Notes under the pieces: model-generated
Seen by the model: only the letters and a program-made list of their open reading frames with translations
Database searches by the model: none
What the model was told of the DNA's origin: nothing
IMG/VR virus record: IMGVR_UViG_3300018432_000008
Coordinates: 1-53,460 of that record
Length of the DNA stretch: 53,460 nt
From: a virus
Lineage: Duplodnaviria; Caudoviricetes
Direction: 5' to 3' (one strand)
Position numbers and translations under genes: made by a program
Shown: positions 1-53,460 of the stretch, piece after piece
Position numbering within the stretch: position 1 is the first letter of the stretch
Layout of the letters: each line of letters starts with the position of its first letter

Positions 1-123
1 GCCTTGGTCACTCTCACCCGCTGTTCCAGTGCGTCCATTGCGGACATCCGGCGACGATGCGGGTGAAGGCATGAGCCCCAACCGATGCAAGAATTGTGAG
101 CATTGGCGGGGCAACCACGGCGA
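1..123. repeat. Direct terminal overlap (copy 1); circular assembly signature
   Basis: 1-123 is identical to 53338-53460. Confidence 0.95.
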
Positions 124-295
124 AACCCCGTTAACGAACGGGTGGGGCCGATGCACCTACGCAGAGCATGTGCATTCGCTTATGCGGCCGACGATTCACA
201 TGCCGAACTTTCAGGAAACGCTGCCCGCAGAGGCTGGCATTCTGCTGACGCAGGCGTGGTTTGGCTGCGTTCATTTTTCCACAGGTCAGCCGTGA
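71..295 (+). CDS. Small 4-Cys protein, paralog of 19553-19798
   Basis: CKNCEHW..WGRCTYAE..SLMRPT..AGIL.T.AWFGCVHF; ATG at 71. Confidence 0.7.
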   Translation: MSPNRCKNCEHWRGNHGETPLTNGWGRCTYAEHVHSLMRPTIHMPNFQETLPAEAGILLTQAWFGCVHFSTGQP

Positions 296-447
296 CTATC
301 GTCGCCATTGCCATCCTCGCGTTCATAGCAGGTGCTGTGGCCGGCGCGATGTTCGCCGTCAAGGTGATCGTCGCGCATCACATCAAGCGCCTTCGTGCAG
401 AGGGCGTTGCTGAAGACAAGATTTGGGCCGCACTGACAATCAGGTAA
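292..447 (+). CDS. Small membrane protein
   Basis: GTG overlaps the upstream stop; one hydrophobic helix. Confidence 0.55.
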   Translation: MTIVAIAILAFIAGAVAGAMFAVKVIVAHHIKRLRAEGVAEDKIWAALTIR

Positions 448-453
448 AGAGCG

Positions 454-684
454 ATGGCAGAAGGCGACTACCTACGAAGTTACGGATACGGCAGCTACAC
501 CTTCGACCCGTCCAAATGGACGTACCCGATCCATCCCAGCGTTGAAGCGCGCGTTGCGGAGTTGGAGAAGCGGCTGAGCGAGCAGGGTGTCCCGGTCGCT
601 ATGTGGACGGAAGAGGACAGCGGCAAGCAGTACGTCCTATTGCGCCGTGATATCGTTGAAGCTGGTCAGAAAGCATCCCGCTAA
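454..684 (+). CDS. Hypothetical protein
   Basis: ORF tiled in the operon. Confidence 0.55.
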   Translation: MAEGDYLRSYGYGSYTFDPSKWTYPIHPSVEARVAELEKRLSEQGVPVAMWTEEDSGKQYVLLRRDIVEAGQKASR

Positions 685-685
685 C

Positions 686-919
686 ATGACCTCCCTTACC
701 TCCCGTGCCCGCTTCGTCCCCGACCCCGTGGTGGAGCGAGACAGGGGCAGCATCGAGATCACGTTCAACAGCCGCTTCTGGGTAGTTGAGCGGAACTATG
801 GCCGCGAGACGTTGTGCGCTAAGCAGGGGTGGGTGAAGTACGACGACATGCAGCGCGGATTCCCAACGCGGCTGGCTGCCGTTGAAGCACTGTTGCAGTC
901 GGAATACTCGCTCCCATGA
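686..919 (+). CDS. Hypothetical protein
   Basis: ATG 686 follows the upstream stop; ATGA overlap with the next gene. Confidence 0.55.
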   Translation: MTSLTSRARFVPDPVVERDRGSIEITFNSRFWVVERNYGRETLCAKQGWVKYDDMQRGFPTRLAAVEALLQSEYSLP

Positions 920-1698
920 CCCGCACCGACCAAATCTGGACCACGGCGGCCTTCAGCATCGTCGGCTCGATGATGGCCGTGTTCATCACGCAGATGCCCG
1001 GCTGCGCAAAGGACGGCTCGGTCATCCCGTACCTGGACGACCTGAAGGGCGCGAGCGGTCGCATCGACCTGCGCGCGGACCAGATCGTTGAAGACGCTGC
1101 GGCGGTCAAGAAGCGCACGGACACGGTAGGCAAGGTCCACACGACGCGCATCGAAGCGAACGCTGAGCACATCAAGGCCGACGTGGTTGTGCAGCAGAAG
1201 GCTGCGGACGCATCGGGCAAGGAATACGCCAAGGTCACGCAGGAACGGGACGCCGCGCGCCGCGAGCACGCTGCGTACGTGGCGCATCAATCCAGCCTGT
1301 GGTACGTCAAAATCGGGCGCATCGTTGACCGGGTTATCAAACTGGCGTGGTGGCTGTTCGCGTTGCTGATCGGTGGCGGGTTCCTGTTGCGGATCGGCGG
1401 CATGTTCGCCGGCGGTTGGATCGGCGCGACGATGGCGAAGGTCGGCAGCATCGGCTTGCACATCCTGCCCATCGTCGGCGGCGTCGTGAATCAGTTCTTC
1501 GATAACGCATTCTTCAGGCAGCGGCAGTTCGCATTGGACTCGCCCAAGCCCTTGCCACCCACGGCCATCGTCGTAGACGCTGCGGACGTACCGACCACGG
1601 TAGACGTAGCCAAGCCGCTGACGCCTTCGGTGGACGCGAGCTACACGTCTACGACGGTGCGGAGCGCGACGCCACGCAAGGCGGGGAAGCGGAAATGA
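916..1698 (+). CDS. Putative lipoprotein/membrane protein (lysis region, possibly spanin-like)
   Basis: Signal-like N-terminus ending PG-C, coiled region, C-terminal TM segments. Confidence 0.5.
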   Translation: MTRTDQIWTTAAFSIVGSMMAVFITQMPGCAKDGSVIPYLDDLKGASGRIDLRADQIVEDAAAVKKRTDTVGKVHTTRIEANAEHIKADVVVQQKAADASGKEYAKVTQERDAARREHAAYVAHQSSLWYVKIGRIVDRVIKLAWWLFALLIGGGFLLRIGGMFAGGWIGATMAKVGSIGLHILPIVGGVVNQFFDNAFFRQRQFALDSPKPLPPTAIVVDAADVPTTVDVAKPLTPSVDASYTSTTVRSATPRKAGKRK

Positions 1699-1799
1699 CG
1701 CTGGAAGTCCTACTAGCGATTTGGGCCGCGTTGATGGTGTTCATGCTGGGCATGATCGTCGGAATCAACCTTGCTCGCGAGCTAGCTAGGCATCAATGA
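1695..1799 (+). CDS. Small hydrophobic peptide (34 aa)
   Basis: MTLEVLLAIWAALMVFMLGMIVGINL; ATGA overlaps at both ends. Confidence 0.5.
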   Translation: MTLEVLLAIWAALMVFMLGMIVGINLARELARHQ

Positions 1800-1906
1800 C
1801 CCGCGACACGCGCAACCTGTTGCTGCTCGCCGCCGCGATCGGCGCTGCTACGGGCACGGCTGCCACGCTGGCTACGCTGTACGTGGTACTGATGGGGCTG
1901 AGATGA
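1796..1906 (+). CDS. Small hydrophobic peptide (36 aa)
   Basis: MTRDTRNLLLLAAAIGAATGTAATLATLYVVLMGLR; ATGA coupling. Confidence 0.5.
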   Translation: MTRDTRNLLLLAAAIGAATGTAATLATLYVVLMGLR

Positions 1907-1915
1907 GACGGGGCG

Positions 1916-2182
1916 CTAAAAGTCGAGTTTGCCGAGAATTTGGCCGGGGTCGCAAATCTTCACCATGCCCGGCGGCAGAAGTTCATTCTCGACCACAGGG
2001 ATGCCGTTAATCCACAGATGCTTGCGGGGAACGAAACCGACGGCGCGCGGGTCATCGTCGCCGCAGGGTTGAAGGTGGCCGTTCTCGTCGCGGATGAAAT
2101 GAGTGCCTGCCGCGATGTGCAGGACTTCCGCCAGCGGCGGTTCGTCGATGTACCCGATGTAGCCGTGTCGCTTCTCGTTCAT
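1916..2182 (-). CDS. Counter-oriented hypothetical protein, probably leaderless
   Basis: TGC-TATACT-N6-ATG upstream of 2182. Confidence 0.6.
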   Translation of the reverse strand: MNEKRHGYIGYIDEPPLAEVLHIAAGTHFIRDENGHLQPCGDDDPRAVGFVPRKHLWINGIPVVENELLPPGMVKICDPGQILGKLDF

Positions 2183-2395
2183 CGCCGCAGTATAGCACAA
2201 GAAAACCAAAGCGCCGGACGAGTGGCCGCGTCAACGACCACCCGCCCGATTCCACACCCCCGCCATTACACGGGAGCAGGCCATGAAGCACACTATCGGT
2301 AAGATAGGCAATCGCCATGAGAATCCACCGAGAATCCTCTAAGCGGCATTCACCGTAGCGCGCCAGCCGTATCGGCGTCTGAGTACCCCACGCCG

Positions 2396-2785
2396 ATGAA
2401 TTGGGAACAACTAGAGCAGCTTGGCGAAAAGTTCGGGTGGGCGATCGTAGCGGTCGTCCTGCTGGGCATTGCGCTGCACAAGGAAATCTTCACCCTCGGC
2501 CGCGAGACGGGTGCCGTTCGCAAAGAGCTTGAGCGGCACCGTACGGAGATCGAAGCCGAGCGGACCCGCCACCGCTTGGAAATGGAAGCCGAGCGTCAAC
2601 GCCAGCGGGAGGAGATCGAACGCATTCAGGAGCGGCACGGCTTCGCCGTCAGCAAATGGGAAGCGATGGCGGATGCGAACAACGTTCTGCTGCGTGATGC
2701 GCAAGCACAATTGAGCCGGGCGACCGGAATTGCCGAGAACCTTGCGGATAAGTTGGCACAGCTTTTGACGCGGGACAAGGCATGA
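2396..2785 (+). CDS. Holin-like membrane/coiled-coil protein
   Basis: N-terminal TM helix followed by a charged coiled coil. Confidence 0.5.
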   Translation: MNWEQLEQLGEKFGWAIVAVVLLGIALHKEIFTLGRETGAVRKELERHRTEIEAERTRHRLEMEAERQRQREEIERIQERHGFAVSKWEAMADANNVLLRDAQAQLSRATGIAENLADKLAQLLTRDKA

Positions 2786-3000
2786 GTCGTATCACCGAAC
2801 TAGAGCAGCGCGAGATGGGCGACGAGATGGCTTACGAGCGCTACGTTGAGCATCAGCGCAGCATTGTAGAAATCCGCGAACAACAGCGACGTACCAATGC
2901 CCGCCTTGATCGACTGGAATCCATCATTCTGCCTGGAGTTTCTGTCGGCGGCGGCAGCGCTGATCGGCGCGACGATCAGCGGACGGTTCACCTACAGTAG
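2782..3000 (+). CDS. Hypothetical coiled-coil protein
   Basis: ATGA overlap. Confidence 0.4.
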   Translation: MSRITELEQREMGDEMAYERYVEHQRSIVEIREQQRRTNARLDRLESIILPGVSVGGGSADRRDDQRTVHLQ

Positions 3001-3244
3001 CCATCGCACGCTGCGGAACATGCTGGCCGACAAGGTCGTGTTCGGCATCGTCTTTGCCAAGACGAAGCGTCGCACCAACGCGACACTGTTCTTCGTTCAG
3101 CTCACTTTGATCGTCGCGTGCGTCTACCGAATCCATCCTTTTCTGGGCTGGGCCGTTGTACCCGCTGCGATGCGGCTGGCGATGTCCCTTGCCGTTATCC
3201 GCTGCTGCTGGCTGAACGCGCGTGACCGGCGGGAACTGGCGTGA
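2897..3244 (+). CDS. Multi-TM membrane protein (holin candidate)
   Basis: About three hydrophobic segments; GTGA overlap with the next gene. Confidence 0.5.
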   Translation: MPALIDWNPSFCLEFLSAAAALIGATISGRFTYSSHRTLRNMLADKVVFGIVFAKTKRRTNATLFFVQLTLIVACVYRIHPFLGWAVVPAAMRLAMSLAVIRCCWLNARDRRELA

Positions 3245-3663
3245 CGCACATGTCCCAGCGGGTCTCACTCAAAGAGCACCTTGAGAAGCTACAGCACGAG
3301 CGCGACCGGTTCGCCTCCGAACGTGACCGCCGCTATTGCGAAGTGGCCTTGGAGCGCGAAAAGGCGCTGAAGATCAAGGACGTTGCCGACCGCGACGCGC
3401 TGCAACTGGCGAGAGAAATCCAGACGTACAAGGACACTCAGGCCAACGAGCTGCGGGAGCAGATTAACCGTGAGCGCGTCCTGTACACGACCAAGGCTGA
3501 CTTGACCGCCGCGGTGGAGAAGTTGGAAGCGACGATCAAGCCGCTCGTGACGTACACCACTTCGCAGCAGGGCAAGAGCACGGGTTTATCGGCGTGGTTT
3601 GGCTACATCTGTGGCGCGGTGGGCATCGTCGCAACCGTCGTCGCCATCGCTTGGAAAGGTTAA
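3241..3663 (+). CDS. Coiled-coil protein with C-terminal TM anchor
   Basis: Heptad-rich body; WFGYICGAVGIVATVVAIAW tail. Confidence 0.6.
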   Translation: MTHMSQRVSLKEHLEKLQHERDRFASERDRRYCEVALEREKALKIKDVADRDALQLAREIQTYKDTQANELREQINRERVLYTTKADLTAAVEKLEATIKPLVTYTTSQQGKSTGLSAWFGYICGAVGIVATVVAIAWKG

Positions 3664-3666
3664 CCC

Positions 3667-3816
3667 ATGTCGCTGATCGTACTCATCCTAATTCTCATCG
3701 CCGCTGGCGCTGCCGTGACGTACATCCCGATGGACCGGCGCATCCGCACGGCCATCGTCGTGGTGTGTGTGGTGGTGGCTGTACTGTGGTTGCTGAGATT
3801 TGCTGGGCTGATTTAG
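3667..3816 (+). CDS. Small two-TM membrane protein (49 aa)
   Basis: MSLIVLILILIAAGAAVTYIPMDRRIRTAIVVVCVVVAVLWLLRFAGLI. Confidence 0.6.
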   Translation: MSLIVLILILIAAGAAVTYIPMDRRIRTAIVVVCVVVAVLWLLRFAGLI

Positions 3817-4121
3817 GCGTACTGAGGTGGTCTGACCCGTTCCCAGCCAAGGCGTTCAAGCAGCGGTTCCCACGCTTCAACGCGATGATTCTTATAGGGG
3901 TCAATCGTTGAGATGCTTTGTACGTCGCCGTCTCGCGCAATGATCTTCAGCCTGCCGTCGTCAGCGCCGGGTGTAAGTTCAAGTTCCCACTGGTCGCCTT
4001 GGCTGCGGACGACTTCGCATTTGAAGTGAATCAGATCACCGGACCACTCGTTGAAGGGTCCGATCTTGCCGAGTAGGTCAAGGTCTTCCTGACGCCATGT
4101 GCCGGTTCGTTTGAATCGCAT
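3813..4121 (-). CDS. Counter-oriented hypothetical protein, probably leaderless
   Basis: TGG-TATAGT-N6-ATG at 4121. Confidence 0.6.
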   Translation of the reverse strand: MRFKRTGTWRQEDLDLLGKIGPFNEWSGDLIHFKCEVVRSQGDQWELELTPGADDGRLKIIARDGDVQSISTIDPYKNHRVEAWEPLLERLGWERVRPPQYA

Positions 4122-4150
4122 CCCCACACTATACCACGCGAATCGAGCCA

Positions 4151-5563
4151 ATGGACCGCTCAACCGTCATCTCATCCGTCCAAGCCATCATCGACGCTGG
4201 CGACCTAGCCGCCGCTACGCTGGTGTTCTCACCCGCAGACGAGGTAGAGCTTGTCCCGACGCCAGCGCCGCCCCCGCCCGCACCTGTCGGCGTGACGGAC
4301 TTGAAGGGCCGCTACGATAAAGCAAGCAAGAAAGCGGTCCTGACGTACACCTACGACCGTACGAAAAACCCCTACGTCGTCCTGCGCGACGATGTCCTGA
4401 TCCAGAACTACGAGGACAACAACGGCGACGCGAACGTTCCGCATACAGGCACGCGCCGCTATCGAGTCCGCGACAAGGCGGGCGTGCTGTCCAACGAAGT
4501 GACGGTGAGCGTGACGGGCGTGGTGCCGGGCGAAGTGCCGCCGGTGACGCCGCCCATCCCGCAGCCCGAACCGACCCCCGGCGGTGTACTGCGCGTGGGC
4601 AGCGACGGCGACGTGAAGACGTTGGCTGAGATGAAGGCGAAGCTGAAGGACGGGCTGACCGTTCTGTTCCGCCAGGGCGAGACGTTCGCCACGGCCGGCA
4701 CTATCGAGATACGCCAGAAGAACGTCCGCTTCCTTACCTACGGCACGGATACGCAGCGCCCGGTGCTGCGGTATGACGGGGGCGGTCAGTACAACCCGCT
4801 GTTCATGCTGCGCAGCGCCAAGGCCGTTGAGTTCGTCGGCTTCACGCTGGAAACCACGGGCATCCACCCCGCGTTTGAGTTCACGGACGGCGCTGGTGGT
4901 CACTTCCACCACCTTCACTCGGAAAAGGGGAAGCTCGGCCACTTCATGCAGATCAAGAACGGTGCCGGCATCCTCGTGGAATACTGCGAGAACCTTGGGG
5001 TCCAGCGGTACGACATCTTCGTTGACAAGGTCCGCGGCCTGATCGTGCGCAAGAACGTGTTCCTGTCGTCTGTCCACGCGGACGAGAACGAGCACAAGGT
5101 GCGGATGTACAACGCTGAGGACGTGGAGATATCGGACAACCGGATGGAAGAGGGGCGCAAGTCCTGCGTCAACTTCCGCGACGGCGAGCGGGTGAAGATT
5201 CTCCGCAACGACTTCACCGGCCCGAGCGGCATGACCGTCGGCGCGCTGATGGACGACGACGGTTCGCCGACGGCAGACCTTGGCACCGACGACACGCTGA
5301 TCGAGTCCAACACGTTCCGCAATGGCGGCATCGACGTGGAGTTGGGCGCGAAGAACACGCGCATCCACAGCAACGTGTTCCACCCGAAGAAACCGGGGCA
5401 AGCGTTCATCAAGTTCGACTATCAGGAACGGTTCAAGGGACGTGGCCCGGCCAGCGGAGAAGTCATCGGCAACATCGTCCACGGCGGCGGCAAGCTGTAC
5501 TCGCTCACGAAGGGCGGCACAGTCAAAGACTTTACGATGGCGGATAACGAGTCGGTGGCGTGA
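4151..5563 (+). CDS. Right-handed beta-helix (pectate lyase-like) protein with FN3-like N-domain; depolymerase candidate
   Basis: Repeated N-V-x-I-x-x-N strands (ILVEYCEN, LIVRKNVF, VEISDNRM, TLIESNTF); Pro-rich linkers. Confidence 0.7.
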   Translation: MDRSTVISSVQAIIDAGDLAAATLVFSPADEVELVPTPAPPPPAPVGVTDLKGRYDKASKKAVLTYTYDRTKNPYVVLRDDVLIQNYEDNNGDANVPHTGTRRYRVRDKAGVLSNEVTVSVTGVVPGEVPPVTPPIPQPEPTPGGVLRVGSDGDVKTLAEMKAKLKDGLTVLFRQGETFATAGTIEIRQKNVRFLTYGTDTQRPVLRYDGGGQYNPLFMLRSAKAVEFVGFTLETTGIHPAFEFTDGAGGHFHHLHSEKGKLGHFMQIKNGAGILVEYCENLGVQRYDIFVDKVRGLIVRKNVFLSSVHADENEHKVRMYNAEDVEISDNRMEEGRKSCVNFRDGERVKILRNDFTGPSGMTVGALMDDDGSPTADLGTDDTLIESNTFRNGGIDVELGAKNTRIHSNVFHPKKPGQAFIKFDYQERFKGRGPASGEVIGNIVHGGGKLYSLTKGGTVKDFTMADNESVA

Positions 5564-6501
5564 GGCTCTACGCCCCCGCGAACTACACCCCCGTAGCCGA
5601 CGACAACGACCCCGGCGCCGTCCCGCGCTACACCCAGAACTGGCCCGTCAGCCAGTACCTGCTCGACCAGGGCGTCCGCCCCGTCATGCGGATCGCACGC
5701 CAAGACCTAAACCGCGCCTTCTGCTGGCACGGCCAAGAAATGCGATGGGTAGACGACGGTACGGGCAAGCGCAGGCCCGACCTCGACCTGAGCACGGCCA
5801 AGGACAACGTAGACACGCTCAACGCCAAGGCGTTCGCCGCCTGCGCAGAACTGGCCTGGCCCGAGAACATCAACCGCTACTGGCCCGACGCGAAGGTCAA
5901 GGGCGAGCCCTGGATACCAATCTACCTCGACATCGAGGACACGACCGGGGGACCGTTCCACGTCAACGTCAACGCTTCCGCCGCCGATCGTGACGCGCTG
6001 GGCAAGCGGATGCGCGACGCCGTGATGGCGCTGCGCAAGGCCAACCCGCACTCGCTGCTGTGGTGGTACGCCGGCCCGCCGATGCTGGAGCCGCAACAGT
6101 TGCTGACGATCACGGCGGTCAACAGGTATCGCGAGTGGCCGAAGCGGACGAGCGAGTTCACGTCTGCCGTCGATAGCGCGACGATCAGCGCGTACGAGCC
6201 CGAGAACGCCGACGCGCTGTGGGAAGCCGGATTCGCCAAGGCGATCCGGCGCTACCGCGAGCACTACAGCTACCTGCCGCTGACCGTGTTCTGGAAGCCG
6301 ACGTACGAAGGGACCGAGCGAGCGATCGAGCTTGAGAAGACGAAGCGGCGATTCGGTCGGTTCACGGCTGAGCGCGTGGACAACGTGGTCATCTTCGAAG
6401 CCGGGCCGCTGACCGAGGGCGTGAGAGTGAACGTCGATTACGCGGTTGGCGCGCAAGGGGTCGCCGGTGCGGCGGGTGTGACGAAGGAACTGAAGAACTG
6501 A
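5560..6501 (+). CDS. Hypothetical protein, possible glycoside hydrolase-like fold
   Basis: 313 aa, aromatic-rich, YLDIED motif; fold is inferred. Confidence 0.45.
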   Translation: MRLYAPANYTPVADDNDPGAVPRYTQNWPVSQYLLDQGVRPVMRIARQDLNRAFCWHGQEMRWVDDGTGKRRPDLDLSTAKDNVDTLNAKAFAACAELAWPENINRYWPDAKVKGEPWIPIYLDIEDTTGGPFHVNVNASAADRDALGKRMRDAVMALRKANPHSLLWWYAGPPMLEPQQLLTITAVNRYREWPKRTSEFTSAVDSATISAYEPENADALWEAGFAKAIRRYREHYSYLPLTVFWKPTYEGTERAIELEKTKRRFGRFTAERVDNVVIFEAGPLTEGVRVNVDYAVGAQGVAGAAGVTKELKN

Positions 6502-6511
6502 AACGATAACA

Positions 6512-8146
6512 ATGGCTTTCGGCACCGACACATTCACGAACACCGCTGGAACCGCAGTTTCTACCCACAACGCGCTGTGGGTCCAGCACCCGCTACGCGC
6601 GACGGGCGCGCTAGTCATTACCGACGCAAATCGAGCTAGGGGTAATGCGAACGCGCACCACCTGTTCTACTACGACACCGATCCGGGCGCGGATGATTAC
6701 CCGGTCACGGTCCGCGTGCGCGTTGCGTCAGTTCTCAACCCCGCTGGCGCGGCCGCTCGGCAGTCCACTTCGAGCAACGGGGCGTTGGGATTCGCCGCCT
6801 ACCACACTCGTCTAGAGGCAACGGGCGTTTTCCTGTATCGCATCAACGGCGATGGTGGGCAGATCACTCTTGCCTCCGTCCTATTTACCCCGACGGTCGG
6901 CGAAGACTACGACTTGACCGTCTACCCTCAAGGCGTTGGGGCAACGGTAACCGTCGACGGGAAAGTGAAGCGCGTCAGCGACAGCCAGTATCTAACGAGC
7001 GGTGCAACGTGGCAGGCGGGCGAGGTCAATTTTGCGAGCATTGCAGACTCAAGCGCCAGTCGAATCGTCGCCCGAAATCGCGCGGCAATTTACGAGTTTG
7101 GCATCTCGACGAACTCAACCGGGTTCCACATCGACAGCTTTTCGGCCGGCCTGGACACCGTGCTCGCAGTTGGCGTCGGGAGCATCACGGACCAGACGGA
7201 CACGACGATGTCCTACTCGTTCGTCGCCGCGACGGGCGGGACCGACCCGAAGACGTACGCGATCTACCGCCTTACCGATCCTAGCGCGAACGCGAACACG
7301 GGCACCCTGATCGACACGACCTTGACCGGCACGGCCACGGGGCTCACACCGGAAACGTTCTACTGCTTCAAGTGCATCGTCACCGATGCCGTAGCGGCCA
7401 CGGAAGAAACGGCGGATGCGGCCGTCACCGCCATCGGCTTCACGCTGCCCGCCGACAAGGACATCGACCCGACCTTCCACCAGATCGGAGACTCGATCAC
7501 GACCGGGGGCACGCCGACGACGGTAGCGAAGCTGGCGACAGTCCTTGCCACCCTGCTCGACGTGGGCTCAATCACGTCGGGGATCAACGGGGTGGGCGGC
7601 GGCGGGATGGGCTCGTTCGTCAACGAGGACTTGTCCGCGCACGCCAACCTCACCGGCGCGATCGCCGCTGCCGACACGGCCGGCGTGACGGACTTCAACA
7701 TCGCGCTTGGCATCAACGACCCCGAGAATTTCACAAAAGCACAGTGGAAGGCTCGCTACGTCGCCCTGATCGGACACATCCGCACCGGCGCATGGCCCGA
7801 GCTGGCGCGCATCTGGCTGCTGCCGAACACGGGACGGCTCGTGGGGGGCGGGAATGGCGGCAATCAGGTGAACCACGACCGCTACCGCGAGTACCAGGAA
7901 GCCATCCGCGAGATCGTCGCCGAAGACGACGGCGCAGACGGCATCACGCTCTACGCAGGCTCGCTGGCACGGTACGAGTACGTCCTGTCCCACCCCGAGC
8001 GACTGACGGACGGCACGCACCTTGACCAGACGGGTCTTGACCAGATCGGCACGCTCGATGCGCACCACTGGTACATGACGATGCTGCACGAAGCCTACCT
8101 GCGCCCCGCTGACGTGGCTGCTGCGGTCGCTGCTTACGGTGAATAG
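6512..8146 (+). CDS. Lectin/FN3-like plus SGNH (GDSL) hydrolase
   Basis: GDSIT, G block, GIND, DGTH catalytic blocks; TATGLTPETFY FN3 signature. Confidence 0.75.
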   Translation: MAFGTDTFTNTAGTAVSTHNALWVQHPLRATGALVITDANRARGNANAHHLFYYDTDPGADDYPVTVRVRVASVLNPAGAAARQSTSSNGALGFAAYHTRLEATGVFLYRINGDGGQITLASVLFTPTVGEDYDLTVYPQGVGATVTVDGKVKRVSDSQYLTSGATWQAGEVNFASIADSSASRIVARNRAAIYEFGISTNSTGFHIDSFSAGLDTVLAVGVGSITDQTDTTMSYSFVAATGGTDPKTYAIYRLTDPSANANTGTLIDTTLTGTATGLTPETFYCFKCIVTDAVAATEETADAAVTAIGFTLPADKDIDPTFHQIGDSITTGGTPTTVAKLATVLATLLDVGSITSGINGVGGGGMGSFVNEDLSAHANLTGAIAAADTAGVTDFNIALGINDPENFTKAQWKARYVALIGHIRTGAWPELARIWLLPNTGRLVGGGNGGNQVNHDRYREYQEAIREIVAEDDGADGITLYAGSLARYEYVLSHPERLTDGTHLDQTGLDQIGTLDAHHWYMTMLHEAYLRPADVAAAVAAYGE

Positions 8147-8149
8147 GCT

Positions 8150-8668
8150 ATGTACACGGTCGAAGACCATGCCGCTGCGATCATGGCCGACGTGCCTTAC
8201 CCGGCGCGGTCGAGCACGCCTGCTCCGACGAACTACGCCGAGATGCTGGCGATGGCGGTGTGGGGTGAGAACGAAGCGAAGCTGACCGCCGACGACACCG
8301 CCCCCACCCTCTCTACCTTAGCCGTCCCCTCTGCCGGCACCACCGTAACTGGCACCCTGAGCGAAGCCTGCACCCCTGCATCAGGAACCGGTGGATTCAC
8401 CCTGGGCGGTACGGACGCCACCGTCGCAAGCTGGGCTATCTCAGGCACCACGCTGACGCTGACGCTCACAGGCACGGTCTACGACGGCGAGACGGTGACG
8501 CTCTCGTACAGCCGTGCAGGGACGACGGACGACATCGAAGATGGTGCGGGGCTGTTCCTCCAAGACTTTGCGGACGCGCCTGTTGTCAATAACAGCCAAG
8601 AGGTGCAGCCATCGGGCGGCGGGACAGTTGTCTTGTTGGGTGCTTTTGGGTTCGGCGGGGGCTTTTGA
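8150..8668 (+). CDS. Ig-like (SwmB-type) domain virion protein
   Basis: DTAPTL..ISGTTLTLTLTGTVYDGETVTLSY. Confidence 0.55.
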   Translation: MYTVEDHAAAIMADVPYPARSSTPAPTNYAEMLAMAVWGENEAKLTADDTAPTLSTLAVPSAGTTVTGTLSEACTPASGTGGFTLGGTDATVASWAISGTTLTLTLTGTVYDGETVTLSYSRAGTTDDIEDGAGLFLQDFADAPVVNNSQEVQPSGGGTVVLLGAFGFGGGF

Positions 8669-8677
8669 GGAATCGAC

Positions 8678-9091
8678 ATGGCAGGAACCGTCACACACGA
8701 CATTGAATACGGCGCGACGGCTTCAATGGCCCGCCACGTCATCACGTGGGTCAGTAGTTCTGGTGGCGCTGTGGGTCCAACGTTTGATTCGGGTTCGCTT
8801 AAACGCATCAGCGGCGTGATATTGCGCGTTATCGAACAGCCCGATACGGGCGGAACAAAACCCAGCGATAGCTACGATGTTCTGTTTGAGGACGAATCTG
8901 GTACCGACTTACTCGGTGGGCAGGGCGCGAACGTAGACGCAGACGCGACCATCGACGTGTGCCCTGGCCTGCCATTCACGGACGGGGTCACCACAAGCCT
9001 TGTTCCCCCAGCATTGCATGACGTTCCGGTACTGCGAATTACGAACGCCGGCAATGCCAAGGGCGGAAAACTCATCCTGTACGTGCGATAA
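8678..9091 (+). CDS. Putative virion protein
   Basis: GAGG RBS; beta-rich 137 aa. Confidence 0.6.
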   Translation: MAGTVTHDIEYGATASMARHVITWVSSSGGAVGPTFDSGSLKRISGVILRVIEQPDTGGTKPSDSYDVLFEDESGTDLLGGQGANVDADATIDVCPGLPFTDGVTTSLVPPALHDVPVLRITNAGNAKGGKLILYVR

Positions 9092-9094
9092 CAC

Positions 9095-9958
9095 ATGGCC
9101 ACCCAGTTCAACGCCGAAGACCTGCAACTGCTCACCGGCTACGACGACGTTTTGTGTGTCGCAGCGGGCGGTGCGACCAAAGCGACCATCGAAGGTGCGG
9201 CGGACGGCACGCTCGTGCGGTTGCTTCCCGGTACGCACGACGTTGGCGACAACGGCATCGTCGTTCCTGCGGGCGTTGATGTTGCCGGCGCGGGGATGGA
9301 TCTGACGACGTTGACCGGCGACCGCACGGGACTGGCCGCTTCCTTCCTGAAGCCCGGCACACGCAGCACGATTCGGGATCTGCACGTGGATTTCTCGGCA
9401 TTGCGTGGTGCGGAGGATGGAACGAGCAATATACCGATCGGCAAGGTGGCTGGCGATGCCGCATTTCACCACGCGAAACTGCTGCGGGTGCGGATCACGT
9501 CCTATTCGGACTGCATTTACATCGTGAACCCCGACCCTTCTGACATGGGGCTCACGATCGAGGACTGTGAGTTTGAGACGAACATTGACGCCATCGTCGT
9601 GACCGGAACGAACACCAACGACTTTTTCATTCGCATCAAGGGCGGTCACGTCACCCTTAAAGAACTGAACCCCGAGGAGTCGGACCGAAATCTTGTCGTG
9701 GCACCGTGGTCGGATTGCTTTGACTTGGACATTCGCGATCTCGGCACCGAGCCCGGTATGGCGACGGTCCTTTATGAAGCGGCCAAGGGGCGATTGATTC
9801 GCTGTACCCTGTATTCAACTTCGGACGGCGCGGTGCACATCGAAGCAAATGAGGGATCGGTTGAGGTGGCGGACAGCATCTACGACCCGACGCGCACGAG
9901 TGGCACGATCGCGACGGTGGACACGCTCGGCAGGATTTACAAGGCGATTCAGGCGTAA
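9095..9958 (+). CDS. Beta-helix protein
   Basis: LLPGTH..VPAGVDVAGAGMDLT start typical of pectate-lyase-like folds. Confidence 0.6.
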   Translation: MATQFNAEDLQLLTGYDDVLCVAAGGATKATIEGAADGTLVRLLPGTHDVGDNGIVVPAGVDVAGAGMDLTTLTGDRTGLAASFLKPGTRSTIRDLHVDFSALRGAEDGTSNIPIGKVAGDAAFHHAKLLRVRITSYSDCIYIVNPDPSDMGLTIEDCEFETNIDAIVVTGTNTNDFFIRIKGGHVTLKELNPEESDRNLVVAPWSDCFDLDIRDLGTEPGMATVLYEAAKGRLIRCTLYSTSDGAVHIEANEGSVEVADSIYDPTRTSGTIATVDTLGRIYKAIQA

Positions 9959-9961
9959 CTC

Positions 9962-10720
9962 ATGGCGACGCGCATGTTCTTCTATCCTGGCCCCGATGCC
10001 GGCCTGTACGCGATCTTTCGCAACAGCACCACGGGCACCGTATGGACCGGCACGGTGATGGCAGCTTGGTCGGATGCCGCAATCGGGACGTACGACGTAC
10101 CGCTCAGCTTTGTTGGCGGCGATGCTTACACACTGACCGTCCCGACGACTCTCCCGACCGGACAGAACTACACGGCAAGTGTCTACGTCCCCAGCACCCC
10201 CGGCACGCCAGCCATCACCGATACGAAGCTCCCCGACGAGTGGGAGTTCCGCTGGAACGGGAGCACGGCCGAGGAAGCACCCGAGCCCGGCGAGGCGGCT
10301 GGTGATTATGTCGATCAGGCGTACATGGAACTAGTCCGCGGAGAAAAGAACATCCGCGAGTGGTCCAACAAGGACAACTCCAGCGACACAACCGACACCG
10401 CCGCCGTTCAGGCCGCGATCGATCAGGCCGAAGCACTGATTAACGCAGAACTGAAGGGCAACTACGTGATGCCCATTGAGCTTGGTGAAGACGCCACGGG
10501 CACGCTCATCCTAAAGGGCTGGGCTGAAACGCTGGCGTCAACACAGCTTTACATGGCGCGTGGACTTCAGGATGACAACGCGGTCGGCGACAAGCTGCGG
10601 GCCGAACGTGACGCGGTGATGGAACAGATCGCCCGGTACGTTGGCGACTCTGCCGCATCATCGTTCGACTTCGAAGCGGTTGAGGTTCATGTTCCGTACG
10701 CGCCGCTGGTCGTGTACTAG
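9962..10720 (+). CDS. N-terminal beta domain fused to a Mu gp36/DUF1320-like head-tail adaptor
   Basis: C-half YVDQ..AVQAAIDQAEALINAELKGNYVMPI..LYMAR resembles gp36. Confidence 0.65.
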   Translation: MATRMFFYPGPDAGLYAIFRNSTTGTVWTGTVMAAWSDAAIGTYDVPLSFVGGDAYTLTVPTTLPTGQNYTASVYVPSTPGTPAITDTKLPDEWEFRWNGSTAEEAPEPGEAAGDYVDQAYMELVRGEKNIREWSNKDNSSDTTDTAAVQAAIDQAEALINAELKGNYVMPIELGEDATGTLILKGWAETLASTQLYMARGLQDDNAVGDKLRAERDAVMEQIARYVGDSAASSFDFEAVEVHVPYAPLVVY

Positions 10721-11031
10721 AATACCGCTCGTAGAAGCGACGCGAAGATTGTCCGAAGTTCATCGTCGGTCGGGTTGGCGTCGTGTCGCAGGTGGTGGCT
10801 GATGCTGCACCCGCCGCCTATGTCGCGCTCGATGACGACCCACTCAAGGTTGTCTACCTGAAAGAACGGTTCGCACCAGCAATACCAACCGGATTCGTAG
10901 ACACGCAGCTCGGGTGGTGCTAGCGATTTCACGTGGTTGCACAGGGCTATGACGTTCCATCGCTGGTAGTCGCGATACTGTCCCTTGAACAGCAGGTGAA
11001 GCGGGTAAAGCAGGACGTTGAGAAGGATCAT
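10717..11031 (-). CDS. Hypothetical protein
   Basis: GGAG RBS and TACACT -10 before MILLNV; start uncertain. Confidence 0.5.
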   Translation of the reverse strand: MILLNVLLYPLHLLFKGQYRDYQRWNVIALCNHVKSLAPPELRVYESGWYCWCEPFFQVDNLEWVVIERDIGGGCSISHHLRHDANPTDDELRTIFASLLRAVF

Positions 11032-11273
11032 AATTGCTCCCGGACGCGAGTGTAGCACCACACACTCAAGTGGATGCGTTCCTCGCCGCCAAAGTTGTTC
11101 GGGTTCACGCGGCGCACTGCGGACTTTGGCACCCAAGACTTTGGCCCATCTCCCCACTTGTCGCGCGTGACCTGCAACGCCTTGTCGGTTTCACGCAGGA
11201 CGTGCAGGGTCAGGACGACGTGACCGTGGGCTGGTTGGCCGGGCGCGAGTTCGGGTAAGGGTTCCAGCTTCAT
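11028..11273 (-). CDS. Hypothetical protein
   Basis: Tiled with the neighbouring minus-strand genes. Confidence 0.55.
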   Translation of the reverse strand: MKLEPLPELAPGQPAHGHVVLTLHVLRETDKALQVTRDKWGDGPKSWVPKSAVRRVNPNNFGGEERIHLSVWCYTRVREQL

Positions 11274-11602
11274 GCTGCCCCCAGCGCCCGTGCGGCGTTC
11301 TCGTATGCCTGCTGCTCGGCTCGCGCGATGTCGTACTCCGCAACAAGCGTAATGTAGCGCTCGTATGCCACCTTGAATTCGGCGGCGATGTCTTCCAACT
11401 CGCGTTCCGCTGCGCGTGCCTTGGACTCGGCGTACATGCGGTCAATGTCTTCGTCCGTCGGCTGATCGTCGGCGTAAAAGTATTCCAGTGCGGCGCGCTG
11501 GGCGTCGTCCAACTCAGCCTCGGGCGAACCGTCCAAGGCGGTCGCGCCGTTGCGGCTGAAGGAATCTTGAATAGACGGGGTGCTGTCTGATACGGTGTGC
11601 AT
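11270..11602 (-). CDS. Acidic coiled-coil hypothetical protein
   Basis: GGGAG RBS before ATG 11602. Confidence 0.6.
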   Translation of the reverse strand: MHTVSDSTPSIQDSFSRNGATALDGSPEAELDDAQRAALEYFYADDQPTDEDIDRMYAESKARAAERELEDIAAEFKVAYERYITLVAEYDIARAEQQAYENAARALGAA

Positions 11603-11745
11603 GTCAGGACTCCCTAAAAGTCTTGGCCACGCCGGTCGGGGTGCTGATAACATCCGCGACCGGCAACTTGTTTGACCCGCTAAGTATCGTTCCGATTCAC
11701 CTCGTTATCCACTAGAAAACGACCCCGCTGTTTATAGCGAGCGCC

Positions 11746-11952
11746 ATGGCCCCGCAATACACCATCGAACGCTGGCAGTCGCGTAACTGGCTCATGCAGC
11801 TTCGCTACCACTGGCACATCAAGCACAAGAACGGCCAGATCGTGCTGCACAGCGGCCAAGGCCACTCACGCAGGGTAGACCGGGACGATGCGGCACTGAA
11901 CTTCTACAACGCCTGCGTGCCGGGCGTGGTGGCGTTTCCAGAGGATGTGTGA
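11746..11952 (+). CDS. Small protein, DUF1508/YegP-like
   Basis: YHWHIKHKNGQIVLHSGQGHSRRVD resembles the W.L.A.NG.II..SEGY pattern. Confidence 0.5.
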   Translation: MAPQYTIERWQSRNWLMQLRYHWHIKHKNGQIVLHSGQGHSRRVDRDDAALNFYNACVPGVVAFPEDV

Positions 11953-12090
11953 GCCGACGCAAGCATCAGTTCGGGCGCTTCCGCATTCCCAAGGGTCACC
12001 GGGTCATCGGGTTCCACAAGGACACGATCTTCGACGACATCTACGCGCCGCGCGGCGACAGTGAAACCGCTGCGAGCCTGAGACCACGTA

Positions 12091-12816
12091 ATGGCAAAGC
12101 GAAAGCGAACAACCACAAAGCTCGTCCAGGCAAATGAGGACAAGCCCTTCACGCTGCCCAAGGTAGACGTTAAGCCCGACGTGGATACGGATGGGTTCGC
12201 CGACGATGGCCTGACCGTGCGGCAACGCCTGTTCGTGGACGCACTTATCGGCCCGGCAGGCGGCAACGCTACCAAGGCCGCTGAGATGGCGGGCTACGCC
12301 AGCGAGAACAACCTTGCTCTGCGGGTGACAGCCAGCCGCCTACTAACAAATGCTAACGTTCAGGAAGCGATTGCGCATGCCCACGCCCGGCTCAAGGACA
12401 CCCCCGAGTGGGCTCGTGCTTCGCTCGTTGAGATCGCCGGGGCCAGCATGGCGAACTTTCTTACGGTGAGCGAAGACGGCACGCCATCCATCGACTGGTC
12501 CCGCGCCGCAGAGATGGGTGCCATCGGCCAGATTCGTGAGTACCGCGAGGAAGTATCTGAGATCAACGGCAAGCCGATCGTCGTGAACAAGCGGTCGTTC
12601 AAGCTCCATGATGCACTGAAGGCCCGCGAGATCCTGCTGAAGCTTCACGGCAAGCTCGCAGAGAACGTGCATCTCACCGGAACGGTTCAGCACACCCACG
12701 AGATTCGCCCGCTGATGCAGAAGGTGTTGAGCGACCCCAAGGCGTTCGCCGCAGCTCGCCAGCTCGTCGCGCGGATGAACGGTATAGAAGATGACGCAGG
12801 CGTTGAGCGGAATTGA
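12091..12816 (+). CDS. terS: Terminase small subunit
   Basis: LTVRQRLFV..GNATKAAEMAGY..ASRLLTNANVQEAI; KLHDALKA. Confidence 0.9.
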   Translation: MAKRKRTTTKLVQANEDKPFTLPKVDVKPDVDTDGFADDGLTVRQRLFVDALIGPAGGNATKAAEMAGYASENNLALRVTASRLLTNANVQEAIAHAHARLKDTPEWARASLVEIAGASMANFLTVSEDGTPSIDWSRAAEMGAIGQIREYREEVSEINGKPIVVNKRSFKLHDALKAREILLKLHGKLAENVHLTGTVQHTHEIRPLMQKVLSDPKAFAAARQLVARMNGIEDDAGVERN

Positions 12817-14260
12817 AGGGTTGGTCGAACAGCCGTGGCGTCTTGAGCCGCACACCTTCGCGGCGCACGTCAGTGGCGGACGTTGGCGGGCCTGGAACTA
12901 TCTCACCTATATCGGTGAGCGACTTGCCGAGGCGGTGGTAAACGGTGGTGGTCGGCTGATCATCAACATGCCGCCTGGTCACGGTAAGAGCGAGTTCCTG
13001 AGCCACTGGGTTCCGACGTGGTTTCTTGACAACCTGCCACAGCAGAAGGTCATCACCGCGAGCCACGGTGCTGAGTTGGCTGAGACGTTCGGGCGCGTCG
13101 TCCGCAACGAGTTTGAGCAGAACCCGTTCCTGACGACGAAGCTCAGTGAGGACTCAACTGCGGCGGGGCGGTGGAACACTCCCGAAGGCGGGGGAATGTC
13201 CACGTTCGGCGTTGGCAGCGGTATGACGGGTTTTCGCGGCAATTTGCTGCTGCTGGATGATCCTCACCCCACATGGGAAGCGGCGTACAGCCACACGCAT
13301 CGCCAGCGAGCCATCGAGTGGTTCGAAGGTACGTTCTACGACCGGCTGGAACCCAACGGTACGATCGTGGTGCTGGCGCACCGTTGGCATGACGGGGATC
13401 TGGCCGGCCACCTGATCAGCCACCATGCCGACCCCTGGCAGGTCATTCGCTTGCCCGCCTTGGCTGAACTGGGCGATCCGCTCGGCCGCGAAGTGGGCGA
13501 GGCGCTGTGCCCCGAGCGGTATGACGTTGCAGCGCTTGAGCAGGCCCGGCGCGCGAGCCCGTTGGTGTTCGCCGCGAAGTACCAGCAGAACCCGCTGGGG
13601 CTGGGTTCCGATCGCGTCTACGACCGGTTCGTCCCTGCGGACCACGAAGACAAGACGCTCGTGCTCGCCGATCGGTTGCCGCTTCAAGCGTCGTTCGACT
13701 TCAACCGCAACCCCGGCATGCACGTTGAGCTTGGGCAGTACGACCCGGCGCGCGACCTGTTCACCGCCGTCCACGAAATACACGGCCCGTTCATGAAGCT
13801 CACCGTTGCCTTGGACGAGTTGCAGAAGCTCGTGAAGGCTGCGGGCGGGTTCCGCTGGTCCGAGCTTCAGGTGTACGCCGACGCCACGGGCTCACAGGAG
13901 CGTGCCGAGACGACGGAAACCGCGCTGGACATGATCAGCAACCGGTTGAAGAAACTGGGCTGGCCGTTCCGCATGCGCGTCCCGCGTGGCAATCCCCCGA
14001 TCAAGACGCGCATCGACACGTTCAACGATGCCCTGCGCGATGGTGATGGTGAGATCCACTACAAGGTTCACCCGCGCTGCGAACGGCTTATCGCTGACTT
14101 GAAGGAACTGAAGACGGACGAGCAGGGGCTGATCGACAAACGTGAAAGCAAGCTGAGTCACGCGAGCGATGCCGAAGGCTACCGCGTGCATTACCTGCGC
14201 CCGATCCGCCGTGCTGCACAGGCACCGAGGGAACGCCCGGCCGTATTGATATCCCGCTGA
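12791..14260 (+). CDS. terL: Terminase large subunit
   Basis: Walker A MPPGHGKS, Walker B LLLLDD, RWHDGDL, nuclease DFN..HASDAEGY. Confidence 0.95.
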   Translation: MTQALSGIEGLVEQPWRLEPHTFAAHVSGGRWRAWNYLTYIGERLAEAVVNGGGRLIINMPPGHGKSEFLSHWVPTWFLDNLPQQKVITASHGAELAETFGRVVRNEFEQNPFLTTKLSEDSTAAGRWNTPEGGGMSTFGVGSGMTGFRGNLLLLDDPHPTWEAAYSHTHRQRAIEWFEGTFYDRLEPNGTIVVLAHRWHDGDLAGHLISHHADPWQVIRLPALAELGDPLGREVGEALCPERYDVAALEQARRASPLVFAAKYQQNPLGLGSDRVYDRFVPADHEDKTLVLADRLPLQASFDFNRNPGMHVELGQYDPARDLFTAVHEIHGPFMKLTVALDELQKLVKAAGGFRWSELQVYADATGSQERAETTETALDMISNRLKKLGWPFRMRVPRGNPPIKTRIDTFNDALRDGDGEIHYKVHPRCERLIADLKELKTDEQGLIDKRESKLSHASDAEGYRVHYLRPIRRAAQAPRERPAVLISR

Positions 14261-14264
14261 ACCC

Positions 14265-15800
14265 ATGAGCAGAGTCGCATCACTATTCCACGGCCTACGG
14301 CTGGCGTTCTCGCCGCGCCCCGACGCGCCCGCGCAGCGCCCCGAGTTGGGCGAAGCGACGGCAGATCAGTCGCGCCGTGGGGGCAACGGTTCCCTGCCCG
14401 GCATCGCAACAGGCATGGGCATTACCGGCGTTGGCACGTTCGACCTGAACCCGCCGGCGCAGACGAACCCGCTGAACGGCACCTGTCCAACGGCGTTCTC
14501 GCAGACGCAGTTGATCGGCTACCGCGAGCCTCTGCCCGGCGACTACGCGACGTACCGGCTGATGAGCAGCCACCCAACGCTCGCATTGGCTAAGGCCGTC
14601 GTGGTTGGTCCGATCCTGGCATCCGCGTGGTCGTTCGAAGCGGACGAGGGCGTACCGGACGAGCGCGTGCAGTTCATCCGCGAGCAGCTTGAGCCGATGC
14701 GTCCGTTGATCCTGAACGAAGCGATGCGAGCATTGGAAACAGGCTGGCGTCCATTCGAGAAGGTGTACGAAGCCGACGGCGGGCAACTGTGCCTACGCAA
14801 GCTCAAACCGCTGCTGCCCGACCTGACGAAGGTGCTGGTGGACAAGGCGACAGGCCGGTTCGCCGGGCTCGTGCAGGGCAGCGGTGACAAGAAGGTGGAA
14901 CTGCCGCCGGAAAAGTGCTTCGTCTACACGTACGACGGCGAAGCGGGTGATTTCTACGGCCGCAGCCGGCATGAGAATGCACGCAAGGTGTGGTCACAGT
15001 GGGAGCAGGCGAACTACACAAGCGGGAAGCTCGGCAACAAGGTCAGCAGCATCGTCCCGATCGTGAAGTTCCCGCGTGGATCGTCGCGCACTAACGACCA
15101 GGACGAGATTGCCGCTCAGACCATCGACAACCGCAGGGCTGCACAATCGCTCATCGACGGCCTGTCCACCGCCAAGGGGGTGGCGTTTGAAACCGAGCAC
15201 GTTGATGCCGACGACCTGCGCGCCAACCCCGACCTGGCCAAGCTCGCCCGCTGGGCTATCGAAACGGTCGACGTAGGTTCCTCTGCCGCAGCGATGAGCG
15301 GCCTTGTCGGTGAACGCGAATACTTCGACAAGCTCTTGTTCCGTGCCTGGCTCCTAGCCGAGCGCACGGCCCTTGAAGGCCACCACGGCACGCTCGCAGA
15401 GGCTGAGGCACACGCTGATATCGGTATCACGGGCAGCGACCTGTTGCACGCCGACTTCGTGCGCTGCCTGAACTGGTACGTCGTGGATGATTTGCTCGCC
15501 CTCAACTTCGGCGAGGACGCGCGGGGCAGCGTATGGATCACCCCGGCCCCGATCGTGGACAAGCGCCTCGCGACCATCCGGCAAATCTTCACTGCGATGC
15601 TGGGCAACCCCGGAACGCTTGAGATGGTGCTGAGCGAGACGGACCGCGACGCGGTGTACGACATCCTCGGTGTCCCCAAGGGCAACATGATCGCAGGTGG
15701 CATGGGCGAGCCCGAAGGGAACGGGAAGGTGCCGCCGAACGTGGCGGATCGCATCTCGCAGGCGTTTGAGAAGGTCAACGGGGAAAGGGATGAAGCGTGA
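14265..15800 (+). CDS. Portal protein (Mu gp29/DUF935-like)
   Basis: Follows terL; FEKVY, YTYDGEAGDFYGRS, GTLAEAEAH motifs. Confidence 0.85.
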   Translation: MSRVASLFHGLRLAFSPRPDAPAQRPELGEATADQSRRGGNGSLPGIATGMGITGVGTFDLNPPAQTNPLNGTCPTAFSQTQLIGYREPLPGDYATYRLMSSHPTLALAKAVVVGPILASAWSFEADEGVPDERVQFIREQLEPMRPLILNEAMRALETGWRPFEKVYEADGGQLCLRKLKPLLPDLTKVLVDKATGRFAGLVQGSGDKKVELPPEKCFVYTYDGEAGDFYGRSRHENARKVWSQWEQANYTSGKLGNKVSSIVPIVKFPRGSSRTNDQDEIAAQTIDNRRAAQSLIDGLSTAKGVAFETEHVDADDLRANPDLAKLARWAIETVDVGSSAAAMSGLVGEREYFDKLLFRAWLLAERTALEGHHGTLAEAEAHADIGITGSDLLHADFVRCLNWYVVDDLLALNFGEDARGSVWITPAPIVDKRLATIRQIFTAMLGNPGTLEMVLSETDRDAVYDILGVPKGNMIAGGMGEPEGNGKVPPNVADRISQAFEKVNGERDEA

Positions 15801-16012
15801 TTCGTTGGTTCCGCTATCGCTGCGCGTTGAAGCGGTTCGATCGTCGCAAGGACGATTGGCGATGGTGGTACAGGCTGATGAACCAACGTGGCCGCACGTG
15901 GGGTCAGACGGACAATTCGCCACGCTACAAACCTAGGCCGGTTCGCGCTGTCCCGACACCCGCTGTGTACCTACGCGCGGGCGAGCGGGTGATGATGGAA
16001 TCTTCAAGGTAA
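15797..16012 (+). CDS. Hypothetical protein
   Basis: GTGA overlap with the portal stop. Confidence 0.4.
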   Translation: MIRWFRYRCALKRFDRRKDDWRWWYRLMNQRGRTWGQTDNSPRYKPRPVRAVPTPAVYLRAGERVMMESSR

Positions 16013-16018
16013 AGGGAC

Positions 16019-16118
16019 GGCTGGGTAGCTCCTAGCCTCATGGTTCGCGCAGCGGCGGGCTCGCCTGTCCGGCTGCTGTCGCGCGCGAACCTCCCGCACA
16101 CAAAAGGACAGGTGCAAG
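16019..16118 (+). promoter_or_regulatory. Structured 5' leader with a possible anti-SD
   Basis: Stems 16019-25/16031-37 and 16042-50/16083-91; CCTGTCC (16064-70) is complementary to GGACAGG (16106-12). Confidence 0.45.
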
Positions 16119-17192
16119 ATGGGTTGTCAGATTGACGGATGCGGTCGTCCTGTGAAATGTCGCGGAATGTGCAACGCGCATTACGTGCGGCACATGAACG
16201 AGGTGCATTCGACGCGATTCTCTGCGGTGTGCCCGACGTGTAACCAGACGTTCTTTTCTCGACGGCCCAAGAAGTTTTGCGGGCTTCGATGTTACGTGAA
16301 CAGTTCTCAGTTCAAAGAACACAGTGTCGGCAATTTTGAGCGTATCAATCGCTCCAGAGTCGCGAGAGGCGCACCTGACGAGCCATTACCGTGCGTTCAT
16401 TGCGGAAAGCCGCTGCCTAATCGCAAGGTGTCGCGGAAGTACTGCAACCAGCGATGTTATCGCGCATTCATGGCGGGCCGATTTGATCGGTGGATTGCCA
16501 ACCCACAAACGCTCGCACTACCGCAAGCCTATGACGAGTTTCTGTCTCAGTCAGAGCTTCCGTGCTTGGTTGAAGGGTGTGATTGGGTAGGCAAACAGCT
16601 CTCCAACCATATGAATTCTGCCCACGGGGTTCGGGCTCGTGATTTCAAGATGTTGGCTGGGTTCAATCTGACAACGGGCGTCGTGTCTGCCGAAACCGCA
16701 GAGGCATTGGCAAGCCGATCGCACATTCACGATGCGCCGGGTGTCCGGCAACCCAACACCAAAGGCAAGCAGGGAACGTACAAGAGTTTGGAAGGCAGAG
16801 AGCACTCGCTGAAGTCGCGATCCATCGCAGATTTTAGTGAAGCCAACATTCGTAACTCTCAGCGTCTGAGTACGCCTGAAGCGAAGCAGGCGATGCGGGA
16901 ACTAATCGCACGCACTAGGGCAAACCAGCCTGAGCGACGATCAACGTGTTTACAGTGTGAAAAGACGTTCACGTATCGAAACATGAAGGCCCCAAAGTAC
17001 TGTGGGGAAAGCTGCCAGCATCTTGCGCGGCTGCATAGGAACAGGACTGAGCCGTGGCACCCTTTGCCGTGTGCACAGTGCGGCCAATCGTTCATGGCGA
17101 CGCGAAACGTGGTTCGTATGCGACGGTGGGCCAACAACGAAGTGTTCTGTTCAGAGGATTGCCGTCTCGCTCGTAAGTTGGTGGTTGCATGA
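16119..17192 (+). CDS. Multi-zinc-finger protein (CxxC treble-clef repeats plus MucR/C2H2-like unit)
   Basis: Four CxxC..F/YCxxxC repeats; CQIDGC..MCNAHY; CLVEGC..HMNSAH. Confidence 0.75.
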   Translation: MGCQIDGCGRPVKCRGMCNAHYVRHMNEVHSTRFSAVCPTCNQTFFSRRPKKFCGLRCYVNSSQFKEHSVGNFERINRSRVARGAPDEPLPCVHCGKPLPNRKVSRKYCNQRCYRAFMAGRFDRWIANPQTLALPQAYDEFLSQSELPCLVEGCDWVGKQLSNHMNSAHGVRARDFKMLAGFNLTTGVVSAETAEALASRSHIHDAPGVRQPNTKGKQGTYKSLEGREHSLKSRSIADFSEANIRNSQRLSTPEAKQAMRELIARTRANQPERRSTCLQCEKTFTYRNMKAPKYCGESCQHLARLHRNRTEPWHPLPCAQCGQSFMATRNVVRMRRWANNEVFCSEDCRLARKLVVA

Positions 17193-17449
17193 ACCGACGC
17201 TCATTCTTCTCGTCCATCGGCGGATTCCTTGCCGCCGCGATATGCGCCAAGTTCCTCTCTGCTCGCCCCGAGCCTGAGTGGCCGTGGGAGGTGGAGAAGA
17301 TCGAGTATGGATTCGCTGATTTGCGTGATGGTGTGGCGGATGTCACGGTGACGTACACGCTCAAGACCCCGCGCACCAATGAGAGTGCGGTTGAACTGCT
17401 CGCGCGAATCGCGAACAACACCGTTGACAGCCCGCACGTGCAACTTTGA
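17189..17449 (+). CDS. Small protein with a Tat-like N-terminus
   Basis: MNRRSFFSSIGGFLAAA. Confidence 0.55.
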   Translation: MNRRSFFSSIGGFLAAAICAKFLSARPEPEWPWEVEKIEYGFADLRDGVADVTVTYTLKTPRTNESAVELLARIANNTVDSPHVQL

Positions 17450-19341
17450 CCCCGCGCACCCGACAACTCGCCCTGACCATCGACCGTGACCGCCGCCGCC
17501 TGGAACTGATCGGCGTGCGTGCGGCCCACCGCATCGGCACGCAAGCGCGAACACTCGCCTACGCTGCTTGGCGAACCACACGTGACGTACACGCGGTACG
17601 CAACGCGGTAACGAACGTCCTGCGCGGCAACGCTCGGCTCGGGTTGACCGGTATTACTCCGCTGATCCGTGACGGGATGGTCACGGCGCACCTTGAGGGG
17701 CGCAGGCGGACGGCCATTCTTGCCGCACCGGAGTTACGCAAGGGGCTGAAGCTGTCCGTGTCGGCGTTTGACGAGGCGCTGCGGTTCCTCATTCGCCGGC
17801 TCATGCTCACTCCCGCGCAGCTTGAAGCGTTGCGGGCCGGTTTCCAGGCTGAGGCGTTGCGCGTGACCGACGTGCTGACGGGGCAGATCGAGAAGGCTGT
17901 TGAGTCGGTGCTCATTGAGCAAATCAGCGAAGGCGCGAGCGTACCGGAAGGGGTAACGGCGCTGCGGCGGACGTTCGAATCCGAGGGGTTCGTACCCGCT
18001 GCGGACCACACGCTTGAAGCGGTGTTTCGCACGCAGACGCAGACGGCTTACAGCGCGGGACGGTGGAACGCGCTACAGGACCCTGCGATTCAGGACATCC
18101 TTTGGGGCTTCGAATACGCGGCCATCACAGACGACCGCGTGACCGAGGACATCTGCTTGCCGCTGAACGGCATGGTGCGGACGAAGGATGATCCGGTGTG
18201 GCAGCGATTGACACCACCGAACCACTGGAACGCTTTGGCGTCTGGAACACTGATTCGCACGCAGGCTGGCGAAGTTCCGATTGAGTGGGTTCAGCCCGGC
18301 GATCAGGTGTTCACGCATCGTGGTCGGTTCCGGCGCGTGTATGCCGCGATGGAGAAGCGGGCCAAGCCGATTATCCGCGAGCTACACCTTTCGACCGGAC
18401 GGCGTTTGCGAATCACGGATGAGCACCCGGTACTTACGTCTTGCGGGTGGCAACCCGCTGGGAATCTCAATGCTGGGGACGTGCTGTTTGAGCACATCGA
18501 GAAAGTGGCCGGGAGCGGTCACGTTCTCCTGTCTCACCCTGAGAATTTTCCATCCCTTATCGATGAGCCATTGATCCCGTGGGACGTCGTGCGACTGACG
18601 GGGGCGACTACCGTGCCCCTTGCCGTCGATCTCTACGATGGTCATGAAACGGGGAAAGGCGAAGTCGATAACGAACGACCCGATGGCGTATTGGAAGGCG
18701 AACTCTGCGCCACAGCGAATCAGCAAGTCGCGAAACAGTGCTTCGTAGGCGGTGGGCTTCTGACGCCAAGCGTTAGCCTTGCCGATCGCCGCAGTCTCAC
18801 GAACTCGTGCGTTACGCATCGGGTTCGACCGCTTCATTCGTTCCGAAGAATCCGGCCGGGACTTTCCGTAGCACCAGTGGCGAACCCCTTGATGCTTCGC
18901 CAAAACTTCGGGGAGTCGGCCAGTGATTTTCATTTGATCGGTCTTGCTGCGAACGGCAATGCCGAACCGCTTGCACGCCGCAGACAGGGCGGTCTTTCCA
19001 AGCCCGAGCGAGCGTTCGATGGAGCGGAGCGATTCTCCCCTAGTCAAATGACGGTCGGCGATGAGGTCGGCCAAGACTTGCTTGTCAGTGAAATGTGGCG
19101 TCATGCGACAATCATACGAATTGTCGAAGTACCGTCAACAACGAAGGTTCACAACCTCGCGGTTGAAGACGACGAAACGTATTTGGCTGAAGGCGTGATC
19201 GTCCACAATTGCCGCAGCACGATCCTCGAACTGTACGACGAACGACCGATTACGCCTGTCCCGAACGTGACGCCGCAGCGCGGGTTCGGGTTCAACCCCG
19301 GCAACGTGTTCCGCGACACGATCAGGCCCGCAGCAGCATGA
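17446..19341 (+). CDS. MuF (gp30-like) minor head protein containing an intein
   Basis: FRTQTQTAYSAGRW, YAAITDDRVT..C, PPNHWN|CRS split by the intein; spliced product about 305 aa. Confidence 0.9.
   Translation: MTPRTRQLALTIDRDRRRLELIGVRAAHRIGTQARTLAYAAWRTTRDVHAVRNAVTNVLRGNARLGLTGITPLIRDGMVTAHLEGRRRTAILAAPELRKGLKLSVSAFDEALRFLIRRLMLTPAQLEALRAGFQAEALRVTDVLTGQIEKAVESVLIEQISEGASVPEGVTALRRTFESEGFVPAADHTLEAVFRTQTQTAYSAGRWNALQDPAIQDILWGFEYAAITDDRVTEDICLPLNGMVRTKDDPVWQRLTPPNHWNALASGTLIRTQAGEVPIEWVQPGDQVFTHRGRFRRVYAAMEKRAKPIIRELHLSTGRRLRITDEHPVLTSCGWQPAGNLNAGDVLFEHIEKVAGSGHVLLSHPENFPSLIDEPLIPWDVVRLTGATTVPLAVDLYDGHETGKGEVDNERPDGVLEGELCATANQQVAKQCFVGGGLLTPSVSLADRRSLTNSCVTHRVRPLHSFRRIRPGLSVAPVANPLMLRQNFGESASDFHLIGLAANGNAEPLARRRQGGLSKPERAFDGAERFSPSQMTVGDEVGQDLLVSEMWRHATIIRIVEVPSTTKVHNLAVEDDETYLAEGVIVHNCRSTILELYDERPITPVPNVTPQRGFGFNPGNVFRDTIRPAAA
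18382..19104 (-). CDS. Antisense-nested HTH/NUMOD3-like/DUF559 (Vsr-like) endonuclease, putative homing endonuclease
   Basis: SLRSIERSLGLGKTALSAACKRFGI (HTH); HWCYGKSRPDSSERMKRSNPM; PTAYE..FQYAIGSFVIDFAFP..IVEIDGKGH..D..RDQWLIDKGWKILRV. Confidence 0.88.
   Translation of the reverse strand: MTPHFTDKQVLADLIADRHLTRGESLRSIERSLGLGKTALSAACKRFGIAVRSKTDQMKITGRLPEVLAKHQGVRHWCYGKSRPDSSERMKRSNPMRNARVRETAAIGKANAWRQKPTAYEALFRDLLIRCGAEFAFQYAIGSFVIDFAFPRFMTIVEIDGKGHGSRPRQSHDVPRDQWLIDKGWKILRVRQENVTAPGHFLDVLKQHVPSIEIPSGLPPARRKYRVLIRDSQTPSGRKV
19111..19138 (-). promoter_or_regulatory. Sigma70-type promoter for the antisense endonuclease (leaderless type)
   Basis: Minus strand TTGACG (19138-33), N16, TATGAT (19116-11), N6, ATG 19104. 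Confidence 0.7.
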
Positions 19342-19344
19342 GCG

Positions 19345-19536
19345 TTAGACCTGAGCGGAGCTAGCTTTGGCGCGATGCTTTTTCTCTTGGTCGGTTCGCA
19401 CGGCAAGCTTTAGCAGTTGACGAAGAATCCTCGTCTCCCGAACTGCCTCGCCTAAACGCTTACGCACATCTGCTTCGCTTGGGATGTTGGATAGCAGGGC
19501 GGGCATTTCGCGAGGCTTAGATAGGTCGGCGTTCAT
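19345..19536 (-). CDS. Small counter-oriented protein, probably leaderless
   Basis: TGG-TAGAAT-N6-ATG. Confidence 0.6.
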   Translation of the reverse strand: MNADLSKPREMPALLSNIPSEADVRKRLGEAVRETRILRQLLKLAVRTDQEKKHRAKASSAQV

Positions 19537-19552
19537 CGCCTGATTCTACCAC

Positions 19553-19798
19553 ATGAACTGCAAAGAGTGCCGTCACTGGCAAGGCCATCACAAGGACAAC
19601 GCCAGAATTGAGTGGGGTCGGTGTTCCTACGCCGAGAACGTTCAATCCCTCATGCGGCCCACTGCGCATCAGGCGACGTTTACGCCGGACATTTCTGGCA
19701 AGCATGCAGGAATCTTGACTACGCATGCGTGGTTTGGGTGCGTGCATTTCGACCGTGATAAGTCGCCGCGAACGATTCAGCTTCTAGAACTCGACTGA
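19553..19798 (+). CDS. Small 4-Cys protein, paralog of 71-295
   Basis: CKECRHW..WGRCSYAENVQSLMRPT..AGILTTHAWFGCVHF. Confidence 0.7.
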   Translation: MNCKECRHWQGHHKDNARIEWGRCSYAENVQSLMRPTAHQATFTPDISGKHAGILTTHAWFGCVHFDRDKSPRTIQLLELD

Positions 19799-19808
19799 CC
19801 CAAAAAAC

Positions 19809-20939
19809 ATGAACGAACCGATTCGACTATTCGCCGCCGGCGGTACGGTGAGCCTCGCGCTCACGCTCGGGCAAGGTCTGCCCACCGAAATCGCCGGCAA
19901 GCCCTGCGTCTACCACTGGCGTCAATCCCTGCGCCTCGGTGACTACACCCACCCCGGCACCGGGCGGAAGTTCACCATCACGCCCGAGCGCATCGAGCGA
20001 CTGATGGGCAACTTCCACCGCATGCAGCAGGCGGGGCGCAAGGTGTACGTCCCCGTCAACCACTCCGAAAAGACGGAGGACAACCGCGGCTATGTCGTAG
20101 ACGTTCGGCGTAACGGGGAATGGCTCGAAGAACTGCATCAGTACATCGGCGAAGACGCTGCGCTCGACGCGGCCCGCTCGCAGGTGTCCCTCAACATCGT
20201 TCCGAATCTGAAGGACGGGAACGGCAACGTGTACGACGAGGCCATCGAGCACTCGTCACTCGTCGTCAATCCCGTCGTGACCGGTCAATGTCTACCCGCG
20301 ATCGCCGCAAGCGAAGGCCAGCCGGCCGCGGGGGAAACCTACGTGCTGGCTGAAAAAGGAGTCAACGAAATGACCTTCACTCTACCCGACGCGCAGGTTG
20401 CGCGTCTGAAGGAACTCCTCGGCGGCGATGAACTCACCCCCGAGAACCTGACGGATCGCGTGAGCGGCAAGATTGCCGCGACCGCGACGGACACGACCAC
20501 GGCGCTCAGCGCCACGCACCAAACGGCCCTTGGCCAAAAGGATCAGGAGATCCAGACCTTGCGGCTGAGCGCGGCACCGACGTTGGACGGCTTCGCGCTG
20601 TCCGCGATGGTCACCGCGTCCGAACGTGCGAAGAACCACGCGATCGCGGCCGGTGCCATCTCGCCAGCCGTGGCCGACAAGCTCTACAAGCGGCTGGTCA
20701 AGCCCGCAGAGGACAAGCTGAACAAGCTGGCCCTGTCAGCATCCGGTGACAACGGCAACGTGCCGATGGCGCTGGGCGTGTTCGAAGACCTAGCCGAGAA
20801 CAAGCCGCTGAAGCTCGGTGAAACCACGCCGGTTCAGGTGCTGGAACGCAAGATCCCCGGCGACCAGCCGAGCCAGCAGCAGGAACTGGACCAGCTCGCG
20901 CAGGAAGTCCGCGGGCATCTCGGCGTGAAGGCGAAGTAA
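19809..20939 (+). CDS. Mu I-like prohead protease/scaffold
   Basis: GDYTHP..FTITPERI..PVNH..SLVVNP; position before the decoration and capsid genes. Confidence 0.8.
   Translation: MNEPIRLFAAGGTVSLALTLGQGLPTEIAGKPCVYHWRQSLRLGDYTHPGTGRKFTITPERIERLMGNFHRMQQAGRKVYVPVNHSEKTEDNRGYVVDVRRNGEWLEELHQYIGEDAALDAARSQVSLNIVPNLKDGNGNVYDEAIEHSSLVVNPVVTGQCLPAIAASEGQPAAGETYVLAEKGVNEMTFTLPDAQVARLKELLGGDELTPENLTDRVSGKIAATATDTTTALSATHQTALGQKDQEIQTLRLSAAPTLDGFALSAMVTASERAKNHAIAAGAISPAVADKLYKRLVKPAEDKLNKLALSASGDNGNVPMALGVFEDLAENKPLKLGETTPVQVLERKIPGDQPSQQQELDQLAQEVRGHLGVKAK
20370..20939 (+). CDS. Internal in-frame scaffold (Mu Z-like)
   Basis: AAGGAG RBS before in-frame ATG 20370. Confidence 0.55.
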   Translation: MTFTLPDAQVARLKELLGGDELTPENLTDRVSGKIAATATDTTTALSATHQTALGQKDQEIQTLRLSAAPTLDGFALSAMVTASERAKNHAIAAGAISPAVADKLYKRLVKPAEDKLNKLALSASGDNGNVPMALGVFEDLAENKPLKLGETTPVQVLERKIPGDQPSQQQELDQLAQEVRGHLGVKAK

Positions 20940-20972
20940 GCCAACTACCACTACCAAGCAAGAAATGGAGCA

Positions 20973-21749
20973 ATGACCATGAGCACTTACGGACAGCAGA
21001 CGATCGGCACCACGGGGTCGCCGATCCAGGTGAACGCAGACGGCCGCACGGACGGCTTCAAGCACTGCGGCGTCACGATCGACTGGAGCCTGATCACCGC
21101 CGTCAGCGCCGACACGACGCTGTTGGATGGCACGATCGTGAAGAACGGCGACAAGTACATCCGCTACGGCACGGTCCTCGACCTGATCGGCACGGCCGAG
21201 GTGCAGACCATCGACCTGTCGGCGGGCGATGACCCGACGGCGGGTTCCTTCACCCTTACCTACGGCGGGCAGACGACTGCGGCCATTGCCTGGAACGCTT
21301 CCGCTGCGGCGGTGCAGACGGCGTTCGAAGCGCTGAACAATGTCGAACAGGGCGACGCCGTCGTGACGAAAAGCGGTTTCGTCTACACGTTCACGTTCGC
21401 CAGCCACATCGGCAACGCCGGGGCGATCACGGTGGGCTCGGGTTCGCTCACCGGTGCCACGTCCGTCACGGTCACCGAGACGACGGCCGGCACGGGCAAC
21501 GGCAAGTACGGCCCGGTCAAGACGAACGCCAGTGACGGGCGTCAGGCGATGGCGCGCGGCGAGAGCTACATCCTCAACCGCACCGTCGTCTACAGCAACC
21601 TGGGCAGCGACCACCCGCCCGTCCTCGAAGCGGGCACGGTGTGGCAGGCTCGGCTCGTCACGAACGAGGCGTTGCCGGGCGACAACAACCCGACGCTGGC
21701 CAACATCCTCACGGCGTTCCCCGGCCTTCGTCTGGCCAAGGATTTCTAA
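20973..21749 (+). CDS. Head decoration protein with an inserted EVQ-type beta domain
   Basis: GVTIDW..IRYGTVL and GKYGP..ASDGRQ flank EVQTIDL..GSFTLTYGGQTTAAIAWNASAAAVQTAFEAL. Confidence 0.65.
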   Translation: MTMSTYGQQTIGTTGSPIQVNADGRTDGFKHCGVTIDWSLITAVSADTTLLDGTIVKNGDKYIRYGTVLDLIGTAEVQTIDLSAGDDPTAGSFTLTYGGQTTAAIAWNASAAAVQTAFEALNNVEQGDAVVTKSGFVYTFTFASHIGNAGAITVGSGSLTGATSVTVTETTAGTGNGKYGPVKTNASDGRQAMARGESYILNRTVVYSNLGSDHPPVLEAGTVWQARLVTNEALPGDNNPTLANILTAFPGLRLAKDF

Positions 21750-21803
21750 ACCACGACGCGCTAAACACGCATTCTTTCACACGCAAAACAGGAGCAAACC
21801 AAC

Positions 21804-22925
21804 ATGCCTTACGATCTTCTCGCAACCCAGCGCGTCAACACGATCATGCGGGAGGTGCGCGACGCTCGCGAACTCCCGCAGAACCTGCTGTTGCTGAACC
21901 GTACGCCGATCACCGACGCCACCGACGGCGAAATGACGGCTTACTGGGACGGCAACACGTCCCCGGCGGACATCATCGCCGACGGCCAGCGTGCCCTCGT
22001 CTATTCGACGGGTGCATTCAGCCTGAAGTCCGACAAGATCCCCAACATCAAAGCGGGTGAAGGGATCGACGCCGAGATGCTTCAGCTCATGGAGCGCATC
22101 CAGGCCGGTGGAGGCTTCCGTGATGACACGGGTGTCATCAACGCCTACATGACCCGCGTGATGGAGCGGCGGCTGCGCGCCGTCCGCATGACGATGGAGA
22201 TCATGCGCATCGGGGCGTTCCTCGACTCGCTCACGTGGAACCGCGGCGGTGTTCAGTTCTCGATCAGCTTCAACAAGCCGTCGGACCTGAAGGTGACCGT
22301 CTCGAATTACTGGACGGACGCGACGAACGGAACGCCGATCGCGGATATCCAGACGCACATGGCGCATCGGCGCGAGCAGTACGGGGAGAACACGACTCGT
22401 CTGACGATGACGAGCGCGGACTTCCGGTACATGATCGCGACCACGGAGTTCCGGAACAAGGCGACGCTCTACGCGCAGATGGTGCTGCCGAGCGCTGCCA
22501 GCTTCCCGATTCAGGACATTGGCACGATGCAGAACCTCGCCGGCCGAATCCTCGGTCTGACGATCGAGCTGCACGACGCGAAGTATGCGTTCCAGAACGC
22601 GGACGGTTCCACGGGCGCCTTCGGCAACTACTGGCCGGCTGGCTACGTCGGGTTCAGCGACGCCGCGTCGGACAACGATCCGAACGCCACCGACTTCGGT
22701 AACACGACCGTCACGGAATCGATCGTCGCCGGGCTTACCGGGACGAACTTCGCGGGCGCCGGCGGTACGGGTGGTTTCGGCGGTCCCGTCAAGGGCCCGG
22801 TCGGATACGTCACGCTCAGCAGCTTCGACCTGAACGCGCCGGGCGTCACCGCATGGGGTGTTGCGCGCACGATGCCGCGCGTGTTCCGCCGCACGGCCGA
22901 AAGCTACCTGAAGGTTCAGGCGTAA
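21804..22925 (+). CDS. Major capsid protein (gpE-like, HK97 fold)
   Basis: 373 aa, strong AGGAG RBS, position; WTDATNGTPIADI. Confidence 0.85.
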   Translation: MPYDLLATQRVNTIMREVRDARELPQNLLLLNRTPITDATDGEMTAYWDGNTSPADIIADGQRALVYSTGAFSLKSDKIPNIKAGEGIDAEMLQLMERIQAGGGFRDDTGVINAYMTRVMERRLRAVRMTMEIMRIGAFLDSLTWNRGGVQFSISFNKPSDLKVTVSNYWTDATNGTPIADIQTHMAHRREQYGENTTRLTMTSADFRYMIATTEFRNKATLYAQMVLPSAASFPIQDIGTMQNLAGRILGLTIELHDAKYAFQNADGSTGAFGNYWPAGYVGFSDAASDNDPNATDFGNTTVTESIVAGLTGTNFAGAGGTGGFGGPVKGPVGYVTLSSFDLNAPGVTAWGVARTMPRVFRRTAESYLKVQA

Positions 22926-22959
22926 ATTCTACGCCGATTCCATCAACACTTAACGAGGT

Positions 22960-23280
22960 TTGACCATGTCCAAGAAAGATGCCGCTGCGCCTGATGTGCA
23001 GCCCGAACCGGACCGAGTCCGCAATCACAAGCTCACCCGTCACGGGATGGAGTACGAGCTGAGCAAGGGACGCTCCATCCTCTACAAGGGCAACACGCTC
23101 ACGAGTATTCATCAGTTGCCCAGCGAAGCTGAACTTGCCGAGGGGGACGAGCAGGCGTCGGCGGACGCGCTGAAGACGCTCGATGCTCAGCAGAAGATCA
23201 TCGACGGCCAGCGTGCCAAGCTGCTGGCCAGCCACAAGCCCGCTGAACCAGCCAAGGACGCCAAGCCCGACAAGAAGTAG
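22960..23280 (+). CDS. Hypothetical head-region protein
   Basis: GAGG RBS. Confidence 0.6.
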   Translation: MTMSKKDAAAPDVQPEPDRVRNHKLTRHGMEYELSKGRSILYKGNTLTSIHQLPSEAELAEGDEQASADALKTLDAQQKIIDGQRAKLLASHKPAEPAKDAKPDKK

Positions 23281-23282
23281 CG

Positions 23283-23522
23283 TTGATGCGGGGCATGGGT
23301 AGACTAGGAGCCCTGCCCATGCCCGAGCATCCTGAACGAGCGGTGATCTTCATCGAGGTGTCTCAGGGTCCAACCCTGCGCACGGCGATGGATGCACTGG
23401 ACCTGCTCGTTACGACCATCCCGCTGATTCCCGAGTGGCACCGTGCGGAGCGCGAAGAACTTGAATCGCGCATGAGTGCGTTGGCCGACGTGATCGAGCA
23501 GCAGTTGAAGCAACCCCAGTAA
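23283..23522 (+). CDS. Hypothetical protein
   Basis: Tiled ORF. Confidence 0.45.
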   Translation: MMRGMGRLGALPMPEHPERAVIFIEVSQGPTLRTAMDALDLLVTTIPLIPEWHRAEREELESRMSALADVIEQQLKQPQ

Positions 23523-23526
23523 TCCT

Positions 23527-24015
23527 GTGCGACTAAACATATCCGTTGACTTGGCAGGATTGCCCCTGTCTGGGGTGAGGTCCGCGTTCTCGGCTCCCAA
23601 CGGGCCGATGCGCGACGGGTTCGTTCAGGCGGGGGCGATCTATCTCGGGTGGACGCGCGAACGCTACGTAAGGGCTGCTCGTGGTGACGGCACGTGGAAG
23701 CCGCTGGCCGCGAGCACGATCAGGGGGCGTCGGAAAGGCAGAGGGAAGGGCAAGCCGGAGATCCTTCGGGATACCGGCGTGCTGCTCAACTCTCTGTCGC
23801 TCGGTGCTCCCGGCAGCATCAGGCGCGAGATTCCCGACGGCATCGAGGTGGGGACGGTCGTGAAATACGCGACCCACCACCAGAACCCGAAGGTGCCGGG
23901 TCGCCCTCCGCAACGAAAGATTCTGGAATACCCACCGCCCGCCGTGCTTGAGCGGATGCGGGATGTCGTGCGTCGTGCAGCCATCAAGACGGTGCAACAA
24001 CTCAAGGGCAAGTAG
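23527..24015 (+). CDS. Virion morphogenesis / tail completion protein (Mu gpG-like)
   Basis: WKPLAASTI..ILRDTGVLLNSL..VGTVVKYATHHQ..P.RKIL. Confidence 0.8.
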   Translation: MRLNISVDLAGLPLSGVRSAFSAPNGPMRDGFVQAGAIYLGWTRERYVRAARGDGTWKPLAASTIRGRRKGRGKGKPEILRDTGVLLNSLSLGAPGSIRREIPDGIEVGTVVKYATHHQNPKVPGRPPQRKILEYPPPAVLERMRDVVRRAAIKTVQQLKGK

Positions 24016-24579
24016 ATGGCCGCGACCGACTTCATCACGACGCTGATCAACCGCTACTGGACGTTGCTCGAAGCGCATGCACCGATCGTCACTGAAGGCT
24101 CAGCGGGATACATCGCACCCCGTAACCGGATCAAGCTGACCGGCACGCTGAAAGATCCGTTCAAGAACGGGTGGAACGATGGGGACTTCCCCGAACTGAC
24201 CATCGGCGTTCCGGCGTTCTCTGATTCGTTGTTCACTCGTGAGCAGCACTACAACCACCGACCGGCTTATAACCCGACCACCGAGCCGTGGACCGAAGAT
24301 GTGCAGTTGGATGTATCGATCGAGATCATCCACCCCGACATGCAGTACGCCGCCGCAAGCGCTCGAACGCTTGAAGTGCTGACGGCCATTCGCAAGGGCG
24401 GTCCGGCACTAGGTATCACGGCGTTTCGTGTTCAGCAGACAGGCCCGATCATCGGCCGCAATGCCGTGGTGTCGGGTCGCGCTGGTGAGTACGCCAACGC
24501 CGGCGGCACGCGCCGCTTGTCCACGATCATCACCAACCCCGTCCTGCTGCGGTTCAAGGGATCGCAGCTCATCACGTAG
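24016..24579 (+). CDS. Putative tail terminator/completion protein
   Basis: Position and size. Confidence 0.5.
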   Translation: MAATDFITTLINRYWTLLEAHAPIVTEGSAGYIAPRNRIKLTGTLKDPFKNGWNDGDFPELTIGVPAFSDSLFTREQHYNHRPAYNPTTEPWTEDVQLDVSIEIIHPDMQYAAASARTLEVLTAIRKGGPALGITAFRVQQTGPIIGRNAVVSGRAGEYANAGGTRRLSTIITNPVLLRFKGSQLIT

Positions 24580-24601
24580 TCACAAACACAGGAGCTTCAT
24601 C

Positions 24602-24961
24602 ATGCCCGAAGGACTTACGACCGCCCCCGCGCCGACGCCGCCCCCGTACTACTCGGGTAACAACAACGTCTGGCGCGTGAAGTTGCAGGGCAAGGGTGAG
24701 CCCCAGCCCCAGACGATCGAACTGCGCGGCCCGGTAGATATCCGGGTCGTCAAGCAGCACGCGCAGATGATGGCCAACGCGCAGAGCCGCCGCGCCGTCT
24801 CGCGGGGCTTTCCCGACCCGGAAGTGAAGATCGTCGGCGAGCCCGAGCCGATCGGCACGAACAACGACCCGGTTGGCATGTACTCGCCCGCCGGCGCTCA
24901 GCAAATCGACCTGAACCGATACGCCAACGACGCGCCGACGACCGGCAAAGCGGCCAAGTAA
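24602..24961 (+). CDS. Hypothetical protein
   Basis: AGGAG RBS before ATG 24602. Confidence 0.6.
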   Translation: MPEGLTTAPAPTPPPYYSGNNNVWRVKLQGKGEPQPQTIELRGPVDIRVVKQHAQMMANAQSRRAVSRGFPDPEVKIVGEPEPIGTNNDPVGMYSPAGAQQIDLNRYANDAPTTGKAAK

Positions 24962-24990
24962 TCAACAAACCATCTTGAGGAGTAACGAAA

Positions 24991-25386
24991 ATGGCAGAAC
25001 TTGATATCAGCGGTTTCGACGGTGACGTGGCACTGACCGGCCACGGCGGCGAAGCCTACGCCTGGACCCTTGCATCCACCCTGCGCAAGAAGGACGTGAG
25101 CCGCTACGGCGGGACGCGCTTTGCCAAGCAGCGCGGCGGCGTCATTGACATGAGCGGCGTCATCAGCGTGTTCCTGCGCAAGGGGGCTACGGGCAATGCG
25201 CCGAACGCAACGGCGTCCGCGGTGGACGGTGCAGCGCTCGTGCTCACGGCTATGACCGGTTGCACGTACACGGGCACCGCGATTGTTGACTTCACGATGA
25301 ACCACAACTTCGGCGACCCGGCCATCGAGGGCACGTACCCGTTTGTCTTCACGGGGGACGTGACCGAGGCGTGGGTGGTTGCGTAA
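24991..25386 (+). CDS. Tail tube protein
   Basis: 131 aa beta-rich, GAGGAG RBS, upstream of chaperone and tape measure. Confidence 0.7.
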   Translation: MAELDISGFDGDVALTGHGGEAYAWTLASTLRKKDVSRYGGTRFAKQRGGVIDMSGVISVFLRKGATGNAPNATASAVDGAALVLTAMTGCTYTGTAIVDFTMNHNFGDPAIEGTYPFVFTGDVTEAWVVA

Positions 25387-25405
25387 ACGGAAAGGATCGA
25401 CCCCT

Positions 25406-25897
25406 GTGGCAGAACACGACCCCGAAACCGGGGCTCAGTACGTCGTGGTCAAGAAACAATCGGACGGTAGCGAGATTCGACTTACCCGGCTCGCGCCGTC
25501 CGATTTCGTTGCGCTGGCCAACCGGATGTTTCGGCAGCGCAAGGATCTGTTCAAAGAGAACCTGCAAGTCGCCGGCATCGTCGGTGATGAAGCGTTCGCA
25601 AAGCTCAACGAGTTCGACAGCCGCCGGCCGAACCGGTCGGACGTGCTGAAGTATTCGCTGGAGGAAGATGGTCAGCAGCAGATCATCCTCATGGCCCTGC
25701 GTCGTCAGAAGCCTGACGCAACAGAGGCGGACGTTGACGGGTTGGAGCTGAGTCCAACGTCGATGATGGTCCTTTCGGGTGACCTGATCTACCTGAACAT
25801 GAGCCCGAACGGGCAGCCTGAGGCGGTGGGTGGGGGTGAGAACCCTTTACCCGATTCGGCGGGGGCGGGCTCGTCGAAGGATTCCAGCGTGACGTAG
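25406..25897 (+). CDS. Tail assembly chaperone (G)
   Basis: AAGGA RBS before GTG 25406; contains a slippery site. Confidence 0.75.
   Translation: MAEHDPETGAQYVVVKKQSDGSEIRLTRLAPSDFVALANRMFRQRKDLFKENLQVAGIVGDEAFAKLNEFDSRRPNRSDVLKYSLEEDGQQQIILMALRRQKPDATEADVDGLELSPTSMMVLSGDLIYLNMSPNGQPEAVGGGENPLPDSAGAGSSKDSSVT
25843..25849 (+). promoter_or_regulatory. -1 programmed frameshift site C CCT TTA giving a G-T fusion to 26115
   Basis: X XXY YYZ in frame; the -1 frame is open into ORF 25906-26115. Confidence 0.8.
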
Positions 25898-26127
25898 CGC
25901 GCATCATGGCCGCGCTCGCGCCCCGCGATAACCCGATGCACTGGCCGATCGACCTGTTCCGTGCGCGTGCCGACTACGCACGGGCACGTGAAGCCGTGTT
26001 GTTGCAGTTGGACGAGAAAGCCGACTTCAAGCACAGCGTTCAGGAAGCGGGCAAGGCTCGAATCGAGCAGACCCGGCTGAAGAAACTCGGCATCCCACCC
26101 CTGTTCATTTCCTAACCGGAGTACTCC

Positions 26128-28344
26128 TTGGTCGCCCCCATTGGTGATGGTGTAACGTTTGGCATCCGCGCCGATTATTCGGGGCTGGAGCCGGACCTTC
26201 GCGCCGCCGAAGCCAAGATCAAGGCGATGGTGGCGAAGACCGCCAACGACCTGAACACCGTCAAGGCCAGCGTCGGGCAGCAGGCCGCAGCGGTGGAACG
26301 TTCGGTCAACACGGTCGCGTTCAAGCTGCCGCCCATCGACAATTCCGCGTTCAAGCGGTCCGTGGATGAGGCGAAGGGTCAGCTTGCAGTGCTTCAGCAG
26401 CGCATCAACGAAGTCCGCGGGGTGCGACCGGCCACATACGGTGTAGCTGGAGACACGTACGCGGTTCGCCCGCAGCGACTGATGGCGGGGACGGATGGGA
26501 GTGGGCGAACTGACCTGATGCCGCGCCCGCAGTTCAGTGCTGACGAGCAGCAGACGCGCAACGTCATGGCCGCGGCGATTCGGTCCATGCGTGCGCAGGC
26601 ACGTGAAGCGAACATTGCAGCCGACGTGCGCATGCGGCTGTTCGGTGCGGATGAGGTCAAACGCGGCATCAAGGACATCGGGGACGAGGCCGACGCCGCC
26701 ACGAAGAAAGCGGTGATGCTCGGCAAGGCGATCTCCACCGCAATGATCGCGGCGAAGGCGCTGGAGGTTGCGGCGGACATTGGGGATGTCGCTGCCGCCC
26801 GTGCCAGCGGTGATGCGAAGCGGCTGGAACTGGCGAAAGAGCAGGTCCGCGATTCCATTCGCCAGCTACCCGTCGTCGGTCGTCTCGGCGATTCAATCGG
26901 CCGCTTGGCCGATCAGCGCGGTGGCACGAGTTTAGGCCCGGCAGGCGTTGCGCTGAAGGGGTTGCGTACGGGTGTCGCGCGTCTTGCGGGCACGCAGACA
27001 TCGGAGGAAATCCGCGAGTTCGACAAGCAGCAGGCCGAGCTTGAAAAACGGCTCGATGCTCAGCGGCGCAATATCGAGCGCATGCAGGAACATCGCGAGG
27101 ACGCCAAGCAGATCGCCCGCGAGGCGCAGCGCGAGATGGCGTCAGAAGGTCTTTCCCCGACTCAGCGGGCGCTGCGATCCGCTATCGACCGGCAGGCCGA
27201 CTTTGACGAGGCTTTGTCGAACCGCATCAGGGGGCGGAACCAAGGCGCAACATCGGAAGAGGGCGACGTTCAGCGGGTGAACGCCGAAGCGGTGCGCCGT
27301 GCACGTGAAGCCAACGCGGCTGCGCAGTTTGATGCTGGCGTGGTAGGGGCACGAGCATCACGAGAGGCGGCTGACCAGAACCGCACCAACCTAGCGCAGA
27401 TCAACGAATTGCAACTGCGGAACATGGGGCAGATTGCGCAGGCCGAGCGCACCGCGTTCATGGAGACGCTTGCCCAACGCGAGGACGGCGTACGGCACCT
27501 GGGGAAAATGGAGCTGGACCGGGTCCGTGCGGTCAACAGTGAGGAACTGAAAGGCTTTGACGAGCGCCAGCGGCGTGAGCGTGAACTGAAGGACCGTGAC
27601 GTTGCCTTCGGTACCGCACAATCGCAGTTGCGGGAGCAGCGCCGGTTCTTCGAAGCCGATCAGGCTGGAATCGCGAAGGGATTTGACGAGCAGATGCGGG
27701 TTGAGAAAGACCCCGTCCGGCGCGAGGCGCTGAACCAACAGAAGCTCGCCGCGCTACACGAGAACGAAGCGGTCGAACGCCGGCGCATCGCAGAAGCGAC
27801 GGCTGACACGGAAGCGAATATCCGTGAGGGGGCGCTGCGCGCGGCAGGGCAGCACTATCGCGCCGACGTTGAATCGTACAAAGCAGCGATGGAGGCGCGG
27901 GTTCGCGCAGCTACCACCGCTGAGGAAGCCATTCTCGCCCAGCGCGAGAAAGCCGCTGGCGAACAGGCGATGGCCACCCAGCGTGAGCGTGAGCGTGGCG
28001 ACGTTAACTTCGAAACGCGGCAGCTACAGCTTCGCCGCTTGGGGCAAAACGAACTGGCGAACGCTCGTGACATCTCGATGCGAGCACGTCGCGAGATCGA
28101 GGCTGCGGCGGGTGACCCCGCCATGCAGCAGGCCATCCTTGCGCGTACGAAAGAGGAATTACTCGAGGCGCAGAACCGCCGCGCAGCGCCGGAAGTCCTG
28201 TCGGCGTCCGAAGCGTTCAGCACGGACCTGCGCGGGCCGTCCCCGAAGGACCGGGAACTGAACGAGCTGAACAAACAGCAACTCGAATGGCTGAAGACGA
28301 TCGCCAAGAACACGGCGAACGCGACGGGCGCGCTTACGACCTGA
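26128..28344 (+). CDS. Tape measure protein
   Basis: 738 aa, helical, Ala/Arg/Glu/Gln-rich, after the chaperone. Confidence 0.85.
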   Translation: MVAPIGDGVTFGIRADYSGLEPDLRAAEAKIKAMVAKTANDLNTVKASVGQQAAAVERSVNTVAFKLPPIDNSAFKRSVDEAKGQLAVLQQRINEVRGVRPATYGVAGDTYAVRPQRLMAGTDGSGRTDLMPRPQFSADEQQTRNVMAAAIRSMRAQAREANIAADVRMRLFGADEVKRGIKDIGDEADAATKKAVMLGKAISTAMIAAKALEVAADIGDVAAARASGDAKRLELAKEQVRDSIRQLPVVGRLGDSIGRLADQRGGTSLGPAGVALKGLRTGVARLAGTQTSEEIREFDKQQAELEKRLDAQRRNIERMQEHREDAKQIAREAQREMASEGLSPTQRALRSAIDRQADFDEALSNRIRGRNQGATSEEGDVQRVNAEAVRRAREANAAAQFDAGVVGARASREAADQNRTNLAQINELQLRNMGQIAQAERTAFMETLAQREDGVRHLGKMELDRVRAVNSEELKGFDERQRRERELKDRDVAFGTAQSQLREQRRFFEADQAGIAKGFDEQMRVEKDPVRREALNQQKLAALHENEAVERRRIAEATADTEANIREGALRAAGQHYRADVESYKAAMEARVRAATTAEEAILAQREKAAGEQAMATQRERERGDVNFETRQLQLRRLGQNELANARDISMRARREIEAAAGDPAMQQAILARTKEELLEAQNRRAAPEVLSASEAFSTDLRGPSPKDRELNELNKQQLEWLKTIAKNTANATGALTT

Positions 28345-28347
28345 CAC

Positions 28348-29214
28348 ATGGCAGAATTGATCCAACCACACCTAGACGAAGACCTGGCGGACGGGTTCTC
28401 GATCAGCCGCAAGAACGGGCGGTTGGTGATGACGCGCACGTTCTTCGCCATCAACCTGACGGGTGCTACGCCCCCTGAAAGGCTGGCGCAGGCACTGTTA
28501 CTTCACGCCGGCACGGGAGCGGCAGAGCACACGGGCGCGAACCTGCCCGACGATGGGGATGAAGTTGAGATTAATGACAAGACGCTGTCCGCGAACGACT
28601 TCGCTGTATCGCCGTGGGGCGCTGCGGACGCCGAAATCCGCGTCACGTACACCGAGGACTTACGTGACCAGGACTTCGCGGGGTACGGTCCGACGATCAA
28701 AGAGGTTGGGGCGACGGTAGAAGAGGAAGAGACAGACTTTGACTATGCCAATTTGCAGCTCCCGCTAGATCAGCGAACACGAATCAAGGTCCGTTACGAC
28801 CCCGACGCATCACCGCCTAGCGGATCGTCTACCGAGAAAAAAGCTCAGGATGCGCGTGTCCGCCGATGGCGTGGTCGTCCCGTAATTATATTCACCAGAG
28901 AACAAAGCCACGACCCTGAAGATTTGGCAGCCGACTACGTGAGCATGATCAACTCTGCCGTGTGGCGCGGATACGCCGCCGGCACCGTGCTGTGTATCTC
29001 GATACTCGGGCGCAACGCTGGAGACGGGAAATGGGTCACCACCTATCAGTTCGCTGTGGATAAGCATGGGTTCAAGCAATACGCGCGGTGGATTGATCCG
29101 GAAACGGGTCTGCCGCCGAGCCTGCTCACGTTCATGATCGGCCACCAGAACGGCATCACAGAAGTCACCGTCCAAGGTGAGGCGAACTTCGCCGGCCTGA
29201 ACCTTCCCGCCTAA
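28348..29214 (+). CDS. Tail tip protein (distal-tail position)
   Basis: Immediately follows the tape measure gene. Confidence 0.55.
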   Translation: MAELIQPHLDEDLADGFSISRKNGRLVMTRTFFAINLTGATPPERLAQALLLHAGTGAAEHTGANLPDDGDEVEINDKTLSANDFAVSPWGAADAEIRVTYTEDLRDQDFAGYGPTIKEVGATVEEEETDFDYANLQLPLDQRTRIKVRYDPDASPPSGSSTEKKAQDARVRRWRGRPVIIFTREQSHDPEDLAADYVSMINSAVWRGYAAGTVLCISILGRNAGDGKWVTTYQFAVDKHGFKQYARWIDPETGLPPSLLTFMIGHQNGITEVTVQGEANFAGLNLPA

Positions 29215-29229
29215 CCAATCGAGGAACCA

Positions 29230-29730
29230 ATGGCAGAAACAAGCCGCATCACCGGCAACATCGAGTACACGGGCAACGTGCAGTATCTCGGGCAGGTGAC
29301 GATGCCCACAGGCGCAGTCGGCGACGACGAAATCGAAGCCGCCGCAGGCATCGCCGCATCGAAGGTCGATCATCGTTTCCACGTCATGCACAAGCAGCCG
29401 AACACCACGGCGACGACGGAAACGGTGGGGCTGTACCTGGCGAAAGCTGCGGGCACGGTCATCGGCTTCCGCGCAGGCAGCATCGGCATCGCCGTGGGCG
29501 CCGCGACCGTCACGTTCGACCTGAAGAAGAACAACGTGACCGTGCTGACCGGCGTGCTGACGCTGAACAGCTCGAACACGGTGCGTGTGGCGGTCGCCGG
29601 CACACTCGTAGCCACGCCGACGTACGTGGCGAACGACTTCTTTGAGCTGGTCATTACAGCGACGGCCGGTGGTGGCACGTTGCAGACGGGTATCTTCGCT
29701 GAAGCGTGGTTTGAAGAGGACGCGGCGTAA
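29230..29730 (+). CDS. Putative tail protein
   Basis: GAGG RBS; Thr/Gly/Val beta-rich. Confidence 0.55.
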   Translation: MAETSRITGNIEYTGNVQYLGQVTMPTGAVGDDEIEAAAGIAASKVDHRFHVMHKQPNTTATTETVGLYLAKAAGTVIGFRAGSIGIAVGAATVTFDLKKNNVTVLTGVLTLNSSNTVRVAVAGTLVATPTYVANDFFELVITATAGGGTLQTGIFAEAWFEEDAA

Positions 29731-29993
29731 TGGCGACAGATGAACCAGCAACGCGGTTCACGGTCACGCTGATGTACGACCGGCCGCACGCGAACGAAAA
29801 GCCGACGCGAGCCGAGTTCGCCACGCTCGCGATGACGATTGCGCAGGCGGTGCTGATTCGAGCGGCTGGCGCAGGTATGCCGCTGCCCGATGGGGTAACG
29901 GTTCAGGATCTCATCTGGATGTCGTCCATCTTTCCTGGCTGTGATAGCCAAATGTTTGAGCACACGGAAGAGGGGGTCGTCATCCATGTCTGA
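29730..29993 (+). CDS. Hypothetical protein
   Basis: TAATG overlap. Confidence 0.5.
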   Translation: MATDEPATRFTVTLMYDRPHANEKPTRAEFATLAMTIAQAVLIRAAGAGMPLPDGVTVQDLIWMSSIFPGCDSQMFEHTEEGVVIHV

Positions 29994-30666
29994 ACAACCC
30001 TATAAGCGTTGGGGTGCTGGCGAGCCGCTGGACCACCGGCGGCTGAACCACCTGTACGACCGCGCCATCTTCGACGTGCACGTGACGCCGCCGCTGACGA
30101 TGACGCGGCATGGGAACAGCGTGTCGATCGGGCTGGGGACGCTGGACCCGGTGGCGAGAAGGGGGCCGATTTGGCTTCAGCTTACCGGTGAGAGTCCGAC
30201 GCTTGACGGCCACTACTCGTGGAAACAGATGCGCGTCGTCAACGGGCTGATCGTTGATCTGGCGACCATCGTCCTCGTGGAAGATTTCACCGCTCGTGCG
30301 AGCAATTCGGGAACGGGTTGCTGTTTGCCGATTGGAACAAATGTTCAAGCTTCTCTCGTAGATCCCGACGGTGCTGGCAAGACCAGCTACGTCTTCCAGG
30401 CTCCCGGCCTCATGCGTTTCGGCGAAGTTACCGACGACTGGGAGGCGGGCAACACCACTAACATCACGCCCTGCGATGCCAATGGAGCGCCCACGGGTGC
30501 AGCCGCGCGCGACATCAACATATTCCTCCCCACTTCCATCAATCCGCAGGCCGTGCTGCTGTTGACAGGGAACGTAGTCGGGTGGTGGCCGTACCTCGAC
30601 AACACGACCCCCTCTGGCGTTCTCAACGCGCCCCCGCCGGCTGAAGGCTCGTGCCAAGTCCCATAA
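29986..30666 (+). CDS. Putative tail protein
   Basis: Tiled; ATG 29986. Confidence 0.55.
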   Translation: MSEQPYKRWGAGEPLDHRRLNHLYDRAIFDVHVTPPLTMTRHGNSVSIGLGTLDPVARRGPIWLQLTGESPTLDGHYSWKQMRVVNGLIVDLATIVLVEDFTARASNSGTGCCLPIGTNVQASLVDPDGAGKTSYVFQAPGLMRFGEVTDDWEAGNTTNITPCDANGAPTGAAARDINIFLPTSINPQAVLLLTGNVVGWWPYLDNTTPSGVLNAPPPAEGSCQVP

Positions 30667-32201
30667 TGGCTGTCTACCTCATCCATCCAGACGGTCATCG
30701 CATCGTGCGCAACGGCATGTATCTGGTCGGGCAAGAAGACGACCCGTGCTGCTGCGAAGCCGGGCTCGGCATCTGCCGCGCCTGTCCCGCCCAAGGGATC
30801 GTCGGAACATACTCTAACTCCACATCCGCCGCCGCGCCCGGAGGCACCCCAACGTACACCGGACCCACGGTGTTCACGCGCACGGAAGAGACGATCGACT
30901 TCGAGTGGGACGACACGCCGGGCGGCGGGGTGAACGATGCTTTCCAAGTTGAGTGGACAGGGACCATCTATGCGCCCTACACGGGCACGATCACGCTCTA
31001 CGTTGAGGTGTCCAACGCGGCGTTCTATCTGCAAGCCGGCGATTTTTCCGGCGCTGGTATCGCAGAGATTAACGAATGGGGCGCAGTCACAAACGGCGAG
31101 TTCAGTGACACGTTTACGCCGACGCATGGGACATATTACCAGTTCAATCTGCTGTTCCGCAGCCCCGTTGGCACGTCAAGCGTCAAGCTGAAGTGGTCCT
31201 ATACCGGGCAGGCAAAACAGGTCATCCCGGCGAACATGCTGACGGTGCAGCAGGTACCGTTTGCCGCCCCGACTGCGGCCTTGATCACGACGTACTACAA
31301 CGACATCGACCTCACCGAGCCGCCGGCCCACGAAACAACATCCTCGATCATCGACTACTCTCACGCGGGCGAGCCTGTCGCTGGCGTCGTGAACGATGAC
31401 AATTTTTCGATTCGCTTCGAAGGCGTCATCCAAATCCCGACATCGACCACGATCCCCAGCGCGAGCATCGTATTCTCGACGCAGACGACAGATGGTGTGC
31501 GGCTGTGGATCGACGGTTCCAAAATCATCGACGACTGGAATGACCACGGCTCACTGACGACGAACACCGCGAGCGCAATCGTCATGCGGCGCGGCTTCTA
31601 CTCCGTGAAGATGGAGACGTACCACAAGACGGGTACGGCTACCGGCAAGTTGCGGGTGAGCATCGACGGCGGGGCGGCATCGACCGGCAGCACTTATTTT
31701 TCCACCGGGATTGGCGAACCGCTGGCAAGTCAGAAGACGATCACCTTCAGCGGCGTTACGGTCAGCAGCGCCTGTACCGGCTCCGGCCCCAGCGCGATTG
31801 TCGTCTCTGGCGGATTGAGCGGCGTCACCCTTTGCCTTCGGCAAGTTTCCCCGTGCGTATGGGAATACGACAGCCGCTATGATGGCGCTGCGCCAGTCGT
31901 CATTCACGAAAGCGCACTCGCCGCCTGTGCTGGCGCGTCTCTGCAAGCCAACGCCCACTTCGTCGTGCAGATCAATTACTTCACGAGCACGCCAGTTCCG
32001 GGCCTTATCAGCATCATTGCACTGTGGACCAATTCCGAAGGGGTGTCCAGCGGCGGATATTCTTTTTTCGGGAACTCTGCTTTTCGGCGACCTGATGGGC
32101 TATGCAGCAGCGAGATGACTATCCCGAGCACGATCACCAACCCGCTCGCTTGGCCCGCGTACGGTGGCACCGCCGTAATCACTGACGGATGTGATTCGTG
32201 A
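30666..32201 (+). CDS. Tandem PA14-domain tail protein (receptor-binding candidate)
   Basis: IDFEW..FQVEWTGTIYAP; DNFSIRFEGVI..TDGVRLWIDGSKIIDDWNDHG. Confidence 0.75.
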   Translation: MAVYLIHPDGHRIVRNGMYLVGQEDDPCCCEAGLGICRACPAQGIVGTYSNSTSAAAPGGTPTYTGPTVFTRTEETIDFEWDDTPGGGVNDAFQVEWTGTIYAPYTGTITLYVEVSNAAFYLQAGDFSGAGIAEINEWGAVTNGEFSDTFTPTHGTYYQFNLLFRSPVGTSSVKLKWSYTGQAKQVIPANMLTVQQVPFAAPTAALITTYYNDIDLTEPPAHETTSSIIDYSHAGEPVAGVVNDDNFSIRFEGVIQIPTSTTIPSASIVFSTQTTDGVRLWIDGSKIIDDWNDHGSLTTNTASAIVMRRGFYSVKMETYHKTGTATGKLRVSIDGGAASTGSTYFSTGIGEPLASQKTITFSGVTVSSACTGSGPSAIVVSGGLSGVTLCLRQVSPCVWEYDSRYDGAAPVVIHESALAACAGASLQANAHFVVQINYFTSTPVPGLISIIALWTNSEGVSSGGYSFFGNSAFRRPDGLCSSEMTIPSTITNPLAWPAYGGTAVITDGCDS

Positions 32202-32476
32202 GCGCCGGCATCTGCCACCGATGCAAGAAGCACAAGGTTGTCCCGCTCGCGATGCTGTGCGGCATCAGCGGCAAGAACATCGTGCTCCACGCCGCGGCCG
32301 ACTACTGCCCGCTGAAGCTGTACGGGACTGACGTTGCCGCGCCGGGTTGGGATGAGATGAAGCCGGTCATCGCGCAGCGACCGCCGACGCCGATCCCCGA
32401 GGACTTTGACGTGGAAGCGGAGAAGCGCCGGATGCAGCAGGGCGGATGCTGCGGCTCGCCGGCTACTCTCCCCTGA
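32198..32476 (+). CDS. Small Cys-rich protein
   Basis: CHRC..C..CPL..GGCCG. Confidence 0.55.
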   Translation: MSAGICHRCKKHKVVPLAMLCGISGKNIVLHAAADYCPLKLYGTDVAAPGWDEMKPVIAQRPPTPIPEDFDVEAEKRRMQQGGCCGSPATLP

Positions 32477-33278
32477 TGAGCGTTCCGTTGTAGCGGTTGA
32501 TGAGCAACGGAACCGAGTTCTGGTCGATCCACGCTTCCTCGCCGCGCTCCTGTGTCGCGTACGTTCCGCCAGCCACTTCAACGTCGGCGTTTGCAGCGTC
32601 TTCGTCGCCCGCGCCAGCGCCGCCGACGAAGGCTTCGCGATCGAACAGCGCGACGCCATATCCGCTCGTGAGCAACGGGGTAGCCGTCGTCGGGAAGTGC
32701 GTTGCGCCGGCGGGGGCTTGGAACAAGTTCGCGATTCGCGAGCGTGCGCCGTTCACGAGGAAGTCAATGCCCCAGGTCGGGTTGTAGAGCTTTCCGCTGG
32801 CGTCGAACATGATGACGCCGCCGTAGCGGAAGTCGGCGGGGTTCGTCCCGTCCGCGTAGATGTTGTAGCCGATGAATCCATCGTCGGCTCGCGTCGTTCC
32901 GGCGACGGCGGCGTTATCGACGACCTGCGCCGACACGCCTTTCGGCAGCGCCATGAAGTCACGGTCGCCCACGAGTTCAAGATAAACTTGACGATCGCCG
33001 GGGCTTGGGTTCTCGCCGGTGTCATACACCTCCGCGATCATCACCCCGCGGCTCGCATCGTCGATGAAGAACATGATCCCCGTCGGCACCTGAAGCGCGA
33101 TAGCATCGTTACGCGCGCGACCAAGCATGGCGGAAAGGTTATTCTCCGCGCCGTCGATGCTGCGGCTCCCGCTGATCCAGCTCAGCGCCGGGACCGCGAT
33201 CCCGATCAGCAGGACGATGATCCCGATCACTACGAGCACTTCCATCAGCGTGAAGCCGGACTTCGAAACCTTGACCAC
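32463..33278 (-). CDS. Prepilin-type (GspH/FimT-like pseudopilin) protein
   Basis: Class III signal KSG|FTLMEVLVVIGIIVLLIGIAVPAL; ARNDAI helix; AGGAG RBS. Confidence 0.85.
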   Translation of the reverse strand: MVKVSKSGFTLMEVLVVIGIIVLLIGIAVPALSWISGSRSIDGAENNLSAMLGRARNDAIALQVPTGIMFFIDDASRGVMIAEVYDTGENPSPGDRQVYLELVGDRDFMALPKGVSAQVVDNAAVAGTTRADDGFIGYNIYADGTNPADFRYGGVIMFDASGKLYNPTWGIDFLVNGARSRIANLFQAPAGATHFPTTATPLLTSGYGVALFDREAFVGGAGAGDEDAANADVEVAGGTYATQERGEEAWIDQNSVPLLINRYNGTLIRGE

Positions 33279-33483
33279 GTTCCTGCTCCTGGCGTAAGTG
33301 ACGCCATTCGAACAAAAGACAGAGGACCATCAGGGGCACACAGCCGGCGGCGAGCACGAACAGGTGATACGTGCTGAGCACCCTGTAATCCCACAGGACG
33401 CGCCCGCCGACGACCACGGCCAGCAAGCCGCAGTAGGCGGTCACGAGCATGGCGCGTCGGCTCATATGATTCGCAAGGTCCAC
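33139..33483 (-). CDS. Two-TM membrane protein, probably leaderless
   Basis: TAGGAT-N6-GTG; two hydrophobic helices; overlaps the pilin 5' end. Confidence 0.5.
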   Translation of the reverse strand: MDLANHMSRRAMLVTAYCGLLAVVVGGRVLWDYRVLSTYHLFVLAAGCVPLMVLCLLFEWRHLRQEQERGQGFEVRLHADGSARSDRDHRPADRDRGPGAELDQREPQHRRRGE

Positions 33484-33611
33484 GTCCGCATCCTACCCAC
33501 CCGCGCGTCGCACCGGCGTTCGAATCGCTCCCGAATCTCATACCCACCCACGAGCCCCGTCAGACACTTGGCGGGCTGTACCGCAATAGAGCGTACCACG
33601 TCCGAAAAGCC

Positions 33612-33666
33612 TTGACGACCCACCGCCACGGGTTAAACTAGCAGCATTAGTGACACACGTTGTCAC
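33612..33666 (+). promoter_or_regulatory. Promoter TTGACG-N16-TAAACT with downstream GTGACA-N5-TGTCAC palindrome
   Basis: Read directly; same architecture as 36244-36289. Confidence 0.6.
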
Positions 33667-33694
33667 ATCTCTGAACCATATCCGAGGCTTGCCT

Positions 33695-35038
33695 ATGACG
33701 GTCGCTGCTGCCCCCACCGTTCGGATTGACCCTGAGTTCCAAGCACTGATCCCGCCGCTGTCTGACGACGAACGGCGGCAGCTTGAAGAAAACATCAAGG
33801 CGGACGGGTGCCGCGATCCGCTGGTGACGTGGAAGGGCGTGCTGCTCGATGGGCATAACCGGCACGAAATCTGTGAACGGCTCGGCATCCCGTATGAAAC
33901 GGCTGAACTTGAATTTACCGACCATGCGTCAGCAAAGGTCTGGATCATCCGCAATCAGTTCGGACGACGGAACTTGGCCCCGTTCCAGCGGGCAGAGTTA
34001 GCGATGGCCCTTGAGCCACTCATCGCGCCCAAGGCCAAGGCAAACCAACGAGAAAGTCGCGGTCGTCACGAAAAGAAATCCATATGCCAGAACTGCAAAA
34101 CCGCGCACTGGCCAGACGAGGGGTGTTCTAAAGGTCCGCAGAAGTCTGCGAACCTTAAGCGAGTTGACACGCGCGCCGAAATCGCTGCCGTGGCTGGCGT
34201 ATCTCACGACACCATCCACAAAGCCAAGGTCATTGCCGCCAAAGCACCTGAGCCCGTGAAGGCCAAGCTGCGCACGGGCGAGATCAGCATCAACGCGGCG
34301 TACAAAGACGTGCGCAAGGCTGAGCGCCGCGAGACGAATGCCACCAAGCAAAAGGATGCCGCCGCCGCGCAACCCGCCCACAAGCTTTGGACGGTCACGA
34401 AAGACGTAGCGGTCGTCAAGTGCGACGCGCTCGTCACCGATCCGCCCTACGGCATCTTAGACGAACCGTGGGAACCCGCTGAGCTTGAAAAGTTTACGCG
34501 CGAGTGGGCGGGGCGGTGGAACGGCTGCGGCGCGGACATCGCACTGATATTTTTCAGCCAGCGTCACCTGTTCGATGGGCGGCGATGGTTCGATGAATCT
34601 CTCGCGTCCTACCAGTTCCAGCAGTTACTCGTCTGGCACTACCCCAACAACAAGAGCCCGCAGAGTCGCCAAGGGTTCAAGCAGACGTGGGAGCCGATCT
34701 ACCTGTACCGACGGCGGGACAGCACAAAGCAAATCCTCGTGGACGGCAGTGAGTGGGGCGATGGTCTGAACGACTTTGACTGTCACGTCGCCGCCGTACC
34801 TCAGTCAAATTTCAACGACGCCGAGGAAAAGCAGCACCCTGCACAAAAGCCGGTCGCCGTGATGCGCTGGCTCGTTGCCGCAGCTACCCGCCCGAACGAT
34901 CTCGTCTGCGATCCATTCTCTGGCAGCGGCACCACGGGCATTGCCGCCACAAAGCTCGGCCGTCGATACCACGGCATCGAAACCAATCCTGAATACCTCC
35001 GCATGTCCGAAGGTCGCCTCGCGCTGTATGGCCGTTGA
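33695..35038 (+). CDS. ParB-like domain fused to an amino-DNA methyltransferase (beta class)
   Basis: IDPEFQALIPPL..LLDGHNR..NQFGRRNL; TDPPY; HPAQKP; DPFSGSGTT. Confidence 0.9.
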   Translation: MTVAAAPTVRIDPEFQALIPPLSDDERRQLEENIKADGCRDPLVTWKGVLLDGHNRHEICERLGIPYETAELEFTDHASAKVWIIRNQFGRRNLAPFQRAELAMALEPLIAPKAKANQRESRGRHEKKSICQNCKTAHWPDEGCSKGPQKSANLKRVDTRAEIAAVAGVSHDTIHKAKVIAAKAPEPVKAKLRTGEISINAAYKDVRKAERRETNATKQKDAAAAQPAHKLWTVTKDVAVVKCDALVTDPPYGILDEPWEPAELEKFTREWAGRWNGCGADIALIFFSQRHLFDGRRWFDESLASYQFQQLLVWHYPNNKSPQSRQGFKQTWEPIYLYRRRDSTKQILVDGSEWGDGLNDFDCHVAAVPQSNFNDAEEKQHPAQKPVAVMRWLVAAATRPNDLVCDPFSGSGTTGIAATKLGRRYHGIETNPEYLRMSEGRLALYGR

Positions 35039-35588
35039 ATTCGCCCAACTCTCAACCGTCAAGTTTCAAGAGAAAATGAAACCGGCGGCGCTGAAGGTCT
35101 ACCAGCGGTTGTTCCCTGGTTGCCGGATAGAAGACCTGCGCGCCGAGGGCGTCAAGGTTCATGTCCTAGATAAAGAGTTCGGCATCGACTCACTGCTCAT
35201 CATGCGTTCGCAGCAATGGCTTAGCGTTCAAGAAAAGTACCGGCGAGTGAGCGCGTGGAAATACCGGGAGTTCACGCAGGAGTACATGAACGCGGCGGGG
35301 ACGGCACACGAGTCGCCCGGCGAATGGTTCAAGCTCGGCGCGCAGGTGTATTTCTACGGCTGGGCCGATGAGGAAGAAGAATCGTTCTCGAAGTGGATTC
35401 TGTTAGATATCGCCCGCTACAAAGCGTTGGTTGAAACGCTTGGCGGGTTGGACGTGATCGGCACCTTGCAGCGGAATCAGCGGCACGGACGCTCGACGTT
35501 CTACGCGATCCCCATTGCGAAACTGTCTCGCGCGATGCTCGCAACCAACATCCCCGACATCGGCGGTCGCTATGTCGCTTTTCCGTAA
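35028..35588 (+). CDS. Putative PD-(D/E)XK-like nuclease
   Basis: DKEFGID..SVQEKYR; overlaps the MTase stop. Confidence 0.5.
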   Translation: MAVEFAQLSTVKFQEKMKPAALKVYQRLFPGCRIEDLRAEGVKVHVLDKEFGIDSLLIMRSQQWLSVQEKYRRVSAWKYREFTQEYMNAAGTAHESPGEWFKLGAQVYFYGWADEEEESFSKWILLDIARYKALVETLGGLDVIGTLQRNQRHGRSTFYAIPIAKLSRAMLATNIPDIGGRYVAFP

Positions 35589-35641
35589 ATCACTTGCCCG
35601 CTGATACGGCGTTTGTTAAGGTACAAACGGGAGTCGTCGTT

Positions 35642-35875
35642 ATGCCAAAATCGTACTACGACGTTGAGAAGTACCAGACAATTCTTGAGCGTGACGAACA
35701 GGGAAACCTGATCGAACGCGACTACCAAATCAACCACGAAGCAAAGGTCGTTCGGATGCGGGCGGACCTGACGGATGAGCAGGTGTTCGCCGTCGGCGCT
35801 GAGTTCGGACGCCAGGAACGTGAGCAGCGCAACACGTTCATGGGGTTGCCGCTGGAAGAGATAGACGACGGCTAG
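35642..35875 (+). CDS. Hypothetical protein
   Basis: GGGAG RBS. Confidence 0.55.
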   Translation: MPKSYYDVEKYQTILERDEQGNLIERDYQINHEAKVVRMRADLTDEQVFAVGAEFGRQEREQRNTFMGLPLEEIDDG

Positions 35876-36180
35876 TGCTCGACGTGCCGGACCTTGCCAT
35901 CTTTCTCGATGATCGTCCCCCGCAGCGGCGTGCGTTTCTTGCCGCGTGAGTCATCCGCTATTCGCTTCAGCACAATCTCGGCTACCTGCCCACTGTCGCT
36001 GCTTTCAATCTGCCCCACGATCAGGCTTTGCAACAGCCCATCCTGATCTAAGAACCACGTCAACAGGCTGTTGATCGTGTCCTGCTTGCTGATCTTTTTG
36101 CGGTCCGAGAAATCGGACAGCGATTTGTTCAGCGGACCTTCGACACGGATTCTGAGATTTTCGATTTCTGCCACAAACAT
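35872..36180 (-). CDS. Putative repressor, ribbon-helix-helix-like
   Basis: NLRIRVEGPLNKSLSDFSDRKKISKQDTINSLLTWF; TATGGT-N6-ATG; divergent arrangement. Confidence 0.55.
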   Translation of the reverse strand: MFVAEIENLRIRVEGPLNKSLSDFSDRKKISKQDTINSLLTWFLDQDGLLQSLIVGQIESSDSGQVAEIVLKRIADDSRGKKRTPLRGTIIEKDGKVRHVEH

Positions 36181-36243
36181 AGACTAACCATACCCTTAAG
36201 GGTCACTCTACATCCAATGTGTGTCACTCGTGCTACTTTTTTC

Positions 36244-36289
36244 TTGACGACGCACATTCCCGATGTACGATACTTCCACAGGTGACACA
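36244..36289 (+). promoter_or_regulatory. Early promoter TTGACG-N16-TACGAT with GTGACACA box
   Basis: Read directly; inverted TGTGTCAC box near 36220. Confidence 0.6.
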
Positions 36290-36291
36290 TT

Positions 36292-36489
36292 ATGCCACAG
36301 AATGAACCGAAGACGAAGTTTGAGACGATCCGCGTGCGGAAGCCCACCCGCGCCAAGCTGCGGGTGTTTAAGAGCGAGAAGAAGTGGTCGTGCGCGGACA
36401 CGGTCGAGATGGCGCTGGGACTGCTGGCCGAGCGTGAGAACGTGGACTTGTCCACCGTCACCCGTCGCCGTCGTGTTGTGCCCGCTTAA
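36292..36489 (+). CDS. Small RHH-like regulator (Cro position)
   Basis: TIRVRKPTRAKLRVFKSEKKWSCADTVEMAL. Confidence 0.55.
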   Translation: MPQNEPKTKFETIRVRKPTRAKLRVFKSEKKWSCADTVEMALGLLAERENVDLSTVTRRRRVVPA

Positions 36490-36573
36490 GACCACGGGAC
36501 GCAGCATGGTGCATGACATGGCGTGACCGCTATGGGAATCCGCCGCCAACTTTATACCCGCATGGAGACGAAC

Positions 36574-36975
36574 GTGAGCGAGCAAGTGAAGCATACGCCG
36601 GGGCGGTGGCTGATTCAGTACGCCGAGACGAGCGTGCGCTGGCCGGTAATCGTCGTGAAGGACGACACGTACGAAGGTGGCGAGCACGAGATCGCCGAGG
36701 TTTGCGATCATGTCGCCACAAACCACGGCACGTCGATTAAGCCGCGATGGGTAGGGCACCCCGACCGGGAAGAAGGCGAAGCCAACGCCCGCCTGATCGC
36801 AGCCGCACCGGACCTGCTCGCTGCGTGCCGCGCCGTTGACAAGCTAGTTGGCGAATTGATGGCGGGTAGCGCGAAAACGAACCACGGCGCGGCACGGAAC
36901 GCCACGGCATTGATGTTCAGGGAACTGGTCGCCGCCGCCATCGCCAAGGCTGAGCAACCCCCGGTGCTCGTGTGA
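36574..36975 (+). CDS. Phage hypothetical protein (HTPG.W...ANARLIAAAPDLL family)
   Basis: Common phage motif. Confidence 0.7.
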   Translation: MSEQVKHTPGRWLIQYAETSVRWPVIVVKDDTYEGGEHEIAEVCDHVATNHGTSIKPRWVGHPDREEGEANARLIAAAPDLLAACRAVDKLVGELMAGSAKTNHGAARNATALMFRELVAAAIAKAEQPPVLV

Positions 36976-37178
36976 CGCGCCCCGGCGACATCGCATGGAA
37001 CGAGTCCGTGCTACGTCGCGCCGACGAGGTAGGCATCGAAGCTGCTCTTCGTGAGCGTTGCCGGGTGAGCCGGTGGGCGAACGGGAGATGGACAACCGAG
37101 AAGGGAAATGACCATGAACGAGACGACGACGCAGCCCGAGACGACCGACATCGAACCGCCAGCGCCGGACAAATATAG
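36972..37178 (+). CDS. Hypothetical protein
   Basis: GTGA overlap. Confidence 0.35.
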   Translation: MTRPGDIAWNESVLRRADEVGIEAALRERCRVSRWANGRWTTEKGNDHERDDDAARDDRHRTASAGQI

Positions 37179-37388
37179 TCGCGCCGTTGAGTACCTGACG
37201 GCGCACCCGGAAGAGATTCCGCAGGCTTGGTCGCGGCAGGATGTGCATCCCTATGGGTGCTTGTTCTCCTTCGCTGCCCCCGATGACAACGCTGTTGACA
37301 TCACTGGCACCGTGTCATCGCAGGGGCAAACGTGTGGATGCCTGACGATGATTCGGTACTGATATACTTGACTCACCAAAGGAGACAC

Positions 37389-37964
37389 ATGAACGCTGAG
37401 AACTACCAGAACCGACCGACCTATACCGCCACCGCATCGCCCGGCGATGCGCGATTGCCGTTGCACCTGATTCGCGCTTTCGACACCGCGTGGAGCGAGC
37501 GTGTGCAGCGTGGCGCTACGGCTTTTGACCCCATTCTCGTCCGTCACATTCGCGGCCTTTACCAGTGGTGGGTGTGGACCTACTCAGACGTGCTGGATGC
37601 AGGCGACGCGGACCTCCTGTTCGTGGAGGCGATCGTCCGTACGCCGGTGGAAGACCTGATTGCCGCGATGCGCGAGGCCCGTGGACCCTGTGAGATGGCA
37701 GCGGCAGCGTCGGCTGAGTGCGCGGAGATTCCCGGCGCGGATCGTGCCCCGGTCGAAATGGAAATCAGTGAACCGAAGCCGCTACCCGATCAATCCGAAC
37801 GCGATGCCATCGAGGCGAGGGAGCGCGCACGCCAGCCTCTCGCCGGGTTCGGCCCACACATCCTTGGCCTGAGCGATAACGGGGTGTGCATCTTCTGTGG
37901 CGAGCACGCGGAGCGCATTCGATCACACCCAGACATGAAGTGCGTCGTGCGGAGCGGGCGATAA
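37389..37964 (+). CDS. IS passenger protein of unknown function (191 aa)
   Basis: AAGGAG RBS just inside the TIR; C-terminal CIFCGEH..HPDMKC. Confidence 0.7.
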   Translation: MNAENYQNRPTYTATASPGDARLPLHLIRAFDTAWSERVQRGATAFDPILVRHIRGLYQWWVWTYSDVLDAGDADLLFVEAIVRTPVEDLIAAMREARGPCEMAAAASAECAEIPGADRAPVEMEISEPKPLPDQSERDAIEARERARQPLAGFGPHILGLSDNGVCIFCGEHAERIRSHPDMKCVVRSGR

Positions 37965-37968
37965 TGAA

Positions 37969-38085
37969 CTACTTCCTCTTTAGTTTCCTCGCAGGCTTAG
38001 GCTTGTCTGGCATCTCCGACTTCGGAACCTGGACCAGCATCTTCGCGAGTTTGTCGAACGCCCTGAATCCCTTCGGCTTCTTCAC
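37969..38085 (-). CDS. Small basic peptide downstream of the transposase
   Basis: GGAGG RBS; VKKPKGFRAFDKLAKMLVQVPKSE. Confidence 0.55.
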   Translation of the reverse strand: MKKPKGFRAFDKLAKMLVQVPKSEMPDKPKPARKLKRK

Positions 38086-38095
38086 GGCTTGCCTC

Positions 38096-39037
38096 CTATT
38101 GCAGCCCCATGAACCCGCACCCGTCGATTTCGCAAAGCTGGCGGTAGGTAACGCGACGCCCCGCAGTTGTCGCCATGACCGTATCGAACCGATCGGCATC
38201 GTCGGTCTTGCGGTGATTGAACCGGAACGCCTGTTCGTCAACGTACCTCTGCAAGTGGAAGGGGGCAATCGCGACATACGTACCCTTCACCGTCCGCTTG
38301 AACAGCGACCAGAAGTTCTCCATGCCGTTGGTGTGGACGCTGCCGCGCACGTACTCATCAACGTGGCTGACTGCCTCGTGGATGTAGTGAGCCGCCAGAG
38401 CCTCGTAGGACAGCGCGGCGTCGGTGTAGAGGTTGGACCCCTTTTCGACGTTCGCAAGCACCACGGGGTTAATCACGCTCGCCTCAGTGGTCGGGATGAC
38501 CGTGGCCCGAACTTCCCCGCCGCGCTGGAGCAGCCCGTGAACGCACCGCTTGCCGTACCCGGCGCGGCCACGGCGGCGCTTCTCCCGGACGCTCTTGTGC
38601 ATGTTCTTCGCGTCACCGCCGACGAACGTCTCATCCGATTCGATCGTCCCGCTCAGCTTGCGAAAGGTGCCGGAGCGCATCGCCTCCCGGATGCGATGCA
38701 GCATGAACCACGCGGTTTTCTGAGTGACGCCAAGGGCGCGGGCAAGCTCGTGGCTGCTGATGCCGTTCTTGCAGTTGGCGATGGCCCAGACCGCCACCAG
38801 CCACTTATCCAGCCCCAGCGGCGAGTCCTCGAAGATCGTCCCGACCTTGTAGCTGAACTGCTTCTTGCAGTCCCGGCACTTGAGCAGCGGGCGTGTCGAA
38901 AGCTTGTAGACCTCCACCGATCCGCAGTGGTGGCAGACGATGCCGTGCGGCCACTTGATCCGCTTCATGTAGGCGTTGCAAACCTTGAGATCGGAGAAGT
39001 ACCGAACCGCTTCCAAGAGGCTGGTGGGATTGGACAT
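38096..39037 (-). CDS. IS1595-family (ISXO2-like) DDE transposase
   Basis: Zn ribbon CHHC..CRDC, HTH, ESDETFVGG, YTD, HTNGMENFWSLFKR, YVDEQAFRFN. Confidence 0.95.
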   Translation of the reverse strand: MSNPTSLLEAVRYFSDLKVCNAYMKRIKWPHGIVCHHCGSVEVYKLSTRPLLKCRDCKKQFSYKVGTIFEDSPLGLDKWLVAVWAIANCKNGISSHELARALGVTQKTAWFMLHRIREAMRSGTFRKLSGTIESDETFVGGDAKNMHKSVREKRRRGRAGYGKRCVHGLLQRGGEVRATVIPTTEASVINPVVLANVEKGSNLYTDAALSYEALAAHYIHEAVSHVDEYVRGSVHTNGMENFWSLFKRTVKGTYVAIAPFHLQRYVDEQAFRFNHRKTDDADRFDTVMATTAGRRVTYRQLCEIDGCGFMGLQ

Positions 39038-39288
39038 GCGTGAAATATACCCCAAGGAATCTGGTGAGTCAAGTATATCAGTACCGATGATTCGTGGTGG
39101 TGAATACTGCGCATGGACAGCGGAACTTACCGCGCTCATTCGTGCTGACAATCGACTGCCGGGCTGCGGCGACTTCTCTGAGATCACCGTTGACCACCTT
39201 CCCATCTTCGCAGGCTGGCAACGGCGAATCGATCTCGCCCTGAACCGCACCTAACCGAACCAACATCGCCCCGAAAGGACCACGACCA

Positions 39289-39519
39289 ATGAGCCGAGAA
39301 CAAGCAACGAGACGCGCCATCGACATTCACGATCGCGAGACGCTACGTGACTGCATCGTAGCCGACATGCTGGTTGACGTGCTCGCGCCGGGCGAGACGC
39401 AGCCCGGCGTTGCCGAAACCAACGGCGAGAGCCGTAACCGCACGGCAACGATGAGCGACGCGGACTGGGCGGATTACCTCGATTACACGGCCAAGCCCGA
39501 TCGGTTCGAGCCCGGCTGA
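39289..39519 (+). CDS. Hypothetical protein
   Basis: AAGGA RBS. Confidence 0.55.
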   Translation: MSREQATRRAIDIHDRETLRDCIVADMLVDVLAPGETQPGVAETNGESRNRTATMSDADWADYLDYTAKPDRFEPG

Positions 39520-39603
39520 ACGACCTGCTACCCACTCCCCGGCTGCGCTGGTCGCCCTTCCCGCCAGCGCAGCCATGTGGGGGACGCAAACGGAGACGAC
39601 GCG

Positions 39604-40164
39604 ATGTGCCTGCAACTGAGCCGAACAGCAACCGATGACCTACGCAGCGCCATCGTTGCGGCGGGCGGGACGCTGAAGCTCTTCAAGTGCTACCGCATTG
39701 ACTCTGAGAAGAACATCGTCTCACCCGTCACGGTTATGCCGGTTGAAATCGCAGAGGACGGCACCATCGCATCGAACCGACCGGCGCGGGACTTCACGAC
39801 GAGCGAGCTTGAAGTTGACACCGTCACGCTAGGGATTCACGGCACAACCACGGCTGAACACGCATCGGAATTCTATGCGGGCAACCGGAAGATAATCGTT
39901 GAAGCCACAGCAACCGCAGAGGACTTCGTCGGCACCAACGCGGACAAGACGCATCTCGTGTTCATGAAGATCACCGTCAACCGCGAAGCTGTTCAAGCAG
40001 CGGTTGATGCGTTTCCCATCGGGCACGATGAGTACTTCGACGACGATGACGACGACGATTTTGATGATGACGATGATGACGATGATGACGATTGGGACGA
40101 CGACTGGGACGATGACGATGACCTCGATGATGAAGACGAGGACGACGACGCAGAGGACGACTGA
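39604..40164 (+). CDS. Protein with a ~45-residue Asp-rich C-terminal tail
   Basis: GGAG RBS; GAY-rich tract about 40026-40161. Confidence 0.7.
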   Translation: MCLQLSRTATDDLRSAIVAAGGTLKLFKCYRIDSEKNIVSPVTVMPVEIAEDGTIASNRPARDFTTSELEVDTVTLGIHGTTTAEHASEFYAGNRKIIVEATATAEDFVGTNADKTHLVFMKITVNREAVQAAVDAFPIGHDEYFDDDDDDDFDDDDDDDDDDWDDDWDDDDDLDDEDEDDDAEDD

Positions 40165-40240
40165 CCCTGCTCCTGTCTTACCTATCCGCCACGGCGCTGC
40201 TGTGGTGGCCTTGAAGCCGACGCCACGGCGGGAAGGAACG

Positions 40241-40468
40241 ATGAACCGCATCACGATCGACATCCCGAACGCGCCCTACCAAGCGGCCGGCCAGATCATC
40301 GTTGACGCGCTGAGGGAATCAGGGATGAACCCGAACAATCCCGAGGTGCAATCAAACCCGATGGTCGGTGAGTGCCTTGGGGTGTGGGGGCGCGGTGAGT
40401 GGACGCGGGAGGAGTTCGTGAAGGCGATGCGAAACCTAACGATTCTGAACCCAGGATTGACGCGATGA
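40241..40468 (+). CDS. Hypothetical protein
   Basis: AAGGA RBS. Confidence 0.55.
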   Translation: MNRITIDIPNAPYQAAGQIIVDALRESGMNPNNPEVQSNPMVGECLGVWGRGEWTREEFVKAMRNLTILNPGLTR

Positions 40469-40623
40469 CCACCCCCGCCGACACCACCCTAACTGAGCGG
40501 GTCGCCGCGCTGGAGGCAGAGGTCGAGCGTCTTCGCGAGCGCGAGGCTGAACTGCTCGCGGAACGGGACGAGGCGAAGGAACGGGTGATGGAACTGGAAT
40601 GGGAAAGGGCGTGGCGGCGATGA
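40465..40623 (+). CDS. Coiled-coil small protein
   Basis: ATGA overlaps. Confidence 0.55.
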   Translation: MTTPADTTLTERVAALEAEVERLREREAELLAERDEAKERVMELEWERAWRR

Positions 40624-41069
40624 GCACAGAAATCGAACTGACGGCAGCTATCGAACGGATCGAGCTGAGCGCGCCCATCGAGGTTGTCGCGGATGTTCAG
40701 GGCCGGGTCGAGAACTTCCTTCGCGTGGCGAAACAACTCAAGGCTGCGTGCGAGGTTCGCATCATCGAATACGTAAAAGCGAACGGACCCTACACCGTAG
40801 GCGACAACGTCACCAAGACCGTGAAGGCTGAGAAGAAAGAGAAGCCGAAAGACCTGCGCGCCACCGTCGAAGCCTGCATGATCGCGGCGAACGGCGACCT
40901 GGACCTGTTCACGGGGCTCATCGCTTCAGACGGCATCAAGCCAGGGGCGGCTAAGCGGCTGCTCGGCGAAGCGTTTGACGAGCACTTCGAGACGACGTGG
41001 CGGGACGTGCTCGTGGACGGCAAGCCGGGGTTGAAGTTGGTCACGCAGAACACGCAATTCATCAAGTAA
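40620..41069 (+). CDS. Hypothetical protein
   Basis: ATGA overlap. Confidence 0.6.
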   Translation: MSTEIELTAAIERIELSAPIEVVADVQGRVENFLRVAKQLKAACEVRIIEYVKANGPYTVGDNVTKTVKAEKKEKPKDLRATVEACMIAANGDLDLFTGLIASDGIKPGAAKRLLGEAFDEHFETTWRDVLVDGKPGLKLVTQNTQFIK

Positions 41070-41105
41070 CACGCGCCCCACAGGGGCAGAAAGAGACAGG
41101 GGACC

Positions 41106-41666
41106 ATGAAACGAGGCGAAGCCTTTCCATCCACGTTCGTCAGCAAGGACGACGTACAGACACCCAAGGTCGTCACGATCTCCGGTGTCGAGAACCAGAT
41201 GATCAAGGGGGAGCACGGCGAAGAGCGCAAGCCGGTCATGTCGTTCAGCGACTTCGACAAGGCCATGATCCTGAACGGGATCAACTGGCAGACGTGCGAG
41301 GACGCATACGGCGACGACTCAGACGGCTGGGCCGGCAAGAAGATCGAACTGTATCACGACCCGAACGTGATGTTCGGTGCCAAGCGCGTCGGTGGTGTCC
41401 GGATGCGGTTGCCGGTTCGTGGTGCTGCAACCGGCGGTGCCGGGAACAACGGTCACTGGCCCTGGGCTGAGGCCGTACGCAAGGCTGGCGAAGTCGGCAT
41501 GACCGAGACGGATCTGAAGGCGTACCTGAAAGAGCAGGGGCTGACTGGTTACACCGCGGCACGCGACACGGCGACGGTGCGCAACATGATCGTTGAACGG
41601 CAGAAAGAGTCGGCGTTCAGCGGCGAAGCATCGTTCGAAGATGACCCGAGTTCGATTCCATTTTGA
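41106..41666 (+). CDS. Putative single-stranded DNA-binding protein
   Basis: AFPSTFV..LNGIN..DGWAGKKIELY; acidic DDPSSIPF C-terminus. Confidence 0.65.
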   Translation: MKRGEAFPSTFVSKDDVQTPKVVTISGVENQMIKGEHGEERKPVMSFSDFDKAMILNGINWQTCEDAYGDDSDGWAGKKIELYHDPNVMFGAKRVGGVRMRLPVRGAATGGAGNNGHWPWAEAVRKAGEVGMTETDLKAYLKEQGLTGYTAARDTATVRNMIVERQKESAFSGEASFEDDPSSIPF

Positions 41667-41678
41667 AGCGTGTGACCG

Positions 41679-42104
41679 ATGGCGGACGACCTTCCAATCC
41701 TGAACCTCAGCAACCCGTTGCACAAGCGGTTGTTGGTCAACCACGTCAAGGGGTTGGAAGGCGTCCACCGGGTCAACATCTCTAAAGTTCGTGCGCAGCG
41801 CACGTTGTCACAGAACGCTTACCTCCACGGCGTAGTTTTTACGCTGGCAGCCAAGGGGTTCTGCGAAGCGTGGGGCGGCGATTGGAATATGGACCGCGCC
41901 AAGACGGTGCTGAAGGATGAGTTCCTTCGCTTCCCGGTGGTGAACCAGAATACCGGTGAGGTCCACGCTTGGGAGACGCGCAGTACTGCGGACCTGAACA
42001 TCGAAGAGTGCTCGCGGTTTATTGAGCAGTGCATCGAGTATTGCCAAGACAAGCTCGGCGTGCCCGTGCCGCCAGCTAACGAGTACGAGCAGCAGGTTGC
42101 TTGA
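41679..42104 (+). CDS. NinB/DUF1367-like recombination accessory protein
   Basis: RTLSQNAYLH..RSTADLNIEECSRFIE. Confidence 0.7.
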   Translation: MADDLPILNLSNPLHKRLLVNHVKGLEGVHRVNISKVRAQRTLSQNAYLHGVVFTLAAKGFCEAWGGDWNMDRAKTVLKDEFLRFPVVNQNTGEVHAWETRSTADLNIEECSRFIEQCIEYCQDKLGVPVPPANEYEQQVA

Positions 42105-42445
42105 CCGCCCGGACGTTCCTGGCGACACGGACACACTTTACGGACCCGCCGATGACCCACAGTGAGCCCGTGAGAACGGACACCCTTATCAGGCTGCGTG
42201 ATGACTTGCTGAAGAGGCTGAGCGCGGCACAGACGCGCCGATCAGCCACGCACGGCGACGGCTGGATTCTGCATGAGCGCGAAACGATGTGCGATGCCGT
42301 GAACCTTCACCGACAACGCCTTGGCAAGCAGCCCATTGCGATCGACGCCGTTGAGCGTGTCGAGAATCAGGCGGTTGGACATTCAGACTACTCGTCTAAG
42401 TTTGCGCTGTACTGCGCGGAACTCGTACTTGAGGAACGCCGATGA
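42101..42445 (+). CDS. Hypothetical protein
   Basis: AVGHSDYSSKFALYCAEL; tiled. Confidence 0.55.
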   Translation: MTARTFLATRTHFTDPPMTHSEPVRTDTLIRLRDDLLKRLSAAQTRRSATHGDGWILHERETMCDAVNLHRQRLGKQPIAIDAVERVENQAVGHSDYSSKFALYCAELVLEERR

Positions 42446-42654
42446 CCCAACCCACCCCCGCCGACGCGCAACCGCAGACCCCGGAGAGCGTGGCGATCGC
42501 AATGAAGATATGTGCGTGCCTGCTTGAGGATGACTCGTCGCGGCACATGAACTGTCCGGTGTGCTGGGAAGATAACTCCGCACACGCTGCCGACTGCTTG
42601 CTCGCTCAGTTGCGTGCCGCCCTATCCGCCGCCCCCAAGGAGACCCAGCCATGA
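42442..42654 (+). CDS. Small Zn-binding hypothetical protein
   Basis: CPVC..HAADC. Confidence 0.55.
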   Translation: MTQPTPADAQPQTPESVAIAMKICACLLEDDSSRHMNCPVCWEDNSAHAADCLLAQLRAALSAAPKETQP

Positions 42655-43073
42655 CCGACCCCGCACCCGCCGCAGACGCCCGCGAGACGCTAGGGGACGA
42701 GCCTGTGCCCGAAACGTTGGTGTTGAGCGAGCATCAACTGAACGAGCTTGCTGCCGGTCGGTGTCCGGGTTGCGGCGGTCGTCTTCAGTCGTCCGGCTTC
42801 TTTGGCGAGACGGTGATGTGCGCGAGGCGTGGCGAGTCGGAGCTTTCGGTCTGCAAGATGTACCTGCCCTCGCTCGCCCATCTTTCGCTAGCACGGCTTG
42901 TCAAAGCGTGTGGCGCGGCACGGCAACACGTCCACGAACTGGAAGATGCTTGGCAACGCGGGGCGATCCAAGACCTCGACGGCAAGGGCGGCGAACGGTC
43001 AAACCGCAACATCGAAGTACGAAACCTGTTGCGTGCCGCCCTCGCAGCAAAGGAGCCCCATCATGGAACGTGA
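42651..43073 (+). CDS. Hypothetical protein
   Basis: AAGGAG RBS; CPGC. Confidence 0.55.
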   Translation: MTDPAPAADARETLGDEPVPETLVLSEHQLNELAAGRCPGCGGRLQSSGFFGETVMCARRGESELSVCKMYLPSLAHLSLARLVKACGAARQHVHELEDAWQRGAIQDLDGKGGERSNRNIEVRNLLRAALAAKEPHHGT

Positions 43074-43326
43074 ACGCGAGACGCAAGGGGCTACCAACAG
43101 CGACCGTCTCCAGTCGCTCGCGTGGGCGATCCGCGCCGGGAACCTGATGGGCAAGGCGTCGCAGAATGACGCGGCTGCAATCGAGCACGTATTGGCCGCG
43201 TTGAACCAAATCGCGTCGTGGGATGATGGCGCAATGGCGCGTGCATCGACCCTGCACTACGACATGCGCGGGACCGCCCGCGCCGCTCTCGCAGAAAAGG
43301 AGCAGCCCCATGAGCAAGCCAAGTGA
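43063..43326 (+). CDS. Hypothetical protein
   Basis: AAGGAG RBS. Confidence 0.55.
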   Translation: MERERETQGATNSDRLQSLAWAIRAGNLMGKASQNDAAAIEHVLAALNQIASWDDGAMARASTLHYDMRGTARAALAEKEQPHEQAK

Positions 43327-43720
43327 TGTTGCCGGCAAGCAGGCGAGCCCGGACGGCGAGGGCGTCTACATCGCCTCGCGCACGAAGCACGCGCCGAAGT
43401 GGCGGGCGTTACGTGACGCTGGCGTGCCGATCATCTCGACTTGGATTGACGAGGCCGAGCAGGGTCAGACCGCAGACTTTACCGACCTCGCGGAACGGTG
43501 TGTCAGCGAGGCGCGTGATGCGTCCGCCACGATCGTCTACCGCGAGGCTGGCGAGAACTTGAAAGGTGCGTTGATCGAAGTCGGCGCGGCGTTATCGGCT
43601 GGGCGAAAGGTCGTGTCGTGCGGCGAGTGGGAAGATTGGTCGTGCGCTTTGGAGCACCATCCGAAGTGGTGCTGCGTTCCGACCGTTGAGGACGCGATCA
43701 ACTATCTGCGCAAGAAGTAG
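43310..43720 (+). CDS. Nucleoside deoxyribosyltransferase-like protein
   Basis: VYIAS..STWID..GALIEVGAALSAGRKV. Confidence 0.6.
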   Translation: MSKPSDVAGKQASPDGEGVYIASRTKHAPKWRALRDAGVPIISTWIDEAEQGQTADFTDLAERCVSEARDASATIVYREAGENLKGALIEVGAALSAGRKVVSCGEWEDWSCALEHHPKWCCVPTVEDAINYLRKK

Positions 43721-43761
43721 CCCCGCCCGCTGCCTACCGGCGGCTGGCACAGAGGAAAAAG

Positions 43762-44019
43762 ATGAAGCGACTCATCGACATGACCGAAGCCGAGATGCGG
43801 GTCTACTTCGGTGGCATCGGCGAGATGCTTGAAAGCGTCATGCCCGCTGAATCAGTTCCGGGCAAAGGTCGCAACGGGCGGGCGCTGTTCATGCTGGTCG
43901 TGTTCGATGACCCCGGCCTTGCGCAGTACGTCAGCAATTGCAGCCGTGAAAACATGATCAAGGCGATGCGCGAAACGGCGGACCGCTTTGAACGGCAGGA
44001 AACACTGGACCGAACCTGA
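43762..44019 (+). CDS. Hypothetical protein
   Basis: FMLVVFD..QYVSNCSRENMIKAMRE. Confidence 0.65.
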   Translation: MKRLIDMTEAEMRVYFGGIGEMLESVMPAESVPGKGRNGRALFMLVVFDDPGLAQYVSNCSRENMIKAMRETADRFERQETLDRT

Positions 44020-44027
44020 AAGGAATT

Positions 44028-44387
44028 GTGATGGACAACAGAGGCCACTGGCACGAATCGGAACAAGCGGCGATGGACGCGAACCGGAAATTCCGGGATC
44101 AGTTCAGCAACTCGCCGTCGCAGATGCCCGAGCGACCCGCCATTTCAATCGAGTACGGCGAGATGGTGCAGGTCGTGAAAGCCGACGGCGAGACACTTCA
44201 CGCGACGTTCGACGCGGTGGAAAAGAACAAGGTGACGTTGACGCCGCAGGACAAGCCCGGCGTTCCGCTGCCGTACTTCGAGCTGGCGGAAAGCGTTCAA
44301 CTCGCTCGCGCCAGCGGCGAGAGCGTCAAGGCGCAGGTGTGGGACAACCGCAAGGGCAAGCTGATCCTGCGAACGTTGCCAGTCTGA
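44028..44387 (+). CDS. Hypothetical protein with an internal tandem repeat
   Basis: EYGEMVQVVKADGETL / ELAESVQLARASGESV. Confidence 0.6.
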   Translation: MMDNRGHWHESEQAAMDANRKFRDQFSNSPSQMPERPAISIEYGEMVQVVKADGETLHATFDAVEKNKVTLTPQDKPGVPLPYFELAESVQLARASGESVKAQVWDNRKGKLILRTLPV

Positions 44388-44418
44388 GTAGCCCCGGCGG
44401 CTGGCACAGAGGAGTCAC

Positions 44419-44712
44419 ATGAGCAGCGACAACGCGACGAGCGACGGGACGACGAAGCGAGTAGCGCCGGACAACGGCGGACCTGCGTTCCCCGTGACCA
44501 TGAGCGGCGAACCACAGTTCGATTGCGCGACTTCCTTGCGCGACTACTTCGCGGCGAAGGTGATTTCGCGGCTGCTGCCGATGGGAGTTACCCCGCTGCG
44601 TCAATATCGAGAGGGCGCGCCGGAAACCGTGGGCGAAGTGGCGGCTATGCAGGCGTACCACGTAGCCGACGCAATGCTCGCGGAACGAAGGAAGACGACG
44701 CTCGCGCGGTGA
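44419..44712 (+). CDS. Phage protein (GGPAFP..SLRDYFAAK..AY..ADAML family)
   Basis: Widespread phage motif. Confidence 0.75.
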   Translation: MSSDNATSDGTTKRVAPDNGGPAFPVTMSGEPQFDCATSLRDYFAAKVISRLLPMGVTPLRQYREGAPETVGEVAAMQAYHVADAMLAERRKTTLAR

Positions 44713-44757
44713 CGCGGGAAGGCACAGGGCATCCGGCGGGCGAACGAGGACGCGACG

Positions 44758-45015
44758 ATGAGCGAGAGCAACGAACGCGACTGGCTGACTGCTGACGAGC
44801 TTGCGGGGCGGTGGGGCGTGGACACGTCCACCGTTTACCGATGGCGGCGTGAGGGTGACATCCCCACGATGCGCGTCGGCGGCATCGTACGTATCCATCG
44901 CAGCGTCGTGGAGGCCGCAGAGGACAACGCGAAGCACAAGGCGTCTGTCGCGGCCATCAAGCGGCTGCGGAAACGGTTCCAGGGCGTACCGGACAGGATC
45001 GGCAGCATCGACTAG
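44758..45015 (+). CDS. xis: Excisionase-like HTH protein
   Basis: WLTADELAGRWGVDTSTVYRWRREGDIP..VRIH; converges on int. Confidence 0.8.
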   Translation: MSESNERDWLTADELAGRWGVDTSTVYRWRREGDIPTMRVGGIVRIHRSVVEAAEDNAKHKASVAAIKRLRKRFQGVPDRIGSID

Positions 45016-46109
45016 GCGAGCACGCGAGAGCGAACGTAATGAACCACAGCACGCAACCGATCATCGAACAGGGTTTGGACGTAGGTATCGTCCAGGCCTT
45101 CCAGCTTCCACCCGACGATCCGGCGGATGGCGTCCTTGTCGCCTGTCTCGTTGGCGTACGTGAGGAACGCCCGTCGCAGGTCGTACGGCGTGAAGCCTCG
45201 GATGATTTTCGCAAATTCGTGGTCGATGTCCGTAGTGTCCCACGGGTTGCCCCGCACGGTGCGGAACACGAGGTCGCTGCCCGGTTTGATTACAGCGTTA
45301 AGACCATCGACCACTTCCCGAGTGAGTGGGGTATCGCGACGAATGCCCGTCTTGCTGCGGCGGGAACGGATGAAGCCTTCGCGCCAGTGGATTTCATCCA
45401 CGCGCAGGTTACAGCAGTCACCGGGGCCGAACCCGCCGAGCACGCCAAGCATCCACATACACCACAACTGCGGCGACGATGCGAGCAGCAGGCTCTTGAC
45501 GTGAATCGGCGTGAGCAGCTTGTGGATGCGCTGCCCGCGCAGCTTCGACTCGCTGACCTTGGCGAACCCCTTGCCGGTGCGGACGGGACGGTCCAGCCAG
45601 TCACTCGCGGCGGCGTGGTTGAAGCACGCCATGACATTCGCTCGCTCGCGGTTGAAGGCGCGATCCCCAACGCGGTTGCCCATGTGACGCGCGAACGCGG
45701 CGAAGTCTTCGGGGCGAAGCTCGGCAACGGCCCGCTTGCCCAGGGCAACGCTCCCGACCCGCAGCGTGCAGAAGTTCTTGAGCGCCGATTCGATGTCGTC
45801 GTAATGCCCGTCGCTGATCTTCCCGGCGTCCAGATCGGCGGCACGCTCGACGAGGTAGCGGTTGCACAAGTCTTTGACGCTCATCCCGCCGACGCCTTCG
45901 GTTCCACGCATCCACGCGCGGGGCGGGCGACCGGCGTAGAGGTCGTCCTTCACCAAGTCGTACTCAGCCTTGGCGCTGGTGCGATCCCCGTCGCCGGACC
46001 CGAAGTAGTAGAGGTGGCCGTGGATGCGCTTCTGGAATCGCCCGTCGCGGCGGGGCTTGACCGGGAACCGCTCGATCGGTTCGGTTCGGTGTTTGACTCG
46101 CTTCCCCAT
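45012..46109 (-). CDS. int: Tyrosine integrase
   Basis: Arm domain KRIHGHLYYFG; SKTG, YDLRR, IVGW, C-terminal Tyr (DTYV). Confidence 0.85.
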   Translation of the reverse strand: MGKRVKHRTEPIERFPVKPRRDGRFQKRIHGHLYYFGSGDGDRTSAKAEYDLVKDDLYAGRPPRAWMRGTEGVGGMSVKDLCNRYLVERAADLDAGKISDGHYDDIESALKNFCTLRVGSVALGKRAVAELRPEDFAAFARHMGNRVGDRAFNRERANVMACFNHAAASDWLDRPVRTGKGFAKVSESKLRGQRIHKLLTPIHVKSLLLASSPQLWCMWMLGVLGGFGPGDCCNLRVDEIHWREGFIRSRRSKTGIRRDTPLTREVVDGLNAVIKPGSDLVFRTVRGNPWDTTDIDHEFAKIIRGFTPYDLRRAFLTYANETGDKDAIRRIVGWKLEGLDDTYVQTLFDDRLRAVVHYVRSRVLA

Positions 46110-46143
46110 GCGCCGCAGAATCTACCCGTTGCAGCGCGCATCG

Positions 46144-46355
46144 GTAGTCGTCGCAGTAGTCAGATTTGGCCGACGCGATCCGAGCGAATCGTAAGTCGTT
46201 GTCAGATAAAGGTCGGGCCTGTAGCTCAACGGTTAGAGCAGGGGACTCATAAGCCACTTCCCTATCGTGCGACCAGCCTTCCTGTCAGCGAAAACCGCCA
46301 TCCACCGCTGGCAATCCCCGTACTTCCGCTGAACAACCGCGACGCGAGTAGTCAG
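46144..46355 (+). repeat. Candidate integrase arm-type sites
   Basis: GTAGTC at 46144; AGTAGTCAG at 46155 and 46347, flanking the core. Confidence 0.45.
46215..46255 (+). other. attP core: 5' half of a tRNA with CAT anticodon (Ile2/Met)
   Basis: GGGCCTGTAGCTCAACGGTTAGAGCAGGGGACTCATAAGCC; no T-arm or acceptor 3' half follows; next to int. Confidence 0.8.
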
Positions 46356-46465
46356 TTGAATACTGCGCGAAAAGCGCTGCAATCCCCCCGCGTCTACGTA
46401 AGCCGTGGCTTGGTGAAGGTGCGCCGTCCCCGCCCCCTGCCCCCGCAGCACGCTGGAGGCACCCG

Positions 46466-46831
46466 ATGAAGCGTTCAGCGCTTACCCGTCGCACGCCCTT
46501 GCGTAGCGGCAGCGCATTGCCCCGGACGCGGTTGAAGCCCGTCAGCGCCCGCCAGCGCGTGAAGCAGCGGGAGTGGGCGAGCGTGTGCGCTAAGCGGCTG
46601 AAGGCGTGCGGTGGACGGTGTGAGCGGTGTGATGCGCTGGCGCACCTTCAGGGCCATCACAAGTTGCCGAGGTCGCAGGGCGGGCTGAACGTGGATGGTA
46701 ACTGCGCGATGCTGTGCGCGGATTGCCACTGTGAAGTCCACGAGTTCCCGGCGTTCGCTTACGCATGGGGCTGGCTGCTGCACCCGTGGGACGCGCCGAT
46801 TGCGATCGGCGGAGCGAAGGAGGACGAATGA
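46466..46831 (+). CDS. HNH endonuclease
   Basis: CERC..HHKLPRSQGG..NCAMLCADCHCEVH. Confidence 0.85.
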   Translation: MKRSALTRRTPLRSGSALPRTRLKPVSARQRVKQREWASVCAKRLKACGGRCERCDALAHLQGHHKLPRSQGGLNVDGNCAMLCADCHCEVHEFPAFAYAWGWLLHPWDAPIAIGGAKEDE

Positions 46832-47061
46832 GCACCATTCACATCAACCGCGGCGCCGTGAAGGAACTCAGCCGCACGGACGCCGGGGTGCGCTGGTGCT
46901 TCGGCTGCCGCAAGCATCTTCAGTACGAGCACATCGTCTACGGCCACGACTGCGACCCGATGGACGATTGGTACGGGCCGTGGCCGGCGCTGGAATGCAC
47001 GCGCTGCCACGATGACCGTGCGCTGTTCCCCGGCTTTGAACGCGAACCGGAGGACGCATGA
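46828..47061 (+). CDS. Small Zn-ribbon protein
   Basis: WCFGCRK..ECTRCH; AAGGAGG RBS. Confidence 0.6.
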   Translation: MSTIHINRGAVKELSRTDAGVRWCFGCRKHLQYEHIVYGHDCDPMDDWYGPWPALECTRCHDDRALFPGFEREPEDA

Positions 47062-47220
47062 CCGCTCACCCCCGGCGTCCGCTCGCCCGCGTCGCGGGAG
47101 GGGGCAGCGCAGCGCACTACTTCGCCAGCTTGCGCAGCTCTATCACCAGCCGCTCTGCTACCCATTCGCCAGCGACTACTTCGATGGGGCGGCGCAGCTT
47201 GATGAGGCACAGTTCACGTA

Positions 47221-47511
47221 GCTGGTAGCGAAGCAGCAATCGCGCTCGGCTGCACCTGTCCGGTAATGGACAACCACCACGGCGAAGGCGTGCCGACAAG
47301 GAACGGTCGAAAGTTCTGGATGAACGGCGATTGCAAGGTTCACGAGACGAAAGCGGCAGCCGCAAGCCTCGGTCAACGTGGTGGTCTAAAGGGTGGACCC
47401 GCTCGCGCGGCCAAGTTGAGCGCAGATGAACGGTCGCGGATTGCGCGCCTAGCTGCCAAAGCAAGGTGGGCTGTGTCTGCCGGGCAGGACGGCGAAAGGA
47501 GCGGGGCGTGA
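47221..47511 (+). CDS. Chimeric small protein (GCTCP.MDN Zn unit plus GGLKGGPARA basic unit); start uncertain
   Basis: Motifs extend upstream of ATG 47266 to an in-frame stop at 47203. Confidence 0.45.
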   Translation, partial: AGSEAAIALGCTCPVMDNHHGEGVPTRNGRKFWMNGDCKVHETKAAAASLGQRGGLKGGPARAAKLSADERSRIARLAAKARWAVSAGQDGERSGA

Positions 47512-47563
47512 GCACGACATTCCCGCTGATCTCGATGATGTTCCGGACGATCGGAGATGTTCA

Positions 47564-48331
47564 ATGCCCTGTCTGAACGTCGATCTTGACTACTTCGAGC
47601 ACCGCAAGACGAAACGACTCGTCGGCCGGCTCGGCAAGGGCGCGGAAGTGCTGCCCCTCAAGCTGTGGACCTACTGCGGTAAGTTCCACCCGGAGGATGG
47701 CAGGCTGTCCGGCTACTCTGAGCAGGAGATAGCGTCGATCGTGGGTTGGTGGCGAGATCCCAGCGAGTTCGCGCAAGCTATGCTCGACATAGGGTTCCTC
47801 GGTCAAGATGACGAAGGTTACTTCGTTCACGAATGGCTTGAGCATGAGGGCCACTTGGATGCCTTCAAGAAACGAGCCAAGGAGGCCGCTGATAAGCGAT
47901 GGGAGGCTGTACGTCGCGCTAAAGTGATTGGATGCTCTACGGATGCTACAAGCATTGCCCAAGACGAAGATGAGCAATCCCCCAACCGTACTAACCAACC
48001 AACCAAACCAAAAACGCCGTCTCGTTCTGCCAAGGATGAAATTCCAGACCCGCCCGAATCGCTGAACACCCCCGAATTCCATGCCGCGTGGACGCTTTGG
48101 AAGAAGCACCGTGCGGAGATCAAGCACCCGTTGAAGCCCACGATGGCTGCTCGACAGCTCGCGGACTTTGAGCAAATGGGGGTAACGCGGGCCGTGCGGA
48201 TGATTCAGCACACGGTCAGCAAGGGGTGGCAGGGGTTGCGCGAACCCGACAGTCACGAGGGCGGAACTAACGGCGCGTCTCCCGTCTCACAACTCGCGAA
48301 CCGTCCCGCAGTTCGGGTGGTTGGATCGTAG
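47564..48331 (+). CDS. Replication initiator (replisome-organiser-like)
   Basis: DLDYFEHRK..KLW; C-terminal W..HRAEIKHPL..KGWQGL; upstream of the helicase. Confidence 0.75.
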   Translation: MPCLNVDLDYFEHRKTKRLVGRLGKGAEVLPLKLWTYCGKFHPEDGRLSGYSEQEIASIVGWWRDPSEFAQAMLDIGFLGQDDEGYFVHEWLEHEGHLDAFKKRAKEAADKRWEAVRRAKVIGCSTDATSIAQDEDEQSPNRTNQPTKPKTPSRSAKDEIPDPPESLNTPEFHAAWTLWKKHRAEIKHPLKPTMAARQLADFEQMGVTRAVRMIQHTVSKGWQGLREPDSHEGGTNGASPVSQLANRPAVRVVGS

Positions 48332-48341
48332 GAGTTTTCAC

Positions 48342-49727
48342 ATGGTCGCAGAACGATTCGAGCAACTTCCACCGCATGACTTCGAGGCCGAGAAGTGCGC
48401 CATCGCCAGCATGATGCTGAGCGGTGACGACCGACTGGCGTTCGCGAAGATCCGCCGGCTTGTTTGGGGGGATGCGTTCTACTCCGCAGACCACCAAATC
48501 ATCTACCGGGTGGCTTGCGACTTGGCGGACGCTGGATCACCCATCGACGCCACGCTCATCCGCGCCGAACTGTCCAAGCGCGGCCTGCTCAGCGAGTGTG
48601 GCGGGACGGCGTACCTCGCGAACATCCTCAACGCGGTGCCGTCGGCGGTTCATGGTCCGCAGTACGCGACGGTGGTAGCAGACCGCGCCCGCGAGCGCGA
48701 GGGTATCCGGGTAGCGAACAAGCTGGCGCAACGGCTCATGCAGCCCATCGGTGACGGTGGGGCGCAGGAGATCATCCAGCGTGCCATCACCGCCCTGTGG
48801 AAGATCAGCACTTCGGGAAAGCAACTGTCCATCCGCAAGCTCGAAGACGTTCTGCACGACTTCATCGAAGCCCGCGAGGGCGGGAACGCGATCACGATGC
48901 CGACGGGCTACCCGTCCCTGGACGACAACTTCGCCGGCATACTCACGCGGGGCGGTTATACGGCCGTCTGCGCGCGACCGAGCATGGGGAAGTCTACCTT
49001 CGTCCGCGACCTGCTGGGGCGGCGAGCGGCGACGGGTGAGAAGGTGGGGCTCATTGCCGTTGAAGAGAACGAGAACAAGATCGCCGGCAACTACGTGTCC
49101 GCGCAGTCCGGCATCGAGAACAGCAAGATCGCCTACGGCAACTGGGGCGAGAACGAGTGGCGCGAAGTCACTGGCGCTGTCTCGCGCATGGCTGCGTGGC
49201 CGCTGTTCCTCACCGACTCAGCATTCTCCCTCGTGGACATCCAGACCGCGATGGAACTGCTCGTTACGCAGCACGGATGCACGACGATCGCCATCGACCA
49301 CATCCACCTCATCAGCAATCCGAGCGACGGTAACGACAGCGCCGAGCGGAAGCTGAATGAGATCAGTCAGTGCATCAAGGAAACCATTAAGCGGCTGAAG
49401 GTTTGCGGCATCGTCGCCGCACAGCTCAGCCGTCCACCAAAGACGGTGAAGTACCCCGACCCCCCGCGAATGGACGACGTCCGGCAGAGCGGCGGCATTG
49501 AAGAGCACGCAGACGCGATGTTGATGCTGCACCGTGAGGACTACTACCGGCGACACGACCCGAGCTGGAACGCGAACGGTTTGTGCCAGGTCGTCATTGC
49601 CAAGAACCGCAACGGCCCCGTGGGGGATGCCGTGCTCAAGGCTGAGCTTCAGTACCAGCGATTCGCGGAGCTTCCACCATCAAGCCAGTCGTACCGCGAT
49701 CCGTTCCCGATGGAGAACACATTATGA
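48342..49727 (+). CDS. dnaB: Replicative DNA helicase
   Basis: PPHDFEAE; ARPSMGKS; IDHIHL; AQLSR; SGGIEEHAD; AKNRNGP. Confidence 0.95.
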   Translation: MVAERFEQLPPHDFEAEKCAIASMMLSGDDRLAFAKIRRLVWGDAFYSADHQIIYRVACDLADAGSPIDATLIRAELSKRGLLSECGGTAYLANILNAVPSAVHGPQYATVVADRAREREGIRVANKLAQRLMQPIGDGGAQEIIQRAITALWKISTSGKQLSIRKLEDVLHDFIEAREGGNAITMPTGYPSLDDNFAGILTRGGYTAVCARPSMGKSTFVRDLLGRRAATGEKVGLIAVEENENKIAGNYVSAQSGIENSKIAYGNWGENEWREVTGAVSRMAAWPLFLTDSAFSLVDIQTAMELLVTQHGCTTIAIDHIHLISNPSDGNDSAERKLNEISQCIKETIKRLKVCGIVAAQLSRPPKTVKYPDPPRMDDVRQSGGIEEHADAMLMLHREDYYRRHDPSWNANGLCQVVIAKNRNGPVGDAVLKAELQYQRFAELPPSSQSYRDPFPMENTL

Positions 49728-50350
49728 CTTACGAGAGCCCTATCGAAGAACGGATGGGCGTGGCAATGGCGAAAGCCTTCCACCCCGGCGTCACCATTGA
49801 AACGCAGCGGAAGGTAGCGGCGCACGGCGAGAAGTTCCGGCTGGACTTTCATGTTGAGTATCAGGGAACACGCCTAGCCGTGGAGTGCGACGGCAAAGAC
49901 TACCACGAGTACCACCGTGACCGGCGACGCGACCTACTCACCATCGACTCAGGGGCCGTGACGGACGTGTTCCGGCTGCGCGGGACGGACATCGTCTACG
50001 ACGCTGAGGCGTGCGTCACCTACATGCGGTCGTTCTTCCCGTCGCTGTTTGAGGCAGACGCGACGCGCGTGGCGATTGGAGACCTGCTCGACTGGTCATG
50101 CCTGATGTACCACGGCTGTATCAAACCCATTGCTCGTATGACGTTCTCAGCCGATGAGATCCGTGACAACTCCCGCCTGATTAACAGCGGGGCGTGCTGC
50201 GCAACAGATGGTCTTCTCTTGCGTGACGGGTCGTTCGGAATTGTCACATTCAAGACGCCGGACTGGGACTGGAAGGGTCACAAGGAAAACATGCTGATCA
50301 AGACGTTCGCTGATGTGCTTGACCCGGCACCGTGCCAGGTGCGGTCATGA
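49724..50350 (+). CDS. DUF559/Vsr-like endonuclease
   Basis: ESPIE..FRLDF..LAVECDGKDYH..DRRRD. Confidence 0.75.
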   Translation: MTYESPIEERMGVAMAKAFHPGVTIETQRKVAAHGEKFRLDFHVEYQGTRLAVECDGKDYHEYHRDRRRDLLTIDSGAVTDVFRLRGTDIVYDAEACVTYMRSFFPSLFEADATRVAIGDLLDWSCLMYHGCIKPIARMTFSADEIRDNSRLINSGACCATDGLLLRDGSFGIVTFKTPDWDWKGHKENMLIKTFADVLDPAPCQVRS

Positions 50351-50426
50351 CGCGCGCCGAGTTGCCTGCCGTCCCTGTCTCATCTCGCGTCCCTGCGGCG
50401 GTAGCGATCGCAGTAGCGGGGGTGGC

Positions 50427-51485
50427 ATGAGCGCTCTACTCGGCCAAGCCGACGCAACGAGATTGCCGCTGGCAACGGGCAGCGTGGACATGGTGTTTAC
50501 GAGCCCGCCCTACGCAGACGCGCGCACCTACGGCATCGGCGCGCAGCGGAAGTGCGACGAGTGGGTCCAGTGGATGCTGAAGGTCGTGACGGAACTCACG
50601 CGCGTCTGTTCAGGGCTCGTGCTCGTGAACTGCGCAGGCGTGACCCGTGACCGCTGCTACTGGCCCGCGTGCGAAGGGCTGATGTGGGAGTGGTGGAAGC
50701 AGGGCGGCAACCTTTGGCGTCCCGCTTATTGGCATCGCGTGGGCATCCCCGGCAGCGGCGGCAAGCAATGGTTGCGTGCTGACATCGAATACGTCCTGTG
50801 CTTCAAGCGCGATGCTGAGTGGTTGCCGTGGTCGGACAACACGGCGAACGGACACCCGCCGAAATGGGCACCGGGCGGGGAGATGGCGCACAGGCTGACG
50901 AATGGGCAGCGTGTTAACCAGTGGGGTCCGGTTGGTGGTCCGCGCGGCGGTGGTGGTCGGAACGCGGATGGGACTTCCAAGCCGAGCAGGATGCAAGCGG
51001 CAGCCGAGAACGGCTATCCGTCTCACATCATTACGCAGATCCGCCCCGTGGGTGCCGTGGTCAGGAAAGCGATTAGCAGGCAGCACACCAAGTCTCGCGC
51101 AGACGGGACCGATGAGATTCAGGACTACACGCCGCCCGTTCTCGCTAACCCCGGCTGTCTCGTGAAGGGCATCAAGGTTGGTGGCGGGTTGCTCGGTAGC
51201 AAGCTCGCCCACGAGAACGAAGCGCCCTTTCCAGAAGCCCTAGCCGAGTGGTTCATCAAGGGATGGGCAAAGCCGGGCGGCATCGTGCTTGACCCCTTCA
51301 GCGGCAGCGGCACCACAGTCAGCGTCGCGCGTCGCCTCGGTCGCAAGGGCATCGGCTTCGACCTGAGAATGAACCAATGCGAACTCGGCACGCGCCGACT
51401 CGCTGAACCGCTGCGGATCAACGGCAAGCGCCCCCGCCCCATCGTCACCACGTCTGAACCTTCCCTCTTCGCGGAGACAGCATGA
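50427..51485 (+). CDS. Amino-DNA methyltransferase (SPPY, likely N4-C), beta class
   Basis: TSPPY; HEAPFP-like motif; DPFSGSGTT. Confidence 0.9.
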   Translation: MSALLGQADATRLPLATGSVDMVFTSPPYADARTYGIGAQRKCDEWVQWMLKVVTELTRVCSGLVLVNCAGVTRDRCYWPACEGLMWEWWKQGGNLWRPAYWHRVGIPGSGGKQWLRADIEYVLCFKRDAEWLPWSDNTANGHPPKWAPGGEMAHRLTNGQRVNQWGPVGGPRGGGGRNADGTSKPSRMQAAAENGYPSHIITQIRPVGAVVRKAISRQHTKSRADGTDEIQDYTPPVLANPGCLVKGIKVGGGLLGSKLAHENEAPFPEALAEWFIKGWAKPGGIVLDPFSGSGTTVSVARRLGRKGIGFDLRMNQCELGTRRLAEPLRINGKRPRPIVTTSEPSLFAETA

Positions 51486-51715
51486 GACGCACCATCGAAG
51501 AACTACAGACTCTGTACGCCGATAAAGCGCCACGCGGTCACAACCCCGGCAGCCGCAGAAACGACGTAACTGACGCAATGGTGTCAGCGGCGCTGAAGAG
51601 CCACGCGGGCAGCGTTATGGCGGCGGCAAAGCAGCTCGGCCTGTCTCACGTCACGGTCTACAACCGGCTGAAGGCGATGCGAGCACTTGCCAAGCAGGGG
51701 GTGCCCCGTGGGTAA
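51482..51715 (+). CDS. Fis-like HTH protein
   Basis: AALKSHAGSVMAAAKQLGLSHVTVYNRLK. Confidence 0.75.
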   Translation: MRRTIEELQTLYADKAPRGHNPGSRRNDVTDAMVSAALKSHAGSVMAAAKQLGLSHVTVYNRLKAMRALAKQGVPRG

Positions 51716-51754
51716 GCGTTACGCCCCGTGCCAGGCGCGGAAGGTGGTGGTGAA

Positions 51755-52240
51755 GTGAGCCTTCTATTCGACGTAGTGCTGAACATCGACCCCCCGAAGG
51801 TGACGCACCACCAGAAGACGCTGGGCCTGCGCAACGGCAAGGGCGGGAAGCTCATACCAACGATGCGCGACAAGCCCGAGCTTGAACAGGCGCAGGCGAT
51901 GATCGCGATGGGCTTGCACCGTAGCACCGTCCGCGCCGGGTCCAAGCCGCGGCGTCCGATCCAGGCGAAAGTCATCATGGACGTGTCGTTCTGTTTCAGG
52001 TCGGACATCATCGAATACTGGGGTAACACGCCCGACCGCGACAACCTAGCCAAGACGCTCCAAGACGTGATGACGCGAAACGGCTGGTTCGATGACGACC
52101 GGCTGATCGTCGGTGGAATCGTTGAGAAGGGGTGCGGACCTGAGCCGTTCATCCGGGTCGTGTGTGAGTTGGCGGATGATGAAGCGTGGCGTGAGATTTA
52201 CGAGACGGTTCGCCCGACGATAGCCCAAGCGGTTGTGTAA
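51755..52240 (+). CDS. rusA: RusA-like Holliday junction resolvase
   Basis: PDRDNLAKTLQDVM..DDDRLIV. Confidence 0.8.
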   Translation: MSLLFDVVLNIDPPKVTHHQKTLGLRNGKGGKLIPTMRDKPELEQAQAMIAMGLHRSTVRAGSKPRRPIQAKVIMDVSFCFRSDIIEYWGNTPDRDNLAKTLQDVMTRNGWFDDDRLIVGGIVEKGCGPEPFIRVVCELADDEAWREIYETVRPTIAQAVV

Positions 52241-52270
52241 CGCGCAAATGATTTGCCCATAAGGAGTATT

Positions 52271-52957
52271 ATGGTCTTGCATAACGGAACGGACTCTGCC
52301 AAGATGACCCCGCCCGCAGCCCTTCCCTTTCAGGATTCGCCGCCTTGGCGCAGTCCTGTCGCGGCGTTCCCCGAATTAGACGCAGACGGCAATCCACCGC
52401 TCACAGACGGGCGGCTGGTCGCTGATACGCCGGGCGTGTGGCACGTCGCACGGTGCCGCAGTAAGCACGTTAAGGCGTACGCGCGTGACCTGCTGACTCT
52501 ATCCAAGCTCACGGATGGGGCGGTGAACTTCCTGCTGCCGATGCGGCATGGTCCAACGGTAGGCTCGGCTGGCACGAAGCGCCGCCCGTACAAGTCACCG
52601 CTCTATCCCGGCATTCTCTTCGTCTGCGTCGCGGACGACTCACTTGAAATTGACCCGAATCACAGGACGTTCCCGTCGCAAGCCATTACGGTCCCCGGCC
52701 GCGCACAGGACACGTTCCGCGCTGACCTTGCCCGCGTGGAACTGATGGCGATCAACGACCCTGATACGTTGGACGTGTGGCCCGGTATATGTGCCGGCCA
52801 ACTCGTTGAGATTCAGGACGGGCATTATCGTGGCCTGCGCGCTCGCGTTGAAGAAGTGAACCCCGGCGGCAAGCGGATGCTGGTGGTGCACTTCGAGGAC
52901 GTGCAGTTCTCTGCGACCGTCGAGCTTGGCGAGCACGTCCGCGTTGAACCGATCTGA
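52271..52957 (+). CDS. NusG-family (NGN+KOW) antiterminator
   Basis: WHVARC..FLLPM..PLYPGILFV; GQLVEIQDGHYRGLRARVEEV. Confidence 0.8.
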   Translation: MVLHNGTDSAKMTPPAALPFQDSPPWRSPVAAFPELDADGNPPLTDGRLVADTPGVWHVARCRSKHVKAYARDLLTLSKLTDGAVNFLLPMRHGPTVGSAGTKRRPYKSPLYPGILFVCVADDSLEIDPNHRTFPSQAITVPGRAQDTFRADLARVELMAINDPDTLDVWPGICAGQLVEIQDGHYRGLRARVEEVNPGGKRMLVVHFEDVQFSATVELGEHVRVEPI

Positions 52958-53112
52958 ACGCCCGTCGTCTCCCCACGTCGGGCATGTAACCGTGCGGCTG
53001 CCGGTCCTTTCACACAAAGCCCGCCGCGCAGCCCGCACGGCTTGAACCGAGTCGTCGTCCCCTTCGGGGCTGTCCGTCGTTAACCGCAGCGGGCAGCCCT
53101 TAGCTACGTAGC

Positions 53113-53155
53113 GGCCGCGCACGGATGGAACGCTCCCGTGCGCGGCCAACCTTTT
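53113..53155 (+). terminator. Hairpin terminator candidate in the late leader
   Basis: 12-bp stem GGCCGCGCACGG/CCGTGCGCGGCC followed by AACCTTTT. Confidence 0.5.
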
Positions 53156-53337
53156 AACGGCCATGATGAAGCAAATCGACCGGGATGTGTGGACGTATCG
53201 GCTTCCGATGAAAGATTCGGGGCTAAAACTTTCACCGACCCGCAGCAATGCAAGCCAACTTTCATCGTTTGCCGGTGCCATGCGTTGTGGTGTGACTCGA
53301 AAGCTTCAGCGGTTGTGGGCGCGGTTTACTTGTGTGC

Positions 53338-53460
53338 GCCTTGGTCACTCTCACCCGCTGTTCCAGTGCGTCCATTGCGGACATCCGGCGACGATGCGGG
53401 TGAAGGCATGAGCCCCAACCGATGCAAGAATTGTGAGCATTGGCGGGGCAACCACGGCGA
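53338..53460. repeat. Direct terminal overlap (copy 2)
   Basis: Identical to 1-123. Confidence 0.95.

What the first reader, a model, noticed from the sequence alone, without database searches (positions are those of the whole stretch)
18232..19209. Intein whose homing endonuclease is encoded on the opposite strand (double-coded intein)
Seen: MuF motif HWN|CRS is split by a 326-aa intein. Between blocks B and F, where an in-frame LAGLIDADG or HNH domain normally sits, the + frame reads as about 200 aa with no recognisable motif. The - strand carries a complete 240-aa HTH + NUMOD3-like + DUF559/Vsr-like nuclease (18382-19104). The two frames are codon-in-register, so the intein frame stays open because the nuclease has no TTA, CTA or TCA codons. 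Known: Vsr-like endonucleases occur free-standing between split-intein halves ('fractured genes'). Inference: this is a contiguous intein carrying a separately expressed antisense homing gene and splicing out its antisense translation as filler, possibly an intermediate toward split inteins. An in-frame Met at 19093 could start an IntC-like fragment. I cannot establish from sequence alone whether this arrangement has been described.
Basis: partly seen in the sequence, partly recalled or inferred. Interest (0 to 1): 0.95.

Follow-up and report, generated by a model that had tools for sequence, protein, structure and literature searches.

The report
Intein with antisense homing nuclease gene
A phage head-assembly gene carries a self-splicing intein whose homing nuclease is written on the opposite DNA strand, a real and clearly selected arrangement that other groups have already described in other phages.

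Summary
The + ORF 17446-19341 (631 aa) is a MuF head-morphogenesis protein. A 326-aa Hint intein (18232-19209; Ala1, Cys+1) interrupts it at HWN|CRS. The - strand ORF 18382-19104 encodes a 240-aa DUF559/Vsr-like (EDxHD-type) nuclease, codon-in-register with the intein frame.

In this 62% GC window alone, the open + frame could be chance (P about 0.02-0.06). Relatives settle the question:
- All 18 contiguous antisense loci examined have zero TTA/CTA/TCA codons in the nuclease gene. Two of them are cultured Vibrio phages. In the 12 loci with at most 48% GC, 8-16 such codons are expected.
- Eight split relatives carry 5-25 in-frame stops.
- Fourteen relatives with the nuclease in frame on the sense strand carry 4-20 such codons.

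Codon-position substitution patterns follow the nuclease frame in the middle of the intein and the Hint frame at its ends. AlphaFold2 gives a confident Hint fold with a 196-residue low-confidence middle, and a confident nuclease.

Splicing, expression and cleavage remain untested.

The kind is already in print. Antisense LAGLIDADG nucleases in inteins are cited to Gorbalenya 1998, and antisense VSR-like nucleases in full inteins are reported in Gosselin, Arsenault and Gogarten (bioRxiv 2025).

Verdict: a new member of a known kind. The possibly new parts are the stop-avoidance statistics and the split-antisense and in-frame sense variants at the same MuF site.

The parts
17446..18231 (+). MuF (SPP1 gp7-like head morphogenesis / minor capsid) N-extein, ending ...PPNHWN
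   Evidence: ORF. Phage_Mu_F, residues 152-262, E 3.7e-10. TIGR01641, E 4.3e-10.
18232..18501 (+). Intein N-terminal Hint part (intein residues 1-90): block A ALASGT with Ala1; block B TDEHPVLT at 18415-18438
   Evidence: Hint_2 and PT-HINT. invariant T62, H65, P66, G72, W73. mean pLDDT 72-92 per block of 10 residues for residues 1-90. Foldseek matches to inteins.
18502..19089 (+). Filler: 196 residues of the intein frame that are the in-register antisense translation of the nuclease gene
   Evidence: 0 Pfam families at E <= 1 for 18520-19090; residues 91-286 have pLDDT < 50.: + frame position 1 changes fastest; + frame amino-acid identity is 17-18% against 29% for the antisense frame.
19090..19209 (+). 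Intein C-terminal Hint part (intein residues 287-326): blocks F and G, ending VIVHN
   Evidence: intein_Cterm, residues 568-589. invariant N308, V311, D314, H325, N326. mean pLDDT 84-87 per block of 10 residues from residue 291 on (46 for the block 281-290).
19210..19341 (+). MuF C-extein starting with Cys+1 (CRSTILE...), plus the stop codon
   Evidence: The intein-less homolog P0009 reads PPNHWS|CRSTVLELF.
18382..19104 (-). 240-aa antisense nuclease gene (stop codon at 18382-18384), codon-in-register with the intein frame
   Evidence: ORF. DUF559, E 3.3e-12; five homologs at 30-57% identity; register offset 0. AF2 mean pLDDT 83.7; best fold match 3r3p (I-Bth0305I).
18514..18777 (-). DUF559 / Vsr-like catalytic core (nuclease residues 110-197) with D147, E158, D160, H164, D173, R176 and D177
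   Evidence: DUF559 stretch 110-197; invariant or nearly invariant columns; 3hrl, E 2.3e-8. ExDGxxH intact.
18385..18501 (-). Nuclease C-terminal tail co-encoded with Hint blocks; for example V227 (GTG) lies opposite the block B His codon CAC
   Evidence: Read; in the Hint-overlap columns the + frame position 3 changes fastest and + frame identity (42%) exceeds nuclease identity (33%); mean pLDDT 59-77 per block of 10 residues from residue 211 on.
19111..19138 (-). Sigma-70-like promoter site TTGACG-16-TATGAT. It ends 6 nt before the nuclease ATG (19104) and lies inside intein C-terminal codons.
   Evidence: the only promoter-like site in 17300-19700, 10 of 12 matches, shuffles give a mean of 0.5. 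TTGACG-N16-TANNAT occurs twice in the window against 0.01 expected.
19106..19126 (.). 7-7-7 inverted repeat CGACAAT-N7-ATTGTCG overlapping the -10 hexamer
   Evidence: Read directly. Also noted in earlier finding e1-6298555. Function untested.

Best explanation
The MuF head-morphogenesis gene of this complete 53.5-kb phage carries a contiguous, cis-splicing Hint intein at the conserved H-x-N|C-R-S motif. A free-standing type of homing nuclease (DUF559 / Vsr-like, EDxHD type) is encoded on the opposite strand. It sits in the place where an in-frame endonuclease domain normally lies, and its codons are in register with the intein's.

**Proposed mechanism (inferred unless marked as shown).**
1. 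The late MuF mRNA is translated straight through the antisense image of the nuclease gene. This gives a 631-aa precursor with about 196 disordered residues between the two Hint halves.
2. The Hint halves associate and splice. The products are a MuF of about 305 aa with the HWN-CRS motif restored, and a 326-aa intein that is discarded.
3. The nuclease is made from its own signals embedded in the intein C-terminal codons. In this phage these are a promoter-like site and a probably leaderless start. In most relatives there is a Shine-Dalgarno-like sequence.
4. The nuclease cuts intein-less MuF alleles during co-infection, so that repair copies the whole element in.

**Shown by comparison.** Selection keeps the intein frame free of stops by excluding TTA, CTA and TCA from the nuclease gene. 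In the middle of the element selection acts on the nuclease protein. At the ends it acts on the Hint protein.
For: **Domains and fold.**
- MuF, Hint and DUF559 are assigned on the stated strands.
- The AF2 model of the + frame has a confident Hint fold at residues 1-90 and 287-326, and pLDDT < 50 for residues 91-286.
- Foldseek gives 38 matches at E <= 1e-3 for that model. The listed rows are inteins and other Hint domains (bacterial intein-like, BIL2, hedgehog).
- The nuclease model has mean pLDDT 83.7.
- Its best fold matches are 3r3p (I-Bth0305I catalytic domain, E 1.2e-3, TMt 0.67-0.69), then 3hrl and Vsr 1cw0/1vsr. By sequence, 3hrl scores E 2.3e-8.

**Family-wide arrangement.**
- A scan of viral contigs confirmed 207 MuF-intein loci. 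The best 80 were kept and examined.
- All 25 distinct loci with an antisense nuclease at E < 1e-8 have register offset 0 to the IntN frame.

**Stop avoidance.**
- All 18 contiguous antisense loci (the window, 15 viral contigs and 2 Vibrio phages) have 0 TTA/CTA/TCA codons in the nuclease ORF.
- Expected counts range from 0.8 to 16.4. log10 P(0) runs from -0.4 to -10.0, and from -4.3 to -10.0 in the 12 loci with GC <= 0.48.
- 8 split loci have 5-25 such codons, against 12.8-21.9 expected.
- 14 loci with the same nuclease family in frame on the sense strand have 4-20 such codons. None of the 14 has zero.

**Selection by frame.**
- With the alignment built on the nuclease protein, differences in the filler at nuclease positions 1/2/3 are 0.564/0.495/0.691. 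In the Hint overlap they are 0.578/0.316/0.460.
- With the alignment built on the + frame protein, differences in the filler at + positions 1/2/3 are 0.685/0.492/0.573. In IntN they are 0.506/0.405/0.689, and in IntC 0.356/0.322/0.667.

**Viability.** Cultured Vibrio phages 1.265.O, 1.266.O and 1.082.O match the nuclease on the strand opposite an annotated CDS. That CDS is a Hint-domain protein in the first two and a 'coil containing protein' in 1.082.O. In the two records I opened, 1.265.O and 1.266.O, no antisense ORF is annotated. Salmonella phage PK1 carries a related arrangement.

**Expression signals.**
- A promoter-like site lies 6 nt upstream of the ATG.
- By my reading of the printed upstream sequences, most relatives have a Shine-Dalgarno-like sequence before the nuclease ATG.

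**Insertion.** The intein-less homolog P0009 has 55% identity over the MuF part and reads PPNHWS|CRST.
Against: - No experiment or expression data bears on this phage. The only sequencing run found is a DNA run from a soil metagenome.
- The intein has Ala at position 1, so the standard class 1 first step cannot occur. Splicing would need a class 2-like route through Cys+1. That mechanism is recalled, not tested. Relatives have Ala, Ser or Cys at position 1.
- In the window alone, the open frame is only weakly unlikely by chance (P about 0.02).
- The window has no Shine-Dalgarno sequence before the nuclease ATG. Translation would therefore have to be leaderless, which is an inference.
- Foldseek support for the nuclease fold is just over the 1e-3 line.
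- Only the best 80 of the 207 confirmed loci were examined. The proportions of each architecture are therefore biased toward relatives of the window.
Confidence: 0.8

Rival explanations
1. The open + frame in this GC-rich phage is chance. Functionally the locus would be a split or defective intein, and the MuF C-terminal 43 residues would be made from an internal start such as Met 19093, or be dispensable.
For: In the window alone about 3.7 or about 2.8 TTA/CTA/TCA codons are expected, so P(0) is about 0.02-0.06. Several window ORFs of 200 aa or more also have none. Split relatives with an antisense nuclease exist.
Against: - With no stop codon, translation must read through, so a contiguous precursor is made in any case.
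- All 18 contiguous relatives have zero such codons, including low-GC ones where 8-16 are expected.
- Met 19093 is not conserved: 0 of 6 homologs have it. I saw no Shine-Dalgarno-like sequence just upstream when reading.
Confidence: 0.05
2. The + frame middle part is itself a functional domain, for example a new endonuclease or a DNA-binding module. The antisense DUF559 ORF would then be an unexpressed relic.
For: The + frame is conserved as an open frame across the family. A few + frame columns in the middle are invariant: L416, H464 and P477 of the precursor.
Against: - No Pfam match at E <= 1.
- pLDDT < 50 over residues 91-286.
- In the filler the + frame position 1 changes fastest, and + frame amino-acid identity (17-18%) is below that of the antisense frame (29%), whichever protein the alignment is built on.
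- The nuclease keeps its ExDGxxH motif and folds with confidence.
Confidence: 0.03
3. The arrangement is as described, but in this phage the nuclease no longer drives homing. It could be inactive, silenced, or kept for another role such as antisense control of MuF or general anti-competitor cleavage.
For: - The Salmonella Jerseyvirus homolog keeps the open in-register ORF (0 TTA/CTA/TCA against 9.7 expected), but has E-V-F-G-G-G-W in place of ExDGxxH.
- Truncated or remnant antisense ORFs exist in L016 and L043.
- No expression data exist for the window.
Against: The window nuclease keeps every invariant residue of the family and has a promoter-like site at its start. The substitution pattern shows purifying selection on the nuclease frame across the family.
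Confidence: 0.12

Closest known systems
Anti-sense VSR-like homing endonuclease in full inteins of actinobacteriophages (Gosselin, Arsenault, Gogarten, bioRxiv 10.1101/2025.01.02.630785; abstract, found passages and section 15 read)
   Same: - The intein is contiguous.
- A Vsr-like nuclease ORF lies on the antisense strand in the endonuclease-insertion region.
- The in-frame middle part has no recognisable structure.
- The nuclease relates to 3R3P (EDxHD) and Vsr 1CW0.
- Minor capsid proteins are among the hosts of non-canonical inteins in that survey.
   Different: - This element comes from a soil-metagenome phage with 62% GC, not from an actinophage collection.
- My tblastn with the window nuclease found no actinophage at E <= 1e-3, so the nuclease lineages are distant.
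[quoted passage not shown] Here about 39 codons overlap IntN, including block B.
- In the parts I read, the preprint does not report the in-register rule, stop-codon avoidance statistics, split-antisense forms or in-frame Vsr-like forms.
I cannot say which host proteins carry its VSR-like inteins.
Anti-sense or out-of-frame LAGLIDADG nuclease in the cyanobacterial DnaX intein. Gorbalenya 1998 and Gogarten 2002 are known to me only as cited. Phillips, DeSimone, Gogarten, bioRxiv 10.64898/2026.09.14.751524: passages read.
   Same: The splicing function and the homing nuclease are encoded by overlapping reading frames of one element. Selection depends on the frame: it is low on the nuclease frame and relaxed on the intein frame in the overlap.
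   Different: - The nuclease family differs (LAGLIDADG against DUF559/Vsr-like).
- The host gene differs (dnaX against MuF).
- The host is a cellular genome, not a phage.
- The 2026 preprint calls its frame '+2ORF', which differs from the in-register antisense frame seen here.
Fractured genes: a split intein with a free-standing Vsr-like or GIY-YIG nuclease gene between the halves (Dassa et al. 2009, PMC2677866; passages read)
   Same: - The nuclease superfamily is the same, with a modular N-terminal DNA-binding part.
- The nuclease gene sits at the same place within the Hint domain.
- The context is phage.
- The nuclease gene brings its own control elements.
- Relative L067 has exactly this layout at the MuF site.
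   Different: - That paper states that all three coding regions lie on the same strand and that the host gene is broken in two.
- Here the nuclease is antisense and the host gene is one ORF.
- That paper says Vsr-like nucleases were not known inside inteins.
I-Bth0305I, prototype of the EDxHD homing endonuclease family (Taylor et al. 2011, PMC3239194; passages read)
   Same: The catalytic fold is Vsr-like and is the best structural match (3r3p). Acidic and His residues are conserved. An N-terminal DNA-binding region precedes a C-terminal nuclease domain.
   Different: I-Bth0305I is encoded in a group I intron of recA on the sense strand. Sequence similarity to the window protein is too low to appear in the PDB sequence search at E <= 1.

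Membership tests
Intein (Hint-domain protein-splicing element) | Hint fold made of an N-terminal and a C-terminal part flanking the endonuclease-insertion site | tested here: met
   Intein_splicing E 1.2e-8, Hint_2 E 4.7e-7; confident strands in residues 1-90 and 287-326; 38 Foldseek matches at E <= 1e-3, with gp41-1, Mtu RecA and DnaB inteins among the top rows.
Intein (Hint-domain protein-splicing element) | Block B Thr-x-x-His | tested here: met
   TDEHPVLT at 18415-18438. T62 and H65 are invariant in 13 sequences.
Intein (Hint-domain protein-splicing element) | C-terminal His-Asn followed by a Cys, Ser or Thr +1 nucleophile | tested here: met
   VIVHN|CRST. H325 and N326 are invariant. C589 is invariant in 7 precursors.
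Intein (Hint-domain protein-splicing element) | Cys, Ser or Thr nucleophile at intein position 1 (class 1 mechanism) | tested here: not met
   Position 1 is Ala (GCT at 18232). The 12 relatives with junctions found have Ala (7), Ser (3) or Cys (2). That class 2 inteins with Ala1 can splice through Cys+1 is recalled, not tested.
Intein (Hint-domain protein-splicing element) | In-frame insertion within a conserved host-protein motif, with intein-less homologs | tested here: met
   A single 631-aa ORF. The intein-less homolog P0009 reads PPNHWS|CRST at the same point.
Intein (Hint-domain protein-splicing element) | Protein-splicing activity | not testable with these tools
   Needs an expression assay. 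Indirect support only: cultured Vibrio and Salmonella phages carry the same layout in this head gene.
DUF559 / Vsr-like (EDxHD) homing endonuclease | Match to the DUF559 profile above its curated cut-off | tested here: met
   46.7 bits against a cut-off of 20.6, E 3.3e-12, residues 110-197. The Vsr profile itself is not met: TIGR00632 gives E 0.18 and 12.1 bits against 97.85.
DUF559 / Vsr-like (EDxHD) homing endonuclease | Vsr-like restriction-endonuclease fold | tested here: met
   core pLDDT above 90; 3r3p (E 1.2e-3, TMt 0.67-0.69), 3hrl and 1cw0/1vsr are the top specific matches. The E-values are borderline; 3hrl E 2.3e-8 by sequence.
DUF559 / Vsr-like (EDxHD) homing endonuclease | Conserved Glu, Asp, His and Asp catalytic residues | tested here: inconclusive
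   E158, D160, H164 and D173 are invariant and D147 and D177 nearly invariant in 20 sequences. The motif is intact in the window. I did not map these residue by residue onto I-Bth0305I or Vsr.
DUF559 / Vsr-like (EDxHD) homing endonuclease | N-terminal NUMOD or HTH DNA-binding modules | tested here: inconclusive
   No NUMOD or HTH Pfam family at E <= 1 for the window protein. AF2 gives helices at 8-61. The Salmonella phage homolog matches HTH_7 weakly, E 0.0052.
DUF559 / Vsr-like (EDxHD) homing endonuclease | Site-specific cleavage of the element-free allele | not testable with these tools
   Needs purified protein and an intein-less MuF target.
Full intein with an anti-sense VSR-like nuclease (Gosselin et al. 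2025 preprint) | Nuclease ORF on the antisense strand inside a contiguous intein, with no recognisable fold in the in-frame middle part | tested here: met
   Preprint passages.
Fractured gene (Dassa et al. 2009) | Host gene broken into two ORFs by a split intein | tested here: not met
   One uninterrupted 631-aa ORF. Relatives L021, L027, L032, L035, L040, L045, L046 and L048 are broken.
Fractured gene (Dassa et al. 2009) | [quoted passage not shown] | tested here: not met
   The nuclease is on the - strand. The paper states that all three coding regions are on the same strand.

The most novel reading that the evidence does not exclude
The H-x-N|C-R-S site of phage MuF genes holds a natural series of all stages of intein and homing-gene co-evolution.

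**The stages seen.**
- Mini-inteins.
- Split mini-inteins.
- A sense free-standing nuclease between split halves.
- The same Vsr-like nuclease fused in frame.
- The nuclease antisense in a contiguous intein.
- The nuclease antisense in a split intein.

**What this would imply.**
- The contiguous antisense state exists only in the one antisense frame whose stops (TTA, CTA, TCA) can all be removed by synonymous changes.
- That state is held there by strong selection.
- It has decayed at least twice into 'antisense fractured genes', a route to split inteins that is absent from the published model.
- Removing 10-20 stops at once is improbable, so the contiguous antisense form probably arose in GC-rich DNA such as this phage and then spread into AT-rich phages under the no-stop constraint.

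In the papers I could search, I did not find split inteins with an antisense nuclease, or in-frame Vsr-like nucleases inside inteins.
Probability: 0.45. Interest if true: 0.6.

Novelty: new member of a known kind. Interest (0 to 1): 0.45.

Why it matters
**What is ordinary.** For intein biology this window is one more example of a layout that is now documented, so by itself it is not a discovery.

**What could be worth more.**
- The comparative set it opened holds 74 non-identical loci at one insertion site. It also includes plaque-forming Vibrio and Salmonella phages.
- This set gives a clean natural experiment in dual coding. The same nuclease family is found sense in frame, sense free-standing, antisense in a contiguous intein, and antisense in a split intein.
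- The signature of selection is all-or-none: zero TTA/CTA/TCA codons against 5-25.
- That makes two ideas testable in culturable systems. One is the model for how free-standing homing genes enter inteins. The other is how split inteins arise.

**Practical points.**
- Gene callers annotate only one of the two overlapping genes in these loci.
- A Hint domain that tolerates about 200 disordered residues could interest protein engineers.

Tried and rejected
**Lines that led nowhere.**
I could not read the contigs of P0001-P0013 and used the search for related loci instead.
- RNA evidence: the look-up of sequencing runs listed one DNA run from a soil metagenome, which may be the source sample. No RNA holder was listed. 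Read laying was not used because nothing informative could be laid.
- Pfam gave no NUMOD3 or HTH family for the window nuclease at E <= 1.
- Foldseek on the nuclease model gave no match at E <= 1e-3. The best was 3r3p at 1.2e-3. I did not run the VIA-align libraries.

**Readings considered and rejected.**
- The idea that Met 19093 starts an IntC fragment: 0 of 6 homologs have Met at that column.
- The worry that the substitution pattern was an artefact of aligning on the nuclease protein: repeating it on a + frame alignment gave the same result.
- The idea that the nuclease family intrinsically avoids TTA/CTA/TCA: sense-oriented copies have 4-20 of them.

**Weak evidence.** The nuclease-core tree was a quick search with 15 of 38 inner branches unresolved. 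Only the single clade of sense in-frame copies (SH-aLRT 98) is well supported. 'Two origins of the split state' is a parsimony count, and the well-supported branches do not force it.

**Rows dropped.**
- Exact duplicates L019, L033 and L034 were dropped.
- L028, a near copy of L027, was dropped.
- Weak antisense hits L042, L043, L078 and L093 were left out of the statistics.
- L067 dropped out of the tree for lack of a core match.
- The third Vibrio phage record was not opened.

**Literature searches.** (8 of 10 used). I found no paper on split inteins with an antisense nuclease, on in-frame Vsr-like nucleases in inteins, or on stop-codon avoidance in antisense intein nucleases. The supplements of the 2025 preprint were closed and may bear on this.

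Full report
**1. What is in the window**

The window is a complete virus record of 53,460 bases with direct terminal repeats. It has 61.7% GC. The only sequencing run found to hold it is labelled a soil metagenome.

The + ORF 17446..19341 encodes 631 aa and the - ORF 18382..19104 encodes 240 aa.

On the + protein, Pfam finds:
- Phage_Mu_F, residues 152-262, E 3.7e-10.
- Intein_splicing, residues 298-588.
- Hint_2, residues 264-307.

NCBIfam adds the SPP1 gp7 domain and intein_Cterm (residues 568-589).

Reading the DNA shows the MuF motif as ...CCG AAC CAC TGG AAC | GCT TTG GCG ... GTC CAC AAT | TGC CGC AGC. The intein therefore runs from 18232 to 19209 (326 aa). It begins with Ala, ends with His-Asn, and is followed by Cys.

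The closest intein-less homolog found is P0009, with 55% identity over the MuF part. It reads PPNHWS|CRSTVLELF at this point.

The - strand protein matches DUF559 at E 3.3e-12, well above the curated cut-off. The + frame across 18520-19090 matches nothing at E <= 1. The two frames are codon-in-register, and the nuclease ORF has no TTA, CTA or TCA codon.

I could not confirm that label.

**2. Is it more than chance?**

Not in the window alone.
- From the codon usage of the MuF exteins, 3.7 such codons are expected in the 250-codon stop-to-stop ORF, so P(0) = 0.02.
- The window-wide rate is 1.18 per 100 codons, and several other long ORFs also have none.

The answer comes from relatives.
- A scan of viral contigs with an alignment of MuF-intein proteins confirmed 207 loci. 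The best 80 were kept.
- A scan with the nuclease alignment gave 13 loci, 6 of them on the same contigs.
- I built HMMs for the nuclease, for the MuF-IntN part and for the IntC part, and searched all stop-to-stop ORFs.

Among 74 non-identical loci, the window included:

| Intein state | Nuclease | Loci |
|---|---|---|
| Contiguous | Antisense | 17, plus 4 with weak matches |
| Split | Antisense | 9 |
| Contiguous | In frame, sense strand | 12, plus 5 weak |
| Split | Sense match (weak) | 3 |
| Contiguous | No match (mostly mini-inteins) | 18 |
| Split | No match | 6 |

In all 25 distinct loci with a strong antisense match, the nuclease codons are in register with the IntN frame.

**3. Stop avoidance**

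- All 18 contiguous antisense loci have zero TTA/CTA/TCA codons in the nuclease ORF. These are the window, 15 viral contigs and two cultured Vibrio phages.
- Their GC content ranges from 0.33 to 0.67.
- Expected counts from the Leu and Ser codon usage of the same gene's exteins are 0.8-16.4.
- In the twelve loci with GC at or below 0.48, expected counts are 8.2-16.4 and log10 P(0) runs from -4.3 to -10.0.
- The eight split loci have 5-25 such codons, against 12.8-21.9 expected. That is close to no constraint.
- Control: the 14 loci with the same nuclease family in frame on the sense strand have 4-20 such codons in the insert. None has zero.

The distribution is all-or-none. This is what selection for an uninterrupted intein frame predicts. 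The loci are related, so the P values are not independent. However, third positions of the nuclease frame differ at 69% of sites between pairs, so the absence has been maintained through much synonymous turnover.

**4. Which frame is selected where**

Across all pairs of the 16 contiguous loci, with an alignment built on the nuclease protein:
- In the filler, nuclease codon positions 1/2/3 differ at 0.564/0.495/0.691. Nuclease identity is 29% and + frame identity 17%.
- In the part that overlaps the Hint blocks, the values are 0.578/0.316/0.460. + frame identity (42%) exceeds nuclease identity (33%).

Repeating the count on an alignment built on the + frame protein gives the same picture:
- Filler, + positions 1/2/3: 0.685/0.492/0.573.
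- IntN: 0.506/0.405/0.689.
- IntC: 0.356/0.322/0.667.

In the middle, then, the amino-acid sequence of the nuclease is what is conserved, and the + frame only has to stay open. At both ends the Hint protein is what is conserved.

The nuclease ORF reaches about 39 codons into IntN. For example, its near-invariant Val227 (GTG) is the complement of the block B His codon, and the conserved tail Y-R-V-L-I-R-D mirrors (I/V)-T-D-E-H-P.

**5. Structure**

- AlphaFold2 on the 326-aa intein, with 13 sequences, gives mean pLDDT per block of 10 residues of 72-92 for residues 1-90 and 84-87 from residue 291 on. It gives pLDDT < 50 for the 196 residues 91-286.
- Foldseek against the PDB returns inteins and other Hint domains such as gp41-1, Mtu RecA and DnaB, with 38 matches at E <= 1e-3.
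- The nuclease model, built with 20 sequences, has mean pLDDT 83.7. Its core is above 90 and its tail weaker.
- The nuclease model's best specific matches are the I-Bth0305I catalytic domain 3r3p (E 1.2e-3, TMt 0.67-0.69), the DUF559 protein 3hrl, and Vsr 1cw0/1vsr.
- A profile search of PDB sequences finds 3hrl at E 2.3e-8.
- E158, D160, H164 and D173 are invariant in 20 sequences, and D147, R176 and D177 nearly so.

**6. Expression signals**

- The only sigma-70-like site in 17300-19700 is on the - strand at 19138-19111: TTGACG-16-TATGAT, 10 of 12 matches. It ends 6 nt before the nuclease ATG.
- The form TTGACG-N16-TANNAT occurs twice in the whole window, against 0.01 expected. The other copy is at 36244.
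- A 7-7-7 inverted repeat overlaps the -10 hexamer.
- The window has no Shine-Dalgarno sequence there, so a leaderless start is inferred.
- By my reading of the printed upstream sequences, most relatives have a Shine-Dalgarno-like sequence before the nuclease ATG.
- No RNA data were available.

**7. Relatives in culture**

- tblastn with the nuclease against 50,697 phage records finds Vibrio phages 1.265.O, 1.266.O and 1.082.O at 31-32% identity over 97-99% of the query. The matches lie on the strand opposite an annotated CDS.
- That CDS is a Hint-domain protein in 1.265.O and 1.266.O, and a 'coil containing protein' in 1.082.O.
- In the two records I opened, 1.265.O and 1.266.O, the antisense ORF is not annotated.
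- The intein query finds 58 records: 49 Salmonella phages (those I looked at are Jerseyvirus), 3 Vibrio, 3 Gordonia, 2 Escherichia, and 1 listed under the organism name Jerseyvirus.
- In Salmonella phage PK1, the head morphogenesis CDS (630 aa) holds an annotated antisense 'hypothetical protein' of 269 aa. It is in register and has 0 TTA/CTA/TCA codons against 9.7 expected.
- The PK1 antisense protein is homologous to the nuclease family (hhalign probability 97.9%, E 3.7e-13). Its catalytic ExDGxxH is replaced.
- These phages form plaques, so the layout is compatible with a working head gene.

**8. The split relatives**

- In L021, L027, L045 and L046, the IntN ORF stops 6-11 residues after the IntN profile ends. 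The IntC ORF starts with ATG, after a Shine-Dalgarno-like sequence by my reading, shortly before block F. The antisense nuclease lies between them.
- L032, L035, L040 and L048 have 5-13 stops and long junk tails.
- L067 has the classical same-strand fractured layout.
- On a quick tree of the nuclease core (41 rows), the sense in-frame copies form one clade (SH-aLRT 98). The split antisense copies fall in two clusters, one of them nested among contiguous antisense copies. Backbone support is weak.

**9. How it most likely works**

Shown:
- The domain content.
- The frame register.
- The stop-free state.
- The frame-specific constraint.

Inferred:
- Read-through translation gives a precursor with a disordered loop.
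- The Hint halves splice and restore H-W-N-C-R-S.
- The nuclease is expressed from its own signals and cuts empty alleles.

The in-register antisense frame is the only antisense frame in which every potential stop corresponds to a single sense codon (two Leu codons and one Ser codon) that has synonymous alternatives. This follows from the genetic code. It explains why only this register is seen.

With Ala at position 1, the first splicing step must differ from class 1. Relatives have Ala, Ser or Cys there.

**10. Comparison with what is known**

- Dassa et al. 2009 described fractured genes with Vsr-like nucleases. They state that all three coding regions are on the same strand, and that Vsr-like nucleases were not known inside inteins.
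- Taylor et al. 2011 defined the EDxHD family around I-Bth0305I.
- The 2025 preprint of Gosselin, Arsenault and Gogarten reports inteins with LAGLIDADG or VSR-like nucleases on the antisense strand of full inteins in actinobacteriophages.
- That preprint names minor capsid proteins among the hosts. It cites Gorbalenya 1998 and Gogarten 2002 for antisense LAGLIDADG nucleases, and it discusses the link to the Dassa model.
- A 2026 preprint shows frame-dependent selection in the dnaX intein with an out-of-frame nuclease.

The kind is therefore already described, and this window is a new member of it.

What I did not find in the searched literature:
- The in-register rule with its stop-avoidance statistics.
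- Split inteins with an antisense nuclease.
- Vsr-like nucleases fused in frame inside inteins.

**11. Verdict**

The finding is real, and its main interpretation is supported by strong comparative evidence. It is not a new kind of system. I score interest at 0.45, because the family at this MuF site is a good natural series for testing how homing genes enter inteins and how split inteins arise.

Noticed in passing
L097 (Salmonella phage PK1, PV360690) 547-2439 + and 1312-2121 -: A Jerseyvirus head morphogenesis gene carries a Cys1 intein at the same MuF site. It has an annotated in-register antisense ORF with 0 TTA/CTA/TCA codons against 9.7 expected. That ORF is homologous to the nuclease family, but ExDGxxH is replaced by E-V-F-G-G-G-W, so the nuclease is possibly inactive yet still kept open. 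49 Salmonella phage records matched the intein query.
   Followed up: partly
L084, L085, L088-L092, L061, L062, L066, L073, L083 and others (viral contigs): At the same MuF site, contiguous inteins carry the DUF559/MTES_1575/Vsr-like domain in frame on the sense strand. In L084 this is residues 510-617, and Pfam also finds MuF and Hint there. On the nuclease tree they form one clade. I did not find in-frame Vsr-like nucleases in inteins in the papers searched.
   Followed up: partly
L050, L051, L075 (viral contigs): IntN ends with a stop. IntC is fused to an upstream ORF in another frame that holds an HNH-like C-P-K-C-H motif. This looks like a different nuclease type at the same site.
   Followed up: no
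L026, L068, L070, L071 (viral contigs): These are split mini-inteins with no nuclease gene. IntN stops, a gap of about 50-120 nt follows, and IntC then starts with ATG behind a Shine-Dalgarno-like sequence.
   Followed up: no
L016 1942-2520 - and L043 1834-2151 -: These are truncated or remnant antisense nuclease ORFs inside shorter, still contiguous inteins. In L016 the nuclease lacks its N-terminal third. In L043 only the last 70 or so profile positions remain. They look like decay toward a mini-intein.
   Followed up: no
window 36244-36271 +: This is the second and only other copy in the window of TTGACG-N16-TANNAT (expected 0.01). It has the same form as the site in front of the antisense nuclease gene.
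   Followed up: partly
window 18232; loci: Intein position 1 varies within this one family: Ala in 7, Ser in 3 and Cys in 2 of the 12 relatives with junctions found. Cys+1 is constant. This suggests shifts of splicing mechanism within a lineage.
   Followed up: no
L014 454-1332 - (viral contig): Besides the in-register nuclease ORF, a longer 293-codon antisense open frame in another register overlaps the insert in this 45% GC locus. I did not examine it.
   Followed up: no
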